Source of the DNA: a virus | Reading direction: 5' to 3' (one strand) | Length of the DNA stretch: 64,000 nt | Virus record (IMG/VR): IMGVR_UViG_3300027747_000967 | Coordinates: 32,001 to 96,000 of that record | Shown here: positions 1 through 64,000 of the stretch, one piece after another | Layout of the letters: the number at the start of each line of letters is the position of its first letter | Numbering within the stretch: the first letter of the stretch is position 1 | Made by a program: the position numbers and the translations under genes | The notes under the pieces: model-generated | Seen by the model: only the letters and a program-made list of their open reading frames with translations | Told to the model about the DNA's origin: nothing | The model's database searches: none

Positions 1-7
1 TTTCATA

Positions 8-238
8 TTACACCATCCTGTTTAATTGAATACTATAAGAATTTCTTTTCATGTTACTATCATATGAATATACAGTCTGCGCAATACCGTCTGCATTGAA
101 CAAATTACCATATAAACATTTAACTGCATTATTGATAACTGTATTATCACCTACTCTGCATTCTTTTATTGCTTTCTCGCTAGTGTAAAATGATACACCG
201 TTTACGATAACTCTAAATTTACTCATATAACCTTTCAC
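8..238 (-). CDS. small hypothetical early protein
   Basis: 76-aa ORF directly downstream of the sigma70-like promoter at 254-282. Confidence 0.6.
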   Translation of the reverse strand: MKGYMSKFRVIVNGVSFYTSEKAIKECRVGDNTVINNAVKCLYGNLFNADGIAQTVYSYDSNMKRNSYSIQLNRMV

Positions 239-253
239 ATTTAATATACAACC

Positions 254-282
254 ATTTTAAAGGATAACCTACATTTTGGCAA
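254..282 (-). promoter_or_regulatory. sigma70-like early promoter
   Basis: TTGCCA-17 nt-TAAAAT on the minus strand. Confidence 0.6.
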
Positions 283-500
283 GTAATCTTTTAAAACTGT
301 CGTGTAAAAACAACAGCTTAACCACTACAACCTCTATATCCAATAAATTGAACAATTCATTTTATATTCATTTTGAAGTAAACGTAATTCGTCCAAATTG
401 ACCTTACGCTTACCAAATGATTCAAATAACGTATGAGCTAAAGAACATCTAGGAGTAAAAATATCATTACCATCTGAATCCATTTTACCGTTTATCTGAA

Positions 501-712
501 TTACTTTAAACATATAAAATCCTTTTTTTCCAATAATATCTCACTTATGCTATTATCTCTATATGATACAGTATATGGATTATCTAAAGATATTGTATAA
601 ACAACCTTTTTACCAGAACCGCCATATAGTCTAGATGATAGAATCGTACCTGTAATTCCAGATGCATAACCTGACTTTACTTGAATTTTAGTATTATTTG
701 CTAATATTCTCA
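501..712 (-). CDS. small hypothetical protein, possibly SH3/KOW-like beta fold
   Basis: ORF with AAAGG RBS; the likely start is MRILANN. Confidence 0.55.
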
Positions 713-726
713 TATTAAAACCTTTC

Positions 727-903
727 TTATTCAATCGTTACTTTTTGCAATTCGTCTTTTAATTCATCAATAGACATATTGTTTAAACCTTTAAAACCAT
801 ACATGATAAAATCGTATAGAGTATTATCATTATAACTTGTATCATTTTGGCAATTATCTATAATTAAATTGCATATTTTGGTAATCATTTTATCTTGATT
901 CAT
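727..903 (-). CDS. small hypothetical protein (not in ORF track)
   Basis: MNQDKMITKICNLIID...ELQKVTIE read manually, with AAAGG RBS. Confidence 0.5.
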   Translation of the reverse strand: MNQDKMITKICNLIIDNCQNDTSYNDNTLYDFIMYGFKGLNNMSIDELKDELQKVTIE

Positions 904-1073
904 TTAAAACCTTTCAATATTTACATTAAATTTACATCAAATATATTCTATATAACTAAAAGTAATATAGACGCTTATAGTGTCGCTAGTATGACATACA
1001 CTGCGAAACTTAGTTTCTACTTACAATTCTCCTGAGCGCATCCAGAAACATCCTGTGCGGTTCCAGAGATACT

Positions 1074-1406
1074 TTAAACTGCCATATCTTGAAGATTTTG
1101 AATTTTACTCTCAAGATACTTAATGCGTTCATGTCGTAATTGTGCCACTTCGCTATCACTACGAATATATACATCAAACGAATGTGCATCAGCTTTTGGC
1201 GTAGCATTACTTGTAGTATTCTTGCGAGTTCCTCTATACATTACATAAAATCTCTGGGAGCCATCTACAATACTTCTAAATGTATCAATCTCTTTTATTG
1301 GAATATTCTTATATGTCGAGCGTAAACCGGAGCTGGCTCTAGTAGCATATCTACCATACAATGTTGCAAGTGTATCACTAATTTTATAATCTGTTCTATA
1401 ATTCAT
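1074..1406 (-). CDS. hypothetical early protein
   Basis: ORF; the likely start is MNYRTDY after an AAAGAAAGAGATAGT leader. Confidence 0.6.
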   Translation of the reverse strand: MNYRTDYKISDTLATLYGRYATRASSGLRSTYKNIPIKEIDTFRSIVDGSQRFYVMYRGTRKNTTSNATPKADAHSFDVYIRSDSEVAQLRHERIKYLESKIQNLQDMAV

Positions 1407-1591
1407 ACTATCTCTTTCTTTGTTAAATTGTGAATTTTTCTTATTACTTCGCAAATATCATCTGAAACGTCATCTTCTATATCAGCATAATAATTTAATG
1501 CATCGTATATAACGTCTAATTGTTTATCAGTCAATTCTACTGTTTTTTCAAGTTTTAAATTCTCGACTTTTACTAGTTTATATGTAATCAT
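1403..1591 (-). CDS. hypothetical early protein
   Basis: 62-aa ORF sharing the AAGAAAGAGATAGTATG leader with the downstream gene. Confidence 0.6.
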   Translation of the reverse strand: MITYKLVKVENLKLEKTVELTDKQLDVIYDALNYYADIEDDVSDDICEVIRKIHNLTKKEIV

Positions 1592-1603
1592 ACTATCTCT
1601 TTC

Positions 1604-1921
1604 TTAAAGTAATTCGTTTAACTGTGAATATAAGAATTCTACATCATCGTGAATATCGCAACTTGTAAAATCATCATCATCATGATTTGACGTATTATTC
1701 TCATTATCATAATATATTTCAAAGACTGTATGGTCGAGTTTAATAGGCTCGTTTTGAAAAAAATTACACGGACTATAAAAATGTTCGATTACATAACATA
1801 CTTTACGATTGAATTTATCAAAAAACTCATATTCATTACATTCTACTGATTCAAATGATTGTTTAATTGTAACATCATAATCATTCGCAATACTTGTTAT
1901 TTCATTTAAAAATTGATTCAT
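1604..1921 (-). CDS. acidic hypothetical early protein
   Basis: 105-aa, strongly acidic, contains no Gly. Confidence 0.65.
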   Translation of the reverse strand: MNQFLNEITSIANDYDVTIKQSFESVECNEYEFFDKFNRKVCYVIEHFYSPCNFFQNEPIKLDHTVFEIYYDNENNTSNHDDDDFTSCDIHDDVEFLYSQLNELL

Positions 1922-1938
1922 ATTTTCTTTCTATATTA

Positions 1939-2160
1939 TTATTGTGACATAAATTCATCAAACTCTTGTTTAATTGTGTTTTCAATCAATTGAATTTCAT
2001 GTAACTCTTGTTTTCTTTCATCTGATTCTAAATAATCTTCAATACGTTCAACGCAATGTTGATGAACGTTGATATATTCAGTTCTGTAGTTTTCACATGA
2101 ATTTAATAAAAATTCATAAAATTCTTTTGCAGTTTTTTCTTTACTCATTTTTTCTTTCAT
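1939..2160 (-). CDS. hypothetical early protein
   Basis: 73-aa ORF downstream of the promoter at 2180-2207; no Gly, Pro or Trp. Confidence 0.6.
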   Translation of the reverse strand: MKEKMSKEKTAKEFYEFLLNSCENYRTEYINVHQHCVERIEDYLESDERKQELHEIQLIENTIKQEFDEFMSQ

Positions 2161-2179
2161 TTGTTTAACTAATACATCT

Positions 2180-2207
2180 ATTATACAGTAATCTCAAAAA
2201 AAGTCAA
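2180..2207 (-). promoter_or_regulatory. sigma70-like early promoter
   Basis: TTGACT-16 nt-TATAAT. Confidence 0.75.
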
Positions 2208-2255
2208 GAAATTACTCTATATTAGTGTCTTAAAAACAACACTAGCGGGCGTCTT

Positions 2256-2465
2256 TTACTTCGGCATCTGATAATAACGAGAAGCAAAATCAGCTCGTTC
2301 TCGCTCATAATCGCTTCTTCTATCTGGATTATTAACTTTTAATTCAGCCCACCATACTAATTTTTCTTGCGTCATCTCTGGATGCTTTTGTTTCAAATCA
2401 GCAACATAATCATTTTGCTGTTCTTGCGTCATATCGCACCATTTTGTTTCATTGATTATACTCAT
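2256..2465 (-). CDS. hypothetical early protein
   Basis: 69-aa ORF with AAGAAAGAGAG leader. Confidence 0.6.
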   Translation of the reverse strand: MSIINETKWCDMTQEQQNDYVADLKQKHPEMTQEKLVWWAELKVNNPDRRSDYERERADFASRYYQMPK

Positions 2466-2481
2466 ATACTCTCTTTCTTAA

Positions 2482-2754
2482 TTACTTCAATAATTCAAGT
2501 ATTTCTTCGCTTGTCTCTTTTACCCAAATGTGAGCAGTATTAGATAATGATATGCGAGTCGCAATTATTTCATAATAATTATCTTTTGCAAGCATTGATT
2601 TTGATTCATCTACTTTAAAGCCAAATTTGCGAGTTCTTCCAAACATTGTAATTGCATCTTTATTTACAAAAATGTCGTAAACAGTCGTTATAATATCGCC
2701 ATTTCCAGCTTTAGTAGAATAATCATCTACATGAGTTAATTTTATTGTATTCAT
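2482..2754 (-). CDS. hypothetical early protein
   Basis: 90-aa ORF ending in VKETSEEILELL. Confidence 0.6.
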   Translation of the reverse strand: MNTIKLTHVDDYSTKAGNGDIITTVYDIFVNKDAITMFGRTRKFGFKVDESKSMLAKDNYYEIIATRISLSNTAHIWVKETSEEILELLK

Positions 2755-2830
2755 ATTTCACTTTCTTTATTAATTAATCTTACTCTAATATACTCATAGA
2801 ATACATTAGATAAAACAATTAAAAAACTAC

Positions 2831-3235
2831 TTAAACAGTAGCAGCTTTCTTAGCAGCAAACTTAGCAGCTATTGCGTTCGCTTCTTGCGCTTCTACTTGT
2901 AACATTGTCACTTTAGAAGCTTTGCGATTCGCTTTAATCGCTTTTGAGCCGACTGGCTTCGCTTTCTTATCTTGTAACTTCTGTAAACGCAACTGAGCTT
3001 TCGCAATTCTATCTTGTAACTTCAATTCAGCATCAGCAGCTTTTACAGCACGTGCTTGAGCTCTTGTTTCACGGTCTTGCTCACGCATCTCTTTTTGAAT
3101 TCTCTTATAATCTCGATTAAGAGCTACTTCATTTTTAATAGAAGCTTTAAGAGCTGTTAATGTTTCTCTTTTTTGGGCAAGAGTTAAGCCTTCAATGGAA
3201 CTACAAGCAAATGTAAACATAGTGTTTTCTTTCAT
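2831..3235 (-). CDS. basic Ala/Lys-rich coiled-coil early protein
   Basis: 134 aa; first gene after the promoter at 3356-3383. Confidence 0.7.
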   Translation of the reverse strand: MKENTMFTFACSSIEGLTLAQKRETLTALKASIKNEVALNRDYKRIQKEMREQDRETRAQARAVKAADAELKLQDRIAKAQLRLQKLQDKKAKPVGSKAIKANRKASKVTMLQVEAQEANAIAAKFAAKKAATV

Positions 3236-3355
3236 ATAAAATAAATGTTAATAATTAATAATACTGCTGATAATATCATAGAGTATAAACAAATAATCAA
3301 TAAATTGTCTATATACTGTAATTCGTTTTTCTCTTTAATCTTCATCATGTAAACC

Positions 3356-3383
3356 ATTATACAGTAATTTAAGAATTTGTCAA
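3356..3383 (-). promoter_or_regulatory. strong sigma70-like early promoter
   Basis: TTGACA-16 nt-TATAAT. Confidence 0.8.
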
Positions 3384-3419
3384 TCGTTATTTTTTGCGTT
3401 TCTATCTATTTGATTTTAT

Positions 3420-3760
3420 TGAAGAAAATACTTGAGTAAATTAGTATAGTATAGAAATTATAACGAATTTTTCGTGTTTTTCTGCGTTTTTGTGTGTTTT
3501 TGTGTAAAAAGACGCAGCTCCAAGAGTCAATGAGTGTAAGAGTGAGAGAGTGATGAGCTCCAGAGCCGTGTGTAGACTGACTGAGAATGATCGAAGAGTG
3601 ACTGTAGAGCCGTGTGTGTGTTGAGTGTGAGTGATGAATAATAAAAAAAGTTCATTCCAGGTCGGACTGATTATTTCCATTATTTTTTTTCAGGAGGAAT
3701 TCGTGTTCCTCAAAATTTTTCCCGCAAGAACTCTGTGTTCCTAGAATTTTTTTTGGAAGG
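3420..3760. repeat. non-coding region with strand-biased GA/GT tracts and short direct repeats
   Basis: AGAGCCGTGTGT twice (about 3562 and 3606); GTGTTCCT followed by AATTTTT twice (about 3703 and 3735). Confidence 0.55.
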
Positions 3761-3901
3761 CTACTCGCTTCCTACGACATTTTCTATATTTGTGTTTATC
3801 CTTAGGCCCTCCACGAGTGGCAATCCACACAGGTAGACTTACACAAGAGCAAAAAATCACTAAAGCCCATAATTGGTCAAACGTAATCATACATTATCCT
3901 T

Positions 3902-4120
3902 TCAATCAAAGTAATCTTCCTCTATGATTCCATTATCCAGACATTCCCTGATGAATTCGTTTGCACATCCATCACTTAGTATAGCATCAGAAATCATATT
4001 TTCAATGATAACACGTTTTTCTGTATCAATATTGTGTTCCGACCATGGAAAATTATCTACAAGTCGTTCCACACAAACAAATACCCAATTTTCCTGATTT
4101 TGTTGTTCCATCCAATTCAT
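3902..4120 (-). CDS. hypothetical protein
   Basis: 72-aa ORF with GAGGA RBS. Confidence 0.6.
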   Translation of the reverse strand: MNWMEQQNQENWVFVCVERLVDNFPWSEHNIDTEKRVIIENMISDAILSDGCANEFIRECLDNGIIEEDYFD

Positions 4121-4433
4121 TTACAGTCCTCTCCATCCTAAAAGAAAGCAAGTTTTCACCCATTCATTGAAATTCTTAGAGAATCGTGTTTTGTGTAGTA
4201 AATCCAAGTAAATATATGGAAACCAAAGAACAAACAATGGTCTCCTTACATAAGGATTCTTTATATGTGATATTTTAGCAGTAATATTCATTCTTCATAA
4301 CCTAATTCGTATTTTTTCACTTTTTTCATCAATGCCGACCATTCCGTAGCACGTTCTTTGAGTTCACCATTGAGCCAAAACTCAAAATACTTACCATTGT
4401 GTTCATATTTTATGTGTATTTTTTCTTTGGACT

Positions 4434-4853
4434 TCATTTCTCTTGTGCCTTTCTTAGTATTGCTCTAGCAAACCATTTCAACTGCTCCATTGATGAATGA
4501 CCATCAACATTAGCCCTTGCTATGCTTTCTATTTCCTCATTTGTTAGTTCCCGTTCAATCTCTTGCCCAATATCAGATAACCGTTGTAATGCTAATTCTT
4601 TTTTCAACGCTTCTATTTCAGCTTGTTGCAGTTCTATCTTTTGATACAGTAAGTCAATCAGTCTTTTATCACCGTTGGCCGTGCGTTCATCTATATTTGT
4701 GTTCGTCTTACTACGCAACCCATCTATTTCTTGGGCTTGTTGGCGTAGCATGGTTTGTGCTAGTTCAATATTGTTGGCATAATCATAATATTCTTCACTG
4801 GTTAAAATTGATATTGAACCTTCTAATTCATCTGCTAGTTCATTTGCAGTCAT
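4434..4853 (-). CDS. hypothetical phage protein
   Basis: MTANELADEL...MLRQQ...EIEALK...FARAILRKAQEK architecture typical of small phage proteins. Confidence 0.7.
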   Translation of the reverse strand: MTANELADELEGSISILTSEEYYDYANNIELAQTMLRQQAQEIDGLRSKTNTNIDERTANGDKRLIDLLYQKIELQQAEIEALKKELALQRLSDIGQEIERELTNEEIESIARANVDGHSSMEQLKWFARAILRKAQEK

Positions 4854-5170
4854 TTCTCAGGTCCTTCACTCCATTTAAATCCTAATAGTTTATACATTAC
4901 CTTCTGTAAAACAGACGGTTTCTTCTCAATCCCAATATGCATTACCCCAATCTTCAGTTCTCCTACTGAATTGCTGGGCGAAACAGTAAGTGAAGGAGAA
5001 ATGGTTGTCATACCAACACCAAGAGGAACATTACCTGATCCAAAGGTGTAGTTAGCAGGTACAGCATAAAGTTTCCGTCTTGTATCACAACCTTCAGTAT
5101 CCAAGTCAAGACTTAACTGAATTCCATAGTGAGGCCACAGAAACTCCATTTCAGTTTGAGTTTGTATCAT
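4850..5170 (-). CDS. hypothetical protein
   Basis: 106-aa ORF translationally coupled to its neighbours. Confidence 0.6.
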   Translation of the reverse strand: MIQTQTEMEFLWPHYGIQLSLDLDTEGCDTRRKLYAVPANYTFGSGNVPLGVGMTTISPSLTVSPSNSVGELKIGVMHIGIEKKPSVLQKVMYKLLGFKWSEGPEK

Positions 5171-5400
5171 GTTTTATTCCGAGTATGTAATGACATTTTT
5201 CTACATTCCTCTTTCACTTTTATTGGAATGTCAGGTGAAATCTCTGCAAGCCGACAGTCATATCCTACTTCTTTGTATTTCGGATGTAAAAAAATGATAA
5301 GAAACAATAAGGCAAGTCCTACAGCAAACATTCCAGCAACAATGAGAACATCCTTAGTAGTTATTTCAGTTATTTCAGTATTCTTGGTATATTTTTTCAT
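5167..5400 (-). CDS. small membrane protein
   Basis: one TM segment followed by YDCRLAEISPDIP...VKEECR. Confidence 0.65.
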   Translation of the reverse strand: MKKYTKNTEITEITTKDVLIVAGMFAVGLALLFLIIFLHPKYKEVGYDCRLAEISPDIPIKVKEECRKMSLHTRNKT

Positions 5401-5474
5401 ATTGTATCAGAGTATATCAGTAATTATCAGGAACTGCGTGGAACCCCCCAGAGGAGGCGTTCCAAACCGTTTAG

Positions 5475-5741
5475 TTATTCAAAAACACCGACTACGTTTT
5501 CTTCCTTAACAATCCAAAGTTCTTTATCTTCGTGTTTGAACTTAGTGGATTTGCTCCAGTCTGCTACTATTATATCACCTACTTGAACATCAAGGCAATC
5601 AGATCCTGCAAATAATACCGTACCACGAGATACTTCATCACGGTCAACGGAGGTGAGGATGATACCAGAATCGGTCACCTTTTCTTTTTGAATTAATTCT
5701 ACTACTAATTTATTTTTGGTTGGTTGTAACATGGTAGACAT
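5475..5741 (-). CDS. groES: co-chaperonin GroES
   Basis: LQPTKNKLVVE...TDSGIIL...GTVLFAG...VQVGD motifs. Confidence 0.9.
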   Translation of the reverse strand: MSTMLQPTKNKLVVELIQKEKVTDSGIILTSVDRDEVSRGTVLFAGSDCLDVQVGDIIVADWSKSTKFKHEDKELWIVKEENVVGVFE

Positions 5742-5817
5742 CCTTTCATGATATGAAATGTCATATTAAATATTAAAAAAACTATCGTTTCTACTTAGAT
5801 TTCTCCTATATAGATAT

Positions 5818-6249
5818 ATGGAAAGCAATAGTAGAGAATACGCTAAATTTAAAAGAACCTTTGTTGGTCCTCCACTTCCAAGAAAAATTAGGAAAGAAAG
5901 GAACATAGGCGGTTCTAAACCTATGCCTGCTGAAAAACCTTTAAAACATAATTCTGAAACAAAACAAACTATACATCATTTTATGCCTTTTGTAACGGAT
6001 GATTGGCGTAATGTTAGACATTGTAATAATATTAACCAAATTATAACGCCTAGTTGGGCCAACAAAGCGAAAATAAAAGAATTATATTATACTGCTAAAA
6101 AATTAACCGAACAAACCGGTGTAAGACATGAAGTAGACCATATAATACCAAAAAGACATCCTTTGGTTTGTGGTCTCCACGTTGAACACAATTTACAAAT
6201 TTTACAAAAATCTGAAAACTTACAGAAAACAAATACTTTTAACCTCTAG
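5818..6249 (+). CDS. HNH endonuclease-like protein
   Basis: HEVDHIIP...VCGLHVEHNLQIL...EN..K.N motif; opposite strand to its neighbours. Confidence 0.8.
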   Translation: MESNSREYAKFKRTFVGPPLPRKIRKERNIGGSKPMPAEKPLKHNSETKQTIHHFMPFVTDDWRNVRHCNNINQIITPSWANKAKIKELYYTAKKLTEQTGVRHEVDHIIPKRHPLVCGLHVEHNLQILQKSENLQKTNTFNL

Positions 6250-6257
6250 GAAAACAA

Positions 6258-6410
6258 ATGAACTTACTTAACTTACTTAAAAAACTCTTTAATACAACTA
6301 CTGCTTTAGAACTTTATATTGAATCAAAGCAACCTACAAATACTGCTGATATTGAAAATGCCACTAAAGACTATTTCACCAAATCAGCTAATGGTTATTT
6401 CTATAGCTAA
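6258..6410 (+). CDS. small hypothetical protein (not in ORF track)
   Basis: MNLLNLLKKLFNTTTALELYIESKQPTNTADIE..., with AGGA RBS. Confidence 0.55.
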   Translation: MNLLNLLKKLFNTTTALELYIESKQPTNTADIENATKDYFTKSANGYFYS

Positions 6411-7216
6411 ACCTTTAGCATTTCTTCATAGGTATAATTGCGTTCCATATAAGGTGACGGTTCTTTTAAGTAAGATTCAGCTAAGTCACCTTCTCTCCTT
6501 GGTCCATATGATGGCCATAAATTTATATCATTTACTTTAATAAATGTGTCAACAATTTCTTTGGTTGTTCTTGGATCGCCATAGGCAAGATTCTCAATTT
6601 TGTTTGATGGGTTATCAATCGCTTTGATAATAGCACGACAGATATCATTCACATGAACATACTCACGGACACAAGTACCATCTTTTGTCGGATAATCATT
6701 ACCAAAGATAGTAAAAGTAAATTTACCAATTTCTTTGGCTTTCATTAAGTTCATCATCAAACCATCAGGATTGGTTGGTGGAAATCCATCAGTACCAATG
6801 ACATTGTAAAAACGGAAGATGGTGTAATCGTAAGCTCTCTCTTTTACAATATCTTCTGCCATGCGTTTGGAGAAAGCATAAGATGAAACAGGATTCTCTG
6901 CGGCGCCCGTAGAAGCAAAAATAAAATTATGGTGGCGAATACTTTTTAATACATTCATTGTACCATTTACATTTGTATCAAAATAAGCACTAGGATTCTT
7001 TACCGATTCACCAACACGAACTAAAGCAGCCAAATGAATGATGGTATGAAATTCATACATAGCAGTAAATGGATATCTAATATCAACTCTATGGTTTTTC
7101 CTATCTTCTTCAATATCACAACCATGAATCAATATATCAGGTCGTGTCTGTTCAATCATCTTTACTAGATGTTGACCAATATAACCTTTGTTACCTGTAA
7201 TTAATACATTTTTCAT
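6407..7216 (-). CDS. NAD-dependent epimerase/dehydratase (GalE-like)
   Basis: ITGNKGYIG Rossmann motif, YAFSK, FRFYNV, DGTCVREYVHV. Confidence 0.9.
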   Translation of the reverse strand: MKNVLITGNKGYIGQHLVKMIEQTRPDILIHGCDIEEDRKNHRVDIRYPFTAMYEFHTIIHLAALVRVGESVKNPSAYFDTNVNGTMNVLKSIRHHNFIFASTGAAENPVSSYAFSKRMAEDIVKERAYDYTIFRFYNVIGTDGFPPTNPDGLMMNLMKAKEIGKFTFTIFGNDYPTKDGTCVREYVHVNDICRAIIKAIDNPSNKIENLAYGDPRTTKEIVDTFIKVNDINLWPSYGPRREGDLAESYLKEPSPYMERNYTYEEMLKV

Positions 7217-7331
7217 GGTCTTTGTGCTTTCAAATGATTCAATACGTTCATTACTTCTTGACGCATAGGATTATCATGCGGAAGCCAAACGTATACTCTA
7301 TTCAATAATTGAATTACTTGATTTAAATCCA

Positions 7332-7607
7332 TCATTTAAATATTCCCGACCATGTTTTGAGCTTATCACGTTTAGCATGACGAGCTGCATTGACATTAGA
7401 ATCGGAAAGAATTCCTTTTTCAATCAAAATATCAACCATGCAAAGCAAATCACCAATTTCTTCTTCTAGTCTGGCTTGATTACTTGGCCCATCTTTTGGC
7501 CAAGCGTCATTTGCACCAAAACGAAATATTTTAGAAATTGCTTGAATTACTTCAGCACATTCTTCTTGTGTGATAAGAAAAACCTCACTATTTGATATAT
7601 TATTCAT
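7332..7607 (-). CDS. MazG-like NTP pyrophosphohydrolase
   Basis: EECAEV...LEEEIGDLL; the likely start is MNNISNSE. Confidence 0.8.
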   Translation of the reverse strand: MNNISNSEVFLITQEECAEVIQAISKIFRFGANDAWPKDGPSNQARLEEEIGDLLCMVDILIEKGILSDSNVNAARHAKRDKLKTWSGIFK

Positions 7608-7815
7608 TGAGTAATGTAGGTTTATCACCTTTAGATATATATTCAGCGGCAAAGTTATTAGCAGATTCTTCATTCATAAAGACTTTACTAAATGTGTTTG
7701 GATTGTTAGGTGTTCCATAATTGACTTGGTAAAAAGTAACTCCACCATCGTCACCCTCTAAAACTGCGGCGATATATTTACCTGCACCACCCATATATGT
7801 TGCTATTTCTTTCAT
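7600..7815 (-). CDS. hypothetical protein
   Basis: 71-aa ORF coupled to its neighbours. Confidence 0.6.
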   Translation of the reverse strand: MKEIATYMGGAGKYIAAVLEGDDGGVTFYQVNYGTPNNPNTFSKVFMNEESANNFAAEYISKGDKPTLLNE

Positions 7816-9974
7816 GATATTAATCCTATAAAACGGTTAAGAACTACACGGTTATTTAAACGACCTTTTGTATACTTATTAAAAGCAGTTACAAGGCCTC
7901 GGGTTGTTGCATTTTCTTTTACTTCAAACTCTACTTCTTCATCGGTGTCCATACCTTCAGCACGGAGAATGTAATACTCATCATATCCTGCTGTTGTAAA
8001 CACATGATAATTATTTTTACGGAAATCACTGCGTAACAAATCAAAATCATCCGCCTTACTAGCATACTTATAACACAAAGATTTGAAGTTACGAGAAGCA
8101 GTAACATAAAAACCAATCACATTACAACCTGTTGTCTGTTTCAACATTTCAAGGAAAGGTAATGATGAAGAATAACCTTGATGATTACACACTACTTGAT
8201 GCATTGTCTTTTTATCACGGATAATCATAGTACCAGGTTGTGGGCGTGCCATCAAGAAATCTTTACCATCAAGAGATGTTTCTTTTCCATAAACTCTTTT
8301 TGAACCATGGCCTTCACCGTCTGTCAAGAATACAGTATTCACAATTTGTAGTTTATATTGTTTCTTAAACTCAGGTATAATTTTCATTGCGGCAAGAATA
8401 CATTCATTTAATGGAGTTCCACCCAACTGTAAAAATTCAGGACGGTAACGATTACAAGCTCGTAACAAAGCGGCACAAGCATAATTAAATTCAGCCGCAC
8501 TCATCTTACTAGATAAGAAATTGAGCAAACTTAATTTACCCATTTGAAGATTTCCTTCTTTCATTGTATCATTCATCCATTCATATGCTTTACGATGTTC
8601 ATCCGAGAAAGCATACACCTCAAAAGGAATAAGAACCTTCCTACAGAACAATGCAAGATTGATTAACTGTTTGACTGTGCCTTCTAAGTGGTCAGACATT
8701 GAACCTGACCAATCCACGAACATCACCAAACCATGTGATTTGCCATTGGGTACGATTGTCGCTTTCTTGAACAAATCTTCATTAAATTTGTATGAGAAAA
8801 TCTTAGACATATTCAATTCACCAGTTTTTGAAATTGATGCACGCTTCATCTGGTCAGCATTTTTACGGAGTTCAAACTCTTTTGCTAGATATGATACAAT
8901 CTTGGTAGAATCTTGACGAACTTTACTTAAACCTTGTGTGTCAAGGCCAGCATCATAATCACACGAAATACAATAATATTCTTTATGTTCTTTCCATAAA
9001 TCTTTGTATGACACAATTATTTTGTCCAAGTCAACTTCTGGAAGATTGGCGTAGTGATAAGTTTCACCACCTGTGGCAAATAATCGTTTTTGATTTTCTT
9101 GGAAAGCTTCATCAGTTTTGGATCCAGTATCATTACCACCTTCTGAACCTTCAGCCATATCTTTGGTTTGATTGCCTTTATCGGATTCATCATCTTCAAT
9201 ATTGGTATCACCTGTTCCAGAATTGCCATCCTTGAAGATATGGTCATTTCCTTCTTCTTTTGGTTTGGCATCATCTTCAGTAGGACCATTTTTAGGAACA
9301 AAGAATTCTTCATCTTCGGATTCTTCATCGGAATCGTCATAGAATGAATCGTCAAATGATTCCATTTCTTCGTCACCATCTTCATCCGGTATTAATACAA
9401 GTTTCTTCTTACGCTCTTCTTGTTCTTGTTCTGCGTATTCAGATAATTTCTTAGCAAGTTCAATCACATCATCATATGTATTGGTAGATTCAATTTCTTG
9501 GATTAAATCTCTTTCTTCTTCCGTAAAATCAATACCTTGTGTCGGACCACCTTTGCAGAATAAATTTGCACGGTCAATAAAACGTAAACTACTTAAATTC
9601 ACGCCTTTTGTACCAAAGAAGTCTTTCTCAATAAGTTCTTTGTATCCACGGACAAAGGATGCACGAACACCTGGATATTTGTATTTGATTTTACGTTCAA
9701 TACGAGAATCTTCTAATACATTCATTAAACTCATATTTAAGTTTAAATCAATAGCTTTCTTCATACCTTCTTCAGGAGTATATAAAGCGTGACCTACTTC
9801 ATGTGCAACAAATAGGTCATACAAATAACCTGAAATATTCTTATCAAGAATAGGTAGTGTAAGAACACGATTCTTCACATCAAACGAAGCAGTATCAACA
9901 GCCTTTTGTTCTACAATAAGATTTTCAGTTGCCATTAGTTTGGCGAGAAGGGATTTAGAATCTAACATTTCCAT
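7812..9974 (-). CDS. CobT-like protein: HExxH metallopeptidase-like domain, acidic linker and VWA domain
   Basis: AHEVGHALYT; MIDAS motif DWSGSM...GGTPL...LTDGE. Confidence 0.85.
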   Translation of the reverse strand: MEMLDSKSLLAKLMATENLIVEQKAVDTASFDVKNRVLTLPILDKNISGYLYDLFVAHEVGHALYTPEEGMKKAIDLNLNMSLMNVLEDSRIERKIKYKYPGVRASFVRGYKELIEKDFFGTKGVNLSSLRFIDRANLFCKGGPTQGIDFTEEERDLIQEIESTNTYDDVIELAKKLSEYAEQEQEERKKKLVLIPDEDGDEEMESFDDSFYDDSDEESEDEEFFVPKNGPTEDDAKPKEEGNDHIFKDGNSGTGDTNIEDDESDKGNQTKDMAEGSEGGNDTGSKTDEAFQENQKRLFATGGETYHYANLPEVDLDKIIVSYKDLWKEHKEYYCISCDYDAGLDTQGLSKVRQDSTKIVSYLAKEFELRKNADQMKRASISKTGELNMSKIFSYKFNEDLFKKATIVPNGKSHGLVMFVDWSGSMSDHLEGTVKQLINLALFCRKVLIPFEVYAFSDEHRKAYEWMNDTMKEGNLQMGKLSLLNFLSSKMSAAEFNYACAALLRACNRYRPEFLQLGGTPLNECILAAMKIIPEFKKQYKLQIVNTVFLTDGEGHGSKRVYGKETSLDGKDFLMARPQPGTMIIRDKKTMHQVVCNHQGYSSSLPFLEMLKQTTGCNVIGFYVTASRNFKSLCYKYASKADDFDLLRSDFRKNNYHVFTTAGYDEYYILRAEGMDTDEEVEFEVKENATTRGLVTAFNKYTKGRLNNRVVLNRFIGLIS

Positions 9975-9975
9975 A

Positions 9976-11115
9976 TTAAAGTGTCTCTACGTTAGTGGTT
10001 GTATTATTAGCAGGTGAAACAACTTCAGCATCAACTTTAGAATATAAGTCTAAGAAAGCCATTTTTGTTTCTTCATCAAAACGATTCACACACAATGTAA
10101 TTGCTTTCATCTTGTCACCAAAGATTTTATATGACTTGGCAATATGAACAAGACGGCGAGTGGAGATAATTTCATCTGTAGCACCTTGCATATAGGATTG
10201 ACGAACAACATCAGCCCACTTTACAAGATTTTCAGCAAAGGTTACATCATAATTAATTAAAGCAGACAAAATCTTTTTCTCTGTGCGAGCATCAGGATAT
10301 TGTTGTTCAACGGTAATTGGAAAACGCTCTAAGAAAGCATCATCAAGAATTTGTGATAAGTATTTACCTTCATCACTACCACGACCTTTAGTATTAGCAG
10401 TAGCAACAATATTAAAACCAGATTTGGCATAAACCATTTCACCAGTTTTCTTATTGTAATAAGGTTTGCCTTCAAGAATACCTTGTAAACACATTAAGTT
10501 GCTTGAACCACGGTCTACTTCATCAATTAATAATACTGCGCCACGTTTCATAGCAATAAGTGTGGGACCGTCTTTGTAAACTGTATTGCCATCAATTAAC
10601 TGATAACTACCAATCAAATCAGATTCATCAGTTTCTTTTGAAATGTTTACACGGATACATTCACGATTTAATTCGGAACATACTTGCTCTACCATCAATG
10701 TTTTGCCGTTACCGGATAAACCAGTAACGAAAACAGGAAAGAAATCTTTTGCTGAAATGATAGAACGTAAATCTTTGAAGAAACCAAAAGGTACATAATC
10801 AGGATATCTTGCAGGAACGGAAGGTTCGCTTTCGTCCATCATTTTGACTTGACGTAATTGCACGACATTACCGTAAGCGACTTCAAGTTCAGGTTCTGCA
10901 ACTGGTGCAGCTTGTTTTGGTTTTGCTGTTTCACCTGAATCAGGTAATTTGTATTGGCCACGACCAACACGATATTCGTCTTTTGTTACTAACCAATAAG
11001 GATAAGCAACACCAGATTCTTTCACAACTTCAGCGATACCATCTCTAGTGAGGATTTGGTTTTTGCCAAAAATATTTTCGGCCGCTAAAATAAATTTCTT
11101 TGCATTTGCATTCAT
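9976..11115 (-). CDS. CobS/MoxR-like AAA+ ATPase
   Basis: GLSGNGKT Walker A, LLIDEVD Walker B, ATANTKG, DDAFLERF. Confidence 0.9.
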   Translation of the reverse strand: MNANAKKFILAAENIFGKNQILTRDGIAEVVKESGVAYPYWLVTKDEYRVGRGQYKLPDSGETAKPKQAAPVAEPELEVAYGNVVQLRQVKMMDESEPSVPARYPDYVPFGFFKDLRSIISAKDFFPVFVTGLSGNGKTLMVEQVCSELNRECIRVNISKETDESDLIGSYQLIDGNTVYKDGPTLIAMKRGAVLLIDEVDRGSSNLMCLQGILEGKPYYNKKTGEMVYAKSGFNIVATANTKGRGSDEGKYLSQILDDAFLERFPITVEQQYPDARTEKKILSALINYDVTFAENLVKWADVVRQSYMQGATDEIISTRRLVHIAKSYKIFGDKMKAITLCVNRFDEETKMAFLDLYSKVDAEVVSPANNTTTNVETL

Positions 11116-11142
11116 AATAAAGTTCTCATCAAGTAAAATAAT

Positions 11143-11170
11143 AGTATAACATAACCACGGAAAAAATCAA
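11143..11170 (-). promoter_or_regulatory. sigma70-like promoter
   Basis: TTGATT-16 nt-TATACT upstream of the AAA gene. Confidence 0.6.
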
Positions 11171-11379
11171 CCGTTTGTTGTGTATATACAACAGTTTAAG
11201 CAAACATTTCTTTCATTTTTTGGTACATACTTTGGTCTCTTTCATGTCCAGTCAATGCAGCCATCCTTCGAATAGCGTCATCAACTAATTTCCAAGGTTC
11301 ATCTGCGTTTGGTGTTTCCAACCAAATATAATAATCTTCTTTGTTACTCATATTTATTTCCTTTGTTTATATAAAATGT

Positions 11380-11754
11380 TTATCTTCTCATACTTGAAAT
11401 TTCTTTTGCTTCCTTATCTGTGAATACCGGTACTGCATTTGATTTGTGCATTGTTGCTACACCTTTCATTTTTTCACCAGTATATGTATTACCGTCAACT
11501 GGTTTGGTACAAGGAATAAATCCTGTATTTAAAGATTGATACTTTGGCGTTTCACGACCTGGTGGTACCAATGATTTTTCTTTGATTAATACCTTTTTTG
11601 TGGATTTTGCAGAACTTCTTGAAAATCCTTTTTTAGACAAATCGTTGATTGATTTGATAAACTCAGCCTTCTGCTCTTGTTGAGCTTTGGTCAGTTTTTT
11701 TGGTTTAGATTTTGGTATGTAACCGTATATCATCATATTCAAGACTCCTATCAA
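11380..11754 (-). CDS. conserved T4-like hypothetical protein
   Basis: C-terminal YTG...GVATMHKSNAVPVF...AKEISSMRR. Confidence 0.75.
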   Translation of the reverse strand: MIGVLNMMIYGYIPKSKPKKLTKAQQEQKAEFIKSINDLSKKGFSRSSAKSTKKVLIKEKSLVPPGRETPKYQSLNTGFIPCTKPVDGNTYTGEKMKGVATMHKSNAVPVFTDKEAKEISSMRR

Positions 11755-11765
11755 TGTAAGAATCC

Positions 11766-11794
11766 ATTATACTCTGGTTACAGATTTTTGTCAA
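11766..11794 (-). promoter_or_regulatory. sigma70-like promoter
   Basis: TTGACA-17 nt-TATAAT; near-identical to 51535-51563. Confidence 0.8.
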
Positions 11795-12002
11795 GCGGAC
11801 TGTTGTATGGAAACAACTATCTGGTACGTTTGGTTGGACTGCGTTCTGGACGGTCTGCATATAAAGATTCTTCAAAATCTCTACTTAACAATTTTTTGAT
11901 TTCCGAATGTTCATTACGATGCCTTCTATTATCGTAATTGTAATCGTCATTATAATTTTTATTTTTGCGAAACTTACCTACAAATTTAGACACCAACTTC
12001 TC

Positions 12003-12374
12003 CTATCTCATCACTTCAAAAGTAATACCACGAATTTTGGTTTCAGGCATATTATGCATATCATTTTCTGATACATATGTAATATTTGCCATTGGCCAGC
12101 AGATTTGAACAATTTTTAATAATTGACATACCGTGCCATCTAAATCGTCAAATGAATAAACTTCATCTACACATTTTAGACTTTCAATGATTTTTCTTCT
12201 CGTTTGGTAATTATGAACAAACCCACCTTGCGTATACATGAGATGATAATCTGTATGGATGCCAACAGCAAGCCAATCTCCTCTAGCTCTGCATTTTTTG
12301 AGGAATTCCAAATCTTCACCTGATAGTGGGTCAAAACAACCAGAAACTACGATGACTTTATCTTTTTTTGCCAT
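12003..12374 (-). CDS. cytidylyltransferase-like protein with a degenerate HxGH motif
   Basis: VSGCFDPLSGED...GDWLAVGIHTD...VDEV. Confidence 0.75.
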   Translation of the reverse strand: MAKKDKVIVVSGCFDPLSGEDLEFLKKCRARGDWLAVGIHTDYHLMYTQGGFVHNYQTRRKIIESLKCVDEVYSFDDLDGTVCQLLKIVQICWPMANITYVSENDMHNMPETKIRGITFEVMR

Positions 12375-12796
12375 TACGGTAATAAATTAGGAAATGCCTC
12401 TTTAACAAATTTATAATCCAAACCTCTTACACCTAAATCTTTTTTAAATATTCCCATGATAACTTCTGCTTCACGGCGTTCCATTGATTCTAACATAGAT
12501 AAAAGTAATTCGGTTCTTTTTTGTGGATGTAATATTTCAGCTGTTGGGTCGCCTTTACGGAATAGATATAATTTTCTTAAATTGCCGGCAAGTTGTTGAA
12601 ATGACATACCTGGTATTAAATCAGGAAATTTATAACTGTGGGGAATTTCAGTAACCATCCATTGATAATCAGGATGATAAGTGAATAATAATACATTGAC
12701 TAAAACTTGCGATAAGTTTCTTTCAACAACAGCCATTCTTTCTTTTTTGTTTTTTGCTAAATCAAATTCATCTAAAATTTCGTAAATATTCTTCAT
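12374..12796 (-). CDS. conserved T4-like hypothetical protein
   Basis: IYEIL...RKLYLF...LLSMLESM...EAE...VKEAFPNLL. Confidence 0.75.
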   Translation of the reverse strand: MKNIYEILDEFDLAKNKKERMAVVERNLSQVLVNVLLFTYHPDYQWMVTEIPHSYKFPDLIPGMSFQQLAGNLRKLYLFRKGDPTAEILHPQKRTELLLSMLESMERREAEVIMGIFKKDLGVRGLDYKFVKEAFPNLLP

Positions 12797-13638
12797 TAAA
12801 ATTCCTCAATTACTTCTAACAGATTTTTCAATTTATGTTCTATAAAATAGTTCAGTAAATGTTGGCGAGATGCCGGCTTTATTTCATTATATGTATTTAT
12901 AATCTTTTCTTGTATTTCTTTTGGTATATAGTCAAGGTCAATTAAAGTGGTGTTGCGGATAAAGTTTGTTTTGTCAGTATCATTATATTGGTTTGAATCT
13001 TCTTTCAAATATTTATCAAGAACAGTTTTGGTAACAGGTTTCTGTCTTAAATCACGGACAAAACAATCGGAAGGTGAGAAGATATTAGGAATACCATCAC
13101 CTTTATCACCACGGATAATCTTTTCTTTTAATTCTAATTTTGGATTAGACGATACAATATATTTCTTCAATGATGGATTGTATTGTTTAACATTAGGATA
13201 TTGCTGTAACTGTAGGAAATCACCATCACTAGATAAAATTAATATCTTCTGTGTATGAGCATGAAGTGGAACTAACGTACCAATGATATCATCGGCTTCT
13301 GCACCTTCAACATCAATGACCTTATATGGAAAGTTTTCTTTCAGTTCAGCCTTAAATTTAGCAAGCATATCAAAAATCATATGCCAATCTAAATCGGACT
13401 TTTCTCTAGTCTTTTTACGACCCGCTTTGTAAAATGGAAAATATTCTTTTCTCCAATACTTACGATTATCGCAACATAATATAACTTCACCATATTCTTT
13501 GAAATTCTTCACATGGTTACGAATAATGTTTAATGTCATATGACGAATTAGATTTTCGTCTAATTTATTTTTCTTTTGTGCTGAGATTTGTGCCATGAGT
13601 CCGGCAAGTAATACCTGATTTAAATCAATAAGTAACAT
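12796..13638 (-). CDS. rnh: T4-type RNase H (5'-3' exonuclease)
   Basis: LIDLNQV, YWRKEYFPFYKAGR, EADDIIGTL, SSDGDF, GDKGDGIPN. Confidence 0.95.
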   Translation of the reverse strand: MLLIDLNQVLLAGLMAQISAQKKNKLDENLIRHMTLNIIRNHVKNFKEYGEVILCCDNRKYWRKEYFPFYKAGRKKTREKSDLDWHMIFDMLAKFKAELKENFPYKVIDVEGAEADDIIGTLVPLHAHTQKILILSSDGDFLQLQQYPNVKQYNPSLKKYIVSSNPKLELKEKIIRGDKGDGIPNIFSPSDCFVRDLRQKPVTKTVLDKYLKEDSNQYNDTDKTNFIRNTTLIDLDYIPKEIQEKIINTYNEIKPASRQHLLNYFIEHKLKNLLEVIEEF

Positions 13639-13670
13639 AATAAACTTTCAAGTTTCAAAACTCTATTATA

Positions 13671-14009
13671 TCACTTCTCGGTCAGTTTGTCAAATAAAAC
13701 TTTAGCAATTGTACCGGAAACTGTTGTTTTTTTGAAAAAGACACCAAACCAGCCTTGTGGTAGTAATCCAGAGAGGTATTCTAATGGGTCTATTAAAATG
13801 GCTTCAAACATATCGACATTATACAATTCACCTTTTCTATCTTCTTTAAAAAGTATAATATGGTAGTTACTACCTAATTCACTTTCATCAAGTCTTGTAA
13901 CTTCGCCTTGATAATAATTACCGTAAACATCTACACCTCTGTTATCGGTTGATACACAATATAATACATCAAAGTTTTTCCCTTTGAATTTGTTCAGCGA
14001 TTCTAACAT
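13671..14009 (-). CDS. hypothetical protein
   Basis: 112-aa ORF. Confidence 0.6.
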   Translation of the reverse strand: MLESLNKFKGKNFDVLYCVSTDNRGVDVYGNYYQGEVTRLDESELGSNYHIILFKEDRKGELYNVDMFEAILIDPLEYLSGLLPQGWFGVFFKKTTVSGTIAKVLFDKLTEK

Positions 14010-14415
14010 TATAGTCCTTAATGTGTGATTTTCTAATTCGGCACATTATCCAATTATTGTAATAGTCATCTGTTTCCATTACACAACGGATAAACTGTTC
14101 TTTTGCTTCAAGATAACCACATTCACCTTTAGAACGGCAAAGATGTAATATTTCTCTCGTAAAGTTGTCCTTACCTAATGATAACACATCTTGCTTCAGG
14201 ATGTCATTACTTCCATAATAAGTTTGCCAATCTGAGTTGGCTTTATATTTTTTCTTTTTACCCTTTAACTGCTTGGTACGCATTGAGTAAAAGAACTTTT
14301 TACCAATATATTTTTTTCCATTGGAAAGATTGGTGATACAATATACAAATCCATATGAATCACCAATCATATCTTCCGTAAAATCAGAGCCTTTATGAAC
14401 CCAATTTAGTCCCAT
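13969..14415 (-). CDS. GIY-YIG family protein (T4 nrdA.1/Seg-like)
   Basis: GFVYCITN...KKYIGKK...YYGS...FTREIL...YYN. Confidence 0.8.
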   Translation of the reverse strand: MGLNWVHKGSDFTEDMIGDSYGFVYCITNLSNGKKYIGKKFFYSMRTKQLKGKKKKYKANSDWQTYYGSNDILKQDVLSLGKDNFTREILHLCRSKGECGYLEAKEQFIRCVMETDDYYNNWIMCRIRKSHIKDYNVRIAEQIQREKL

Positions 14416-14594
14416 TGTTCATCATCAATGATTTCATCATCTTCTTCATCAACTTCTTCGGTAATTGATTCAATTGTTTCACCACAAAACGGACAAAATT
14501 CGGGGAACTCAGCAGATACTAATTCTTCCATATATTCTACACCATAAGTTGATTCACAACTTAGGCATTCTCCTGTTAAAATTTTATTTGTCAT
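14406..14594 (-). CDS. small zinc-ribbon protein with acidic tail
   Basis: CLSC...CPFCG. Confidence 0.75.
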   Translation of the reverse strand: MTNKILTGECLSCESTYGVEYMEELVSAEFPEFCPFCGETIESITEEVDEEDDEIIDDEQWD

Positions 14595-14604
14595 TTCTTT
14601 TCCT

Positions 14605-15588
14605 TTAAGCCCATATATCGGACCAGTTTCCTGTTAAAGCACCTTTCGCATAATCTGTTGCTCTGTTTTCAAAGAAGTTTGTATGTGTAGGAGCATTAAT
14701 CATTTCTTCTACCCACGGCAAAGGATTCTTCTTAACTTTAAAGATACCTTTTAATCCTAAACTAATCAATCTTCTATCGGCAATATAACGAATATATTTC
14801 TTCACATCTTCCGAAGTTAAATTCTCCATAGGACCCATCTTAAATGCTAAGTCAATAAACTTTTCTTCAAGTTCAACCATCTTCTCAGCTATACTATATA
14901 TCTTCTCTTTTAAGGTATCATTCCAAATTTCTTTATTTTCTTCTATGTATGTTCTAAACAATTTAATCATAGATTCGCAATGTTGTGTTTCATCTACAAT
15001 TGACCATGTAATGATTTGACCCATACCTTTCATTTTACCGTGGCGTGGGAAGTTTAACAACATAATAAATGAACTAAAGAGTTGCATACCTTCAGTAAAT
15101 GCGGAGAATACTGCGATATGGGTTGCTGTATTTTCTTTTGTTGTATTTTTACTTGATATGTCTAAAAGATAGTCATGTTTCTCTTTCATCTCAGCATACT
15201 CCATAAACTCATTATAGGTAGTCTCAGGAAGACCTAAGGTTTCAATCAAATGAGAATATGAAGCAACGTGAAGTGCTTCTCTTGCCGCAAATCCTAACAA
15301 CATCATACGCACTTCAGGTTGTGGAAAGTAAGGAAGATAGTTCTTCACATAACCACCGGCCACATCAATATCGCCTTGTGTAAAGAATCTAAAGATGTTT
15401 GTAAGAAATTGTTTTTCACTATCAGTTAATTTTTTCTTCCAATCTTTTACATCTTCCATCATAGGAACTTCCGTATGTAACCATGATGACTGCTCATGTT
15501 TTAACCATGCGTCATAAGCCCATGGATAGTTAAAAGGTTTAAATGCTGTTCGTTCTTCTGTTATATTTAAATCTGTTTTTTTTATCAT
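14605..15588 (-). CDS. nrdB: ribonucleotide reductase class I beta subunit
   Basis: FFTQGD, REALH, EGMQLFSSF, VDETQH, NFFE. Confidence 0.95.
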   Translation of the reverse strand: MIKKTDLNITEERTAFKPFNYPWAYDAWLKHEQSSWLHTEVPMMEDVKDWKKKLTDSEKQFLTNIFRFFTQGDIDVAGGYVKNYLPYFPQPEVRMMLLGFAAREALHVASYSHLIETLGLPETTYNEFMEYAEMKEKHDYLLDISSKNTTKENTATHIAVFSAFTEGMQLFSSFIMLLNFPRHGKMKGMGQIITWSIVDETQHCESMIKLFRTYIEENKEIWNDTLKEKIYSIAEKMVELEEKFIDLAFKMGPMENLTSEDVKKYIRYIADRRLISLGLKGIFKVKKNPLPWVEEMINAPTHTNFFENRATDYAKGALTGNWSDIWA

Positions 15589-15815
15589 TTTTTAAACCAA
15601 ATTAGAGTTGCGATAATATTAACTACACAAAAATATGCATTCTGTATAATTAACGGTTTATTTTTTTCTGTTTTTAGTTGGTCATAAAGTATAACAAAAT
15701 GAGCCACCACAAAACAAGGAAAACAATACTGTATCCATGGCATTTTTAGTGCCACGGACGTACCTGCTAAGATGAATAGTATGGTAGAAACCCACTTGAT
15801 ATCAAAGTCTTTCAT
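15585..15815 (-). CDS. small membrane protein
   Basis: three hydrophobic segments. Confidence 0.65.
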   Translation of the reverse strand: MKDFDIKWVSTILFILAGTSVALKMPWIQYCFPCFVVAHFVILYDQLKTEKNKPLIIQNAYFCVVNIIATLIWFKK

Positions 15816-17611
15816 TATCCTTCACACGCAATACAATCATTACCTTGCGCTATTTGTTCCATGTCAAGTTCTTTAATCACTTGGCGTTCAATTCGTTTTG
15901 ATACTTTATCTGCTTTACCAATCTTTTCTGAACGGCAATAATATAAAGTTTTCAATCCTTTTTTCCATGCCATATAATGTATAGCATGAACATATTTAAT
16001 ATTTGCATCAGGTCTAAAGAATAGATTTAATGATTGTGCTTGGTCAATATATTTCTGTCTATCAGCAGCCAACTCAATCACCCATCGTTGGTCAATCTCC
16101 ATTGATGTTTTGAATACTGCTTTGTCGTTCTCTGACATCCAATCTAAATGTTGAACCGAACCATCATTGGCGATAATGGAAGACCAAACTTCATTATACC
16201 AATCTTCCGGTTTTTCGTTTGATATTTCAATAATCAATTCATCTAGCCATCTGTTCTTGTTAAGGAATGACCCCGATAAAGTGTCCTGACGGTACGCATT
16301 AGCACGATAAGGCTCAATACTAGGGCTAGTATTTCCCATAATGATAGACGAAGAAGCATTTGGAGCAATAGCCATAAGATGACTAAAACGCAAACCAGTA
16401 CCGTGAGCATCTGGCGCTTCGCCTCGCTCTGTTCCCAAAGTTTTATTAGCTTCATCCAATCCCTTTCTAATTGAACTAAAGATTTTATTATTGGCAATTT
16501 TTGCCATTACGCCTTCAAAAGCAATATTATTTTTTTGTAGATAAGCATGAAAACCCAACGCACCAATCCCGATACTTCTTTCACGCTGAGCAGAAAACTT
16601 AGCACGACTAATGGAATCAGGAGCGTTATCAATAAAATACTGTAAAACATTGTCCAGCATTTCAGCAACATCTTTAAGAAATAATTTATTATCTTTCCAC
16701 TCATCATATGTCTCCAAATTTAAAGAGGATAAACAACATACAGCAGTGCGTTGTTCGTTTGTTGGTAAAATAATTTCACTACACAAATTTGATTGATGAA
16801 CTTTCAAACCTTTATCTTTTAACCATTGAGGTAAATGTTCATTACTTGTATCAATAAAATGTAAGTATGGTTCTCCTGTGTGCATACGCAACTCTAGGAT
16901 CATTTGCCATAAATGTTTTGCTGAGACTACTTCTCTTACTTCTTTTGTTTTAGGATCAATCAACTTCCAAGAATCATCAAAATCTGCATCTAACATACAT
17001 TGTTCTATAATGTACATAAAATCATTTGTGATATTAACTCCATGGTGCATATTTAAACAACGCTGATTTTGGTCGCCTGTTGGCTTCCTCATTTCGAGGA
17101 ACGGAATGATGTCAGGATGAGAAATATCAAGATAAGCGGCATAAGAACCCCTACGAGTGCGACCTTGCCTATAAGCGAGAGAACTTGCATCATAAATTTT
17201 AAGATGTGGCATAACCCCTGTAGACTTATCATCAGCAGAACGGATACCAAAACCAATGCCCACACCACCGCCCAACATGGATAACCAATTAGTTTCCGAA
17301 AGGTTATCAACTAATCCCTCCGCAGTATCTTCAATATAGTTAAGGAAACATGATATAGGCATACCACGCTTACTGCGACCGAAAGAAAGAATGGGAGTGC
17401 TATAAGATAGCCAATGCTGACTAGAATACTCATACAATCTTTGGGAATGGTCCAAATTGCTTCCAAATGTTTTTGATACAAAGGCAAAACGTTGTTGAGG
17501 AGTTTCTTCATCATCTCTCATGTAACTTTCTTTTAATCTTTTAATTCCAAGTTCGTCAAATAATTTATCTCTTTCTAAGTCTATTTTAATTCCTAGATGT
17601 TCCATGTGCAC
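15815..17611 (-). CDS. nrdA: ribonucleotide reductase class I alpha subunit (short form, no ATP cone)
   Basis: PISCF, SNLCSEI, AVCCLSS, APNASSS, KTLYY, C-terminal CIACEG. Confidence 0.95.
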   Translation of the reverse strand: MHMEHLGIKIDLERDKLFDELGIKRLKESYMRDDEETPQQRFAFVSKTFGSNLDHSQRLYEYSSQHWLSYSTPILSFGRSKRGMPISCFLNYIEDTAEGLVDNLSETNWLSMLGGGVGIGFGIRSADDKSTGVMPHLKIYDASSLAYRQGRTRRGSYAAYLDISHPDIIPFLEMRKPTGDQNQRCLNMHHGVNITNDFMYIIEQCMLDADFDDSWKLIDPKTKEVREVVSAKHLWQMILELRMHTGEPYLHFIDTSNEHLPQWLKDKGLKVHQSNLCSEIILPTNEQRTAVCCLSSLNLETYDEWKDNKLFLKDVAEMLDNVLQYFIDNAPDSISRAKFSAQRERSIGIGALGFHAYLQKNNIAFEGVMAKIANNKIFSSIRKGLDEANKTLGTERGEAPDAHGTGLRFSHLMAIAPNASSSIIMGNTSPSIEPYRANAYRQDTLSGSFLNKNRWLDELIIEISNEKPEDWYNEVWSSIIANDGSVQHLDWMSENDKAVFKTSMEIDQRWVIELAADRQKYIDQAQSLNLFFRPDANIKYVHAIHYMAWKKGLKTLYYCRSEKIGKADKVSKRIERQVIKELDMEQIAQGNDCIACEG

Positions 17612-17626
17612 CTTCTAATTGTTATA

Positions 17627-18100
17627 TTAATTACCGTATCCAAATATTTCTTTTTTGTATTCTTCTGACCAATAATCGTAATACTTTGTATTTTGTAACT
17701 TCTCACGAGCTTGGATTAATTTCTCTCTTGGTTGAACAAGTATGATGGGATATTCACCGTTACCTGTATTAACACCATTTATAAAACCGGGATTTGATGG
17801 GTGGTCTTTGAGAAAGATTAAGTCTGGTCTTTTTTTTTGCAATTCTGATATAGTCTCTATTAAATCTCCATCCGTTAAATTTTTCAGTAAATTATAAAAA
17901 ATAACTATTTCAAAATTTTCTAATGATTCAATGTATCTCAGTATGTAGGCTTTACATTCATAAGCAATGCATGACCAATGTATTTGTTTTTCTTCTAACA
18001 CTTTCTTGGCAAATGGACAAATACTAAACCCACCAAGTTCATCCTTTTTCTCAGATATGCGTTGTATCCATTGTATTAAATTTTCTTCCAATTCACCCAC
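17627..18100 (-). CDS. hypothetical protein
   Basis: ICPFAKK...DHP...LVQ...L..AR..L...YY..W. Confidence 0.65.
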   Translation of the reverse strand: MGELEENLIQWIQRISEKKDELGGFSICPFAKKVLEEKQIHWSCIAYECKAYILRYIESLENFEIVIFYNLLKNLTDGDLIETISELQKKRPDLIFLKDHPSNPGFINGVNTGNGEYPIILVQPREKLIQAREKLQNTKYYDYWSEEYKKEIFGYGN

Positions 18101-19083
18101 TCCATTTTAGCTCTGAGATTTACAAATGTATTTTTACTTATAATATCTTGGATTTCATCAGGAGAAAAACCATTTATAACCATATCATTAATATCTTTAT
18201 CTTGCATGAACTCAGGCCATATTACAACATTAAAATGATTATCTATTGCGTGTTCTAATTTTTGAACAATTTGTTTATTACGAGGTTCATTATCAAATAC
18301 AAGAACTACTTTACTTCTATCTAATACATTAACAATTGATTCTAAATTAGCATCAGCAGTAGCCACCGCATTGTCTAGGAACATGGAGTCAATAGGACCT
18401 TCCACTACATATACTTTTTTATCCTGGTCTATCCTATCGAGTCCGAATACTTTATGATTATCGTCATGTAACTTGATAGTGATATATCTCAGTTTACTTT
18501 CACCGAGAGCCCTACCTTGTACCGCCACCAGATTTTTGTTTTCGTCAAAGAAGGGAATAACGAGCCGCTGGTCATTTTTTTGCAATGACTCTTTTTCAAT
18601 CCCAAGATTTTGTATGAAGGTTGAGAAATCTGGCGCAAAGTATAATTGCGAGTGAAAGTCCTCAGGAATCCGTCTCTGCAGAACATAGTTCTTAGCAAAA
18701 TGCGCCTCTGGTAACGATTGTATTGATTCCAGTTGTATCTTTTCTTTGAAGGTTGGTTTTTCTTTCGCTTCAGAAAAGTCTGGTCTAGGCGTGTTCGCAT
18801 TATTTGTTCCATCTTTATATCTCTCCAACTGGTATTCTTTTAATAAAGATTCATCTACACTCTTTAACAAATTATAAAAGGTAGTAGATGCGCCACAATT
18901 ATGGCACATATAGAAGTAATCATCCTTCTTGCGAAAGACAAAGCCTCTTGCTTTAGTTTTATTTTTTTGAGAATCTCCACAAAGAGGACACCTAAAGTTA
19001 TACAAGTCAGGTTTCTTTTGTGTAAACCTACTCAATTTAGGTGACATACGGAGAAGAAAAGTTCGGTCAATATATATACTCAT
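18076..19083 (-). CDS. gp61: DNA primase (T4 gp61)
   Basis: CPLCGDS...CHNCG zinc finger; VEGPIDS and FDNEPRN TOPRIM motifs. Confidence 0.95.
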   Translation of the reverse strand: MSIYIDRTFLLRMSPKLSRFTQKKPDLYNFRCPLCGDSQKNKTKARGFVFRKKDDYFYMCHNCGASTTFYNLLKSVDESLLKEYQLERYKDGTNNANTPRPDFSEAKEKPTFKEKIQLESIQSLPEAHFAKNYVLQRRIPEDFHSQLYFAPDFSTFIQNLGIEKESLQKNDQRLVIPFFDENKNLVAVQGRALGESKLRYITIKLHDDNHKVFGLDRIDQDKKVYVVEGPIDSMFLDNAVATADANLESIVNVLDRSKVVLVFDNEPRNKQIVQKLEHAIDNHFNVVIWPEFMQDKDINDMVINGFSPDEIQDIISKNTFVNLRAKMEWVNWKKI

Positions 19084-19109
19084 AATATGACCAGTATACT
19101 ACAAAAATA

Positions 19110-19538
19110 TTACTTTGTCAAGTGACCAGTTAGGTATTGTAAGCCGTTAGTAATCAGCCACGTTATGGTAATTACCCCACCTACAATCATCCATTTCCAT
19201 TGTAGAATTTTATTCAACTGGTCTTTTTCTTCTTTGTTATGATACATCATATCATTTCTTAAAGATTTCAATTCTTCCATTAATCTTAATTCGGTACTTT
19301 GAACTTTATCCAATACCGTATCAATCCTATCGTGGATTTCTTTAATGTCGGCATCAGTTTCTAATCTACGCTTGTCCATGTCTTTGTATATTTGTGTAAG
19401 GTTTCTGTCGTTTTGTTCTACCAATTTTTGAATAACAACATCCATTTTACCACATAATGTAGTAATAGAAACCACTTGTTCTTTAAGAACACCCACATCA
19501 ACTCTAGTTTGTAAAAAATCTTTATCGTCAATCGCCAT
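19110..19538 (-). CDS. coiled-coil protein with C-terminal TM segment (possible holin/antiholin)
   Basis: C-terminal WKWMIVGGVITITWLI; next to the lysis genes. Confidence 0.6.
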   Translation of the reverse strand: MAIDDKDFLQTRVDVGVLKEQVVSITTLCGKMDVVIQKLVEQNDRNLTQIYKDMDKRRLETDADIKEIHDRIDTVLDKVQSTELRLMEELKSLRNDMMYHNKEEKDQLNKILQWKWMIVGGVITITWLITNGLQYLTGHLTK

Positions 19539-19565
19539 TTTATTATTCTTCTATATTATATGTTA

Positions 19566-19808
19566 TTATTTATTGGTATTAGTTTCAGTAGGTTCAGTAT
19601 CTCTTTTAGCATATATCGCTACACCATGTGCACCAGCAATTACTGCGCTTGCTTGAGCAAAATCAGTTAAAGAAAATGTTACTTGGTGAAATGCATTCCA
19701 TGCCGATCCAGCAACAACAGCTAATAAAGATATTAACCATGCCCATCTTGCTAAATCATGTGTCTGTCCATCTTTGCCAGTCAATAATTGTTTTAAAATA
19801 TCAGGCAC
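19566..19808 (-). CDS. putative holin
   Basis: 80 aa with two TM segments, directly after the endolysin. Confidence 0.55.
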   Translation of the reverse strand: MPDILKQLLTGKDGQTHDLARWAWLISLLAVVAGSAWNAFHQVTFSLTDFAQASAVIAGAHGVAIYAKRDTEPTETNTNK

Positions 19809-20427
19809 TTTTTTCTCCTACTATACCTAACGCTAATGTAAAATGATTTCTTCTATCAATAAGTCCATTAGTACCACCGTTAATAACTTGACTTACTTTA
19901 TCAATACCTTGCGTATCGATTACAGAATTCAGGTTGCGTGTTTTCCAAAACCAACAAGCACTTTCTAATGCACCTTTAGGAGTTTCTAGGTATTTTACAA
20001 CTTCATCTAAGGTCATATTTTTTGTTTTTGCAAACTGTTCGTAATTTGCTTTGCCTGTCAACTGAAACACACCACGACCACGGAATTTATAACCTTCGCC
20101 GCTTGCTTCTGTACCGTTACCCATACGATTCGAATAAACTTTATTGGCAATCTTTTCTGGTTGCTTAGCAAATGGCACAGCAGATTGTAATGTAGGGAAA
20201 TAACGACCAAAAACTTTATTCAATCCTTGTGCTGTGTAATATAAGTTTTCAGATAACACGGAAAAATTACCAGACTCATGTTGACATTGAGCAATAAAAG
20301 CAGCTATTCTTTTCGGTGTATTAATTTCATACAATGGAAAAAGTTCAGTCATCGCTTGATACCAAACATCCAGTAAAACATTAGCTGGCATTATTTTTCG
20401 TAATTGTTCTTTTGTTATAGTTGTCAT
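19801..20427 (-). CDS. glycoside hydrolase family 19 endolysin
   Basis: AAFIAQCQHESG, ENL.Y, FRGRG..QLTGKANY, INGGTNGL.DR. Confidence 0.9.
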   Translation of the reverse strand: MTTITKEQLRKIMPANVLLDVWYQAMTELFPLYEINTPKRIAAFIAQCQHESGNFSVLSENLYYTAQGLNKVFGRYFPTLQSAVPFAKQPEKIANKVYSNRMGNGTEASGEGYKFRGRGVFQLTGKANYEQFAKTKNMTLDEVVKYLETPKGALESACWFWKTRNLNSVIDTQGIDKVSQVINGGTNGLIDRRNHFTLALGIVGEKSA

Positions 20428-21014
20428 TATTCTACCTTGTCAAAGAATTCTTTGTTTTTCTTATACCATTCTTGCCATGCTTTTAATTTATCTACTTGTT
20501 TGTAGTAGGTTGCATAGTTTTCGGTGATTGTTTCAAGCAATTCAGGCACTTCAACATTGGAGGTTCCTGTAATAGTTCCGATGGCGCTGTCGGGAACGGA
20601 GTTTTGACTGGAACTGTCGTGCAAGCTGACAGCAGTATTAGAGAGCTTGCAAGTATCATGCACATATTTTTTAATCTCTTTAATTGTTTCATTTTTCTTT
20701 CCTTCAATAATACTGGTTTTATAATTTAACGCTTCTTGTAATCTTTCATTTAAATCTGCTGACTTTTGTTCTGCTAGTGCGACTTTTTGTTCCTGCTCTT
20801 TTACTTTTGCTTGCCATGATTCATTGTTTGCAATTGAACCTTCTGAATATAAAGCAAAAGCTAAAACAAGTATTGAAATAATTTGTATTGGTGTTTTATA
20901 TTGACTAACGAAAGGTACCATGCCTAAAAAGAAGCTTGTTAAAATACCTACTACTGATATTAATAGTAATATATGAAAAATAACACTTGGTATATAATTA
21001 ATCAACCAAAACAT
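20427..21014 (-). CDS. inner-membrane spanin (Rz-like)
   Basis: N-terminal TM segments plus periplasmic coiled coil; in the lysis cassette. Confidence 0.75.
   Translation of the reverse strand: MFWLINYIPSVIFHILLLISVVGILTSFFLGMVPFVSQYKTPIQIISILVLAFALYSEGSIANNESWQAKVKEQEQKVALAEQKSADLNERLQEALNYKTSIIEGKKNETIKEIKKYVHDTCKLSNTAVSLHDSSSQNSVPDSAIGTITGTSNVEVPELLETITENYATYYKQVDKLKAWQEWYKKNKEFFDKVE
20492..20692 (-). CDS. outer-membrane spanin lipoprotein (Rz1-like), embedded out of frame
   Basis: signal peptide with lipobox LLSAC and Pro-rich mature part TTVPVKTPFPTAPSELLQEPP. Confidence 0.7.
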   Translation of the reverse strand: MKQLKRLKNMCMILASSLILLSACTTVPVKTPFPTAPSELLQEPPMLKCLNCLKQSPKTMQPTTNK

Positions 21015-21230
21015 TTACGCCTCTATTTTTATCCAACCATCGTTTGAAAATTCGTATGCTGCTGTTTGTTTTACATCTATTTTTAATTCAGAAAATTCTT
21101 CTTGTAACCATTTTGCTAATGATAAATTATCTAATCCTAAAACTTTCACAAATATCTTATCATTAACTTTTAAAATTTCTGGTTGTAATTGAAACTTTTC
21201 TTCTATACGACTTTTAATACTATCCATCAA
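21015..21230 (-). CDS. hypothetical protein
   Basis: 71-aa ORF within the operon. Confidence 0.6.
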   Translation of the reverse strand: MMDSIKSRIEEKFQLQPEILKVNDKIFVKVLGLDNLSLAKWLQEEFSELKIDVKQTAAYEFSNDGWIKIEA

Positions 21231-22021
21231 TTACGTTTACCCATAATCATCATAATTGGATTACGTTTTTTTCTATTTTTTGGTACACCTGGTTCTCCAC
21301 CCTTACCACCTGTACCGGCAATTGCACCTCCACCGACAACATTAGTTGGTGCAACAGCCATAGCATCTTCTTCTATCCTATTTATTTCCTCAAAAGTTTT
21401 AAATAAAGCAATTATTTCTTCATTTACTTTTGTTGTTGAACCATCGCCTGATACATGGTGAGCGTGAAATTCTGTATTAGGATGATTATTTTTTAACTTC
21501 AGAAAATGATGTAAATTTGTTTTACTATCATCATACATATGTGCATCTTTATATTTGTGCTTTTTAATATAACCATGTATCACTACTGCTTTCTTTTCAG
21601 CAGGCAGACCTTCTCTATTGAGATTACCAGCTCTAATGACATGAATTTTTTTCATATCAATGCCGTGTTTTTTGAATGTATGTAAAAATTTATTCTTATC
21701 ATCAAAGTTTGCTCTTGCGGTATTGAAGATAACGTGATTCTTTTTGTCTTTAGATAAATCTTTAACCTTTTTTATCATCTTATGAATAGGATGAGATTCA
21801 TCATGGAATTTTTGCGCAGAACGGAATTCACTAAAATCGTAATGGTGACCATGTTTCAAATGATGGTCATTGAATTCTTGATTATTTAAAGATTCAACGT
21901 GCTTGTTATTCTTATCTTTAACATGAATTTTTGCATTAGTGTGTAATAAAGTATCATCAATGTCAAAAACATGAAGTGATTTTTTTTTATTATCGTCTAA
22001 GTGCTGTTTAAAAGTTTTCAT
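21227..22021 (-). CDS. HAD-family phosphatase with capsid-targeting-like N-terminus, fused to a Gly-rich module
   Basis: MKTFKQHL start (TAATG overlap); FDIDDTL, NTAR, MYDDS HAD motifs; internal FKTFEE..IEE|DAMAVAPTN. Confidence 0.75.
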   Translation of the reverse strand: MKTFKQHLDDNKKKSLHVFDIDDTLLHTNAKIHVKDKNNKHVESLNNQEFNDHHLKHGHHYDFSEFRSAQKFHDESHPIHKMIKKVKDLSKDKKNHVIFNTARANFDDKNKFLHTFKKHGIDMKKIHVIRAGNLNREGLPAEKKAVVIHGYIKKHKYKDAHMYDDSKTNLHHFLKLKNNHPNTEFHAHHVSGDGSTTKVNEEIIALFKTFEEINRIEEDAMAVAPTNVVGGGAIAGTGGKGGEPGVPKNRKKRNPIMMIMGKRN

Positions 22022-22509
22022 TAATCGCCACCTGAAGATCCGCCACCCCAATAACCACTAGAACCACCATAATAAGTAGATGAATCTGAAGAACCACCAT
22101 AACCGCTGTGTGGTTCGTATTTTGGTTTCATCATTTTTGCAAAAGAACTCTTAACTTTTTTAATTAAAGGATGCTCATGATGCCAATGCGTTAAGTGTTT
22201 ATCCAATTCTTCTTTAGTTTTGCCTTCACCTGTTTTTAAACTATCTTTATGTTGTACTAAATGAGACCTATTAGAATCGGTTTCGTTTGTGTGTGTTGTC
22301 CAGTGTCCTGTTTTTTGGTCTACTGACGCATAATGTTTTTCACCTGTTTTAGGATGTGTTTTGGTGAAATTGTGTTTTTCACCAAACGTATTTTTGTTGG
22401 TAATTTTGTGAAATTTATACCCATGTTTTTCTAATGTGGGTTTAACTGAATCTATTTTGTCATTGATTGACTCAAATAATTCGGACCTTAAAGTTTTAAA
22501 TGTTTTCAT
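22021..22509 (-). CDS. putative internal head protein
   Basis: MKTFKTLRSELFE N-terminus; His/Lys-rich. Confidence 0.65.
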   Translation of the reverse strand: MKTFKTLRSELFESINDKIDSVKPTLEKHGYKFHKITNKNTFGEKHNFTKTHPKTGEKHYASVDQKTGHWTTHTNETDSNRSHLVQHKDSLKTGEGKTKEELDKHLTHWHHEHPLIKKVKSSFAKMMKPKYEPHSGYGGSSDSSTYYGGSSGYWGGGSSGGD

Positions 22510-22892
22510 ATTTCTAGTAATATTTTTGCTACATTTGGATCCAAAGGTATGTCATATGAGGATATATTATTTCCATTAATTCCATAAACCATTTCAGGCA
22601 TTAAATTTAAATAACATAAAAATGTTTTTAATACATCATAATCTTTTTCATCAATCTTAAAAAATAATATTCTTGGTGTTGCATCAGGACCAAAAACATT
22701 ATTTAATAAGATGATGTGATTCAATATCAATCGTTCTTTTAATGATTTAGTCACCTTATATCTACGAAACAATCGCTTTAGATATTTGGTTCTTTTTAAA
22801 TCATTTTCAAATTCAGACATAATGCAATTTGGTGAATCGTACCACTTCATCGCATATATCAAAAAGTTTTCTTCATTCAAGTCACTAATCAT
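22506..22892 (-). CDS. conserved T4-like hypothetical protein
   Basis: LNEENFLIYAMK.YD.P...EF..DLKR.KY.KRL...LKERLILNHII.L.NVFG. Confidence 0.8.
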   Translation of the reverse strand: MISDLNEENFLIYAMKWYDSPNCIMSEFENDLKRTKYLKRLFRRYKVTKSLKERLILNHIILLNNVFGPDATPRILFFKIDEKDYDVLKTFLCYLNLMPEMVYGINGNNISSYDIPLDPNVAKILLEI

Positions 22893-22923
22893 ATTTTTTA
22901 TCGTTTAATACGATATTCTTTTA

Positions 22924-23550
22924 TTATAAACCACCGTAAATTGCGTTGGCAGAAGTATTAGCAGAACTTGTATTTGAAGCCGTAGCATTTGCTAAACATA
23001 CTAAAGTTTCTTTGAGGAAACGAATAGTACCATCACTATTAATCTTTCTCGTAATTAAATTCCAACCTTGATTAACACTACCTAAGAAAGTATTGGCTAC
23101 CGTACTTCCTTGCGGATTTGATGTACCTTGCGTATTAGCTAGACGAGTTGATGTTACTAAAATTGTATCGGAAAAATTGTTTTGTGTATAAGGGTTGTTA
23201 AAAGTAATATTTGAATCTATTTCTAACATTATACCTGTATTAACGTTACCGATAACTGGATTTAATAAAACAATATTATTACCAGAAACTCTTAAAACTT
23301 GATTGTTTGACTTAAAGAAACTCGCTGTACCTCCAACGGCAACGTTAGTGCCATAAACACTCATACCAGCAGTTACACCCAAGTTAGCTACGTTGCTACC
23401 TGGTGTTCCATCGGTATATGTAACGGTAATTACAGTATTTCCTAGTAAAGCAGTATTAGCTACTGTAAATTGTTGTAGTTCTCTTGTTTGACGCAAAAAA
23501 CCAAATTTTGGTTTGTTATTTGCGGAATCTGTATTTCCCCATGTTGGCAT
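22924..23550 (-). CDS. putative virion structural protein
   Basis: MPTWGNTD...GWN...R...ETLV; Asn/Thr-rich. Confidence 0.65.
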   Translation of the reverse strand: MPTWGNTDSANNKPKFGFLRQTRELQQFTVANTALLGNTVITVTYTDGTPGSNVANLGVTAGMSVYGTNVAVGGTASFFKSNNQVLRVSGNNIVLLNPVIGNVNTGIMLEIDSNITFNNPYTQNNFSDTILVTSTRLANTQGTSNPQGSTVANTFLGSVNQGWNLITRKINSDGTIRFLKETLVCLANATASNTSSANTSANAIYGGL

Positions 23551-23587
23551 TTTTTTCTCCTTGAATTAGCCTCAGTTAGTTATATTC

Positions 23588-24898
23588 TTATTTATCTTTC
23601 TTCTTATCTTCTTTTTTACCGTCTTTTTTATCATCCTTCTTTGTTACATCAGGCTGATTTGGACGGTTTCTCATCAATGGATCCAACTCAACCGTATCTC
23701 TTGGTTGTCCCGTTAATGTTTTACCACCAGTTAATATTGCGGCCGCAGATGGTTTTTTCTCTCCACCTTCATCTTTTTCAGCTTTCTCAAATTTAGGTTT
23801 CTTACCGTATGTTACCACCGACTTATCTGCTTTCTCGTGGTCATACATTTCTTCTTTGAGTTTCTTATGTATTGACTTAACTCTCTGTGCGGTTGTCATC
23901 TTCTCAGCAATACCTTCACCAGGTGACATAACGGATGGGTCAGCAGCCTTAGCATCCGCAAAAGTTTCCTCTTTCATTTTTATATTCTTAATAGGCTCAT
24001 GTTTTTCAACAGCAGATAATTTATACTTACGATAAGCATCAGTTCTCAATAAATCATGTGCTTGTGAAACAGCATCATCATCATTTTTAGCAGTAATTAA
24101 AGCCATACTTGCCCATTTATTTGTTTTTGGGTCGTCAAAGTGTGCAGCGTGTGTAATATTTGCTTCATCCAACTCAACATCTTCTTTAGACATTCTATCC
24201 ATAACTCTGTGCAACCCATTTTCACGATTATTAGCTTTCCTTGATAAAGTATTTTGATATTGTTTTTCTCTATCCTTATCATCAAGCGGAGGTCTTTTAG
24301 AGAAATCATTAATCATACCTAAATCTTGCATTGATTTTGCAGCATAAGAAGCTTGAGTTTTTTTGGAAATCTCATCAATCTGTTCAACTTCTTCTTTATT
24401 CAAATTGGATTTAATTTTATCCATCATCGCTTTCATTTGTTCGCCATGAGGTTTATCTTTAATACTATCCATAAACTTTTTATGCTCTTGGCTTCTTTCA
24501 TATGCAGCCTTTGCAAATTTTTCTTTGGCTGTTTTTCTTGCTTCTTGTATTCTAGTTTTAGTAGATTTAACAGGAGCAGTTTTAATTTCAGTATGTGCGG
24601 ACGTTCTGGATTTTAAATTTTTTAATCTTTCGGGTGTAGCATTGTCATCAACGGATTCTATTTGATGACTTTGTTGCCAGGATCTATACGCTGGAGATTT
24701 AGAAATAGATATCTTAGTGTCTCTTGCAACAAACTTAGGATTCATACCTTTTGATTTAAGGTATGCATCTAAACCTGCACTTTCTTCCAATTCATTTTCT
24801 GCAATATTTGCTTTTGCTGACCATGGATCCATAGGGTTTACTCCAAAAGTAGGCCTTGACGGCTGAGGATTAATCTTAACTGTTTCTTTCTTTTTCAT
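23588..24898 (-). CDS. modular putative internal head polyprotein
   Basis: basic modules separated by ELEE, KEEVEQIDE, KEDVELDE, KMKEE linkers. Confidence 0.65.
   Translation of the reverse strand: MKKKETVKINPQPSRPTFGVNPMDPWSAKANIAENELEESAGLDAYLKSKGMNPKFVARDTKISISKSPAYRSWQQSHQIESVDDNATPERLKNLKSRTSAHTEIKTAPVKSTKTRIQEARKTAKEKFAKAAYERSQEHKKFMDSIKDKPHGEQMKAMMDKIKSNLNKEEVEQIDEISKKTQASYAAKSMQDLGMINDFSKRPPLDDKDREKQYQNTLSRKANNRENGLHRVMDRMSKEDVELDEANITHAAHFDDPKTNKWASMALITAKNDDDAVSQAHDLLRTDAYRKYKLSAVEKHEPIKNIKMKEETFADAKAADPSVMSPGEGIAEKMTTAQRVKSIHKKLKEEMYDHEKADKSVVTYGKKPKFEKAEKDEGGEKKPSAAAILTGGKTLTGQPRDTVELDPLMRNRPNQPDVTKKDDKKDGKKEDKKKDK
24165..24397 (-). repeat. duplicated protein module, copy 1 (copy 2 at 25577-25830)
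   Basis: KEEVEQIDEISKKTQASYA.xSMQDL...GLHRVMDR..KE.V.L.E; both ends near-identical at DNA level. Confidence 0.9.
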
Positions 24899-26508
24899 TA
24901 CATAGTATCTTTTTTAATCTTCTTAAAAGATTTTTTTGCTAAGTCTTTTGCACGACTCATTGGTGTATGTGTTGCACCAGACTTATCTTTTACATTAACA
25001 GCTACTTTTTTCCATGGAGTTTCTTCTCTCCATTTACCAGTATCTTCCTCTTTAGCTTGAACAACTTTGGAAGCAAATGTATCAATTTCTTTATTACGTT
25101 GTTTTACTTCTTTAGAACGAATATGTTTTAATTCTGGTTTAACTTCTTCGTTTTTAACTTGCTTGTCTTTAGAAAAATAAGTATGTGGAGGAGTTGTTAA
25201 TTTATCATCTAACTTAATATCTACAGGACCAGGGTTTGTTGAAACTTTTTGTTTTTCTTTTGTATCTACACCTTGGTCAACTACTTCAGGTTTAACTTCT
25301 CTTTCGCTTGTTTTTAAATCTACCTTATAACTTCTAAAAGAATTTAATTTAGCAAACTTGCCATCTCTGACACGACCACGGAGCATATCTACTGTCAATA
25401 AATCTGCATCAGGATCTTTTTCTATACCAACTGCTTCATCCATTTCAACTTCTTCTTTCATCTTACCTGAACCAAAGTATTGACGACCTTTCATTAAATC
25501 TTTAACGGTCTTTTTACGGTCAACAACATCAGCCATCTTTTTTGTTGGTGTAGTCTTTTTGTATGTAGCATCACCTTCTTCTAAATCTACTTCTTCTTTA
25601 GCCAATCTATCCATAACTCTGTGTAAACCTTTTTGACGGTTATAGGATGCTCTTGTTAAATTGTCAATAGTTTTTTCTTTTTCGTGGTCGGGATGTATCG
25701 TGCCGTACATTTTTTGTTGTTGTAAAGCGCTTCTTACATGAGTAGTTTTGGCTAAATCTTGCATTGAGTTGCGAGCATAAGAAGCTTGAGTTTTTTTAGA
25801 AATCTCATCAATCTGTTCAACTTCTTCTTTTTCATTTAATACAAATTCATATGAACCATTCCATGTATCAGAAGAATCTTCTTTCATCGCTTGCTTTGTA
25901 GCAGTAGCATACATGACATTCTTATAGTTTTTACCATAACGCTGTTTGAAACCTGCCAAGCCTTTTTTCATTGACATAACAATCTTCTCACGCTTCTTCA
26001 TTTGAGCGTCAGTCATTTCTTCACCCATATTATTATCTGTAAATACTGGTTCAGTACCTGTCGCTTTGTTTTCTTTAATATGTGTCAATAACTTATTTGC
26101 AAAAGAATCTTCACCAATTTTCTTTAATTCTTTTTTAGTTGGTGCTTTGATACCTTTTAAATCTTTTTTACTTGGACCTTTTTCAAAAGGATTTTTATGT
26201 TGCACTTCATGTGCCTTTTTTGAACCATATCCAGAACCACCAAGAACTTTAGTACCTGTTGCAGTAGGAAGTTTTAATGAAGCTTCACTTGCGATTTCAA
26301 TTGATTCTTTGTGAGATTTAGCAGTAACAGGATATTTTTTACCTTGAAACTCGAAGTGTGATTGATTTGCTCTCTTAGCGGCATGAGCAGCCTTATGAAA
26401 ACCAGTTTCATCTAATTCTGGTTCAAGTAACATTCTCTTTTTTTCTTCTTCTAATACTTGATTAACTGCATCAATCATAGACTGGCTTATTTTATCTTTT
26501 GCAAACAT
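24898..26508 (-). CDS. modular putative internal head polyprotein
   Basis: modules separated by ELDE, MGEE, KEEVEQIDE, KEEVDLEE, KEEVEMDE. Confidence 0.65.
   Translation of the reverse strand: MFAKDKISQSMIDAVNQVLEEEKKRMLLEPELDETGFHKAAHAAKRANQSHFEFQGKKYPVTAKSHKESIEIASEASLKLPTATGTKVLGGSGYGSKKAHEVQHKNPFEKGPSKKDLKGIKAPTKKELKKIGEDSFANKLLTHIKENKATGTEPVFTDNNMGEEMTDAQMKKREKIVMSMKKGLAGFKQRYGKNYKNVMYATATKQAMKEDSSDTWNGSYEFVLNEKEEVEQIDEISKKTQASYARNSMQDLAKTTHVRSALQQQKMYGTIHPDHEKEKTIDNLTRASYNRQKGLHRVMDRLAKEEVDLEEGDATYKKTTPTKKMADVVDRKKTVKDLMKGRQYFGSGKMKEEVEMDEAVGIEKDPDADLLTVDMLRGRVRDGKFAKLNSFRSYKVDLKTSEREVKPEVVDQGVDTKEKQKVSTNPGPVDIKLDDKLTTPPHTYFSKDKQVKNEEVKPELKHIRSKEVKQRNKEIDTFASKVVQAKEEDTGKWREETPWKKVAVNVKDKSGATHTPMSRAKDLAKKSFKKIKKDTM
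25577..25830 (-). repeat. duplicated protein module, copy 2
   Basis: matches 24165-24397 at both ends; the middle is divergent. Confidence 0.9.
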
Positions 26509-26522
26509 TTTATTCTCCTATT

Positions 26523-27533
26523 TTATCTGCATTTCCACTTGCGTAATGCGAGTGCTTTTCTTGTTGGTTCACCATTTGGTTTCTTCATTGCACCAGGCAT
26601 ACCACCCATCCTAGCACAAAATGACTTTCTACGCTTAGCTGCTTTACTTCCTGGTTTTACTTTACCTGTAACTGCTTTCTTTAATGTAGAACCTGGATTT
26701 TCTCTACGATATGATGCAATACCTTTTGCATTTAGTCCGCCTGTAGGATTCTTACCTTCTTTTCTACGCCAAGCGGCAGTCTCGTATAATTCTTCGTCTG
26801 AAACATCTTCAAGGTTTTCCCAAAGAATTTCAGGATCAATATTACTTTCTTCTGCAATACCGTTAACAACTTCTTCTAAAATGTCAAACAATTCTTCAAC
26901 ATCATATTCTTCAACTTCTTCATCAATATCTTCAGCCGTCCATTTATAATAACTGTGTTTATTTAAATGAGCAAGGGCTTCTTTATGTTTGCCAGCAGCT
27001 ACTAGATTTCCCACAGCTCTAGCATGGCTCACAGGAACATTATCACCTCCATGACCCCGTGGAAATATATTAGCTGGATGAAGTGCAGAGCGTTCACCAT
27101 GCACTTCATGATATAGTTTACCATTGTTTTTACCGACATTAAAGTGATAATGGTTTTTTGATTGGTCCTGCGCATGAAAAGATGCCAGTCTTGTTTCAAC
27201 CAATTTTTCAACTTCTTCTTTCATTTGCACAACAGAATGTAATTTATCTTGTTTACCATCTTTACGTTCTAATCTATTACCTTGAGCGTGTTTCTTTGCA
27301 GCATCTAAATTTCTATGAGTGAAATCCATATAATGCGTTACTTCATTGGTATCAGGATCGTGATAAGTTGCACGAAATTTATATGGATAGTGTTTTGCTT
27401 CTTCTAATTCAACTTCTTCTTCTTTTACACAAGAACCTTTTGAAAATGCTTTTTTACCAGGAACAGGTTTGTATCCTGACCAGCATCTACCTTTTTCTTC
27501 TAAGTATTCTTTAAATTCTTTAAATGTTCTCAT
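26523..27533 (-). CDS. modular putative internal head polyprotein
   Basis: MRTFKEFKEYLEE N-terminus; CWSGY..C, DPDTN, His-rich and AWRRKEGKNPTGGLN...SFCARM...WKC modules. Confidence 0.7.
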   Translation of the reverse strand: MRTFKEFKEYLEEKGRCWSGYKPVPGKKAFSKGSCVKEEEVELEEAKHYPYKFRATYHDPDTNEVTHYMDFTHRNLDAAKKHAQGNRLERKDGKQDKLHSVVQMKEEVEKLVETRLASFHAQDQSKNHYHFNVGKNNGKLYHEVHGERSALHPANIFPRGHGGDNVPVSHARAVGNLVAAGKHKEALAHLNKHSYYKWTAEDIDEEVEEYDVEELFDILEEVVNGIAEESNIDPEILWENLEDVSDEELYETAAWRRKEGKNPTGGLNAKGIASYRRENPGSTLKKAVTGKVKPGSKAAKRRKSFCARMGGMPGAMKKPNGEPTRKALALRKWKCR

Positions 27534-29374
27534 TTTTTTCCTTTAATCCAATCGTCAGGTATCTTACCATGTTTCTTTTTAAAATCGTTATGTAAATCTT
27601 TGCCGGTAATTCCATGTTTAACAGCAATTTTTTTCATTAAACTATCAATTGAATCATAACTATGACTATCTAACTTCTGTAAACCTTTTTCTAATTCTAC
27701 TACACAGTCCTCATTAAATTTCTTCTTACCTTTTTTCTTAATGATGACACCAACATTTCTATTTAAATCTTTATAGGTATCCATACCTTCTTTGTTGCTA
27801 GCACCACCTAAAACACCACCTAAACCAGATTCAACATCATTTTGAAAACCATTATATTCTTTAAATGTTCTCAACTTCTTCTTTTTAGGTACATCATAAT
27901 CACTACTTAAAGGATTTACAGAACCACCACCTGGCATTGCGTTACTAGCAGGACTTGCATTACTATATTCTACTGTCTCTCCCATGCCACCTAATCCAGC
28001 ACCACCAGTTAATCCCGAACCATTAGTTCTCGTATTCCATTCTCCACCTAAACCAGTTGGTCTTACAGATTTAGGTTCTTTACCTGAAGTATCGCCACCT
28101 TTTAATCTTTTCTTTTTATCATTATCATAATTAAAATTGGGTTCTTTAGGTAAAGGCAATGCTCTTAAAATAGGTTTACTTTCTGTCAATACACCCCTAT
28201 TCCTTTTCAACCATCCTTCTGCTACATCGGTAAATCTGTTGGAATCTAAAAAGAGGTTTGTATTTTCATATACTGTATGAATATCCTCTTCCTTGGTATC
28301 TAGGTTTCCTGTGTTGTCAAAGCCTATAAATGTCTCAAAAATTTCATAAAAACTATTAATATTTTTTTGCGATTTATTCCATTTGTGATATCGAGCAGAT
28401 TCATTCATCATTTTAGACAATGATTCATTTCTTTGTTTACTAATTTCATTGGTTGTTCCAACAAAAATCATCATGGTTTCGTAACCAAGTTCTTCAAGTT
28501 CTTCTTTAATATAAGAAACTTTTTCATAATCGTCCGCAGGTCCATTAATGATTAGTGGGCTTCTTCTGCGAATTGACTCTCTACGATAATCGTTGGTTTT
28601 TTCGGATAGTTTTTGTTTATCACCAAGAAAATCAATAGCTTGCGTAAAATTAATTTCAGTCATTTTACTCTCAGCAATGGCTTCACGGATAATAATGTCT
28701 TTACCTGAACCTGGACCACCAGTTAGAAAGATTGCCTTGAATGAACCACGATATATTTGTTCATTTAATCCCATGCCTTTACGGACATCATGCATCAATT
28801 CTTTTGTGTGTTCGTCAGAAACATGAGATGGAACACCTTCACGAAAGCCAGCGAAATTATTATTTTTTGCGTGTTCTCTCATTTTTGTAGCAGACATACC
28901 TTCTGCACCTTCAGCGTCAGGGTCACGATGACCAGCAGACACAACACTTATCTTTTTGAACTTATAAAAACCGTGTTTACCTTTTACGTCATTGTATTTG
29001 TCCAATGTTGTTTGGAATTCTTTAACACGGTCAGAACCAGCAACTACGATTAGATGGTCATGTCCTTTATTATAAAGTCTGGTAGCATGATGAAAAATAG
29101 AAGGTTCTTCGGAACTAGAAGATTCAAAATTTGTACCAGGAGAATATCTTCTTAAATGTTTAATTTTTTGTTTGGCAGACAAAGGATTCTTTTTTGTATC
29201 TTGTGAATGTGATACAATAATATGATGTGGTGCATGATTTTTTTCTGCAACTTCTCTTATTTTATGAATTAACTTTAAATGACCAGTAGTAGGAGGATTC
29301 ATACGACCAAACGCCATCACCACAGGATTATGTGTTTTTTCTATTTCTTCATATAATTCTAAAAATGATTTCAT
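27530..29374 (-). CDS. HxGH-type nucleotidyltransferase fused to a P-loop kinase-like domain, with capsid-targeting-like N-terminus
   Basis: MKSFLELYEE; FGRMNPPTTGH, VAGSDR, MSATKMR; KAIFLTGGPGSGKD. Confidence 0.8.
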   Translation of the reverse strand: MKSFLELYEEIEKTHNPVVMAFGRMNPPTTGHLKLIHKIREVAEKNHAPHHIIVSHSQDTKKNPLSAKQKIKHLRRYSPGTNFESSSSEEPSIFHHATRLYNKGHDHLIVVAGSDRVKEFQTTLDKYNDVKGKHGFYKFKKISVVSAGHRDPDAEGAEGMSATKMREHAKNNNFAGFREGVPSHVSDEHTKELMHDVRKGMGLNEQIYRGSFKAIFLTGGPGSGKDIIIREAIAESKMTEINFTQAIDFLGDKQKLSEKTNDYRRESIRRRSPLIINGPADDYEKVSYIKEELEELGYETMMIFVGTTNEISKQRNESLSKMMNESARYHKWNKSQKNINSFYEIFETFIGFDNTGNLDTKEEDIHTVYENTNLFLDSNRFTDVAEGWLKRNRGVLTESKPILRALPLPKEPNFNYDNDKKKRLKGGDTSGKEPKSVRPTGLGGEWNTRTNGSGLTGGAGLGGMGETVEYSNASPASNAMPGGGSVNPLSSDYDVPKKKKLRTFKEYNGFQNDVESGLGGVLGGASNKEGMDTYKDLNRNVGVIIKKKGKKKFNEDCVVELEKGLQKLDSHSYDSIDSLMKKIAVKHGITGKDLHNDFKKKHGKIPDDWIKGKK

Positions 29375-30378
29375 TCGTCTATCGTTTTCTTAAAATTGAT
29401 ACCTTTATGGCCTAATGTTTTGGCCATTGCTTGTAAGTGTTCATCTTCATCTAAATCAACATGACTTTTTTCCAAATGTTTTACTTTAAACATCACCATT
29501 CTTTTCATAGGATCGCCAGTTTTTTGATAAACTCTGAATTGTCCTTTACCTTTTGCTTCAGGTAATCCGTGGCCAGTTGCATCTTTTTTTCCTACTTTAT
29601 AAGTACCGTGTTTACCAACTTGCAAAACATGGACATGATGGTCTTTTAAATATCCGTTTGCTGGGTCCAAATTTTCATGTTCAAATAAAACATCTTTAGC
29701 TCTTTTGACATTTTCATTGGGCATATGATGTTTATTCATATGTTCTAAGATACCTTTTGCTTCAATATGTTTTGCATAAGTAGGCCTATTCGCCTTATTC
29801 TTTTCGGGCATATGCCAACCGCCTTTGTTTTTATCATAGGCAATCGTCAATTGACCAAATGCGGCTGTTTTACCAATTTTTGTTTCACCTTGTAACACTT
29901 TTTTATCTCCAACTTCTCTTTCACTATGAACTCTACCTTTATGTTTCTGTCCGGTTTTTTTATTAATTAAATTAAAATCATTACCAGCAGAAAAACCAGC
30001 GGCTTCTCCGTGCATCAAACCATGTTTTTTTAATCTTTCAACAAATTGTTTTTCATAATCAAAACCTTTATTAGCTTTTTGTTCACCAGGTTTAACAATT
30101 TTATTTGCAGGTATTAAAGTTTTCTTTTTTGTAACATTATCGGTAGCATGAACAAATAATTTACCGTCATATCTTTCTGCTTTATGTAATATTAAATCAG
30201 CGCCTGCAGGAACATCTTTATGACCTACGCCTAGTTTATGAGTAGGCGTTTTACTATTCAAATGAGGTGTAACATATTGTTTTTCGTGTCTTTCTGTGTC
30301 AAATCCAGTTGCAGCAATATATCCTCTCGATTCAAGAATTAAATCTTCATAGAGAATATATTCTTTAAAATTAAACAT
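29371..30378 (-). CDS. putative PD-(D/E)XK nuclease-like protein with capsid-targeting-like N-terminus
   Basis: MFNFKEYILYE; GFDYE...AG....D....GETK...AAFGQ pattern. Confidence 0.5.
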   Translation of the reverse strand: MFNFKEYILYEDLILESRGYIAATGFDTERHEKQYVTPHLNSKTPTHKLGVGHKDVPAGADLILHKAERYDGKLFVHATDNVTKKKTLIPANKIVKPGEQKANKGFDYEKQFVERLKKHGLMHGEAAGFSAGNDFNLINKKTGQKHKGRVHSEREVGDKKVLQGETKIGKTAAFGQLTIAYDKNKGGWHMPEKNKANRPTYAKHIEAKGILEHMNKHHMPNENVKRAKDVLFEHENLDPANGYLKDHHVHVLQVGKHGTYKVGKKDATGHGLPEAKGKGQFRVYQKTGDPMKRMVMFKVKHLEKSHVDLDEDEHLQAMAKTLGHKGINFKKTIDE

Positions 30379-30381
30379 TTA

Positions 30382-31557
30382 CTATCTCACCTTTAATAAA
30401 TTTGCACGAGCAAATTCGGCTCGGTTGACTAATTTTGTAGGCTCGCCTGCATGATTGACTACAAAACCTTCTGGTTTACTTCTTTTACCTGCAATATGGT
30501 GGTCTAATCCACCTTCATGTTGTTCTAAATTTTTAACTAAAATATTTTTAGCTTGTTGTAAGTGGTGATGCATATTTAATAAATTTTCATAATGGTCTTT
30601 ATTTTTTTCTATATGGTCAGTATGCATTTTTGCTTCTTGTTTTTTTCTTGATTGAGCCGCAGGCGTTTTTAATTTAGCAATAGCTTTATTATATTTTTCT
30701 TGTATATGGTTTGATAAACCTTCAGCGGAAGGTTTTTCACCTGTTCTTACTGTTTGATTTATATAGGTTCCTAGTTGACCAGATTCACCACGATGTGGTT
30801 CGGTTGCCTTATACATTTCACCTTTATGTTCATCATGTATTGCTTTTGCGGCATTCATATGATTATTAAATTCTTCTTGGTCTTTTTCTGAGTAGTGTAT
30901 CTGACTAGTATCGTGTTCTGCGGATTTAGTCCAAACATCCGGATGTTGTTTGAAGTTATGTAAATCTGGATGAGGATCAGCAGACATACTATCAATTGTT
31001 TTTCCGTGATATTGTTGGTGAATAACAACACCCATTTTTGCTTTACGAACTTTATCTGCTTCTTCGCCTTTTGCGGTATAACGAATTGTGTTAGGAGTAA
31101 AAGAGACACCCCCATCCGATTCTTCTTTATCACCTTCTGAAAACATCATATCGCCTTGATATACACCAGACTTGGGTGACATCTTTTTAAGATGTTTAAG
31201 TGCTGAATGTAATTTTTCTACAAGGCCAGGAGCGTGTCCGTGATTTTTAACAATATCTGCGTGAGTATAGTTGATTTTAGGATTTTTATTGAAAGCAGAT
31301 TTCGAAGCAACAAAAAATTTACCTGTTTCTGGATGATGACCAAATACAATAGATGGAGAACCATCATACTTCATAGTTAAAGCGGTACTTTTACTTCCAG
31401 ATTTAATGTGTTCGTGTGTTTGACTTAAAGCGTTATATGTATGTGTAAAACCTTTTGAGCCATATAATAAAGGTCTATCTTCAGCATGGTCTATATGCTT
31501 AAGTTTTTGACCTTCTTCTTCGGCCTCTTCTTTTATGAATACTAAAAATGGTTTCAT
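30382..31557 (-). CDS. conserved T4-like protein with RNA-ligase-like KxDG motif (DUF6267-like)
   Basis: MKPFLVFIKEE; KHIDHAED, TMKYDGSPSIVFG, VYQGDMMF, PEGFVV, KLVNRAEF. Confidence 0.75.
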   Translation of the reverse strand: MKPFLVFIKEEAEEEGQKLKHIDHAEDRPLLYGSKGFTHTYNALSQTHEHIKSGSKSTALTMKYDGSPSIVFGHHPETGKFFVASKSAFNKNPKINYTHADIVKNHGHAPGLVEKLHSALKHLKKMSPKSGVYQGDMMFSEGDKEESDGGVSFTPNTIRYTAKGEEADKVRKAKMGVVIHQQYHGKTIDSMSADPHPDLHNFKQHPDVWTKSAEHDTSQIHYSEKDQEEFNNHMNAAKAIHDEHKGEMYKATEPHRGESGQLGTYINQTVRTGEKPSAEGLSNHIQEKYNKAIAKLKTPAAQSRKKQEAKMHTDHIEKNKDHYENLLNMHHHLQQAKNILVKNLEQHEGGLDHHIAGKRSKPEGFVVNHAGEPTKLVNRAEFARANLLKVR

Positions 31558-31599
31558 TAATTACCTCATGGATTGCAACACACTTTGGTTGCCATGATG

Positions 31600-31607
31600 T
31601 ATTTATA
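31600..31607 (-). promoter_or_regulatory. T4-type late promoter
   Basis: TATAAATA about 45 nt upstream of the cargo-protein operon. Confidence 0.8.
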
Positions 31608-31689
31608 CAACTTTTGATTTCATATAACCGAACTTTACAAAAATTCGGTTAAATATATAGAGAGAAGTTTGAGCTTAAATTATTGGGTT

Positions 31690-32523
31690 TTATACCAGTA
31701 ATTCAATCATCTTTGACATAGGATATTGAGGTTCATATCCTAATTTTTTGATTTTTTTGATGTCTAGTATCATATCTTTTGCTTGAACAATACTATGAAA
31801 TCTAGGTGTTGGTATACTATTAAAAGATGAAGAAGAATTTGTCATTTCCTTAACCTTCAACATTACGTCCATCAAACGAATACCTTCACCGTTCGCTAGG
31901 TTGTAGATTTCATTCTTTTTTCCAGAATTTAGAATAAGGTTGATACCAGACACGACATCATCTACATAAATGTAATCTCTATACACTTCACCACCCTCAT
32001 ATAGATTGATGGGATTACCTTGTTTAACTTCATTAATCATATATTGTAAAGCATTCTTCTTAGCAGACGCCTTGCCATCTGATTTACCTACCACATTACC
32101 TAAACGAATAATACGATAAGGTATTTCAAATGTTTTACAATAAGAAATGAGTAATTGTTCAGCTGCTCGTTTGGTAATTGAATAGAACCCTCTAGGGTCA
32201 CAACCATAGGTTTCTTTAGCAGGTAGTTTAACGTCACCATAGACAAACCAAGAACTAATAAAGTTAAATGTAATATCTTTACCTTTACAAGACTCTAGTA
32301 CTTTAATTAAAGTCGTAAGATTGGTTTCAATGTCAAGATAAGGGTTAGTGTGAACATTATAATTATCAATAGTAGATATAAAGTATAAAACATCCGTAAC
32401 TCCTTCCTTTGCTTTCACTTCATAGTCATTTCTTTCATTAACCCAAAGATATCCATCTGTCAATTCTACATAACGAGAACCTATAAAACCTTTACCTCCA
32501 AAAACATTGATTAATCGTTCCAT
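31690..32523 (-). CDS. NAD-dependent epimerase/dehydratase
   Basis: GGKGFIG, YSITK, RDYIYVDD. Confidence 0.85.
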   Translation of the reverse strand: MERLINVFGGKGFIGSRYVELTDGYLWVNERNDYEVKAKEGVTDVLYFISTIDNYNVHTNPYLDIETNLTTLIKVLESCKGKDITFNFISSWFVYGDVKLPAKETYGCDPRGFYSITKRAAEQLLISYCKTFEIPYRIIRLGNVVGKSDGKASAKKNALQYMINEVKQGNPINLYEGGEVYRDYIYVDDVVSGINLILNSGKKNEIYNLANGEGIRLMDVMLKVKEMTNSSSSFNSIPTPRFHSIVQAKDMILDIKKIKKLGYEPQYPMSKMIELLV

Positions 32524-33794
32524 TTTTTACAAACCTTTTCAATGTAAGCCAAAATCTTTTCATTATAAAGAGGTGAACAACCAATAAAGAATACATTACT
32601 GAGAGCAAGATTTGAATTAGGATACTTTTTATAGTCATCTAGATGTTTGTATCCTGGATGTAATAAAATGTTACCACTAAAATAATTTCTTGTCTGAATC
32701 TTGTTTTCTTCAAAGTGAGCAACTAACATTTCTTTTGCTTCTTGTGATTCACAATAGATAGGAACACCAAACCACGAAGTTTCGGCAACAGAAGATTCGT
32801 TAATGACACGAGCCTCTTTGATGTTATTCTCAATAAACTTTTGTATTCTTTCTTTATACTCACGGCGCTTAGAGTGAATAAAATCAAATTTCTTTAATTG
32901 TTCAATACCAATTGCACCTTGTAAATCTAATGGTTTTAAATTATAACCCATTGTCGTAAACAGATACTTGTGGTCAATCACACCGTCATAGTTTGGTAAC
33001 CAGTTATCAAATCTTTTACCACAACTACCACATTGTAATAGATTGTTTGCACCAACACAATAACAATCACGACCCCACCAGGAAATGCTTCTTGCTAACT
33101 TAATATATTCTTCATCATTAGAACTGACCATTCCACCTTCACCGGTTGAGATATGATGTGCAGGATAGAATGAAGTAGACCAGCAATAATAGTATTCTGT
33201 TATTAATTCATTCTTGTATTTTGTACCAAGACTATCACAATTATCACCAATCAATAAAATATTGTTACGATAACAAATGTCATGTAATACATCCATATCA
33301 GGAGGATTACCAAGAACAGGAGATACAAAAATTGCTCTAGTCTTTGATGTAATCTTTTCTTCGATTCTTGTAACATCAAAATTTAGTGTTTTTAACTCAA
33401 TATCAATGAAAACAGGTTTCAAACCATTCTGTGAGATTGGTGCAATCGTTGTGGGGAATCCAACAGGAGATACAATAATCTCATCTTCAGGTTCCCATTT
33501 AAATTTATTCTTTAGTGCCGTAATCATTACAAGGTTCGCTGATGAACCTGAGTTTACCATGTGTGAGTATTTGACATTAAACTTATCACAAAACTCTTGT
33601 TGAAATTGAGACACTTTTTCACCAGAAACAATCCATTTACCATTGACTAATGTATCAATTGCAGCATACATTTCTTTTTCGTCCCACAGTTGGCCTGAAT
33701 ACTGAACGAATTGTCCTTCTTCGTAATTGTCATAATTCTTTGCGTAAGCTGGACGCTCTCTCGATAATGCTTCAATCATTTGATGTATAATCAT
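32511..33794 (-). CDS. DegT/RfbH-family PLP-dependent sugar aminotransferase/dehydrase
   Basis: VNSGSSANL, DNCDSLG, SFYPAHHISTGEGG (His at the Lys position, as in RfbH/E1), WGRDCYC. Confidence 0.9.
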   Translation of the reverse strand: MIIHQMIEALSRERPAYAKNYDNYEEGQFVQYSGQLWDEKEMYAAIDTLVNGKWIVSGEKVSQFQQEFCDKFNVKYSHMVNSGSSANLVMITALKNKFKWEPEDEIIVSPVGFPTTIAPISQNGLKPVFIDIELKTLNFDVTRIEEKITSKTRAIFVSPVLGNPPDMDVLHDICYRNNILLIGDNCDSLGTKYKNELITEYYYCWSTSFYPAHHISTGEGGMVSSNDEEYIKLARSISWWGRDCYCVGANNLLQCGSCGKRFDNWLPNYDGVIDHKYLFTTMGYNLKPLDLQGAIGIEQLKKFDFIHSKRREYKERIQKFIENNIKEARVINESSVAETSWFGVPIYCESQEAKEMLVAHFEENKIQTRNYFSGNILLHPGYKHLDDYKKYPNSNLALSNVFFIGCSPLYNEKILAYIEKVCKKWND

Positions 33795-33795
33795 A

Positions 33796-34512
33796 TTATG
33801 CCTCTGTATTAAATGTAATTACTTCTTTTATGTCACTACGATATGTATTTGGTGGATAATACCATCTATTTGTTTCACCTGGATGCATATCATAAGCCTT
33901 TGGATTTCCGCTACCGTGCCAACATTCTAAATCATAACGATGGTGCGGTTGACCAGAAAACTGTGGTTGATAATTATTTTCTGGTGGTGGAATTAATTTT
34001 TTACATCTTCTCAAATAAGATGCTTTGGCCCAATAGAAGTTACCAGCATAAAAAGGATGTGGAGGTTCACCTAAAAATGCAGCACCACAAGTATCATAAC
34101 CTTCATCTAATTTAGCTACACATTCTTGCCATTTTTCAATGTTCCAATACTGCATATACTTACGCCAGTTTTGATGGCCGCCATCAGGATGAGAAACACC
34201 TTTATGTGTCATATGACATACATAAAATTCTTCATCGGAAGAATGTACCATGTTTTGGATGTATTGTGATGTTGTTGCTTCGTACCATTCTTTATATGAT
34301 TCATCAAAGTCATGATAAAAAACATTCGTTCTATTTTCCCAACGTTGTTCTAACCAACGGAAGTTTTCTTCACCAAAATGCAACATCATATGAACTTCAT
34401 CAGCGGCATCAAGTAAACCAGTTTTTTCTAGTAACTCGGTTTGTTCTAAGGTGATTTCTCTACCTCTCATCATGTGCATTGCATGACTAAAAACTTTTAT
34501 TTTCATTATCAA
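33796..34512 (-). CDS. hypothetical protein, possibly glycosyltransferase-like
   Basis: HKGVS...WRKYM.YWNIE.W...YAGNFYWAKASYL; in the glycan cluster. Confidence 0.55.
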   Translation of the reverse strand: MIMKIKVFSHAMHMMRGREITLEQTELLEKTGLLDAADEVHMMLHFGEENFRWLEQRWENRTNVFYHDFDESYKEWYEATTSQYIQNMVHSSDEEFYVCHMTHKGVSHPDGGHQNWRKYMQYWNIEKWQECVAKLDEGYDTCGAAFLGEPPHPFYAGNFYWAKASYLRRCKKLIPPPENNYQPQFSGQPHHRYDLECWHGSGNPKAYDMHPGETNRWYYPPNTYRSDIKEVITFNTEA

Positions 34513-35177
34513 TTCCTTTTTGCTATAATGGTCAATATATTTGGTAAGTATGAAACAGATTTACGAATCTCATCTTCGTGATTACAAATATGAATTGGAG
34601 TAAATCCTGCTTTATGAACTAATGTAATTAAACCATGTGAATCAAAATGATGGAAATGTTCATTTTCTTTACGGTGTTTCCATGTTCTAAACCATTCAGC
34701 ACCCATACGCTCGTGCATCCACGGTAATGATATCATAATATATTTTGTTTTAATTGAACCAAGTAGTTCATGTATATTAGGTTCAGGAATATGTTCAATT
34801 GAATCAAAGAATGTAGTTACATCAACATCGATATCTTTGATATCTTTGATAAAAGTAATGCCTTCTGGTAACGGATAATCAGAGATATCATGACCATACA
34901 ATTTTATATCAGGTAAAAATTCTTCATTTTGTTTTTTTACACATTTCAAGAAATTGCCATCGCCATAACCAAAATCACAAATACTATTAAACTCACCTAA
35001 AGGTAAATAACTATCCAATAAATTAAATCTCAACTTTGACATTTCATCGGACATTTTTGTATAATACTCCATATAACGAGTATCATACTTCATAATTTCA
35101 CCGGTAGGTTTACTTTGAAACCAATGACCTGGTTCTATCATTTCATAATTATCAATCATAATAAATCTGTTCTCCAA
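34509..35177 (-). CDS. class I SAM-dependent methyltransferase
   Basis: ICDFGYGDGNF; FFDSIEHI. Confidence 0.8.
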   Translation of the reverse strand: MENRFIMIDNYEMIEPGHWFQSKPTGEIMKYDTRYMEYYTKMSDEMSKLRFNLLDSYLPLGEFNSICDFGYGDGNFLKCVKKQNEEFLPDIKLYGHDISDYPLPEGITFIKDIKDIDVDVTTFFDSIEHIPEPNIHELLGSIKTKYIMISLPWMHERMGAEWFRTWKHRKENEHFHHFDSHGLITLVHKAGFTPIHICNHEDEIRKSVSYLPNILTIIAKRN

Positions 35178-35866
35178 TTGTTATTCCAAAACATATTAAT
35201 ATTACCCCGACCTTGCAAAGCATAGAACGGTGTAGTATGTAGTAGCCCTACGGAACCATAATAATAATTAATATGCTTATCATCATCTAAAACAGAAGCA
35301 AAGTGTGATGTACCTGTATCACCACCAACAAAATGACTACAGTCAATAATGTTTTCAATATTTCTTATATAATCAGTATCACAAATAAAACCTTTTTGTT
35401 CTATACCACCAGGATTTGTCATACATAAAACTTTTTCGTAACCATCATATTCAGGTTGCATATAATGTTCAATCATACTGTTAACCATTTCAATTGACCA
35501 ATTTCTATAATGATTATATGGAGCATCCAACAAAGGAAAAATACAAATCTTTTTCTTTAGTGGTTTATTAAATTTTAATTTCAATTTATCACCAGTAAGT
35601 GACCTTAAATCCCAAAGATTTACATTCTGTAAATTTAATGAATTATTACTTGATTCGGAGGTAAGATAAGGAGTATTTTCTACCAACCAATCACGAAACT
35701 GTAAACAATGTGGTGCTGGATTAACCGAACGGTCAGGAAGATGAAACTTTAAATCTTTGTATAGAGGAGGTTGTTCTTGTAAAAAGGCAAGATAGTTCAG
35801 AACTGCTATTATATCACCTGCTCTTAATCCTCCGCCAAAATTGTACGGCTCAATGTTTACAATCAT
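35156..35866 (-). CDS. GT-B (GT9-like) glycosyltransferase
   Basis: RAGDII...FVGGDTGTSHFA. Confidence 0.65.
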   Translation of the reverse strand: MIVNIEPYNFGGGLRAGDIIAVLNYLAFLQEQPPLYKDLKFHLPDRSVNPAPHCLQFRDWLVENTPYLTSESSNNSLNLQNVNLWDLRSLTGDKLKLKFNKPLKKKICIFPLLDAPYNHYRNWSIEMVNSMIEHYMQPEYDGYEKVLCMTNPGGIEQKGFICDTDYIRNIENIIDCSHFVGGDTGTSHFASVLDDDKHINYYYGSVGLLHTTPFYALQGRGNINMFWNNNWRTDLL

Positions 35867-36597
35867 AATGTATTTGTGTCAAATTTTCTAATGTGTTGTA
35901 TTGATGTTTTTCTGTTTGAATAAAAGTGGTCGGTAAAAATTTCTTCTATGGTTTTATTATTCCAATTAGTCATATCATCATCATATAAAATAATAGTTTC
36001 TTTTTTTATTAAATCGGACAATACAGCAATACCTGTTACGGTAGTTATGAACTTATTACTTTTCTTTATCAAATTACAATTATACACTAAATCTTTAGTA
36101 TAGTCAAGATAGCTAACATCAAAATCTTTTAATATACCAGAGCCTTCAATGACATTAGATAATCTTCTATCATCCACATCAATAGCGTCTTTTGGTGCCC
36201 ATCTGTCACCAACCAAAATACCTGTAATATTTTCTGTTTCCACAAATGGCACTTGTAATTCAAACTCATCATCAATATTAAATTGAATGCCATAATTTTG
36301 TTTAATGAAATTAGCATACCTATGAGCAATGGCTGAATTTAAACCGTGGTTTCCTTTGTCTCCTGTATCATCAATTAAAATAGCTTGTAATGGTTCTTGT
36401 ATTTCGTGGACAAAAGATATTTTTTCAAACATTTCTTGTCCTAAAAGTAATTCTTTAATACCTTTAAATCTCTGTAATCTATGACAAATAATAAAGTGTA
36501 TTTTTTCATTAGTGTGTTTATATAAACCGGATAATGCAGGTAAACAATGTGAGAAATCGCCTAAATTATGAATACGAGGAGAAGCAATATTAATCAT
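35863..36597 (-). CDS. GT-B (GT9-like) glycosyltransferase
   Basis: HNLGDFSHCLPAL...FITTVTGIAVL. Confidence 0.6.
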   Translation of the reverse strand: MINIASPRIHNLGDFSHCLPALSGLYKHTNEKIHFIICHRLQRFKGIKELLLGQEMFEKISFVHEIQEPLQAILIDDTGDKGNHGLNSAIAHRYANFIKQNYGIQFNIDDEFELQVPFVETENITGILVGDRWAPKDAIDVDDRRLSNVIEGSGILKDFDVSYLDYTKDLVYNCNLIKKSNKFITTVTGIAVLSDLIKKETIILYDDDMTNWNNKTIEEIFTDHFYSNRKTSIQHIRKFDTNTL

Positions 36598-37430
36598 TTT
36601 GAATTATTGTATTGGTTGAAGATAATAAACCAGTCGGAAGGATCCACATAATGCATTGAGAACATTTCTGGTTTTGTTAAGTAAGACATTAAGTATAATG
36701 TTTGGTCGTAATGCACAAGGTTATGTTTTAATAATGCCAACATATTATTATAAACTAAATGCTGATAATCTTTCCACATATGCGTACCTGCTACCATATG
36801 ACAACCCATGACATACACATCGCCACGATAGATGATATCATCAATAGGTCTTTGTGGTTCAATAGGACGCAAACTGAATAGATGAATTTTATCTTTGTCA
36901 AAGTCATATGACCATTCATTAGAAGAAGGTAAGGTCGTATCATTCCTACAATAACCAAAATCAATCCATGCTGTCAAATCTGTTTTTACTAAACCAGAAT
37001 CAATTGCATTATTGATATAAAACACTTTCATTAGTTGAATCATGATGTATTCTGGCCACCAGTATTCAATAAAATGTGGTTTATCTACCTTTTCATAAAA
37101 TGATGGAGAATCAAGAACCGTTTTAACTCTTGTTTTCAATTCTTCAAATTCTTTTGGCAAAAAAGATTCTAAAATGACGATAGATGTTTTTTCTTCTAAA
37201 CCATTTTCTTTTCTTATATCACGAATTCTCTCGGCAAATTCTTCCGTTGTATAAATCACCATTGGATTTTTAATCTTGGCCAATTTTTCAAAGTATGAAA
37301 AATAAACATCAGTAGAACGATGTTGAAAATGAGGTAATGTTAAACCACGAATTTGTGTTGGTAAATTACCACGTCCAATATCAAAGAAATTGGTGATGAT
37401 TGTTATATTATTATCCATATTTTCTCTCAA
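36594..37430 (-). CDS. HtrL/YibB-family protein
   Basis: ITNFFDIGRG, YFSYF..LA, AWIDFGY, YDQTL. Confidence 0.8.
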   Translation of the reverse strand: MRENMDNNITIITNFFDIGRGNLPTQIRGLTLPHFQHRSTDVYFSYFEKLAKIKNPMVIYTTEEFAERIRDIRKENGLEEKTSIVILESFLPKEFEELKTRVKTVLDSPSFYEKVDKPHFIEYWWPEYIMIQLMKVFYINNAIDSGLVKTDLTAWIDFGYCRNDTTLPSSNEWSYDFDKDKIHLFSLRPIEPQRPIDDIIYRGDVYVMGCHMVAGTHMWKDYQHLVYNNMLALLKHNLVHYDQTLYLMSYLTKPEMFSMHYVDPSDWFIIFNQYNNSK

Positions 37431-38262
37431 TCTTTTCTTTCCAATCAGGCGCCCTATTATATTGATGCACCATTACATATTTTTCACCTTTGCTTGTGTA
37501 AACATATTCACCGTCAAAATTAGGTTCAGGACTTAATAAATTTGGCCTAAATGAGGCCATTTTATTTGGGTCTACTGTTGTACCACATTCACAAGCCCAA
37601 TTTGTATCATGGTCATTAAATTTAGTAATTGATTTATAAGGTTCTAATGATAACATGAGATTTACCCCAGCTTGGTCAGGCATAGGTTCTTGTAAATGTT
37701 GTATAGTAAGAAATACATTTAATGAAAAATCAATAAATGTTTTATATTCCCCTGCCATTGAACCGGCATTATAAATTGGTCGGTCTTTCATATGTTGTTG
37801 CATTACAGGACCAAAAGAGGTTAACATATTATTGTAACCCCACGGTTCGTCTTTATACTTTAAACTTTCACAACCATAATTTAATTTTTTGTTACCTAAA
37901 TTCTTTTCTAACCATTCGGATGGATTACTTTGAAATACTACATCAGAACAATCAGTAGAAATAACATAACGAATGTCTTTCATTTCTTTTAAAAACATCC
38001 AATGAAAATAATGTCGTGTTGCAGGAACTTGATAACCAAAGTTATCAGCAAAATGATAACCATCATTATTTTTATTACGATTATTTGATGTCAACCAAAC
38101 CTCAATACCGTTATCTTTTAATTGTTTAACTGTATCATCGGAAACATTGTGAACAATCATTGCTTTTCTTCCTGTGAAACCACAAGAATTTAATGAGTTA
38201 ACCCAACATTTTAATTTGCTGTAATCATAATTTGACACAGCACTAATAACTAAATCTTGCAT
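37411..38262 (-). CDS. GT-A glycosyltransferase-like protein
   Basis: TDCSDVVFQ.NP, YNAG, DQA..N, VHQY.R. Confidence 0.75.
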   Translation of the reverse strand: MQDLVISAVSNYDYSKLKCWVNSLNSCGFTGRKAMIVHNVSDDTVKQLKDNGIEVWLTSNNRNKNNDGYHFADNFGYQVPATRHYFHWMFLKEMKDIRYVISTDCSDVVFQSNPSEWLEKNLGNKKLNYGCESLKYKDEPWGYNNMLTSFGPVMQQHMKDRPIYNAGSMAGEYKTFIDFSLNVFLTIQHLQEPMPDQAGVNLMLSLEPYKSITKFNDHDTNWACECGTTVDPNKMASFRPNLLSPEPNFDGEYVYTSKGEKYVMVHQYNRAPDWKEKIERKYG

Positions 38263-39038
38263 AATCTTTTTCCCAAATAGTAAAAAATTGTTTCGTAATC
38301 AATTGGACCTATTTTAATATCTAATGCTTTTTCCAACTTACTTTTATCTAAAATGAATTGTCTTTCAAATACACTTGTAGTATTAATAATACTTGCTTTA
38401 TACTTATAACCATCTATTAACCATTGAATTAGTTGTCCAATGCGTAAACCTTCACCCGAACTTAAATTATAAACGCCTAATGGTTTCTTTTTACAAATCT
38501 TTTCAATAAGATTGGCAGCATAATCAACAGGTAAAAAATCTCTTTGTGTTGCCCAATCAGTAGTTAATTTAATTGAATTATTGTTTACTAATTGCGACAT
38601 ACAGTAACCCATAAATGAATTTCTACCATATTCAAAACCAAATATGTTTGAACCTCTTAATATTGTTGTTTGTTGTGGGAAATTAGATAATAATTTTATT
38701 TCGGCAATCAATTTATTTTCACTATGACGGTCATAAGGAATGCAAGTTGAAAACTCGTTAAATGTTTTTAACTCTGAAAAATCACCATAGACTTTACTCG
38801 TTGATAACATGATGTAATGTAAACCGGATTCACAAGTACGTTTACCCACAGATAAATCTACATCAATAAATTCACTATAAGGATTTGTTTTAAACAAAGG
38901 ATTTAATGCACAATTAATAACAGTATCATATTTACTTAAATCTACATCATTAAAATTATAATATGATACCTTATCAAATGTCAATAGGTGTTTAGCAATA
39001 AAACTATTCTCACCTACTACGAGGACTTTTTTCTCCAT
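38250..39038 (-). CDS. NAD-dependent epimerase/dehydratase (degenerate)
   Basis: GENSFIA, LSTSKVYG, HSENK, RDFL. Confidence 0.75.
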   Translation of the reverse strand: MEKKVLVVGENSFIAKHLLTFDKVSYYNFNDVDLSKYDTVINCALNPLFKTNPYSEFIDVDLSVGKRTCESGLHYIMLSTSKVYGDFSELKTFNEFSTCIPYDRHSENKLIAEIKLLSNFPQQTTILRGSNIFGFEYGRNSFMGYCMSQLVNNNSIKLTTDWATQRDFLPVDYAANLIEKICKKKPLGVYNLSSGEGLRIGQLIQWLIDGYKYKASIINTTSVFERQFILDKSKLEKALDIKIGPIDYETIFYYLGKRLCKI

Positions 39039-39745
39039 GGGAAGATTCCATTATATTTTTCATTCATTACTTTATTGCCATTTTCAAAAAATTCTGCATT
39101 AACAGAACCTTTACCGCCATCTACACGGTAACTTACTGTATATTCGTTTGTGCAGTCCCATTTAGGAAAGTGTTGTGATATAGCCGATAAAAATACTCTA
39201 TCTTGCCCCCAACCACCGTGCCATACGCTTGCAATCTTAGTTGCTACCGATGTTTTAATACAGTAACTATTTGTATCAACGTGATTTATGCCATGATATG
39301 TTTGCCATTTACCTAAAGATTCACAATCATCAAAGCAAATAAAATCACCTTTTTTATCATGTATTTTTCTTAATGAATAACACCAATCCAAATCTCTTGC
39401 TTCAATTGTTTCTACACATTGTTGAACGTGCCTGTCGTATAACCAATTGTCTTGGTCAAGATACATAACATAATCTGTATTAATAAGATGAGTAAAGGCA
39501 GCATATACTCTATGACCATAAAAACCTTTTGCTCCAACATTTTCTGGTAAGGTGCAGATGACTAAATTTTTTGTATCAACACCTTTATTTTTCATATTTG
39601 TTATATGATTTTTTACACCCCAATAATGGTCTTGGCCATCAACAACAAGATAACATTGTGTAGGATAAGTTTGTGTTAATACACTTTTTACTGCATCTAC
39701 AAATTCAGGATTACCTGTAGTAGGTATAATAACGGTAGCACTCAT
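39017..39745 (-). CDS. GT2 glycosyltransferase
   Basis: VIIPTTG, SVLTQT, VVDG, YLDQDNW. Confidence 0.85.
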   Translation of the reverse strand: MSATVIIPTTGNPEFVDAVKSVLTQTYPTQCYLVVDGQDHYWGVKNHITNMKNKGVDTKNLVICTLPENVGAKGFYGHRVYAAFTHLINTDYVMYLDQDNWLYDRHVQQCVETIEARDLDWCYSLRKIHDKKGDFICFDDCESLGKWQTYHGINHVDTNSYCIKTSVATKIASVWHGGWGQDRVFLSAISQHFPKWDCTNEYTVSYRVDGGKGSVNAEFFENGNKVMNEKYNGIFPWRKKSS

Positions 39746-40336
39746 TTAATATTTCCATAAAAATTGATAACCAGCATGACAAGGTTGTTTATTGACTTTT
39801 AACATATAGTCAGTAACAAATCTTCCTTTACCAGATACTTGATTATTTTCAAACCAACAATCATCAACACCAATTAAAGCACCATCTTTTAAAGAAGGTA
39901 ATATTGTTGTTAACTCATAGAGATGATGTAAAGCACTTTGATAAACAACTTCAGGATGTTCTCTAGGAGCATCAAAACTATCTAGATAAAGAAAATCAAT
40001 CTTCTTACCTTTTTCTAATAATTTAAGATTTAATTCTTTAAGAAAAGTAATACTGTCTTTTTGAACAACAGAAGAAAAATTACTTGTTAATTTACTTCTA
40101 CAATAATTAACACTTTCTTCAGATATATCTACTGTGATAAAATTACCACCGTATTCATCTATATATTTGTCAAATAATAGACTACTTTGACCATCACCGG
40201 TATAATTATCTTCTTGTCTTGCACAACCTGTTTCAACAATAAAGGGCTCTTCAATTGATTGTAGATAATTAAAGATGTAATCAAATCCACCAATTCGTTC
40301 ACCTAATCTATGTCTTACTTCATTATAAAATTGCAT
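39746..40336 (-). CDS. class I SAM-dependent methyltransferase-like protein
   Basis: IVETG, TVDIS, IDFLYLDS, GALIGVDD. Confidence 0.75.
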   Translation of the reverse strand: MQFYNEVRHRLGERIGGFDYIFNYLQSIEEPFIVETGCARQEDNYTGDGQSSLLFDKYIDEYGGNFITVDISEESVNYCRSKLTSNFSSVVQKDSITFLKELNLKLLEKGKKIDFLYLDSFDAPREHPEVVYQSALHHLYELTTILPSLKDGALIGVDDCWFENNQVSGKGRFVTDYMLKVNKQPCHAGYQFLWKY

Positions 40337-40347
40337 ATTATTCCTTA

Positions 40348-41493
40348 TTAATATAATTTTCCAAAAGGACCAAATCCATCACCTCGTTTTTCTGCTAAGA
40401 AAAATAAATCTGTTATAAACTTTTCAGTTTTCTTTTCTGACAACTTTGTCATTTCATATAAAAATTTTAATTGCATTAATTTGGAATTGGCTGTACCATA
40501 ATTTTCCTCATCAGTAATTTGTTTTAATATATTTTTTGAAAAGGTTTTACTGTCTGTAATATTTGTTACAACTTTTTGTTTGATACCGTCAAACATTTTT
40601 TTATATACTTGTTCTTCATTTACAAATTCTGGTGCACTAGAAGGATAATTTTGCCATTTGTTCTCAAAATCCATTTTATTTCTTTTGCAGGCTTCATATA
40701 CCAATTCAACAGGAGCTTTACCAATTTGGGCTGAACCTCCGGGTTCTTGAAATTCAAATATTAAATTACCAGGTCTATATGTTCTACCTGAAGTTCTAAT
40801 TGTTAAAGTGTATTTAATCAATTCTTTTGTATATTTTACTGTAAAAGCAACAGTAGCATTTGCTGCCTTAAATGTATTGTCATTTCTTAATAAAAAATCA
40901 CACTTTATATCTGTAATTGTAAATGTTGGATGTTTTCCGCTAGTGAATAAAATACCTTCTTGAACATTAACTTCTTGGTATCTGGCTTTATCTACTCTTT
41001 TATCTACGAGTTTTAATGAAATACCTACAACTTTTCTTTCTTTGAAAAGTGTTCTTAATATAGCATTTAATATTTCAATATCGTCAGTATTTTGTACAGC
41101 GTCTTTAATTTGTTTAACAACTTGTTGTTCATTTTGAATACACCACACATCAGCAGGATCCCAAGCATCTTTTTTAGAAATACCATATTTTTGATTTACT
41201 AATTTAGAAACAAAATCCATAAATCCACCTTTAACACTAAACTCTTTAAACTTATCTTGTGAAAATTCTTTTAGAAATCCTTGTTGTTGTTTATAAAAAC
41301 TAACAATCCATTCTTTGGTAACATATGGGTAAATTCCTTTTTTTGAAGGTGTTCCTATAATTTCTTTTTTAAATTTTTCATCTTCAAAAATTTCATCTGC
41401 ACTTTTATATTTTACATTGTGATTTAACGCTTGGTCAAAAATCCATGCGGATGTTTTTTCTTGCATTTCAGTTAATTCGGTTGAACTAGGCAT
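40348..41493 (-). CDS. putative PD-(D/E)XK endonuclease
   Basis: QE...KDAWDPADVW...VGISLK motif. Confidence 0.6.
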   Translation of the reverse strand: MPSSTELTEMQEKTSAWIFDQALNHNVKYKSADEIFEDEKFKKEIIGTPSKKGIYPYVTKEWIVSFYKQQQGFLKEFSQDKFKEFSVKGGFMDFVSKLVNQKYGISKKDAWDPADVWCIQNEQQVVKQIKDAVQNTDDIEILNAILRTLFKERKVVGISLKLVDKRVDKARYQEVNVQEGILFTSGKHPTFTITDIKCDFLLRNDNTFKAANATVAFTVKYTKELIKYTLTIRTSGRTYRPGNLIFEFQEPGGSAQIGKAPVELVYEACKRNKMDFENKWQNYPSSAPEFVNEEQVYKKMFDGIKQKVVTNITDSKTFSKNILKQITDEENYGTANSKLMQLKFLYEMTKLSEKKTEKFITDLFFLAEKRGDGFGPFGKLY

Positions 41494-41494
41494 T

Positions 41495-42610
41495 TTATCT
41501 TATAATCTGTATATCTTTACCTGAAGTCCATACTTCAAGTTCGGTTCTTAATCGTCCTTCTTTTTGAAGGGTCTCATATCTATTTATAGCTTTATTCCGC
41601 CACCATTCTACAATATTACCAAGTTCATGTTTATCATAGTTATCGCCTTTTACCAATTGCTCGGCCTTACCATTCATGTAGTCAATCATATTAGAAAAAC
41701 CATAATCTGACACATAATATCTTTTGTGTTCTGTCAACTTCTTAGCGTTCTCAATCGTTAAACTGAATGCCTCCCCTTCAGAACTACCTTTAAGTGCTGC
41801 TTTAGTCATAGATATAATCTTAGTAAATGTTCTTAATTTCCTACTTGTAGTAGATTCATCTTCTTCTAAAATATCTCCACCAACTCTTGCTTCAACATAT
41901 TCTTTTAAATCTGTATATCTTTTACCATTCATCATAGGTACAAAATCAGATACAGTTAAACCTTTATACCGAATGAATGGTTTCATACCATCATATTGAG
42001 ATACTTGTTTTGTTGAACCATAAAGACTTGTTGTTTCAAACAAACAAAGATTCATATTATACTTTTTGTTTACCATTTCTCTTACGGTATGTGATGTGCA
42101 GATGGCGGCCAATAGTTTACCACCAAGATAATTAAATCCAAATGGCTGTGCTGGTACAATTGCAAATCCCATAATTGTTGATTCATTAAATCGTTTTGTT
42201 GATACAGGATTCTGTATCCAAACTTGTCCAAGCATATCATTACGAGGTTTCATATAGATAACAGGTGATGCTAAACGAATTAAACCTAGAATCTTTCCTG
42301 AGTTTTTTTCCTTGACAGCAAATGGTATATTTCTGCCGACAGGTGCTCTATTTACATGAGAAGAAGTAATCGCTAATAATGTATCCCATTGTTGTATTGG
42401 TATTTCACCAATTTCAATATCCATATCTTTTGGGTGCATTGTAAAGTCTGAGAACAAATCATCTTCGGGAGGCCATAAAGCAGAAGTTTGAAAGTTAGAA
42501 ACATGGTTAATCTTTTCTTCTCTCATATATTCTTCAATACTACCATAATTACTAAAGTAATCGTGAAATACTTTTGATACATGAATTGCCGCATCTCTCT
42601 CTAATTTCAT
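41495..42610 (-). CDS. DUF4338/DruA-like protein, paralog 1
   Basis: GRN..F.V.E..SGKILG.I.L.S, IVPAQPFGFNYLGGKLLA, TTSLYG, SQYDG. Confidence 0.75.
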   Translation of the reverse strand: MKLERDAAIHVSKVFHDYFSNYGSIEEYMREEKINHVSNFQTSALWPPEDDLFSDFTMHPKDMDIEIGEIPIQQWDTLLAITSSHVNRAPVGRNIPFAVKEKNSGKILGLIRLASPVIYMKPRNDMLGQVWIQNPVSTKRFNESTIMGFAIVPAQPFGFNYLGGKLLAAICTSHTVREMVNKKYNMNLCLFETTSLYGSTKQVSQYDGMKPFIRYKGLTVSDFVPMMNGKRYTDLKEYVEARVGGDILEEDESTTSRKLRTFTKIISMTKAALKGSSEGEAFSLTIENAKKLTEHKRYYVSDYGFSNMIDYMNGKAEQLVKGDNYDKHELGNIVEWWRNKAINRYETLQKEGRLRTELEVWTSGKDIQIIR

Positions 42611-43977
42611 ACTTTAAAACCTTCAAATGATTTCTTTGCTAATTTATCATGGTTAGTGCCAGCGTCAGCAATACCTTCTTGTGCAGATTGTTCTACATCA
42701 TATAATTTCATTTTTGCTCTATCTACACCGATTGTAAATCTCTTGTAGTGTGTTGGGTCATTATAACGATTCTTTAATTGTTTGACCATCAGTTGACCAA
42801 GTTCTTCTAATTCTTCAGAAGAAATTAATGCAAACATCAAATCTGCTGTTGCTGGTAATCCAAAGGATTCGGAGGTATCTTCAAGGCCAGGATCGCTTGA
42901 TGTAAATCCTGACCGAGTGGTCTGTGTGGCAGAAACAATAGGTACATTATACTCAACAGCAAGACCTCGCAGTTCTTCTGCAATGGATTTGACGTATGTG
43001 TAAGAGTTAATATTTGCGCCTGCTTTAATACGAGAAGAACAACAGATATTAAGATAATCAATAAAGATAATATCAGGTATAAAAGACTTTTTAAGATTAA
43101 GTTCATTGAGTAATGTTCTAAAGTGAGTTGTTGATGCAGATGCGGTTGGATATTCTTTAATGATTAGTTTACCTGTAGTATTTTTTCTTACACGGTCTAC
43201 TTTTTTATCATAAATATCTTTTGGTAATTCCATTAAATCGTCAAGTGTAACATTTAAAAGATTTGCATCTATTCTTTCAGCAATCTTTTCTTCAGCCATT
43301 TCCATAGTGATATACAATACATTTTTACCTTGTGACATTGCTCCTGCAGCCACATGACACATAAAGAGAGATTTACCAACTCCCGTGCCAGCAAGAGCAA
43401 TATTAAGCGTTTTCGCTGGGAGTCCACCTTTTGTGATTTTGTTAAAATACTCCAAATCAAAGGGAATTCTTTCTTCTTTACGGTGATAAAATTCGTATCG
43501 TTCATCTGAGTCCTGTAAGTAATCGTGTCCAACTGAATTATCAAAGCTTACGGCCAAAGCGTCCGATAATATCTTGGGAATCTGACCTTTGTCGTGTGTT
43601 TTAGAACTGCCGTCCAGTATGGAAATAGACCCCAATACTGCATTGTATATTGCTTTTTCCTGGCAAAATTTTTCTGTTTTGTCAACAAGCCATTGTATCT
43701 CAGCTTTTGCTTCCTTACTACTTTCAATTTCTTGAAGATAATTTTGCAACTTCTGAACTTCGTCATCTGTAAGAGAATTCTTTTCCTTGACGGCAATTGA
43801 CAACGCTTCAATCTGCGGTGTAGTATTGTAAGATTCCGTGAATGATGTAATTTCATTAAATAATGTTCTCTCAGCTTTATCTGAGAAATATTCTGGTTTG
43901 ATAAATGGTAATGTTTTTCTTAAATAATCTTCATTGTAAATCAGGTGTTTCAGTATCGCTTGTTCTATTCTCATCAA
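42607..43977 (-). CDS. gp41: replicative DNA helicase (T4 gp41)
   Basis: AGTGVGKS, IDYLNIC, SATQTTR, SESFGLPATAD, KQLKNRY. Confidence 0.95.
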   Translation of the reverse strand: MMRIEQAILKHLIYNEDYLRKTLPFIKPEYFSDKAERTLFNEITSFTESYNTTPQIEALSIAVKEKNSLTDDEVQKLQNYLQEIESSKEAKAEIQWLVDKTEKFCQEKAIYNAVLGSISILDGSSKTHDKGQIPKILSDALAVSFDNSVGHDYLQDSDERYEFYHRKEERIPFDLEYFNKITKGGLPAKTLNIALAGTGVGKSLFMCHVAAGAMSQGKNVLYITMEMAEEKIAERIDANLLNVTLDDLMELPKDIYDKKVDRVRKNTTGKLIIKEYPTASASTTHFRTLLNELNLKKSFIPDIIFIDYLNICCSSRIKAGANINSYTYVKSIAEELRGLAVEYNVPIVSATQTTRSGFTSSDPGLEDTSESFGLPATADLMFALISSEELEELGQLMVKQLKNRYNDPTHYKRFTIGVDRAKMKLYDVEQSAQEGIADAGTNHDKLAKKSFEGFKV

Positions 43978-44257
43978 TAAATTCCTCGTTCATGTTACCA
44001 CTCATTATTTCCACTAATAAATCACCAATATAATTTTTAAACGATTCATCTTTTTCTAATTTTTTTGGCTTGTCTACTTTAGATTCTAACACATCATAAG
44101 CGAAAAGTAAATAGACCTGGTCATTTTTTTCTTCAAACTTTACCTTACCATATTTAAATACGGTATCTTTATATGGACCGGATAAAAACCGAATATGTAC
44201 TGAAGTAGTATCATCTTTTGGGTAAATAAAACAGTAATCAATTCCTTCTACCATCAT
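43931..44257 (-). CDS. hypothetical protein at the T4 gene 40 position
   Basis: lies between uvsX and gp41. Confidence 0.65.
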   Translation of the reverse strand: MMVEGIDYCFIYPKDDTTSVHIRFLSGPYKDTVFKYGKVKFEEKNDQVYLLFAYDVLESKVDKPKKLEKDESFKNYIGDLLVEIMSGNMNEEFIDENRTSDTETPDLQ

Positions 44258-45297
44258 TCCTCCGAATAATTTTCTGTATTCATAATTTCTGTTGTTGCCA
44301 CTTTATAAGTCTTTTCAATGTATTCTTGGAAAGATTTCATCTTTAAAATTGGTAACCAAAATTCTTTAGTATTAGTATCTGCCATACGATATTTCTTATC
44401 TTCTATAACTCCATCAGCATCAACTTTTGTATACCATCCGTTGGTTGGTTTGACTACATGGCCGCTATCTAAAGCAATATCAAGTAGACCAGACCATTTA
44501 CTAATACCGCCATCAAAATTAACTGTAACAGGAATCTTAGACTTTTCTTTAACATATCTACTCTTTTCTACATTGATGATGAAATTATAACCAACAATTT
44601 CTCCGCCTTCTTTTTCTTGTTGGCGCCCAATAATAAAAATATTATCCGCTGAATAATATGAACCTGTTCCACCACCAACAATATCTTTAGGGAACATACC
44701 AATTTCTTTGTAGGTGTGGTTTACAACCACCATCGGAATATCTTTTAATGATAAATGTGGTGTCACCATTCTAAACAAGGACTTTGTTTGCTTTGCTCTT
44801 GACATATCAGCAACAGATTTTTGGTCCATTGCGTCCTCAACTTCTTTCTTTGATGCCAGGTTACCGATTGAATCTAATATAATGATTAGTTTATCACCAC
44901 GTTTGATTTCACTTAACTGCTTCATAATATCAAACTTTAATTCTTCAATATCAGTCAAAGGAGTATGTAACACTCTATCAGGATCAATTCCAAAAGAAGT
45001 AAAGTAAGCTTGAGGAGTACCAAACTCAGAATCATAAAATAAAAGTGCCGCATCAGGATACTGGTCAAGATATGATTTTGCCATTAACAATGAGAAAGCA
45101 GTCTTAAAGTGTTTTGAAGGACCTGCCCACATCGTAAGGCCTGGCGTTAAACCACCATCTAATTTACCGCTTAGTGCTACGTTAATCATTGGTACAGGAG
45201 TAGGAATCATATCTTTCTCCGTAAAAAACTTTGATTTTGAAAGAATGGCAGATTCGCCAATGGTTGTATTCTTTTTCAGTCTGTCTAATATGCTCAT
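44254..45297 (-). CDS. uvsX: RecA-like recombinase UvsX
   Basis: AGPSKHFKT, FYDSEFG, DSIGNLASKKE, VNHTY. Confidence 0.95.
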   Translation of the reverse strand: MSILDRLKKNTTIGESAILSKSKFFTEKDMIPTPVPMINVALSGKLDGGLTPGLTMWAGPSKHFKTAFSLLMAKSYLDQYPDAALLFYDSEFGTPQAYFTSFGIDPDRVLHTPLTDIEELKFDIMKQLSEIKRGDKLIIILDSIGNLASKKEVEDAMDQKSVADMSRAKQTKSLFRMVTPHLSLKDIPMVVVNHTYKEIGMFPKDIVGGGTGSYYSADNIFIIGRQQEKEGGEIVGYNFIINVEKSRYVKEKSKIPVTVNFDGGISKWSGLLDIALDSGHVVKPTNGWYTKVDADGVIEDKKYRMADTNTKEFWLPILKMKSFQEYIEKTYKVATTEIMNTENYSEE

Positions 45298-45306
45298 AAT
45301 ATTCCT

Positions 45307-46410
45307 TTAATTAAAAAAATCTTCTAACGAATTTACTTCTTCAGTTGTCCACTTCATACAATCTAAAATAACTTTAATTGGTTCAATAAATGCTTTGTCA
45401 AATTGTTTATCATAGTCAATATACTCCTGTAAATCAAATTCTTTTGGTAATCTTGATGGATAGGATATCACATCTGTTTTATAGTTATTAGGTAATTTGA
45501 GATATGTAAATTTGATTTTTTCTCCTTCTTGAATCAAAGGATATTTCTTTGTCAAACCTTTTTCTTTTAGATAATGATTATAAACAATGGCGCCTCTCAC
45601 ATGAATTGGTGTGCCTGATTTGTAAGCACCATTTGCTTCTGAGTATTTATTCAAACCGTTTAGGCCTCTAGGAAAAGAAATATCTTCAGGTGGTAACTCA
45701 CGAAATTCTTTTCTAAAGTTTTCAATAAAATCATGTATATCTTTTTGAGTACCATTCAACATTAACTTAATGGACTCTTTCATCTTTTCACGAATAGCGG
45801 ATGGTGTAGAAGATTTAACCATCTCTAAACCCATCACTTTCATTTGAGGTTCTTTATACTCAACACCTTCGTTATTATAGATGTTCATAATGTATCGTTT
45901 CTTAGCAGTCCAGATTCCTTTGTTTGCCAACGCTTCACGTTTCATTTCCATCTTCTGCTGATAAGCTCTAGTATAGTCTGCCAACTCATGATAAGATTTA
46001 TCAATAAATGGTTGAATCTTAGTCTCACAGACTTTATCCATGAACGAGATAATCTTTTTATCATCTTCTGTCTTTTCAGCAAAGACTTTTTTGACCAACT
46101 CTCCAAGACGGAGATAAATTGAGTCAGTATCACTTGCAATAACATAATCTACTTCCTCCGTTTCTAATAGTTTGTTCATGTATTGATTTAATTTTGCTTC
46201 TATCCAACGAATGCTTAGTTGGCCTGCTGTCGTAACACCAAGAGCCATCCGTAAATCATAAAACCGAAAGTATTGAGAGCCGCATGCTCCGTAAAGAGAA
46301 TTTAATCCGACTTTTTTAGCTAACTGTATATTATTATTTTTTGATATAGATTTCTTTAGATTATAGTACATTTCAATTAATTCGGTATCAGATAAATTTT
46401 TATAATCCAT
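45307..46410 (-). CDS. gp43: DNA polymerase gp43, C-terminal subunit (gp43B)
   Basis: KKVGLNSLYG motif B, ASDTDS motif C, KKRY, KSSTP. Confidence 0.95.
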   Translation of the reverse strand: MDYKNLSDTELIEMYYNLKKSISKNNNIQLAKKVGLNSLYGACGSQYFRFYDLRMALGVTTAGQLSIRWIEAKLNQYMNKLLETEEVDYVIASDTDSIYLRLGELVKKVFAEKTEDDKKIISFMDKVCETKIQPFIDKSYHELADYTRAYQQKMEMKREALANKGIWTAKKRYIMNIYNNEGVEYKEPQMKVMGLEMVKSSTPSAIREKMKESIKLMLNGTQKDIHDFIENFRKEFRELPPEDISFPRGLNGLNKYSEANGAYKSGTPIHVRGAIVYNHYLKEKGLTKKYPLIQEGEKIKFTYLKLPNNYKTDVISYPSRLPKEFDLQEYIDYDKQFDKAFIEPIKVILDCMKWTTEEVNSLEDFFN

Positions 46411-47095
46411 TATTTAATTTTCCATAATATAATTCTACATCATTGTTTCTATATACTAAAGCTCTTGTAAGATTAGGATTCCTTTTACCATCTTTTCTGA
46501 ACGGTTTCTGTTTTTTTAACCATTCGTTAAATTCTACATCACTCATATTAATATACTTTTCTTTTGTTTTCAACCTAGATTCACTAATTTTTTTGGTTTT
46601 TTCAGTTGAACAAGGAGATGATTTTCTATTTTTAGGATAATTTATTATTTTCATTCCTGTTTTTTTAACTCGCATTTTTTCAATACCATTTTTTATTGAC
46701 TCCTCAGAAGCTCCAAAATATTTTTTTCCAAACATATCATTTCTTATTTTTCCTTTTTTAGCTTCATACATTGCTAGTTTAGCTGAAGCAAATTGTTTAG
46801 ATGTATAACTAACTTTTCTGTGGTTATCGCCACCAGTACCTAATACCATCATATGATATGCTTGTGCCATTTTTCTTGTTTTGTGATTATTGGTTCCATA
46901 TCTTTTTTTAAAAAGTTTCCATAAAAGGTGGTGTGCAATATAGTGTTCCCGTAAAGTTAACTTAACAATATTTTTATTTTTTCCGTAAATGGACTCTGGA
47001 AAAATATGATGGTTTTCATAATTTTTTCTTTCAAATATTACTGTTCTAGTTTTTGCTTTTCTACAAAGTTTTATATAATGTTTTATATAATTCAT
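46400..47095 (-). mobile_element. free-standing HNH homing endonuclease (Mob-like) inside the split gp43 locus
   Basis: YENHHIFPES...NIVKLTLREHYIAHHLL. Confidence 0.85.
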
Positions 47096-47104
47096 TTTTT
47101 TGTC

Positions 47105-47156
47105 CTTAGATTTGAATACCTTTAGTATTTATAAATAAAGACTATTCAACTCTAAG
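47105..47156 (-). promoter_or_regulatory. late promoter inside an RBS-sequestering hairpin
   Basis: arms CTTAGAGTTGAATA and TATTCAAATCTAAG around TATAAATA (47126-47133). Confidence 0.8.
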
Positions 47157-48647
47157 ATTTCTTCTTTCTAATTCAGTTAAAATTAACTCCAATTGTTGTT
47201 TTTCCTTTAACATTATTTTTTTTGCATCTTGCCTTTCTTTAAACATTTTTTCAATTAAACTTGGCATAAATCCTTTAATATCGGTTCTGAAGAATTGTCC
47301 ATTTGGCGTTAATGTTGCATTAACCAATCTAGAAGTCTCTACCTGTTTCATTAATAAACCGTCAAGTGATATACCATCAGATAAAATCTTACGCATTTCA
47401 TCAGTATAGTTTTCAGGTTCAATTAAAGTTTCGGGACTTATATTGTATTGCATCATTAAACTTGGATATAGTGATGTTAAATCAAACGAAACAATCCAAT
47501 CATGTTTGCCTACTTGAACTTCTTTGACATATGCACCCTCAAACATACCGTCTTTTTCTTTATGTTCTTTTGGTGGAACAATGATTTTCTTATCCAACAA
47601 ATACGAATATGTGAGAGCGTCCCACATTCTTGTTTGTGCAAAGACATCTTCAAAGTTTGATTTTGTGTCGTATGCTAGTGTTACTGCTAATTCTAATAAT
47701 TTTAATTTTTCTTCAAGTTTTAGAATCAACATTACGTCTTTAATGTTATACTCAATAAATTTTTGGAAGTTTAGACGATATAACGCATGAAGATTGTCAT
47801 ACTCATCATAAGATATTTTACCTTCACCCAACTCAACTTGAGCGATAGCATCCAAACGATAAGATTCTTGTGACTTACCGCCAGGAGCATACCATTTATA
47901 CAACTCAATATAATCTAATGATGCAAGACCCATCAAACTATATTCAATTAATGTTTTACCATTTACAAGTGTTTTTTTGTCACGAATATAATTCCATGGT
48001 GATAGTTTTTTTGCTTCATCTTCACCGAGAATCTTACGAAAACGATTTACAAGATAAGGTATATCGAAGAACTTTGTATTCCATCCTGTGATAATGTCTG
48101 GACACTTTTTAGACCACATTGTAAGAAACTTTTTACATAAAGTATATTCATCTTTACATTGTAAATAAATTTCATCACCTTGTGCATAGTATTCACCACA
48201 TCCAAACACTACGGTTTCGCCATTAAGATACTTTACACAAATAGCAGTAATAGGTTCATTGGCTTCGTATGGGTCAGGAAATCCATTCTCTGAACCTACC
48301 TCAATATCTATTACGCCTATGAGAACTCTATCAAAATCATAATCAACTAATTTAGGATGCTGGTCAGCAATAAAGGCATACTCATAACGAGTTTGGCCAT
48401 ACATTACAGGTGCACCAGGAAGTCCATCAAATTGTTTAATGTAATCTCTTGCTTCACGAATGTCTTGAAATTGTTTTCTATCTAATGGAAGGCCAGTGAG
48501 TGACTTATAAATTCCTTGTGGATTTTTTCTAGAAGGCAAAAAAAGAGAAGGCGCATAAGCAATCTTCTCTTTTACTCTCTTACCATTTTCTATTCCTCGG
48601 TAAAGAATATTATTACCGAGGACTTCTACGCTTGTATAAAAATTCAA
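47142..48647 (-). CDS. gp43: DNA polymerase gp43, N-terminal subunit (gp43A)
   Basis: DIEV Exo I, GWN..FFD Exo II, YNIKD Exo III, SFDLTSLYPS motif A; TTG start. Confidence 0.95.
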   Translation of the reverse strand: MNFYTSVEVLGNNILYRGIENGKRVKEKIAYAPSLFLPSRKNPQGIYKSLTGLPLDRKQFQDIREARDYIKQFDGLPGAPVMYGQTRYEYAFIADQHPKLVDYDFDRVLIGVIDIEVGSENGFPDPYEANEPITAICVKYLNGETVVFGCGEYYAQGDEIYLQCKDEYTLCKKFLTMWSKKCPDIITGWNTKFFDIPYLVNRFRKILGEDEAKKLSPWNYIRDKKTLVNGKTLIEYSLMGLASLDYIELYKWYAPGGKSQESYRLDAIAQVELGEGKISYDEYDNLHALYRLNFQKFIEYNIKDVMLILKLEEKLKLLELAVTLAYDTKSNFEDVFAQTRMWDALTYSYLLDKKIIVPPKEHKEKDGMFEGAYVKEVQVGKHDWIVSFDLTSLYPSLMMQYNISPETLIEPENYTDEMRKILSDGISLDGLLMKQVETSRLVNATLTPNGQFFRTDIKGFMPSLIEKMFKERQDAKKIMLKEKQQLELILTELERRNLRVE

Positions 48648-48649
48648 AA

Positions 48650-48958
48650 TTAACCTGTGATTAATTGTTTTGATGGAAGAACGATACCTGAACCAAAGAT
48701 TTGATTATAGTTATTTACAAAATCTTCTGCTGGTTCATAAGAGTATACTACATTCTTCTTAGCGATGGCAATAGTGGCACCTTTCTTTTGTGGTGCATGA
48801 AGTGGAAATGGAGCAAAGCCAATGTTGGGTTGTCCGTCTTTACCACGAACTACAGCAATACCTACAGGGTTTGATAACACATATTCAGTTTCAGATTGTG
48901 ATTCAATCTCACCTAAAACTTCTTCACCGTTAATTAATTTTAAGACTTGAATATTCAT
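48650..48958 (-). CDS. conserved hypothetical protein, possibly Sm-like
   Basis: LKLINGEEVLG...YNQIFGSGIV. Confidence 0.7.
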   Translation of the reverse strand: MNIQVLKLINGEEVLGEIESQSETEYVLSNPVGIAVVRGKDGQPNIGFAPFPLHAPQKKGATIAIAKKNVVYSYEPAEDFVNNYNQIFGSGIVLPSKQLITG

Positions 48959-48975
48959 AATTTTCCTTTGTTGAA

Positions 48976-49050
48976 TGGAGCGGATAGTCAGATTTGAACT
49001 GACGACATTTTCGTTGGCAACGAAACATTCTACCCCTGAATTATACCCGC
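48976..49050 (-). tRNA. tRNA-Gly(GCC)
   Basis: cloverleaf, anticodon loop TTGCCAA, GTTCAAATC T-arm, encoded CCA. Confidence 0.9.
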
Positions 49051-49127
49051 ATGATACTATTATATAATACTTATGAACGATTGTAAAGCACTATATAATA
49101 ATATACCACATTAAAAAAGAGAACAAA

Positions 49128-49409
49128 ATGAAAAAAACTATACTCAGTTTGTTATTTGTACCTATATTATCTTTTTCTCAAATCTCAGCACAAAAACCAG
49201 TCGCTTGTTTTCCAATGGATTATTTACAAAAAGAATTAAAAAAAGGCGAAGAAACACCTTTATTAATTTCAAAAAATAAAATGACCAACGAATCTACAAT
49301 CATTGTATTCAAAAATGAAAAAAATGGAACATGGACTATTATTGAATTCAAAGATGATTTTGGATGTGTTTTAGGTTTTGGTGTTGATAAAACAGGAAAA
49401 TCTATTTAA
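49128..49409 (+). CDS. small exported protein
   Basis: signal peptide MKKTILSLLFVPILSFS; two Cys. Confidence 0.7.
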   Translation: MKKTILSLLFVPILSFSQISAQKPVACFPMDYLQKELKKGEETPLLISKNKMTNESTIIVFKNEKNGTWTIIEFKDDFGCVLGFGVDKTGKSI

Positions 49410-49410
49410 T

Positions 49411-49484
49411 TGGTAGCGGGACCTGGATTTGCACCAAGAACTAAGGCTTATGAGGCCATTGTGATACTCTTTCACTATCCCGCA
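49411..49484 (-). tRNA. tRNA-Met(CAT), possibly initiator-like
   Basis: loop CTCATAA, unpaired 1:72, T-arm GTGCAAATC, CCA end. Confidence 0.75.
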
Positions 49485-49494
49485 ATAGAAATTG

Positions 49495-49563
49495 TGGAGC
49501 GGTGTCTTTGAGTTGCACAAAGATAATTAAGAGGGAATCTCAATTTGTTCTCCAACCCACCGC
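49495..49563 (-). tRNA. non-canonical tRNA-Gly(TCC)
   Basis: 69 nt; GCGGTG/CACCGC acceptor, T73 and CCA; mini D-arm; loop ATTCCCT; T-arm CTTTG-TGCAACT-CAAAG. Confidence 0.7.
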
Positions 49564-49569
49564 ATATTC

Positions 49570-49713
49570 TTAATTTAATGTTATCTGCTCGATTTAGGGG
49601 TCTGGTGCTTCCATCCCATAGCGAATAAGCAGTTATCTCAGGACCTATTCCTCGCCAGTTAGACCCGAATAGTTAATACGTCTATTAACGATACCTTGAT
49701 AACACTAAATTAA
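49570..49713 (-). ncRNA. candidate structured ncRNA A
   Basis: 16-bp closing stem plus internal hairpins. Confidence 0.55.
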
Positions 49714-49801
49714 AAATCCCGCTTACCGTTTGCGGGGTCATCATACCAGATTACTCGGTTCTATGACGGTCACAACTTGCTGTTTCTCAACAGTAGATAC
49801 T

Positions 49802-49830
49802 AGTATAACATTATATATATCAAAAGTCAA
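49802..49830 (-). promoter_or_regulatory. sigma70-like promoter for the downstream RNA genes
   Basis: TTGACT-17 nt-TATACT with extended -10 TG. Confidence 0.75.
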
Positions 49831-49849
49831 GCGACTTTTTGGTATACTT

Positions 49850-49927
49850 TGGAGCAACGGGTCAGATTTGAACTGACGGCTTTACGGCTTTGCAGGCCGT
49901 TGCATTTGACCACTCTGCCACCGTTGC
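49850..49927 (-). tRNA. tRNA-Cys(GCA)
   Basis: ACGGC-CTGCAAA-GCCGT anticodon arm; CCA end. Confidence 0.9.
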
Positions 49928-49935
49928 ATAATGAA

Positions 49936-50042
49936 TTTGTAGTAGGCATGAACACAATCATATTAGTTTGCGCTTCGATATTTAACGCCACTTGCGTGGT
50001 TCCGCAACACCTTTTACATATCATCACGATAGTTACTACAAA
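49936..50042 (-). ncRNA. candidate structured ncRNA B
   Basis: TTTGTAGTA/TACTACAAA closing stem; internal TTGCG/CGCAA hairpin. Confidence 0.45.
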
Positions 50043-50044
50043 AC

Positions 50045-50120
50045 TGGTGCCCCATGTCCGACTCGAACAGACCACCTACTGATTACAAATCAGTTACTCT
50101 ACCAGATGAGCTAATGGGGC
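50045..50120 (-). tRNA. tRNA-Thr(TGT)
   Basis: cloverleaf, loop TTTGTAA, GTTCGAGTC T-arm, CCA end. Confidence 0.9.
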
Positions 50121-50132
50121 AATTGTATCCTA

Positions 50133-50297
50133 TTATATACAATAACTCAAATTAATGCACATAATAGGATACAATTTTTTAGATTTCTCTTTACGTCTTA
50201 AAGCTTTGTTACTTTTTTTATGACTACCCGCTTTACGAAACAATGCCAATTTGACAAGATAGTTTCGTTCTTTGGGAGTAGAATCTTTCTTTTTCAT
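50133..50297 (-). CDS. small basic protein, ArfA-like ribosome-rescue factor candidate (not in ORF track)
   Basis: TAAGGAG RBS; MKKKDSTPKERNYLVKLALFRKAGSHKKSNKALRRKEKSKKLYPIMCINLSYCI; 16-bp hairpin over its 3' end. Confidence 0.65.
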   Translation of the reverse strand: MKKKDSTPKERNYLVKLALFRKAGSHKKSNKALRRKEKSKKLYPIMCINLSYCI

Positions 50298-50313
50298 CTT
50301 ACTCTCCTTAAAA

Positions 50314-50550
50314 TTAGGACGGGCTACTTCCTGTCATAGAAGCCCCCGATTGGAATTCATCGTTAGCCATATTCCCGATATGTAATGGCAAACATTGTCA
50401 ATTAATAAGGGTAATGTGACAACCCACTTGCGTAAGCAGAGCAAGATAACCCCCGATTTAAAGCTCGGCAACTTATGACAACTGATTGGCCGGCCCCACT
50501 CATGGGATACCATTTAATCTAGGCTTTCTTCGTGCTATATCCTAGAACCA
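50314..50550 (-). ncRNA. candidate structured ncRNA C (about 235 nt)
   Basis: GC-richer non-coding stretch with multiple nested stems. Confidence 0.55.
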
Positions 50551-50555
50551 AAACT

Positions 50556-50632
50556 TGGCGGTCTGTATCGGACTTGAACCGATGGTCTCCTCCGTGACAG
50601 GGAGGCGATTTAACCAACTAATCTAACAAACC
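50556..50632 (-). tRNA. tRNA-Asp(GTC)
   Basis: CCTCC-CTGTCAC-GGAGG anticodon arm; CCA end. Confidence 0.9.
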
Positions 50633-50727
50633 ATATTGAAGCACACTATTGAGATTCCACTTTTCAAGTCAGGGTCCGGATGACCAAGCGCCGCTTCTCG
50701 CAGGTAGGGAATAATGTGCTTCAATAT
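50633..50727 (-). ncRNA. candidate structured ncRNA D between tRNA-Glu and tRNA-Asp
   Basis: 18-bp closing stem ATATTGAAGCACA.TATT around a 59-nt GC-rich core. Confidence 0.5.
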
Positions 50728-50801
50728 GGCGCTCGGTACCAGATTCGAACTGGTGTGACCGCCGTGAAAGGGCGATATCCTAACCGCTAGATGAACCGAG
50801 C
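50727..50801 (-). tRNA. tRNA-Glu(TTC)
   Basis: loop CTTTCAC, GTTCGAATC T-arm, CCA end. Confidence 0.9.
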
Positions 50802-50860
50802 ATATTTACAACATTTACAACATGAATTTTTAAAGAACAGTTATTACTTAATATACAACC

Positions 50861-50888
50861 ATTATACATGAACCACCGAATAAGTCAA
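50861..50888 (-). promoter_or_regulatory. sigma70-like promoter of the tRNA operon
   Basis: TTGACT-16 nt-TATAAT, followed by boxA-like TGTTCTTTAAAA. Confidence 0.75.
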
Positions 50889-50944
50889 TCATTATTTTAC
50901 TACTGTTGTTTTTTTACTACAGATGTGTTGTATTTCTACAACAC

Positions 50945-51457
50945 TTATTGATATTGTTTCCAACCAATAGGTTCTTCCTCTATTGGGTCATCTGGATTAC
51001 AAATGCCTTCAAATACTTCCCATAATTTTTCTTGAACTACAAATTTACGAAATAAACCACCTTCCATTCCGTATGCTTCTATTTCCCAAGGTTGACTCCA
51101 ATAATCCAAATCTTCTGCTACATGAGCACCTTTCCAACGAGTTAGGTTATCATTGGTTTCACTATAAGCGTATTGTTTAATGTGAACCATCTCATGGCCT
51201 AAAGATTTAAGAATATTTCTTCCACCAATCTTTGGATTCATTTCAATCAAAAAGTTTCTGGCTTTACCTAAATCTGTTCTTTCTTCAACGGAAGCATATC
51301 CATAAACATCATCAATCTTTTTATTAAAGATAACTTTGATACAGATATTTTCCAACATTTTTGCGGTAAGTAATTCTTGCGCATAGAATAAAATAGCCCT
51401 TTTGACATAAGGACGGAATCGCTCTTTATCGGGACAACCAACTATACTTAACTTCAT
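50945..51457 (-). CDS. zincin-like metallopeptidase
   Basis: LGHEMVHIKQY...YWSQPWEIEAY. Confidence 0.8.
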   Translation of the reverse strand: MKLSIVGCPDKERFRPYVKRAILFYAQELLTAKMLENICIKVIFNKKIDDVYGYASVEERTDLGKARNFLIEMNPKIGGRNILKSLGHEMVHIKQYAYSETNDNLTRWKGAHVAEDLDYWSQPWEIEAYGMEGGLFRKFVVQEKLWEVFEGICNPDDPIEEEPIGWKQYQ

Positions 51458-51534
51458 TTAGGTCTCTCCTTAGAAAATTGACCCAATAATTGGCATGATA
51501 CCGTTCTTACTCACACATGACTATTTATTGTATT

Positions 51535-51563
51535 ATTATACTCTGGTTTAAGAGTTTTGTCAA
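51535..51563 (-). promoter_or_regulatory. sigma70-like promoter
   Basis: TTGACA-17 nt-TATAAT. Confidence 0.8.
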
Positions 51564-51597
51564 GAAGATTTTGTAAACTGTTGTTTTTTTACAACAC

Positions 51598-51951
51598 TTA
51601 TGCTTGACGCCTGAAAAATCTTTGTTTGATATTTTTTGGTTTGAAATGTTCTTCAATTGATTTGACCACTTTTGTTTCATCAAAATCTTTGCAACTAAAG
51701 ATATCCATATAAAGGTCACCATTAATATCTAAAAAGTGACCCATAATATTAGAAGTTTCAATAAGTTGTGATACTGTCCATCCTGCTTTATCTGTTCCAT
51801 CAGCAAAATGAACAAGTTGTGGTTCACCATAAGGAACCATTTCAATTAAACGAACTAAATCTTTAGTGAAGTGTGTAATGTATTCTGGATCCGTTGCTCT
51901 TTGAATTTCGCAACCCTTTATATCTAACATTAAATGGTAACCCCAATACAT
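51598..51951 (-). CDS. speD: S-adenosylmethionine decarboxylase proenzyme
   Basis: WGYHLMLD, QLIETSNI (self-cleavage Ser), YMDIFSCKDF. Confidence 0.85.
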   Translation of the reverse strand: MYWGYHLMLDIKGCEIQRATDPEYITHFTKDLVRLIEMVPYGEPQLVHFADGTDKAGWTVSQLIETSNIMGHFLDINGDLYMDIFSCKDFDETKVVKSIEEHFKPKNIKQRFFRRQA

Positions 51952-51960
51952 AACTACTCC

Positions 51961-52164
51961 TTAATAGATATTAAGATAATATTTAGTTAGTTTATCCTTA
52001 AGCATATCAGGAATTGTTAGATAAGGCCATTCAAGGTAAAATGGACATCCTTTATTACCCCATTGTTTTTTAACAAGAAAACTTTTTGTTATTTCAATAT
52101 CTTCCTTGGAACCTTCAAATTGTCTTTTTTGAGGTGTGAACATCATTTCAAGTTTATTACTCAT
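51961..52164 (-). CDS. hypothetical protein
   Basis: W...GCPFYLEWPYL; likely start MSNKLE, downstream of the promoter at 52196-52224. Confidence 0.6.
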   Translation of the reverse strand: MSNKLEMMFTPQKRQFEGSKEDIEITKSFLVKKQWGNKGCPFYLEWPYLTIPDMLKDKLTKYYLNIY

Positions 52165-52262
52165 AATATTATCACTTTCATCATTATAAAGTACCATTAT
52201 AACATAAAAAAAGAGGACTGTCAAGCCCTCTTTTCGGTTATTTACCAGATACAGGTCACCAA

Positions 52263-52724
52263 CTATTCATCTTTGGCTTTTACGGTAATCTTTTTTACCA
52301 TATCCTGTGCTTTAATCATGTTTTCCAACCAAACTCTTAACATACCATTCATTAATTCAGCATCTTTAATTTCTACCGAATCAGCCAATGTAAATGTACG
52401 TTCAAAGTTACGGCCAGCAATACCTTTGAAAATGTATGAACCGTCTGTTTCATTATCTTTTGATACTCCTTTGATAACCAATTTGTCGCCTTGTAAAGTA
52501 ACTTCAATATCAGACTTAGCAAAACCAGCAACTGCCATTTCAATAACATACTTGTTTTCTTTTACTTGTTTGATATTGTATGGAGGATAACCAGGTGTTG
52601 CTTTGGCCATTTCGGTGTGCATAGATTGAAGTTTATCAATCACTTCATCAAAACCGATGGTGAAAGGGTCAAAAGATTTGTGGATTTTATCCCATTGTGG
52701 GAATAGAGTGAGGGTGCTTGTCAT
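52263..52724 (-). CDS. small heat-shock protein (Hsp20/IbpA-like)
   Basis: IGFD, YPPYNI, MAVAGF, GIA.RNF.RTF.L, NGML. Confidence 0.95.
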   Translation of the reverse strand: MTSTLTLFPQWDKIHKSFDPFTIGFDEVIDKLQSMHTEMAKATPGYPPYNIKQVKENKYVIEMAVAGFAKSDIEVTLQGDKLVIKGVSKDNETDGSYIFKGIAGRNFERTFTLADSVEIKDAELMNGMLRVWLENMIKAQDMVKKITVKAKDE

Positions 52725-52752
52725 AGATTTTCTCCTTGTTAAGCGAGTTAAT

Positions 52753-52785
52753 AAAAAAGTGTAGACCCCGAAGGCATCTACACTT
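52753..52785 (-). terminator. intrinsic terminator-like hairpin after regA
   Basis: AAGTGTAGAT-GCCTTCGGG-GTCTACACTT followed by a T tract; TATAAATA at 52787-52794. Confidence 0.65.
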
Positions 52786-52813
52786 ATATTTATACACTAA
52801 ATTACAATATTTG

Positions 52814-53233
52814 TCAATAACTACCTGGTTTTTTACCAATTGAATACTTGGTAACAAGTTCCCATTCGTCTTTTTCTTTGTGAGAAAGAATCTTAATTTG
52901 TGATAGGAAAATTGGAGGTGGTGTCTGTGCTTTGGCTTTATTGACGATTTCAACCAAACCCCAATCAGACAAAAGTACCGCAATAGCATTCCTACGAGAT
53001 AAATCGTTTTCTGAAATGTCTGTTGGTTTACCATCTAATGCAAACAGTTCTTTAAAGTGAACGATTGCATAATGGCCTCTTTTGTGTAATATATGGCAAG
53101 ACTGGTATAAAATTCTGTCTTTTTTAGAAGCAACACCGATACGGGTTAATGTTTCACGAACCTTCAAAAAATCATCTTTTTCTTTTAATTTTATCTCAAT
53201 ACCATGTCCTAAAAATATATCCACTTCACTCAT
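52814..53233 (-). CDS. regA: translational repressor RegA
   Basis: DDFLKVRETLTRIGVAS...LYQSCHILHK.G.Y.IVHFKELF.LDG. Confidence 0.95.
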   Translation of the reverse strand: MSEVDIFLGHGIEIKLKEKDDFLKVRETLTRIGVASKKDRILYQSCHILHKRGHYAIVHFKELFALDGKPTDISENDLSRRNAIAVLLSDWGLVEIVNKAKAQTPPPIFLSQIKILSHKEKDEWELVTKYSIGKKPGSY

Positions 53234-53619
53234 TTTTTAACTCCGCCTTTATTTGTTTTATCTTTTATTATGGCGACTTGTTCTGGAGTCAATATCTTTA
53301 AAGCGTCTCTGGCTTTTTCGTTTGAATAACCAAAATATTCTTTAATAGAATCAATGTCTTTATTAACTTCAGCTTTTTGCCAAGGTTGAAACTTTCGTTT
53401 CATGCCTCGGATAATATTTAGATAAAACAAATATTGCATATCTTTATCAAGTTCTGGATAAAGATTCATTTCATTGGCATACAATATACAATCTACATGA
53501 TACGAGAGAGCTCTGTTTACGACAAAAGGCGTGTAATCTTTATAGTCATAATCATCTTTAAATGGATTTTTTTTCGTTTGAAGTATGGATGGTACGATTT
53601 CTTTGAATAAATCTGGCAT
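53230..53619 (-). CDS. gp62: clamp loader small subunit (gp62)
   Basis: Y.PF.VNR.LS...D...ANEMN...Y.YSNEKA; synteny. Confidence 0.9.
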   Translation of the reverse strand: MPDLFKEIVPSILQTKKNPFKDDYDYKDYTPFVVNRALSYHVDCILYANEMNLYPELDKDMQYLFYLNIIRGMKRKFQPWQKAEVNKDIDSIKEYFGYSNEKARDALKILTPEQVAIIKDKTNKGGVKK

Positions 53620-54560
53620 TATTTGAACTCCACATCAACCATTATCTCCGTTAAGCAAGCCATTAAATTAATCTCGGCATCAGCAACAAAAGCGGCTTGG
53701 TACTGATACTTCGCCAGAATTAAAACAAGTTGTGGTACAGATTGTGGTTTGAGTAGTTCATATAGACCATCATACAATTTACGATAAATCTTTGTAGGGT
53801 CATTGTCAAGGTTTGATGTTACCCATTTACGAGCAGAACCAAAATCCTTATCTTTTAATGCTACATTAAGAGTATCAAGTTGTATATCAGCAACGTTACC
53901 GAGAATACCTTTATCAATAACACCAGATACGGAGTAACGTTGAAGTTCATTCAAAATCCTTCTGTTATCGGGAAAGTGTTTGGTAATAACTGCCGCAACT
54001 ACTTGTTTATCATATTGAACATTTTCTTGTTCTAGAATCCACTCAACTCTTTTGAAGAATTGAGATGCCATCTTTGCTTTAGAACCATTGAGTTTGAAGT
54101 CAATCACAGAACATCTGGAATGAATCGGGTCAATAATACGATTCTTAAAGTTACAAGTAAAAATGAATGAACAGTTTGAGGAGAACTCCTCGATTGCACC
54201 ACGCAATGCAGGTTGCGTTGAATTTGGATTTAGATAGTCCGCTTCATCTATGATGATGACTTTTCGACCACCCGTAAAAGATACCGAAGAAGCATAATTT
54301 TTAATTTTATTACGCAAGACATCAATGCCTGACTCATCAGAACCATTAATAACAATATAGTCACAGCCCACATCTTCACAGAGGGCTTTTGCGATTGTAG
54401 TTTTTCCGACACCTGCCGTACCAGAAAGAAGTAAGTTCGGTATTTCTTTTCTATTGACATACTCTAAGAAAGTGGATTTGATTGCATCAGGTAAGATACA
54501 ATCTTCCACGGTTGATGGCCTGTATCGTTCCACCCAGAGCGCATGATTTAAATCTTTCAT
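53619..54560 (-). CDS. gp44: clamp loader large subunit (gp44)
   Basis: LWVERYRP, GTAGVGKT, IIDEAD, HSRC. Confidence 0.95.
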   Translation of the reverse strand: MKDLNHALWVERYRPSTVEDCILPDAIKSTFLEYVNRKEIPNLLLSGTAGVGKTTIAKALCEDVGCDYIVINGSDESGIDVLRNKIKNYASSVSFTGGRKVIIIDEADYLNPNSTQPALRGAIEEFSSNCSFIFTCNFKNRIIDPIHSRCSVIDFKLNGSKAKMASQFFKRVEWILEQENVQYDKQVVAAVITKHFPDNRRILNELQRYSVSGVIDKGILGNVADIQLDTLNVALKDKDFGSARKWVTSNLDNDPTKIYRKLYDGLYELLKPQSVPQLVLILAKYQYQAAFVADAEINLMACLTEIMVDVEFK

Positions 54561-54596
54561 TCAATACTCCCATAATATAATATTTACAACTCAAAA

Positions 54597-54806
54597 TTAC
54601 TTCAATTCGCCTTGTATGCGTCCAACAACTTCACTATATGCTTCCGTTAATACAATTGTTCCACCTGGTAAACCAATAACAGTTTTTTCTACTGTTTCTT
54701 CTGATCCTTCTGAAAGAGGAATTTCGGCAATAAACACACAAATAACTTGTGATGGATTTATTGACACAGGAAAACCTGTTTGGTCATTTACAAAATTTAC
54801 TAACAT
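54597..54806 (-). CDS. hypothetical protein
   Basis: 69-aa ORF between gp45 and gp44. Confidence 0.6.
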   Translation of the reverse strand: MLVNFVNDQTGFPVSINPSQVICVFIAEIPLSEGSEETVEKTVIGLPGGTIVLTEAYSEVVGRIQGELK

Positions 54807-54808
54807 AC

Positions 54809-55489
54809 TTATTCTCCAATTTTAGTGTGTTTCTTTTCAAAAGCAACCCAATATTGAATATCGGCATCTTTACTCTTAAAGTGAGCATAACCTTTAAAAG
54901 AAACAGAAACAACATAAGAACCTTGAATGAACTTAAAATTGTCGGTTCTAAAAACAATCTTATATACTTTACCATTACCTTCAGCAACTTCCATTGAGTT
55001 TGTATGAGATACTGGATTACTTTTCTCATCAAAACTAATATTAGTCATTAAGACTTTTTCACCATCAGATTCTAACAAAACGTGTTCCGTTTGAAGAACT
55101 TTAGCGGTAGTAATAAATGAACTATAATCTTCCGCTGACATTTCAAATGAAACATCTTCAGCATCAGGTAAAGTTTTATCACCAGCAACAACAATACTTT
55201 TCTTGTCTGCTTTGCGATATGTTACTTTGTTCTTACCATTTTTGATGGTAACATTTTGTTCATCAAAAACTAATTCTGCTTTATCTTTAAATAAACTACA
55301 CACAGATAAAAATTGATTTAAATCAAAAATACAAAAATCTTCAGGAAAACTGTCTTTGGTTGTTGCTTCTGCCATAACAGTTTTGTCATTAGATACTGTT
55401 CTTAATTTGGTACCTTGTTTAAACTCAATACCAGAATTGATTGAAGAAAAATTCTTCAACACATTAATTGTTTCACTTGAAAGTTTCAT
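54809..55489 (-). CDS. gp45: sliding clamp (gp45)
   Basis: MKLSSETINVLKNFSSIN..I, F.IFDLNQFL, Y.V.E; synteny. Confidence 0.95.
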   Translation of the reverse strand: MKLSSETINVLKNFSSINSGIEFKQGTKLRTVSNDKTVMAEATTKDSFPEDFCIFDLNQFLSVCSLFKDKAELVFDEQNVTIKNGKNKVTYRKADKKSIVVAGDKTLPDAEDVSFEMSAEDYSSFITTAKVLQTEHVLLESDGEKVLMTNISFDEKSNPVSHTNSMEVAEGNGKVYKIVFRTDNFKFIQGSYVVSVSFKGYAHFKSKDADIQYWVAFEKKHTKIGE

Positions 55490-55853
55490 TTACTTCTCCA
55501 TTATTTAAAAAATCTATTGTATCATGTTCATACAAAAACATCAAGCAGCACAGTGCGTGTGCTAAGTGATTCTTACCAGTTTCTTGGTCATTTTGTTCTC
55601 CAGATTTCCAAGCCCATAGATGTCGTTGTGCGGCATCAAAGTATCTACGCTTAGAGTCTGGTACTTTTTTCCAGTTATCTGGTTCATACTTCTCTGCACC
55701 AAAAGTCAGTATCTCTACTGTTGCCATCAATGCGTTTGGTGGTACTAAACCATATTGCAATTTACCACCATCAAACTTACGTCCACCTTTTTTTGCGGTT
55801 TGTGATTCTTTAACAATATCCGAAAAACTAGGTTTGTCAATAGAACCTAACAT
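55473..55853 (-). CDS. dATP/dGTP diphosphohydrolase-like protein (DUF5664-like)
   Basis: G.KFD.GK..Y.L.P...LTFGA.KY...NW...A..RH..AW..GE..D.E.G..HLAHA. Confidence 0.85.
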   Translation of the reverse strand: MLGSIDKPSFSDIVKESQTAKKGGRKFDGGKLQYGLVPPNALMATVEILTFGAEKYEPDNWKKVPDSKRRYFDAAQRHLWAWKSGEQNDQETGKNHLAHALCCLMFLYEHDTIDFLNNGEVNETFK

Positions 55854-56647
55854 TACATTTCACCAACATAATTAGCAACAGCAGGCATATCACCTTGGAA
55901 GTGATAAGTACCGATATGTGATGTTTTCATCCAAGGACATAAGTAGATTGAACCACCGATGTTTCTCCACCATTGACAGAACATATAATCTTCTGACAGA
56001 TAACGCTCTGATTGTTTGTCAATTACAGTATCAAAGTAAGCATGAATGTAACGTGAACCATCAAAGTTTGCTTGACCCACATGGTCAGGTTTGTATTTGA
56101 GTTCAGGATAAGCAGCTTCAAACTTAGGAAATACTTCACGTTTTACCATCATGAAACCTGTACCAATTTCTAACACTTCTAAAGGTTCTGTCACAGAGAA
56201 CTGAGCAGTACCTTTAACGGGATTAAACACATAATCACCAGTTACTTTTTCAAGTAGATGAGCTTCCATATCAGGATTTTTTATAATTGCCTTCTTAACT
56301 GATGACCACTTAATGGCTTTCTTGGGATAAGGGGCGCCGATAACATCTTTATCCAAAGCAAGCAGAGCAATCACATCTTGTGGATTAAAGTGAATATCGG
56401 AATCAATGAACAACAAATGGGTACAATCGGAACGTAAGAATTCATCAACGAGATAATTTCTAGCACGGGTAATCAACGACTCATTAAACAAAAATGAGAA
56501 TTTTACCTGCACGCCATACTGCATACATAAACCTTGTAAGTCAAGGCAAGCCTTCATATACAAACCACAATTCATACCACCATACATTGGCGTTGCTACG
56601 AAAAGTTTTTTCGTTTGTAATACTTCTTTTGTTATTGAAATTTCCAT
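55853..56647 (-). CDS. GT-A glycosyltransferase-like protein
   Basis: ATPMYGG, ESLITRARN, FIDSDI, GTGFM, YLSEDY.FC. Confidence 0.8.
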   Translation of the reverse strand: MEISITKEVLQTKKLFVATPMYGGMNCGLYMKACLDLQGLCMQYGVQVKFSFLFNESLITRARNYLVDEFLRSDCTHLLFIDSDIHFNPQDVIALLALDKDVIGAPYPKKAIKWSSVKKAIIKNPDMEAHLLEKVTGDYVFNPVKGTAQFSVTEPLEVLEIGTGFMMVKREVFPKFEAAYPELKYKPDHVGQANFDGSRYIHAYFDTVIDKQSERYLSEDYMFCQWWRNIGGSIYLCPWMKTSHIGTYHFQGDMPAVANYVGEM

Positions 56648-56665
56648 TTGTTCTCCGAAAATAGG

Positions 56666-56688
56666 AAAAAGGGGATTTCTCCCCTTTT
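56666..56688 (-). terminator. intrinsic terminator
   Basis: AAAAGGGGA-GAAA-TCCCCTTTTT. Confidence 0.7.
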
Positions 56689-56703
56689 ATTATTGCCTAT
56701 AAA

Positions 56704-56973
56704 TTAGGCTGTGAAGCGATAACCAGCAGATAAGGCTGCTTGTACCATTGCTTTAGTTGGTGTACCTAAACGGTAGTAATTAATCTTACGACCATCAGAT
56801 AACTTACGAGTGTTTGTATAGATACAATGACCTTCTTTACGAAGTTCTTCAATGCGAGCAGATACGTTGGTAACTCCAAAACGCTTCTGTGCTTGTTTAA
56901 CGGTGAAAGTGTTGTAACCTTCTGTCTTTTTGAGAGCAACTAACATACGCTCTTTAGCTGATAACTTAGCCAT
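56704..56973 (-). CDS. winged-helix DNA-binding protein
   Basis: FTVKQAQKRFGVTNVSARIEELRKEG..I; own promoter at 57026-57055. Confidence 0.75.
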   Translation of the reverse strand: MAKLSAKERMLVALKKTEGYNTFTVKQAQKRFGVTNVSARIEELRKEGHCIYTNTRKLSDGRKINYYRLGTPTKAMVQAALSAGYRFTA

Positions 56974-57059
56974 AATAAAACTCCTTTTCATAATTTAAAA
57001 TTACTCAATTTGCTTGAGTAGACACATCATAACATTATTTATGCTAGTTTGTCAAGCGT

Positions 57060-58325
57060 TTAACGCCCAACTTGTGGTAAATATTTCGCCTTGGTTTCTT
57101 CCCAAGTTAGGTAAATAAGGTCATCATAAAATAATGATTCGTATGATACCGTATTCTTTTTCTTTAACATGGAAATACGGCCTTTGGCATATTTTGTTTT
57201 CCACAAATTGGATAATGTTTGTTCGCTGGTATCAAACATTTTTAATAATTTTTCTTCTGGTATTTGTTTACAAAGATATTCATTAGTATTATAATACAAA
57301 GGCGAAAAATAAATTCCACGCTGGTGTTCGCTACGAATCAGTTCTTTAGGTATACCAAGTTTAGGATAGGCAAAGTTTAATGAACGATTTTTATGGTCAC
57401 GCTTGAGTGGTAGACCTTGAGTGTTCTTTGCGTCCCACCATTCAAAATATTTTCTAGGATAATTTTCTTTAATCCATTCGTAAACCATTTTAGATGTAGT
57501 TCTTTTAGGTTCAAATACAACTGAACCTGATGAGAATCCCATCTTGTTCCAATGTTCTAGTCCATCATACTGAGAAAGACCATTAGACTTAGTGTTGCCA
57601 TAAAGAGAAGTTGTTGTAACTCCGACAAGGACATCTTCATATCTTTCTTTCCAATCTTTTTGAACTGTATCAGATAAACATAATAATGCAAGTAACTTAC
57701 CGCCCATATAATTATAACCGAGAGGTTGCATAGGAACGATTGTAGAACCAATGGCCGTATGATTAATCATGCCCTGTTGTGTTTTTACATCTCTTGGCCA
57801 GCCAATTGCTTTATCTCTTGGCGTTAAATCAAGAAAGTCGGAAGAAATACAAATGACACCAAGATACTTGCCTGTTACTTCATCAATGATTGTATAAAAT
57901 AGATTACGACCAATGTTTGAATTATTTTTCATTGTAGAAGAAAAGGTACGAATGGCATTCCATGTTTCTGCTAAAGGACCATTCGATAAAACAAGTTTTG
58001 GTTTTAATAAAATATAATCATCAGGATTTTTTGGCATCCAAAAATTAGATTTAACTTGTTCAATAAGTTTTTCTTGTTCAGCATTTACCATTTGCATTTC
58101 TGTACCAAACAATGTATCTACTTCTTGAACAGGATATCTTTCTTTAACTTCACACCACTTTTGGTACAAAGTATATTCTTTGACATCCATTTTAGAAGCG
58201 TAAGTTAAATCTTCAATTAACTGATTTTTAAGTTGTTCAGTATCAATGTGTTTAAAGGAAGAAACAGGATTCTTTTCTTGCCATTCTACCCATTGTTTTT
58301 CAACAAATTCAATTGGAGTTGCCAT
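57060..58325 (-). CDS. DUF4338/DruA-like protein, paralog 2
   Basis: GRNLFY...TGKYLGVI.ISSD, IVPMQPLGYNYMGGKLLA, TTSLYG, SQYDG. Confidence 0.8.
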   Translation of the reverse strand: MATPIEFVEKQWVEWQEKNPVSSFKHIDTEQLKNQLIEDLTYASKMDVKEYTLYQKWCEVKERYPVQEVDTLFGTEMQMVNAEQEKLIEQVKSNFWMPKNPDDYILLKPKLVLSNGPLAETWNAIRTFSSTMKNNSNIGRNLFYTIIDEVTGKYLGVICISSDFLDLTPRDKAIGWPRDVKTQQGMINHTAIGSTIVPMQPLGYNYMGGKLLALLCLSDTVQKDWKERYEDVLVGVTTTSLYGNTKSNGLSQYDGLEHWNKMGFSSGSVVFEPKRTTSKMVYEWIKENYPRKYFEWWDAKNTQGLPLKRDHKNRSLNFAYPKLGIPKELIRSEHQRGIYFSPLYYNTNEYLCKQIPEEKLLKMFDTSEQTLSNLWKTKYAKGRISMLKKKNTVSYESLFYDDLIYLTWEETKAKYLPQVGR

Positions 58326-58897
58326 TATTTTATTCTTAGACCTTTTAACATTTTATTTCGCTTCTTCATACCAGACTGTAAAGCCATTGGTTTAGCTCTT
58401 TCAGTATAACACACTCCATTCAAATGGTCGAGCTCATGCAAGAAAACTCTTGCAGATATACCAACCAATTTTGTTTGTTTCTTTAATCCGTTGAAGTCGG
58501 TATATTCCACTTCAATCTCTTTAGGTCTGGTAATTGATAGTCCTAATAATGGAAAAGATAAACAACCTTCTACCATGTGGCATTCACCTTCAAACGATAA
58601 TACTTTTGGATTAAAAAATGCCACATACTCATCTTCAGCACCCATTACAAAAACACGATATGGTAATCCACATTGATTAGCAGATAAACCATAACCTTTG
58701 TTTTCTTTACAGGTTTCCACTAGACCAGAAGCAAGTTCATTTGGATTAATTGGTGGATTTGTAAAGTCAAACTCAGGTAGTACCTGTTTTAATAACGGAT
58801 GTTTTTCATGAACTAGTTGATATATTTTTTTTATTTCTGGTTGTGAAATATTTTTAAAAGCAGATTCTTCTGTATTAAAGGTTATAATTTCGCTCAT
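58325..58897 (-). CDS. def: peptide deformylase
   Basis: GYGLSANQ, EGCLS, HELDHL.G. Confidence 0.95.
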   Translation of the reverse strand: MSEIITFNTEESAFKNISQPEIKKIYQLVHEKHPLLKQVLPEFDFTNPPINPNELASGLVETCKENKGYGLSANQCGLPYRVFVMGAEDEYVAFFNPKVLSFEGECHMVEGCLSFPLLGLSITRPKEIEVEYTDFNGLKKQTKLVGISARVFLHELDHLNGVCYTERAKPMALQSGMKKRNKMLKGLRIK

Positions 58898-60609
58898 TTT
58901 TCCACCTGACTAAAATTGTTTACTTTTTTAAATTTGATTACGCTTAGGAATTTCTCAAACAACATATCACCTTTATGTGAGATAACAAAGATGTTTGTGT
59001 CTTTATCCATTGCGCGGATTAACTTCATAAACTCATCTGTACCAACAGCATCTAATGATGAATCAAATACTTCATCTAAAATAAGAAGATTGGTATTGGT
59101 TGAGTTTTTCATCTTAGCAATCTGACGCCATGTAAAAAGTAATGCCAAATCAATACGCATCTTTTCACCCTCAGAAAAGTTGGCATAACTAAACTCATCA
59201 CGGTGCCTACTCTTAATTGTTTCTTCAAAGTTTTCATTGATATTGAAGTTTACAAAGAAGTCCATTGCTGTCAAATACTTATTAATAAGTTTATTCATTA
59301 CAGGTAGATATTGTTTAATAATTTTTGTTTTAATACCTGTATCTTTTAACAAAGAACTAGCAAACTCTAAGTATTGTTTTTCGATTGCCAATTCTTCTTG
59401 TTTCTTTGTTGCCAATTGTAACTCTTGTTTTAAGTCTTTTAACTTTTGGTTTTCTTCTTCTACATTATTTTTATTTTTTTCTATTTCATTTATTTCATTG
59501 TTTATTTTTTCGTTATAATTATGAATAGCAACAATCGTTGAATTTTTTCTGACAATTTCGTTGTTGTGTTCTTGTATTTGTTTTACTATCTTTTGGATTT
59601 CTTCAATGCGTTCGTTTGCCTTTTGGATTTTATTCTCGACATCTTTAATTCCAATTCCAACTTCTCCTTTTGTCTGATTGATTCCACTAAGTTGGTTATG
59701 TCTGAAGGTGTCAGCGATACTTTGCTTGCAGGTTGGACAGTCGTGGTTTTCTTCATAAAATTTCTCCTCTTTTTCTAATTTTTTTAAACGAGATTCAAGT
59801 TTAGCTTCTATCTGTAATAGCTTAGAGCTTTTTCTTTCAACATCTACTTTGTCAGAAATTTTATTATTTAATACATCAATGTGCTTTTGTATTAAAGATA
59901 TGTCATTGGTGAATTGAGTTGTCTGTATTACATTGTTTGACACCTCTTTTCTTTTTTTGTCTATTTCTACTTCAGAACGACTTTTATGTTCTTCAATATT
60001 TTGTTTTTGTAATATAATCTTTTCTGCTGTAATGTCCATAGCATACTTGTTTTTGGTATAATCATCTTTGAGAACAGTCATTTTTTCTTTGACTACATTA
60101 TTCATTGACGAGAAGATACCAATGTCTAATAAATCTTCAATGACGGTTCTTCTGTCACCAGGAGATAATTGCATAAACGGAACAAATGAAGCAGAACCTA
60201 ATATGACTACTTGTGTAAATGTTTTATAGTTTAGTTTAAGAATAAACTTTTCTAAGTGTTCCTGATAATCTTTAATAGCGGCATCTTGATTTAACATTGT
60301 ACCGTTACACCAGATTTCAAATACATTTGGTTTAATGCCACGAACTACTTTATATTTTTTCTTACCAATAGAAAACTCAATCTCTACAACACATTGTTGT
60401 TGATTGATAGAATTAATTAAATTGGGTTTGTTAATCTTACGAAAAGGTTTATTAAACAAACCAAAACAAATAGCATCAAGTATCGTTGATTTACCTGCAC
60501 CATTATTACCAATAATCAATGTATTGGCAGATTTGTCTAATTGTATTTCAGTAAAGGCATTACCTGTGCTTAGCAGATTACGCCAGCGTATCACTTCAAA
60601 TTTAATCAT
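58894..60609 (-). CDS. gp46: recombination endonuclease ATPase subunit (gp46, Rad50-like)
   Basis: GNNGAGKS, CPTC hook, FSEGEK, LILDEVFD. Confidence 0.95.
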   Translation of the reverse strand: MIKFEVIRWRNLLSTGNAFTEIQLDKSANTLIIGNNGAGKSTILDAICFGLFNKPFRKINKPNLINSINQQQCVVEIEFSIGKKKYKVVRGIKPNVFEIWCNGTMLNQDAAIKDYQEHLEKFILKLNYKTFTQVVILGSASFVPFMQLSPGDRRTVIEDLLDIGIFSSMNNVVKEKMTVLKDDYTKNKYAMDITAEKIILQKQNIEEHKSRSEVEIDKKRKEVSNNVIQTTQFTNDISLIQKHIDVLNNKISDKVDVERKSSKLLQIEAKLESRLKKLEKEEKFYEENHDCPTCKQSIADTFRHNQLSGINQTKGEVGIGIKDVENKIQKANERIEEIQKIVKQIQEHNNEIVRKNSTIVAIHNYNEKINNEINEIEKNKNNVEEENQKLKDLKQELQLATKKQEELAIEKQYLEFASSLLKDTGIKTKIIKQYLPVMNKLINKYLTAMDFFVNFNINENFEETIKSRHRDEFSYANFSEGEKMRIDLALLFTWRQIAKMKNSTNTNLLILDEVFDSSLDAVGTDEFMKLIRAMDKDTNIFVISHKGDMLFEKFLSVIKFKKVNNFSQVEK

Positions 60610-61688
60610 AAATGAGATTCGTTTAATGCCTCAACGTAGAGTTCACGCATGAGTGTTTTTAGTCTGTCGTTTTCAATATTTGCTTCAGTAATACTGTCTA
60701 CGAAACGATTAATAATTGTTACAGTATCTTCAGTTTCATCTATTGTATCATCTTCTATGCCTTCTGTCAAGTCAGCAAAATCTTCAACAATGGTAATATC
60801 AATAGGATTAACATCATAAAGACTATTCATAAATCTATCAAAAAGATATGGATTTGTTTTATTTACAACAACCACTTTGACATAAGTATTTTTATAAATG
60901 CTTACATCTCTTTCCATAACTTCGGTAATAGTTTCTTTTTTATCATCATAAAGAATACGATAAAACATGGTATTTGGATTAGGTACGAATTTTAATTCAT
61001 AAGTGTCTGTGTCAAAGATATTAAAGCCTTTTTGGTCGTTATAATCGTTCCATGTTATTTCCATTGGTGTGCCGACATAATATATGTTACCACTATGAGA
61101 ACGATGATGATAATGACCTGAAAAAATTCTATCAAATTTACCAAAAGGTTTAGGGTCAATACCTTCTTCGTTGACATGACCACGGTGCATTTGAAATCCA
61201 GCAAACTCAAAATGGCCAAAACAAATCTTAGCCGTTGTTGATTCAACTTCTTTTAAGCATTGTTCATAATTGTCTGTACATATCCATGGTATAAAACACA
61301 TATCCGAATCCGGTTCGTGTGTTATATAAGGAATTGTCATTGGCCTATCTACTACTGTAACATTCTTATATTCTTTAAAGAGTAAATCAGGAGAATTAAT
61401 TTGATTGGTATTTTTGTGATATGTATCGTGATTGCCAGCAAGAACTATCATACGCATATTATACTCAACCAACTTGTCAAGGAACATTTCTCTTGTTCTA
61501 CTTAAAGTCAAAAAGTTAATATACTTTCTACGGTCAAAGAAGTCTCCTACCTGTATGATAGTATCAATGTTATTTTCAATAAGGTATGGAAAGAATGTTT
61601 GTGAATAAAACTTTTCGGCAAAGTCCATAAAAGCAAGAGCGTCTCCTCGCATGCCGAAATGACAATCACCCAATATTGCAATCTTCAT
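60606..61688 (-). CDS. gp47: recombination endonuclease nuclease subunit (gp47, Mre11-like)
   Basis: GDCHFG, GDFFDRRK, GNHD, SGHYH. Confidence 0.95.
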   Translation of the reverse strand: MKIAILGDCHFGMRGDALAFMDFAEKFYSQTFFPYLIENNIDTIIQVGDFFDRRKYINFLTLSRTREMFLDKLVEYNMRMIVLAGNHDTYHKNTNQINSPDLLFKEYKNVTVVDRPMTIPYITHEPDSDMCFIPWICTDNYEQCLKEVESTTAKICFGHFEFAGFQMHRGHVNEEGIDPKPFGKFDRIFSGHYHHRSHSGNIYYVGTPMEITWNDYNDQKGFNIFDTDTYELKFVPNPNTMFYRILYDDKKETITEVMERDVSIYKNTYVKVVVVNKTNPYLFDRFMNSLYDVNPIDITIVEDFADLTEGIEDDTIDETEDTVTIINRFVDSITEANIENDRLKTLMRELYVEALNESHL

Positions 61689-61702
61689 AATATAACCTTA
61701 AT

Positions 61703-62371
61703 TTATAAATTAGGAACAGGTCCATCACAACCAATTCTAGGTTCTGGATCCAGACCATTCAAATAATATTTTTTATACAAGTGTTTTGTAACTTTTGTAT
61801 TTTCTTCTAATTCACGCCAACCATAGTATACCACACCTTTATACTCCAAGGCAATAGAGTTATGTGCTTTATTTCCTTTTAATCCGTGTTTTCCATTTTT
61901 TCTAGAAATTTCGGTATTAAGTAATCCGGATTTCCATTTTTGTTTCATTTGCTCAGCATGATGTTTTTTTCTTTCATCATCATTCCGCCATTGTTTTTTT
62001 ACTCTAACACTTATTTTTTTGCCATAATTTATATCTTTTTTTGAAGGATGATTAATTTTTAATGATTCTAAAAATTCAATTCTCCACTTTTCATATAATC
62101 GGGAAGCTTGTCCATATTTACCAGAAAAACACATCCTATGTAAAGCATATAACATTTTGTGTTTATTTTCTCCAGTTAACATTTTAACTAATAATAAATG
62201 TGCAATATAATGTTCTCGTAAAGAGAGATTGACAATATTTTCGGATTTATTTGAACCACCTAAACTCTGAGGTATGATGTGATGTTTTTCAAAAATTTTA
62301 TATTTTTTTGTTTTAGCATTTTTAATTAATTGTAAATACCATTTTGTATATTTGTTGTCTATAAAAATCAT
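61703..62371 (-). mobile_element. free-standing HNH homing endonuclease (Mob-like)
   Basis: EKHHIIPQSLGGSN...NIVNLSLREHYIAHLLL; likely start MIFIDNKY. Confidence 0.85.
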
Positions 62372-62433
62372 TTTGTGTTCCAAACAGTTATACTACTATT
62401 TAGTGTTCTTTGGTATTCAAAATGATTAGTATA

Positions 62434-62979
62434 TCACTCATCTAACAAATCTTCAAGCCCTTTTGACTTCTTTACCACCTTTTTATTCTTTTTGGCTTCT
62501 TCGTAATTACCAATGAATTCAGATATATTGTCATAGAGTTCAAATTGTTTGGTTGTACCATCATCAAATTCTAACATTTCAAATTCGTCTAAAATACCCA
62601 TTTGTTCGGTGGCTTTGTATTTGGTATACAGTTGTTTCTTTTCTTTTTGTATTCTTCGTAAAAAGGCAAAGTAAATAATCTGTGTAAAATAAGCAAATGG
62701 GTTCTTAGATTTCTCAGGATCAAAATTGCTAAAATACATTAGACAGTTTTCAATACCATCAGATATCATTTCATCACGATAACTGTAATTGATAAAATTA
62801 GGTTTATGTGACAAACCTTCTGCTATTTTCATAAAGCATTCGCCAATGTAGTTAGGAATTGCAGGAGGTGGTAATTTCTTCTTCTTGTTCTCAATGTCTT
62901 TAGCTTTATAATCAGCCAAGGCTTTAAGAAAATCAGCGTTATTTACATATTGTTTTTGCTTAGTCGCCATGTTTACCAC
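62434..62979 (-). CDS. gp55: late sigma factor (gp55)
   Basis: YVNN..FL, YIGECF.KIA..LS..PNF.NY, NPFAYFTQI...AF.RRI.KEK. Confidence 0.95.
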   Translation of the reverse strand: MVNMATKQKQYVNNADFLKALADYKAKDIENKKKKLPPPAIPNYIGECFMKIAEGLSHKPNFINYSYRDEMISDGIENCLMYFSNFDPEKSKNPFAYFTQIIYFAFLRRIQKEKKQLYTKYKATEQMGILDEFEMLEFDDGTTKQFELYDNISEFIGNYEEAKKNKKVVKKSKGLEDLLDE

Positions 62980-63038
62980 CTAAATGCTTGACAAACGCTT
63001 GACAAGTCTGTAATATTGAGTATGTCCCGGTTTCAAGA

Positions 63039-63431
63039 TTAATGTAATATATTTCCATTTTGTTCCATTTCTATAAATGCTTCCATCAGTTCAGTAAGTT
63101 CTTCATCAGTTGTTTCAATAATATCATTCATTTCAATTTCTTGTTGTTTCTTTAACACCCTGTTAATCTTTTCCACGGTAGTGTTATAGTATTCAGTAAA
63201 CTCATCAGTTGGTTCCATAGCAAACATAACATCACATTTTGATATGACAATAGTTTTATTCTTTACAAGTTGAACAGGTAACCAATGATGCATGACCAAT
63301 CCGTTATACTTTCCACGAGGTTCTATTCCAACAGACATAGGTTCAGTTACTTTATAATTCTCATCAGAAATATCCACTAGACCTATGATATCTTCACCAC
63401 TCTGTAAACGTAAGATTTTGATGTTATTCAT
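63039..63431 (-). CDS. conserved T4-like hypothetical protein
   Basis: IKILRLQSGEDII...WLP; between uvsW and gp55. Confidence 0.75.
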   Translation of the reverse strand: MNNIKILRLQSGEDIIGLVDISDENYKVTEPMSVGIEPRGKYNGLVMHHWLPVQLVKNKTIVISKCDVMFAMEPTDEFTEYYNTTVEKINRVLKKQQEIEMNDIIETTDEELTELMEAFIEMEQNGNILH

Positions 63432-64000
63432 TTTTTAATCCTATCTTATATATTTTGAATGGGAACTGCTCTTCCATATATATCTTACTGCGTTCCACAA
63501 AATGTTTTAATGTGTAATTCATATGTTTTTTATATCTCATGTCATCTGCTATATCGTAAAGAACTGCTTTATCTTTGCCTTCAGCTTGTCGTAACCCACG
63601 GCCAATTGATTGTAAATTCCTGATTCTGCTTTTAGAAGGACTTGCAAATATAATATTGTGTAAGTTACGAATATTAATTCCGGTACTAAAAGTACCAAAA
63701 GAAGCCACAATGATTGCATCATTTTCTATCTCCATTATTCTTCGTATTTCTTCTCTGTCATCGGTTTCTGTATTACCATGCACAAAGAAAACTTTTCTGT
63801 TGCCAATTTTCTCTGTATCCTTTATCATATTATACAGGATTTCTCCGTGCTTTTCAACCATTTGATAAAGAATTAATGTATTATTGCCTAAGCTAACCGC
63901 CAGATTTTTAATGAATTTATTTCTTGCCGTGTTAGAAATGAGATACTGAATTTCATCTTGGTAAGATTTATCTTTATACTCTAAACATTTATCATCTGGA
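63424..64000 (-). CDS. uvsW: UvsW helicase, C-terminal part (runs off the window edge)
   Basis: ASFGTFSTGINI.NLHNIIFASPSKS.IRNLQSIGRGLR. Confidence 0.9.
   Translation of the reverse strand, partial: PDDKCLEYKDKSYQDEIQYLISNTARNKFIKNLAVSLGNNTLILYQMVEKHGEILYNMIKDTEKIGNRKVFFVHGNTETDDREEIRRIMEIENDAIIVASFGTFSTGINIRNLHNIIFASPSKSRIRNLQSIGRGLRQAEGKDKAVLYDIADDMRYKKHMNYTLKHFVERSKIYMEEQFPFKIYKIGLKNE

Follow-up and report, generated by a model that had tools for sequence, protein, structure and literature searches.

A conserved 69-nt tRNA-Gly-like RNA, hereafter the mini RNA, is encoded on the minus strand at positions 49495–49563 of the window, i.e., the whole 64,000-nt stretch of DNA that was analysed. 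The element is confirmed to be real and more than a product of chance; its sequence, conservation, four-helix structure, invariant nucleotides, and redundancy with canonical tRNA-Gly genes were observed directly. It is read here as a miniaturised, phage-encoded, non-proteogenic tRNA-Gly, that is, a carrier that would be charged with glycine and would not decode, and a probability of about 0.5 is assigned to this reading. The gene was wholly missed by tool-guided annotation, yet it is near-universal among freshwater T4-like phages that form an abundant group; a literature search, with supplements and subscription journals outside its coverage, found no description of such phage RNAs. If the RNA is charged but unused by ribosomes, non-proteogenic tRNA-Gly would be known from two cases, of which this would be the first to be encoded by a virus.

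Sequence and Fold of the Element

The letters given in the preliminary description are the exact minus-strand reading of 49495–49563, and they form a mini RNA of sub-type A with an encoded CCA end, an assignment based on sequence, fold, copies, models, and covariation. The 5′ strand of the acceptor (nt 1–6, GCGGUG; 49558–49563, on the minus strand as are all segments below) pairs with nt 60–65 (CACCGC), which are followed by the discriminator U73 (nt 66) and the encoded CCA (nt 67–69; 49495–49504 for this whole 3′ segment); six acceptor pairs are formed in the window copy, and the next nucleotide, G7, faces A66. The mini D arm (nt 8–17; 49547–49556), drawn from covariation and column counts, consists of a 3-bp stem, GUU/AAC, and the tetraloop GGAG. 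The extended anticodon-like arm (nt 19–39; 49525–49545), drawn from covariation and loop composition, has eight pairs including 32-38; in the window copy, a 7-bp stem plus an A32-U38 pair encloses the five-nucleotide loop UUCCC (nt 27–31; 49533–49537). The T arm (nt 42–58; 49506–49522) is composed of a 5-bp stem, CUUUG/CAAAG, and the loop UGCAACU, in which G55-C56 is found and U55 is missing. The mini RNA has a predicted minimum free energy of −19.8 kcal/mol; shuffled sequences give −12.77 ± 2.36, and none of the 200 shuffles folds equally well.

These features bear out the peculiarities that had been listed beforehand, namely the 3-bp mini D arm, GUGC in place of GTPsiC with G55 where U55 is expected, a pyrimidine at position 37 (C37 in the window copy), and an extended anticodon stem. 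The accompanying statement that all stems are intact holds for the four helices, which pair and covary, but not for a sixth T-stem pair, which is not conserved; a reading of the acceptor and T stems as "6/6" was rejected on the evidence of 13 of the 36 copies, representing two variants, in which C faces A at this sixth pair.

Conservation and Covariation within the Phage Lineage

The family comprises tRNA-Gly-like RNAs of 67–70 nt that fall into three sub-types (A, B, and C). Where the sequence extends 4 kb or more past the marker gene on its downstream side, 40 of 41 related phage loci have a homologue of the mini RNA; with 6 kb or more, 33 of 34 do. The covariance-model check that had been suggested for the element came out in favour of a conserved and structured RNA. 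At L113 (6 kb downstream) and L106, no mini RNA lies in the sequence covered, and a search with model R2 of ten related loci without a known mini RNA gave no match. Models R1 and R2 both score the window copy at 101 bits; the input to the model search was 75 sources, with ten loci that duplicate sub-type A contigs left out. Exact-pattern scans returned 36 copies in eight variants, copy counts that are not independent, as at least six metagenome loci are identical in length and sequence to viral-collection loci and are probably the same contigs. L016, where a 17-nt pattern matched by chance, and L007, in which the copy is cut by the contig end, were dropped before the counts, and A4 and A5 do not include L033, a contig of 1x coverage with two odd changes. 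At locus L002, the mini RNA is identical to that of the window over 69 of 69 nt, and both flanks are barely alignable.

Across 38 distinct sequences, all from one phage lineage and aligned for these counts in a manner fitted to the model structure, 99.6% of the cells are paired, in comparison with 36–51% when the partners are slid; all four helices covary with 99–100% pairing, and double-sided changes occur in 14 of the 22 pairs. The alignment has a covariation score of 0.570; shuffled data give 0.196, and none of 500 shuffles attains 0.570. Double-sided changes affect two of three pairs in the D stem (100% of cells paired; forms GUU/AAC, GUA/UAC, and GUG/CAC, with the loop end AG invariant), all eight pairs of the anticodon-like stem, and three of five pairs in the T stem. 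The 32-38 pair is always of the Watson-Crick type (A-U in 22, U-A in 13, and C-G in three of the 38), leaving a five-nucleotide loop, and it shifts from A-U to C-G within sub-type A.

The nucleotides shared by all 38 distinct members are G1-C72, C2-G71, G3-C70, G4-C69, U73, CCA, C35, C36, and G55-C56. Other loop positions vary: position 33 is U in 21 members, G in 13, C in three, and A in one; position 34 is U in 21 and A in 17; and position 37 is C in 24 and A in 14. U33 is kept by all seven distinct variants of sub-type A, and position 34 has changed from U to A in L025 and L036. Every one of the 38 mini RNAs begins its T loop with UGC or AGC, and none has a TTCRA T loop. Among the ordinary tRNAs of these loci, 238 of 249 distinct sequences keep TTCRA, with all 21 tRNA-Gly among them; the oddities are specific to the mini RNA and not general to the tRNAs of these loci.

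Departure from the Canonical tRNA Model

The mini RNA was left uncalled by ARAGORN at default and under seven settings (standard, intron, mitochondrial, and mammalian-mitochondrial modes; thresholds of 90% and 80%). Similarly, the Rfam model RF00005 gave no match to it at the gathering threshold (29 bits), nor at E ≤ 10 on either 2.2 kb or 91 nt of sequence, while six neighbouring tRNAs scored 51–66 bits, and a blastn search of a 2-kb stretch against GenBank phages matched ordinary tRNAs only. The canonical combination of U54-U55-C56 in the T loop and G18-G19 in the D loop is not present, G55 being found in 38 of 38 members; the D loop reads GGAG in sub-type A and AUAG or UAG, lacking GG, in sub-types B and C. 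Nor does the family as a whole have the seven-nucleotide anticodon loop in which position 33 is U and position 37 a purine; the window copy has U33 and C37. Four covarying helices, as in a canonical cloverleaf, are nevertheless found, in an alignment that was fitted to the model structure.

Genomic Neighbourhood and Expression

The record from which the window is taken is that of a freshwater T4-like phage, with a length of 120 kb and a completeness of 71%. A sigma-70-like promoter, TTGACT-17-TATACT with TG, is located at 49802–49830 on the minus strand, and conservation in L002 takes in the promoter and the first ~100 nt. This promoter probably drives a structured leader (about 49570–49800), the mini RNA, and an unusual tRNA-Met(CAU), which would be transcribed together. 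The tRNA-Met(CAU) is positioned 10 nt downstream of the mini RNA (49411–49484, minus strand; RF00005 51 bits, with mismatches marked) and is itself odd, with U1 opposite U72, a T loop of UGCAAAU that also contains G55, and a D loop without GG. A canonical tRNA-Gly(GCC), called by ARAGORN and scored at 65.3 bits by RF00005, lies at 48976–49050 on the minus strand and provides the ordinary glycine decoder of the phage, so the neighbouring normal tRNA-Gly(GCC) mentioned in the preliminary description is indeed present. A 170-aa HExxH protein is also encoded in the neighbourhood; it has weak zincin-like fold matches (best E 1.4e-3) and no Pfam match.

At related loci, a canonical tRNA-Gly (GCC or UCC) is frequently found 5–7 nt downstream of the mini RNA, and some phages (L057, L072, and L115) have two mini RNA copies. 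Most sub-type A loci carry the mini RNA alongside Gly(GCC); L094, L095, and L098 have both canonical Gly(GCC) and Gly(UCC); and L002 also carries a canonical Gly(UCC). The mini RNA is not needed for decoding where such canonical tRNA-Gly genes coexist with it (L002, L094, L095, and L098). In sub-types B and C, the mini RNA is placed at the 5′ end of the transcript, 18–26 nt before a small basic ORF, and the motif TTGAC[AT]-17-TANNNT ends 8–9 nt before G1 in 24 of 33 distinct upstream flanks; because of this promoter-like motif, the mini RNA is likely to be expressed. No reads from three metatranscriptome runs could be placed on the stretch, a result that speaks neither for nor against expression. 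Two cultured phages of Pelagibacter, HTVC008M and Mosig, have full-length relatives of the G55 type, and the closest cultured relatives infect SAR11.

Glycine Identity and the Proposed Carrier Function

The bacterial glycine identity set consists of U73, G1-C72, C2-G71, C35, and C36, according to the available portions of PMC9976931 and PMC7826273. The earlier claim that the elements recognised by bacterial GlyRS are kept stands in full, since every one of them is invariant in 38 of 38 members. The selection pattern fits charging and not decoding, as judged from sequence, because the identity bases are invariant while positions 33, 34, and 37 vary and 32-38 pairs. We infer that the RNA may be charged, kept out of translation, and used as a donor. 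In the proposed pathway, the mini RNA would be transcribed within the tRNA array and trimmed to a 69-nt cloverleaf with its encoded CCA end, after which a host GlyRS of the bacterial type would load glycine by way of the retained G1-C72, C2-G71, U73, C35, and C36. Ribosomal decoding would be avoided through the 3-bp D arm, G55 in place of U55, and the 8-bp stem that leaves a five-nucleotide anticodon loop; the mini RNA, charged but not decoding, would then be a glycyl carrier or donor reserved for a non-ribosomal reaction.

Several observations serve as counterpoints to the carrier reading. Sub-type A keeps U33 and could open into a seven-nucleotide loop with the anticodon UCC, and its D loop, GGAG, contains GG, which leaves the loss of G18-G19, a trait of the staphylococcal type, less than clear for this sub-type; the D loops of sub-types B and C lack GG. 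Staphylococcal non-proteogenic tRNA-Gly also binds EF-Tu poorly. In a comparison of T stems by eye, the mini RNA (C-G, U-A, U-A) is at least as strong in the first three pairs as the relatives' canonical Gly(UCC) (A-U, U-A, U-A), and no EF-Tu anti-determinant is evident in the mini RNA from that comparison.

Candidate Acceptor Enzymes

Two DruA/DUF4338-like proteins, both encoded on the minus strand, are candidate users of the RNA: one of 421 aa (57060–58325; PF14236, 69 bits), with a GNAT-fold domain predicted at residues ~105–365, and a paralogue of 371 aa (41495–42610; PF14236, 35 bits; phrog_19197). The AF2 model of the 421-aa protein has a pLDDT of 95.7, and in VIA-align it matches many GNATs at Z 9.7–8.5 over residues ~105–365, with Mom (8bv8_A) among the tied top matches (Z 9.5, rmsd 4.3, 187 residues aligned). 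Foldseek returned no match to the model at E ≤ 0.001, the best being a weak one at E 7.9e-3, and in a phmmer search of PDB sequences no match to DUF4338 fell below E 0.5. On the strength of the model, the DUF4338 proteins are predicted to have a GNAT fold, which the accessible text of PMC10853773 already reports for DUF4338. Membership of the Mom family was rejected, with zero matches to PF25680 at E ≤ 1 in the phage's own record and, in hhalign, no more than a local match over 17 columns, RG(V/I)Y, between the DUF4338 alignment and Mu Mom (E 0.055, probability 1%). Searches of the same record, which is 71% complete, likewise gave zero matches to FemAB, Acetyltransf_6, LPG_synthase_C, Leu_Phe_trans, Mom, and Acetyltransf_1, and the two DUF4338 proteins are the only candidate acceptor enzymes seen, with a weak link to the mini RNA.

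Phage Mu Mom takes glycine from Gly-tRNA-Gly to modify DNA, and the use of Gly-tRNA by Mom that the preliminary description mentions is in print (PMC13219725, in the part available); the same part states that Mom uses host tRNAs and that all three E. coli isoacceptors work. This draw on Gly-tRNA-Gly makes the idea of a phage-supplied glycyl carrier directly testable, as relatives have already been cultured. In its extended form, the proposal is that the mini RNA, once host GlyRS has charged it, would go unrecognised by EF-Tu and the ribosome and give its glycine to the two DUF4338/DruA-like GNAT enzymes. Like Mom, these would attach glycine to DNA, or to some other target in phage or host, and spare the translating tRNA-Gly pool; by analogy with Mom this is conceivable, yet improbable as a whole. 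We know of no DNA modification in these phages. If the proposal were true, the mini RNA would be the first virus-encoded dedicated carrier tRNA, and the DruA fold of Druantia would gain a biochemical function.

The co-occurrence of enzymes and RNA that had been suggested as a check gave a divided answer. DUF4338 and the mini RNA occur together in 10 of 10 larger records, which is not independent evidence because these belong to one lineage with a conserved gene order; four records of cyanophages or marine viruses with a DUF4338 gene yielded no such RNA. In two cultured Pelagibacter phages, a DUF4338 gene is accompanied by a G55-type tRNA-Gly(ACC)-like gene. Of the overall interpretation put forward in the preliminary description, the conserved, structured, non-canonical tRNA-Gly-like RNA with its GlyRS set and staphylococcal-type features stands, and the supply of glycine to the DUF4338 proteins is unproven.

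Alternative Explanations

The mini RNA may instead be an unusual working decoder, i.e., a D-arm-reduced tRNA-Gly(UCC) that reads GGA/GGG and complements the phage tRNA-Gly(GCC). Sub-type A retains U33, the UCC anticodon, the acceptor/T stack, and CCA, it is accompanied by Gly(GCC) at most of its loci, and ARAGORN calls the 74-nt relative in HTVC008M a tRNA-Gly(ACC). For the window copy in particular, decoding is possible because U33 is kept, the phage's own record has Gly(GCC) as its sole canonical glycine tRNA and no canonical Gly(UCC), and GGA (18.5% of glycine codons) and GGG together make up 20%. Decoding is nonetheless unlikely in view of the covarying Watson-Crick pair at 32-38, the combination of G55, a 3-bp D arm, and C37, the rejection by RF00005 and ARAGORN, the pairing of an identical mini RNA with canonical Gly(UCC) in L002, the change of position 34 to A in L025 and L036, and the G, C, or A at position 33 of the sister sub-types. 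A decaying pseudogene is far less credible: despite the resemblance to a D-arm-deleted tRNA-Gly adjoining intact tRNA-Gly genes, it was rejected, as the RNA is near-universal in the lineage, identical amid diverged flanks, subject to compensatory changes in four helices, and equipped with promoters of its own, all of which sustains the earlier argument that intactness speaks against decay.

A further reading makes the RNA a decoy or sponge, in which a tRNA-Gly mimic would absorb a host factor (a GNAT toxin of the TacT/AtaT type that acetylates Gly-tRNA-Gly, or a tRNA nuclease) and shield the translating pool. The specificity marks of TacT, U73 and G71, as given in the available part of PMC9976931, are invariant in the mini RNAs, and there are known cases of phage tRNAs that counteract defences aimed at tRNA (PMC12409363, in the part available). 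Sub-types B and C also possess a strong dedicated promoter. Conversely, a decoy for an anticodon nuclease should keep the whole loop, but positions 33, 34, and 37 vary, and the closest cultured relatives infect SAR11, a group poor in toxin-antitoxin systems; to our knowledge, no matching toxin exists in SAR11-type hosts, and a decoy is considered quite unlikely. An equally doubtful role is that of an uncharged tRNA-like regulatory or processing element, either a punctuation signal for RNase P/RNase Z or a mimic for a tRNA-binding protein that carries no glycine. The location between the structured leader and the next tRNA, the 5′-terminal copies of sub-types B and C ahead of the small basic ORF, and the precedent of the T4 stable RNAs "species 1 and 2", which are small, of unknown role, and situated within the T4 tRNA cluster, are in its favour. 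The constancy of C35-C36, of U73, and of acceptor pairs one to four is, however, more than a cutting signal requires, and so are three conserved paralogous sub-types with two copies in some phages (L057, L072, and L115).

Comparison with Known Systems

With canonical tRNAs (RF00005), the mini RNA shares a four-helix cloverleaf, an acceptor and T stack, G53-C61, an encoded CCA, and a location in a tRNA array; it differs in its missing U55, its mini D arm, the Watson-Crick pair at 32-38, and a U33 that is not conserved across the family. D-arm-reduced mitochondrial tRNAs, which decode with co-evolved factors, likewise have a shortened D arm, an extended anticodon stem, and a length below 70 nt, but the mini RNA is uncalled in the mitochondrial mode of ARAGORN and stands beside tRNAs of normal size. 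The T4 "species 1 and 2" RNAs are longer than the mini RNA and are not known to have the glycine identity set. Mu Mom is, like the two DUF4338 proteins predicted here, a phage GNAT-fold enzyme, and Mom is among their best structural matches; in contrast to Mom, which hypermodifies N6-adenine and relies on host tRNAs, the DUF4338 proteins have no Mom sequence match.

The special glycine tRNAs of staphylococci serve cell-wall building, not protein synthesis, and are the only class of non-proteogenic tRNA-Gly known to us. The available text of PMC7826273 describes TGC or TGT in place of TTC in their T loop, together with an anticodon stem of six pairs and a loop of five bases; the extra anticodon-stem pair that leaves five nucleotides also appears in the available part of PMC13443448, and a 3-bp D stem is reported for one of them, NP3, in the available parts of both sources. 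The claimed staphylococcal likeness of the GUGC T loop is consequently matched by the printed TGC-for-TTC change (PMC7826273), while C37 was not found named as a staphylococcal tRNA-Gly feature in the portions of the literature consulted. The mini RNA has in common with these tRNAs the full GlyRS identity set, a T loop of the TGC type in which U55 is missing, an anticodon loop reduced to five nucleotides by an extra pair, the 3-bp D stem (of NP3), a probably weakened interaction between the D and T loops, and coexistence with ordinary tRNA-Gly genes. It differs from them in being phage-encoded and, at 67–70 nt, about 7 nt shorter, with a D arm of 3 bp and a four-nucleotide loop, an anticodon stem of eight pairs, and UCC or ACC as the triplet in the anticodon position. 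Unlike the staphylococcal use by Fem enzymes, PF02388 (FemAB) and PF13480 have zero matches in the phage's own 120-kb record, which is 71% complete, and the phage hosts, judged from relatives, are probably bacteria of the SAR11 kind, which are Gram-negative and lack glycine bridges. The likeness to the staphylococcal tRNA-Gly is best viewed as convergent, and the function of the phage RNA as a predicted one.

The Element and Its tRNA Array

The element is a 69-nt tRNA-Gly-like RNA on the minus strand (49495-49563), and a re-reading of the window returned its sequence as the preliminary description had written it. According to ARAGORN, the minus-strand tRNA array is ordered Glu, Asp, Thr, Cys, element, Met, and Gly(GCC), so that the normal tRNA-Gly(GCC) reported nearby is indeed a member of the same array. 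The six ordinary tRNAs were detected by both ARAGORN and the Rfam tRNA model, whereas the element was called by neither: ARAGORN passed over it in seven settings, including the mitochondrial modes and an 80% threshold, and the Rfam model (E ≤ 10) gave no match to it on a 2.2 kb or a 91-nt stretch. As a single strand, the element adopts a cloverleaf-like fold of -19.8 kcal/mol (z-score -2.98), an energy reached by 0 of 200 shuffles. The adjoining tRNA-Met(CAU) (49411-49484, minus strand), 10 nt downstream, is likewise unusual: it has U1 opposite U72, a 28-42 mismatch, a UGCAAAU T loop (G55), and no GG in its D loop, and it scores 51 bits with the Rfam model; in relatives, most arrays end with an initiator-like tRNA-Met whose A1 or C1 is mismatched to A72.

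The source record, an IMG/VR virus of 119,998 bases (71% complete), belongs to a T4-like phage encoding UvsX, a gp41-like helicase, a split gp43 polymerase, RegA, gp44/62, gp45, and gp46. The family B DNA polymerase (45307-48647, minus strand) consists of two ORFs of 501 and 367 aa, separated by a 231-aa HNH homing-endonuclease-like gene. Also on the minus strand, regA and the tRNA array flank an S-adenosylmethionine decarboxylase-like gene (117 aa, 51598-51951) and an Hsp20 gene (52263-52724). Directly upstream of the array is a 170-aa HExxH protein (50945-51457, minus strand), whose AF2 model (pLDDT 87) gives only weak zincin-like matches, including Wss1/SprT-type proteases and the YbeY endoribonuclease. 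A 54-aa basic ORF (50133-50297, minus strand), which has a strong ribosome-binding site and no match in Pfam or PHROG, runs up to the 5' end of tRNA-Thr.

Conservation and Genomic Context

An exact scan with the anticodon arm of the element returned one other contig, L002, in which all 69 nt are identical while the flanking DNA hardly aligns. Further scans returned 12 loci with the 3' part of the element, 18 with its 5' part, one of them a chance match, and 18 with a gapped pattern. Copies of the window's sub-type, A, number 36 with the window included, a count in which some metagenome loci evidently repeat contigs already present as viral loci; their eight variants differ in the anticodon arm only, with pairing retained, and the 32-38 pair switches from A-U to C-G. 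Through the 170-aa gene preceding the array, 80 loci were fetched, and 77 were searched with R1, a model built from the eight variants, which yielded 64 short matches (65-70 nt, one truncated by a contig end) together with 10 canonical 74-nt tRNA-Gly. Three sub-types of this mini RNA are distinguished, namely A (69 nt), B (70 nt), and C (67-68 nt). Where the sequence extends at least 4 kb beyond the marker gene on its downstream side, 40 of 41 loci contain a mini RNA, and where it extends at least 6 kb, 33 of 34 do; ten loci without one gave no match with the broader model R2 either. The observation of a non-canonical tRNA-Gly-like element is confirmed and now covers a whole family.

The mini RNA lies a median of 180 nt from the 170-aa gene in relatives, and a canonical tRNA-Gly(GCC) or (UCC) often follows 5-7 nt downstream. 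Some loci hold barely more than the mini RNA and tRNA-Met; three (L057, L072, L115) carry two mini RNAs each, and three others (L094, L095, L098) combine sub-type C with both canonical glycine tRNAs in arrays of roughly 27 tRNAs. In another array of about 23 tRNAs (L025), ARAGORN lists one tRNA whose anticodon has four bases (atcg) and to which it assigns no amino acid. Of 33 distinct upstream flanks of sub-types B and C, 24 hold a promoter close to consensus that ends 8-9 nt before G1 and in most cases reads TTGACA-17-TATAGT with TG. No such near-G1 promoter was found in the six sub-type A flanks; sub-type A is preceded by a promoter (49802-49830) and then a structured leader. The window's promoter reads TTGACT-17-TATACT and is followed by an RNA of ~100 nt, conserved in L002 (4975-5095), that ends in a hairpin and U run (leader region about 49570-49830, minus strand); a variable structured stretch of ~140 nt separates it from the element, which in L010 and L011 directly follows the hairpin. 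In many B and C loci, the mini RNA shares its promoter with a conserved basic ORF of 55-70 aa (e.g., L060 1182-1355, L079 8966-9181, and L096 6647-6820), which begins 18-26 nt downstream of it, has a K-rich N-terminal part with a PRLGPLN motif, and shows neither a Pfam match nor a homologue in the window's own record.

Covariation and Predicted Role

A model-fitted alignment was made of 61 mini RNAs (38 distinct) from 75 sources, a set that does not include ten further loci whose sequence repeats sub-type A contigs. Among the 38, 99.6% of cells are paired, compared with 36-51% after the partners are shifted by 1-3 columns; both sides change in 14 of 22 pairs (D stem 2/3, anticodon stem 8/8, T stem 3/5, and acceptor pair 5-68), and covariation scores 0.570, where shuffles give 0.196 ± 0.013. 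The helices are well supported, even though the fitted alignment is biased towards structure and its sequences are mutually related.

Invariant in all 38 are G1-C72, C2-G71, G3-C70, G4-C69, U73, CCA, C35, C36, G53-C61, G55, C56, and the AG that closes the D loop. As had been claimed for the element, these cover in full the bacterial glycine identity set given in excerpts of PMC9976931 and PMC7826273 (U73, G1-C72, C2-G71, C35, and C36). Variable positions include 33 (U 21, G 13, C 3, A 1), 34 (U 21, A 17), and 37 (C 24, A 14); because 32-38 is Watson-Crick throughout (AU 22, UA 13, CG 3), the anticodon loop has five bases. The most likely role of the mini RNA, with a probability of roughly one half, is that of a predicted glycine-charged, non-decoding carrier, against which it counts that known aminoacyl-tRNA transferase families are absent from the 71%-complete source record. 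The window's copy may instead decode glycine codons on the ribosome, since sub-type A retains U33; in favor of decoding, the source record has no canonical tRNA-Gly(UCC), and its glycine codons comprise GGT 66%, GGC 13.5%, GGA 18.5%, and GGG 1.8%.

Proposed Link to DUF4338 Proteins

The carrier was initially proposed to supply glycine to GNAT-like DUF4338 enzymes, and parts of this proposal hold. The window's 421-aa (57060-58325) and 371-aa (41495-42610) proteins, both on the minus strand, match PF14236 (DruA). For the 421-aa model (pLDDT 95.7), Foldseek gave weak matches only, all of GNAT type (best E 7.9e-3; Mom 8bv8_B, E 0.046), and VIA-align aligned residues ~105-365 to many GNATs at Z 9.7-8.5, with Mom 8bv8_A tied near the top (Z 9.5) and giving the longest alignment (187 residues, rmsd 4.3). 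The GNAT-like character is hence borne out, and DUF4338 is termed a GNAT domain in the available text of PMC10853773; that of PMC13219725 likewise establishes the use of Gly-tRNA-Gly by Mom, as had been reported. One cyanophage DUF4338 homologue is annotated "methylcarbamoylase mom"; by sequence, no Mom membership of the DUF4338 proteins was found.

Co-occurrence of RNA and enzyme stood in part. PF14236 is present in 10 of 10 larger mini-RNA-bearing records, with both paralogues in eight, all within one lineage. The closest cultured relatives by DUF4338 protein, the Pelagibacter phages Mosig (59%) and HTVC008M (55%), pair a DUF4338 gene with a 74-nt tRNA-Gly(ACC)-like gene having a G55-C56 T loop (MT647606 7779-7852, minus strand, and KC465899 91140-91213, plus strand); R2 scores these genes at 37 and 29 bits, respectively, and ARAGORN calls that of HTVC008M and not that of Mosig. 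On the other side, of four DUF4338-bearing cyanophage or marine virus records, S-SCSM2R and S-SSM7 carry canonical tRNA-Gly(UCC) only, and S-CAM9 and AG-345-O18 have no match; the association therefore holds within a single lineage, and DUF4338 does not require it. That the mini RNA supplies the DUF4338 enzymes is a hypothesis we consider unlikely.

Comparison with Staphylococcal Non-Proteogenic tRNA-Gly

The literature searched, including the accessible text of the review PMC7609411, yielded no account of such phage RNAs, and mini tRNA-Gly-like RNAs go unmentioned in that of PMC7029224 on freshwater pelagimyophages. Excerpts of PMC7826273 give the staphylococcal non-proteogenic tRNA-Gly genes a T loop with TGC or TGT rather than TTC and an anticodon stem of six pairs that leaves a loop of five bases, while those of PMC13443448 describe the loss of G18-G19 and U55 and, in NP3, a D stem of 3 bp. 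C37, which the preliminary description counted as a staphylococcal feature, is not named in the excerpts of either paper. The T-loop hallmark does carry over, with G55 in 38 of 38 mini RNAs; as a control, TTCRA is kept by 238 of 249 distinct ordinary tRNAs of the same loci, all 21 tRNA-Gly among them. The phage mini RNAs thus resemble the staphylococcal ones in these features of the T loop, anticodon loop, and D stem, but they are shorter and their anticodon stem has eight pairs.

Follow-up and report, generated by a model that had tools for sequence, protein, structure and literature searches.

A phage mini-gene family in tRNA arrays whose coding core runs into a hairpin or a tRNA, and its possible role as a stop-less ribosome rescue system

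Alternative rescue factors and the mini-gene of the window

ArfA brings RF2 to non-stop ribosomes, and its gene shows synthetic lethality with ssrA; its KGKGS and KH motifs lie in a basic C-terminal tail that occupies the mRNA channel. Another factor, ArfT, was reportedly assigned by Burroughs and Aravind in 2019 to a KGG-motif family; its wider family is presumably the Pfam KGG repeat family. In arfA a stem-loop either undergoes RNase III cleavage or acts as a terminator, and the gene is repressed by trans-translation (PMC8012679, PMC10107115). The first of these sources also describes a terminator before the stop codon of brfA, likewise repressed by trans-translation, and reports that BrfA arose independently of ArfA (PMC8012679), from which it follows that the ‘stop-less’ design has arisen more than once. 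Structures of both ArfA and BrfA are present in the PDB, that of BrfA as 6SZS (PMC8012679). ArfT is reported to have 40 amino acids and a KKGGSTNKK motif (PMC6299226), and to belong to a wider family (PMC6514570).

A layout recalling that of arfA is found in the 64,000-nucleotide stretch of viral DNA analysed here (‘the window’; positions 32,001 to 96,000 of IMG/VR record IMGVR_UViG_3300027747_000967), where a mini-gene lies among tRNA genes (Table 1). The original prediction had described a basic ORF of 54 amino acids preceded by a ribosome-binding site, and both are present exactly as quoted.

Table 1. Features of the mini-gene and its surroundings, in window coordinates.
Feature	Position	Strand	Remarks
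Mini-gene ORF, 54 codons	50133-50297	minus	protein MKKKDSTPKERNYLVKLALFRKAGSHKKSNKALRRKEKSKKLYPIMCINLSYCI
Shine-Dalgarno AAGGAG	50304..50309	minus	sequence; 6 nt before ATG
Conserved 41-codon core MKKKDSTPKERNYLVKLALFRKAGSHKKSNKALRRKEKSKK	50175..50297	minus	13 Lys, 4 Arg, 3 acidic residues
Variable tail codons LYPIMCINLSYCI + TAA stop	50133..50174	minus	all hairpin-encoded
TAA stop	50133-50135	minus	within hairpin 3′ arm
Hairpin, 21+4 bp	50121..50176	minus	first codon after core to base before tRNA-Thr; candidate RNase III site
tRNA-Thr(UGU)	50045..50120	minus	ARAGORN; Rfam tRNA 61.5 bits; 5′ end = RNase P site, abuts hairpin
Sigma-70-like promoter, TTGACT/16 nt/TATAAT	50861..50888	minus	upstream of tRNA-Glu; 11/12 consensus matches

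The window contains six tRNAs, all on the minus strand as are nearly all of its long ORFs, and ARAGORN finds no others in the whole 119,998-base virus record. In an Rfam scan of positions 47000-53000 the six tRNAs alone reached threshold, with nothing at the hairpin or in the 235-nt upstream stretch. The promoter in Table 1 was called as a consensus match only, the count of such sites in the region being equal to shuffle expectation; judged on that match, it is likely the start of a transcript carrying tRNA-Glu, tRNA-Asp, the mini-gene and tRNA-Thr. A terminator scan found no terminator-like site between this promoter and tRNA-Thr, so the mini-gene probably lies, as far as consensus matches indicate, within a tRNA precursor transcript. 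Among public sequencing runs, a search listed no RNA data set that contains the locus.

The perfect 16-bp hairpin that had been reported to enclose the stop codon was verified in its arms, its fold and the position of the TAA. The arm AATTGTATCCTATTAT at 50121-50136 has a perfect 16-base complement at 50161-50176, and a repeat search lengthens both to 25 nt, with 88% of positions complementary. Folded as minus-strand RNA (21+4 bp, −29 kcal/mol, z-score −7.4), the hairpin was equalled in stability by 0/200 shuffles. It encodes the last 13 codons as well as the TAA stop, and its final base, 50121, directly adjoins tRNA-Thr, whose 5′ end is at 50120. Among 12 close relatives, compensatory double changes were seen in 4/20 stem pairs, some of them joining the coding 5′ arm with the partly non-coding 3′ arm. 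Stems of about two helical turns are substrates of RNase III. In the window, processing by RNase P and no other enzyme would yield an mRNA that still has its stop codon, 12 nt from the end, and a stop-less message would therefore need a cut inside the stem.

Two other identities for the hairpin were considered and rejected. As a repeated element it would recur, and the arm is absent elsewhere in the window at 0 mismatches, its 3-mismatch matches equalling chance expectation. As a plus-strand terminator it is indeed followed by a T-run on that strand, yet the terminator scan made no call there and the tRNAs are on the minus strand. Long stems next to the tRNAs also close the other spacers of the window's array (50631-50650 paired with 50710-50729 is one example), and for this reason the hairpin may be a general processing or stability element.

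RNA structure at the end of the core in related phages

Eighty related loci from viral contigs were annotated with ARAGORN and RNAfold; they comprise 62 distinct core DNA sequences, and some of the counts that follow thus reflect near-identical copies. A stop codon preceded the RNA structure in 0/80 loci (79 informative). The structure, hairpin or tRNA, begins right after codon 41, and the first in-frame stop falls in the next tRNA (43 loci), in the hairpin (27) or past a hairpin lying wholly within the ORF (9); in one further locus the ORF runs off its contig. An SD-like motif is present 4–17 nt upstream of the start in 79/80 loci. tRNAs were likewise detected in 79/80, at a median of 7 per 3 kb, with 622/622 on the strand of the ORF, and in 24 loci an upstream tRNA ends 17–26 nt before the ATG. 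The arfA-style design originally proposed for the window is therefore borne out as architecture, the core running stop-free into a hairpin or tRNA in 79/79 informative loci, but not as kinship with ArfA (see below).

That architecture, with a stop-holding hairpin from codon 42, is shared by 36 hairpin-type relatives, a tRNA being found instead in 43. In the window's clade (cores ending ...KSKK) the hairpin begins within −6 to +1 nt of the end of the core, apart from one outlier at +13 with 13 bp. Stems measured 20–26 bp in 35/36 cases and loops from ~10 to ~90 nt; at least three unrelated stem sequences are represented, with unrelated sequences filling the same position in other subclades. As a control, a helix of at least 20 bp was present in the last 130 nt or around the stop in 5/72 window ORFs of at least 100 amino acids, whereas a 13-bp helix criterion was non-discriminating, 41/72 control ORFs passing it. 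In hairpin-type loci the next tRNA is that for His, Cys, Met, Arg, Gly or Thr, or else lies 108–1221 nt away, and contig L004 has an identical protein and hairpin followed by tRNA-His in place of tRNA-Thr; the hairpin thus belongs to the ORF rather than to a particular tRNA. Conservation of the hairpin in homologs had been named beforehand as a check, with tRNA-Thr processing as its only function being the competing reading: the hairpin accompanies the ORF whichever tRNA is next, and that reading fails.

The sister clade (RNCFVRLALFRKAG[SV]HRKSNKALR) has no hairpin. Here the structure is itself a tRNA, mostly tRNA-Lys(UUU), which starts ~2 nt after codon 41; across all 80 loci, tRNA-Lys(UUU) is next in 39. 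Where ORF and tRNA overlap, the stop is formed by U8-A9-R10 of the tRNA in 23/43 loci; elsewhere it lies anywhere from position 6 to position 108, with 78 and 108 among the most distant. ORFs of this tRNA-fused clade enter the tRNA in any of the three frames, and some would read through an entire tRNA. The use of all three frames and the scatter of the stops together indicate that stop position is not under selection.

A search for tmRNA was made in 25 phage records with the gene, consisting of 14 from the tRNA-fused clade (many of them fragments), 10 from the window's clade and the intermediate L044. The Rfam tmRNA models (RF00023, RF01851) had no match at gathering score in the 25 records and found no tmRNA in the window's own phage. 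ARAGORN called permuted tmRNAs in 6/14 tRNA-fused-clade records, with the tags ANDEAFLMAA, ANDSKFALAA, ANDERFALAA, ANDSSFAIAA, ANDTLYALAA and ANDESYALAA, and a seventh record gave a doubtful call whose tag has 27 residues. When only tRNA-fused-clade records at least 90% complete are considered, tmRNA was present in 3/4. The same program called none in the 11 other records (the 10 of the window's clade and L044, one of these being 100% complete), and none in the window's own 119,998-base record (71% complete). This co-occurrence is supportive context for a link to trans-translation, not proof of one, as the carriers are related to one another.

A family of small, very basic proteins

Scans of the window's protein against Pfam, NCBIfam and PHROGs each returned 0 families at E≤10. 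The protein is present, without a name, in a public protein collection, and those named family members that were looked up are all ‘hypothetical protein’. A word-indexed protein search nevertheless recovered 104 homologs of 38–94 amino acids, and a profile of 34 phage cores matched 536 cluster representatives at E≤1e-3 and 67 at E≤1e-10, among 1.84 billion. Conservation covers residues 1–41 (core consensus RN..V.LALFRKAG.H.KSNKA.RR), and 14 columns are invariant among the 34 phage cores: R11, N12, A18, R21, K22, A23, G24, H26, K28, S29, N30, K31, A32 and R34. Pairwise differences per site at codon positions 1/2/3 were 0.28/0.21/0.52, and invariant Ser, Arg and Leu columns draw on both codon families, a pattern of substitution indicating that the 41-residue basic core is under protein-level selection. 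Sequence conservation thus marks the mini-gene as genuine, and as a member of a large unnamed family whose products are very basic and ~41 residues long. Past residue 41, tails vary among relatives in length (0 to about 50 amino acids) and are dissimilar in sequence; the hydrophobic tail pointed out in the original prediction is thus hairpin-encoded, as claimed, but not conserved.

An AlphaFold2 model built on a 56-row alignment (mean pLDDT 79.5) has a helix at residues 14-20, a loop at 21-29 containing RKAGSHKKS and a basic helix at 30-40. Foldseek comparison of this model with the PDB gave 0 matches at E≤10, a 41-residue model being too small for more. A predicted complex between the Polaromonas homolog and its own RF2 (chain from past the frameshift site) gave a score of 0.01, which, in a prediction that had no control runs, weighs neither for nor against binding.

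The family extends to bacteria, in which 46 loci encode homologs of 53–62 amino acids (Polaromonas, Hylemonella, Curvibacter, Ramlibacter and related Burkholderiales). These have their own stop codon following a conserved ALKKQL-type extension, and no adjacent tRNA. They sit among housekeeping genes from which no function can be guessed: an EamA transporter with a beta-lactamase-like gene, or else phosphoglucomutase with LemA. Members of the family were found in 61/201 Comamonadaceae-type genomes, a tally that includes the unpublished genome G233, and are single-copy in all but one of the 61. ArfA was found in 0/201 genomes of the same bacterial family, which makes any phyletic complementarity with the new family uninformative. 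One carrier genome, G002, also encodes RF1, RF2 and a short ArfB-like RF-1 protein.

Only three phages among 50,697 deposited phage records carry the gene. The copies in Acidovorax phage ACP17 and Variovorax phage V45v66 end at ordinary stop codons, and the 2.5 kb or so around them are free of tRNAs; a tail of the ACP17 type is also present in P0178, a relative from a metagenome. In Synechococcus phage BUCT-ZZ01 (host S. elongatus PCC 7942) the stop of the gene falls at position 19 of a tRNA-Lys. Given the ordinary stops of the bacterial homologs, ACP17 and V45v66, the stop-less design is a property of the phage tRNA-array forms and not intrinsic to the family.

A possible stop-less message, its alternatives and its known counterparts

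From the gene, its conservation, its RNA structures and its stop positions, all observed, a circuit can be proposed whose cleavages, tagging and activity would run as follows. An SD site, 41 conserved codons and an immediate RNA structure follow one another, the first stop falling wherever it happens to, inside the structure or beyond it. RNase III would remove the stop by cutting the hairpin, or RNase P by cutting at the 5′ end of the tRNA, and ribosomes would run to the end of the resulting stop-less mini-mRNA. With trans-translation working, tmRNA would tag the product for degradation; the untagged 41-mer would accumulate only once tmRNA was saturated or disabled, as in the arfA/brfA circuit. 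The 41-mer would most likely bind the ribosome, where its basic half could occupy the empty mRNA channel, and would help to free stalled ribosomes during infection as ArfA, BrfA and ArfT do. That the mini-gene yields, through RNase III or RNase P processing, a stop-less mini-mRNA encoding a new rescue-type factor gated by trans-translation is the reading we prefer, tentatively, its prospects of being correct lying a little below even.

An ordinary small basic protein, for example one associated with RNA, tRNA or the ribosome, might simply be packed tightly into a tRNA array; we regard this as possible, though on balance doubtful. The RNA structures would then be processing or stability elements, and the stop position would be neutral, either since short junk tails are harmless or since the first ribosomes finish before processing. 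Such packing would account for the long stems that close all spacers of the window's array next to tRNAs, and for tails of just 3 residues, ending at the conserved U8-A9-R10, in 23/43 tRNA-overlapping loci; it also agrees with the normal stops of the bacterial and two phage homologs, and with the fact that no homology to any rescue factor was detected. It accords poorly with 0/79 informative loci stopping at the core end (62 distinct sequences, several unrelated hairpins), and with ORFs that would add 20–50 junk residues, or a translated whole tRNA, to a 41-residue protein. Nor would it explain why the hairpin also accompanies ORFs that have no tRNA in the next 100–1200 nt, or why stem length is held at 20–26 bp while loops vary about ninefold. 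The ORF could instead act in cis as a Lys-rich leader peptide, its translation controlling the folding or maturation of the downstream tRNA in the manner of an attenuator-like sensor of charged tRNA-Lys. Lys accounts for 13/41 core codons in the window, tRNA-Lys(UUU) is the next tRNA in 39/80 loci, and the ORF physically overlaps the 5′ part of the tRNA; yet the 14 invariant positions, Lys and non-Lys, are kept through synonymous codon change, the single-copy homologs of 61/201 Comamonadaceae-type genomes (unpublished G233 among them) are far from any tRNA, and many different tRNAs come next in the window's clade. These three observations argue for a trans-acting protein and make a leader peptide very unlikely.

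It is similarly improbable that the protein truly belongs, in very diverged form, to either the ArfA or the ArfT/KGG family. The resemblance to ArfA for which LFRKAGSHKK had been cited is real only as the tripeptide LFR, common to E. coli ArfA, and Pfam, a PDB profile search and hhalign gave no kinship. The original prediction had called for an HMM search, and the ArfA profile PF03889 matched neither the window's protein (Pfam, E≤10) nor any of 56/56 family members (E≤1); against six frames of the phage record it likewise had no match, an E. coli control having matched. By hhalign, the family profile and E. coli ArfA share 5 columns (ALFRK with PLFRQ) at 0.14% probability, and among all PDB chain sequences, where both ArfA and BrfA are represented, the family profile had 0 matches at E≤10. 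The new family has an invariant RKAG.H.KSNKA.R followed by the predicted basic helix 30-40, with an invariant His in basic context, but no KGKGS and no conserved KH. On the KGG side, RKAGSHK aligns with RKGGQHS of the E. coli KGG protein YciG (hhalign, 7 columns, 0.3% probability), and the length, motif and wider family given for ArfT in PMC6299226 and PMC6514570 speak for the idea, ArfT having been compared by its published motif and length. The KGG profile PF10685, however, is absent at the gene in G000, G242, G243, G002 and G003 (E≤1) and from the Pfam matches of the 56 members. The lone PF10685 match was in G002, elsewhere than the gene, at E 0.97. A further lead, DUF7230 (PF23876), came from the protein atlas (rank 8, score 0.88, on 16% of one cluster's members) and was rejected, with no match at E≤1 in 5 gene-carrying phage records or among the 56 members.

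If the preferred reading, a trans-translation-gated factor made from a stop-less message, is true, then the logic of arfA and brfA has been reinvented in phages within a new protein family, one form of which uses excision of a tRNA by RNase P to create the stop-less end; an unnamed family of >500 sequence clusters, together with its bacterial members, would gain a function, and a single module for ribosome maintenance would unite the tRNA arrays and tmRNAs of phages. No description of a rescue-factor-like phage gene in tRNA arrays, or of stop-less phage mRNAs made by tRNA excision, was found in open-access PMC and bioRxiv full texts. Should tight packing be the explanation instead, the locus would be a clear case of extreme gene/tRNA packing in phage tRNA arrays. 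The cultured relative BUCT-ZZ01 makes the question directly testable.

Phage tRNA arrays are regarded as an answer to tRNA-cutting defences. Such cutting would load tmRNA, and the gated factor could on that account serve in counter-defence, an idea that leans partly on PMC10264068. In its widest form, which we consider unlikely as a whole, the proposal is that large phages carry a portable two-tier rescue kit: a new class of ~41-residue factor, of no kinship to ArfA, BrfA or ArfT, gated by the RNase P and RNase III cuts that mature tRNAs and so made only once trans-translation is overwhelmed, and, in one clade, a tmRNA of the phage's own. Such a kit and the tRNA array would jointly sustain ribosome activity while tRNAs or mRNAs are being cut by host defences, and the single-copy Polaromonas-type homologs would constitute a fourth bacterial alternative rescue factor.

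By analogy, the published rescue factors appear comparable to the mini-gene product in size, charge and regulation. ArfA (PF03889; YhdL), of E. coli and other beta- and gammaproteobacteria, is likewise a small basic protein, with a stem-loop in or before the 3′ coding end, a dispensable hairpin-encoded tail and an active product made from stop-less mRNA, a likeness that here concerns architecture only. As in arfA, the hairpin lies wholly inside the ORF in 9 relatives. Mature ArfA, however, has 52-55 amino acids against the 41 of the core described here; the mini-gene, moreover, is carried by phages within tRNA arrays, and its putative stop-removing structure in the sister clade is a tRNA (RNase P), not a hairpin. 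BrfA (YqkK, Bacillus subtilis) differs in having an intrinsic terminator before the stop, whereas the present hairpins mostly lack a U-run, and in showing no sequence match (PDB profile search, 0 matches). ArfT (Francisella tularensis) is close in length at 40 amino acids, its KKGGSTNKK resembling the invariant RKAGSH(K/R)KSNK, and it shares with the bacterial homologs described above an ordinary stop and the lack of arfA-type control. For the tRNA-fused form, the nearest parallel is perhaps the tRNA punctuation of animal mitochondria, in which excision of tRNAs defines mRNA ends, some of them without a complete stop. There polyadenylation completes the stop codon, whereas the phage message would be expected to be a truly stop-less mRNA of bacterial type that engages tmRNA.

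Structured stretches within the tRNA array

Upstream of the mini-gene (the 54-codon ORF lying in the tRNA array), the 258 nt that separate tRNA-Asp from the mini-gene RBS are predicted to form, on the minus strand, a fold with several stems and an energy of -67 kcal/mol. This stretch contains no long ORF and matched no Rfam family; in L004, a related locus encoding an identical protein, the gap at the equivalent position is 291 nt. The other inter-tRNA spacers in the window are closed by long terminal stems adjoining the tRNAs (for example, 50631-50650 pairs with 50710-50729, 17-20 bp). RNase III may process the transcript at these places, or the spacers may persist as stable RNAs.

Positions of features in the window and in related phage loci
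Feature	Record	Positions	Strand
Multi-stem stretch	window	50298-50555	minus
Inter-tRNA spacers	window	50633-50726, 49928-50044, 49485-49849	
93-aa ORF	window	49128-49409	plus
501-aa ORF	window	47142-48647	minus
Mini-gene homolog	L001	2441-2650	
Predicted tmRNA	L136	1492-1901	
Predicted tmRNA	L138	1525-2026	
Predicted tmRNA	L145	855-1224	
Predicted tmRNA	L146	807-1210	
Predicted tmRNA	L147	944-1363	
Predicted tmRNA	L148	984-1360	

Neighbouring reading frames

The 93-aa ORF, flanked by tRNA-Gly and tRNA-Met but encoded on the other strand from the tRNAs, has a signal-peptide-like N-terminus, beginning MKKTILSLLFVPILSF, and found no match in Pfam. In the 501-aa ORF, the exonuclease domain of a family B DNA polymerase is accompanied by no more than the initial portion of the polymerase domain (positions 23-147 of the 453 in the profile), which suggests a split polymerase.

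Relatives of the mini-gene on other records

The homolog in Acidovorax phage ACP17 (L001), unannotated in the phage record, opens its frame directly where the preceding gene ends; no in-frame ATG, GTG or TTG lies upstream of its conserved N-terminal part, which includes KKPERVPRERNPLVK. Translation of this homolog may involve an unusual start, or coupling to the upstream gene.

In large phages of the tRNA-fused clade, the sister clade in which the ORF runs into a tRNA, ARAGORN called tmRNA genes of the permuted (two-piece) type. None of the six tabulated reached the Rfam gathering score; the tags of the ARAGORN-called tmRNAs are ANDxxxALAA-like.

The family profile, built from 34 phage cores, also matched P0191, a 720-aa protein of eukaryote-like composition in which six repeats of KRKAGRPRKSNKT match the central motif of the profile. 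This match is probably due to chance or convergence; the repeat looks like one of the AT-hook type.
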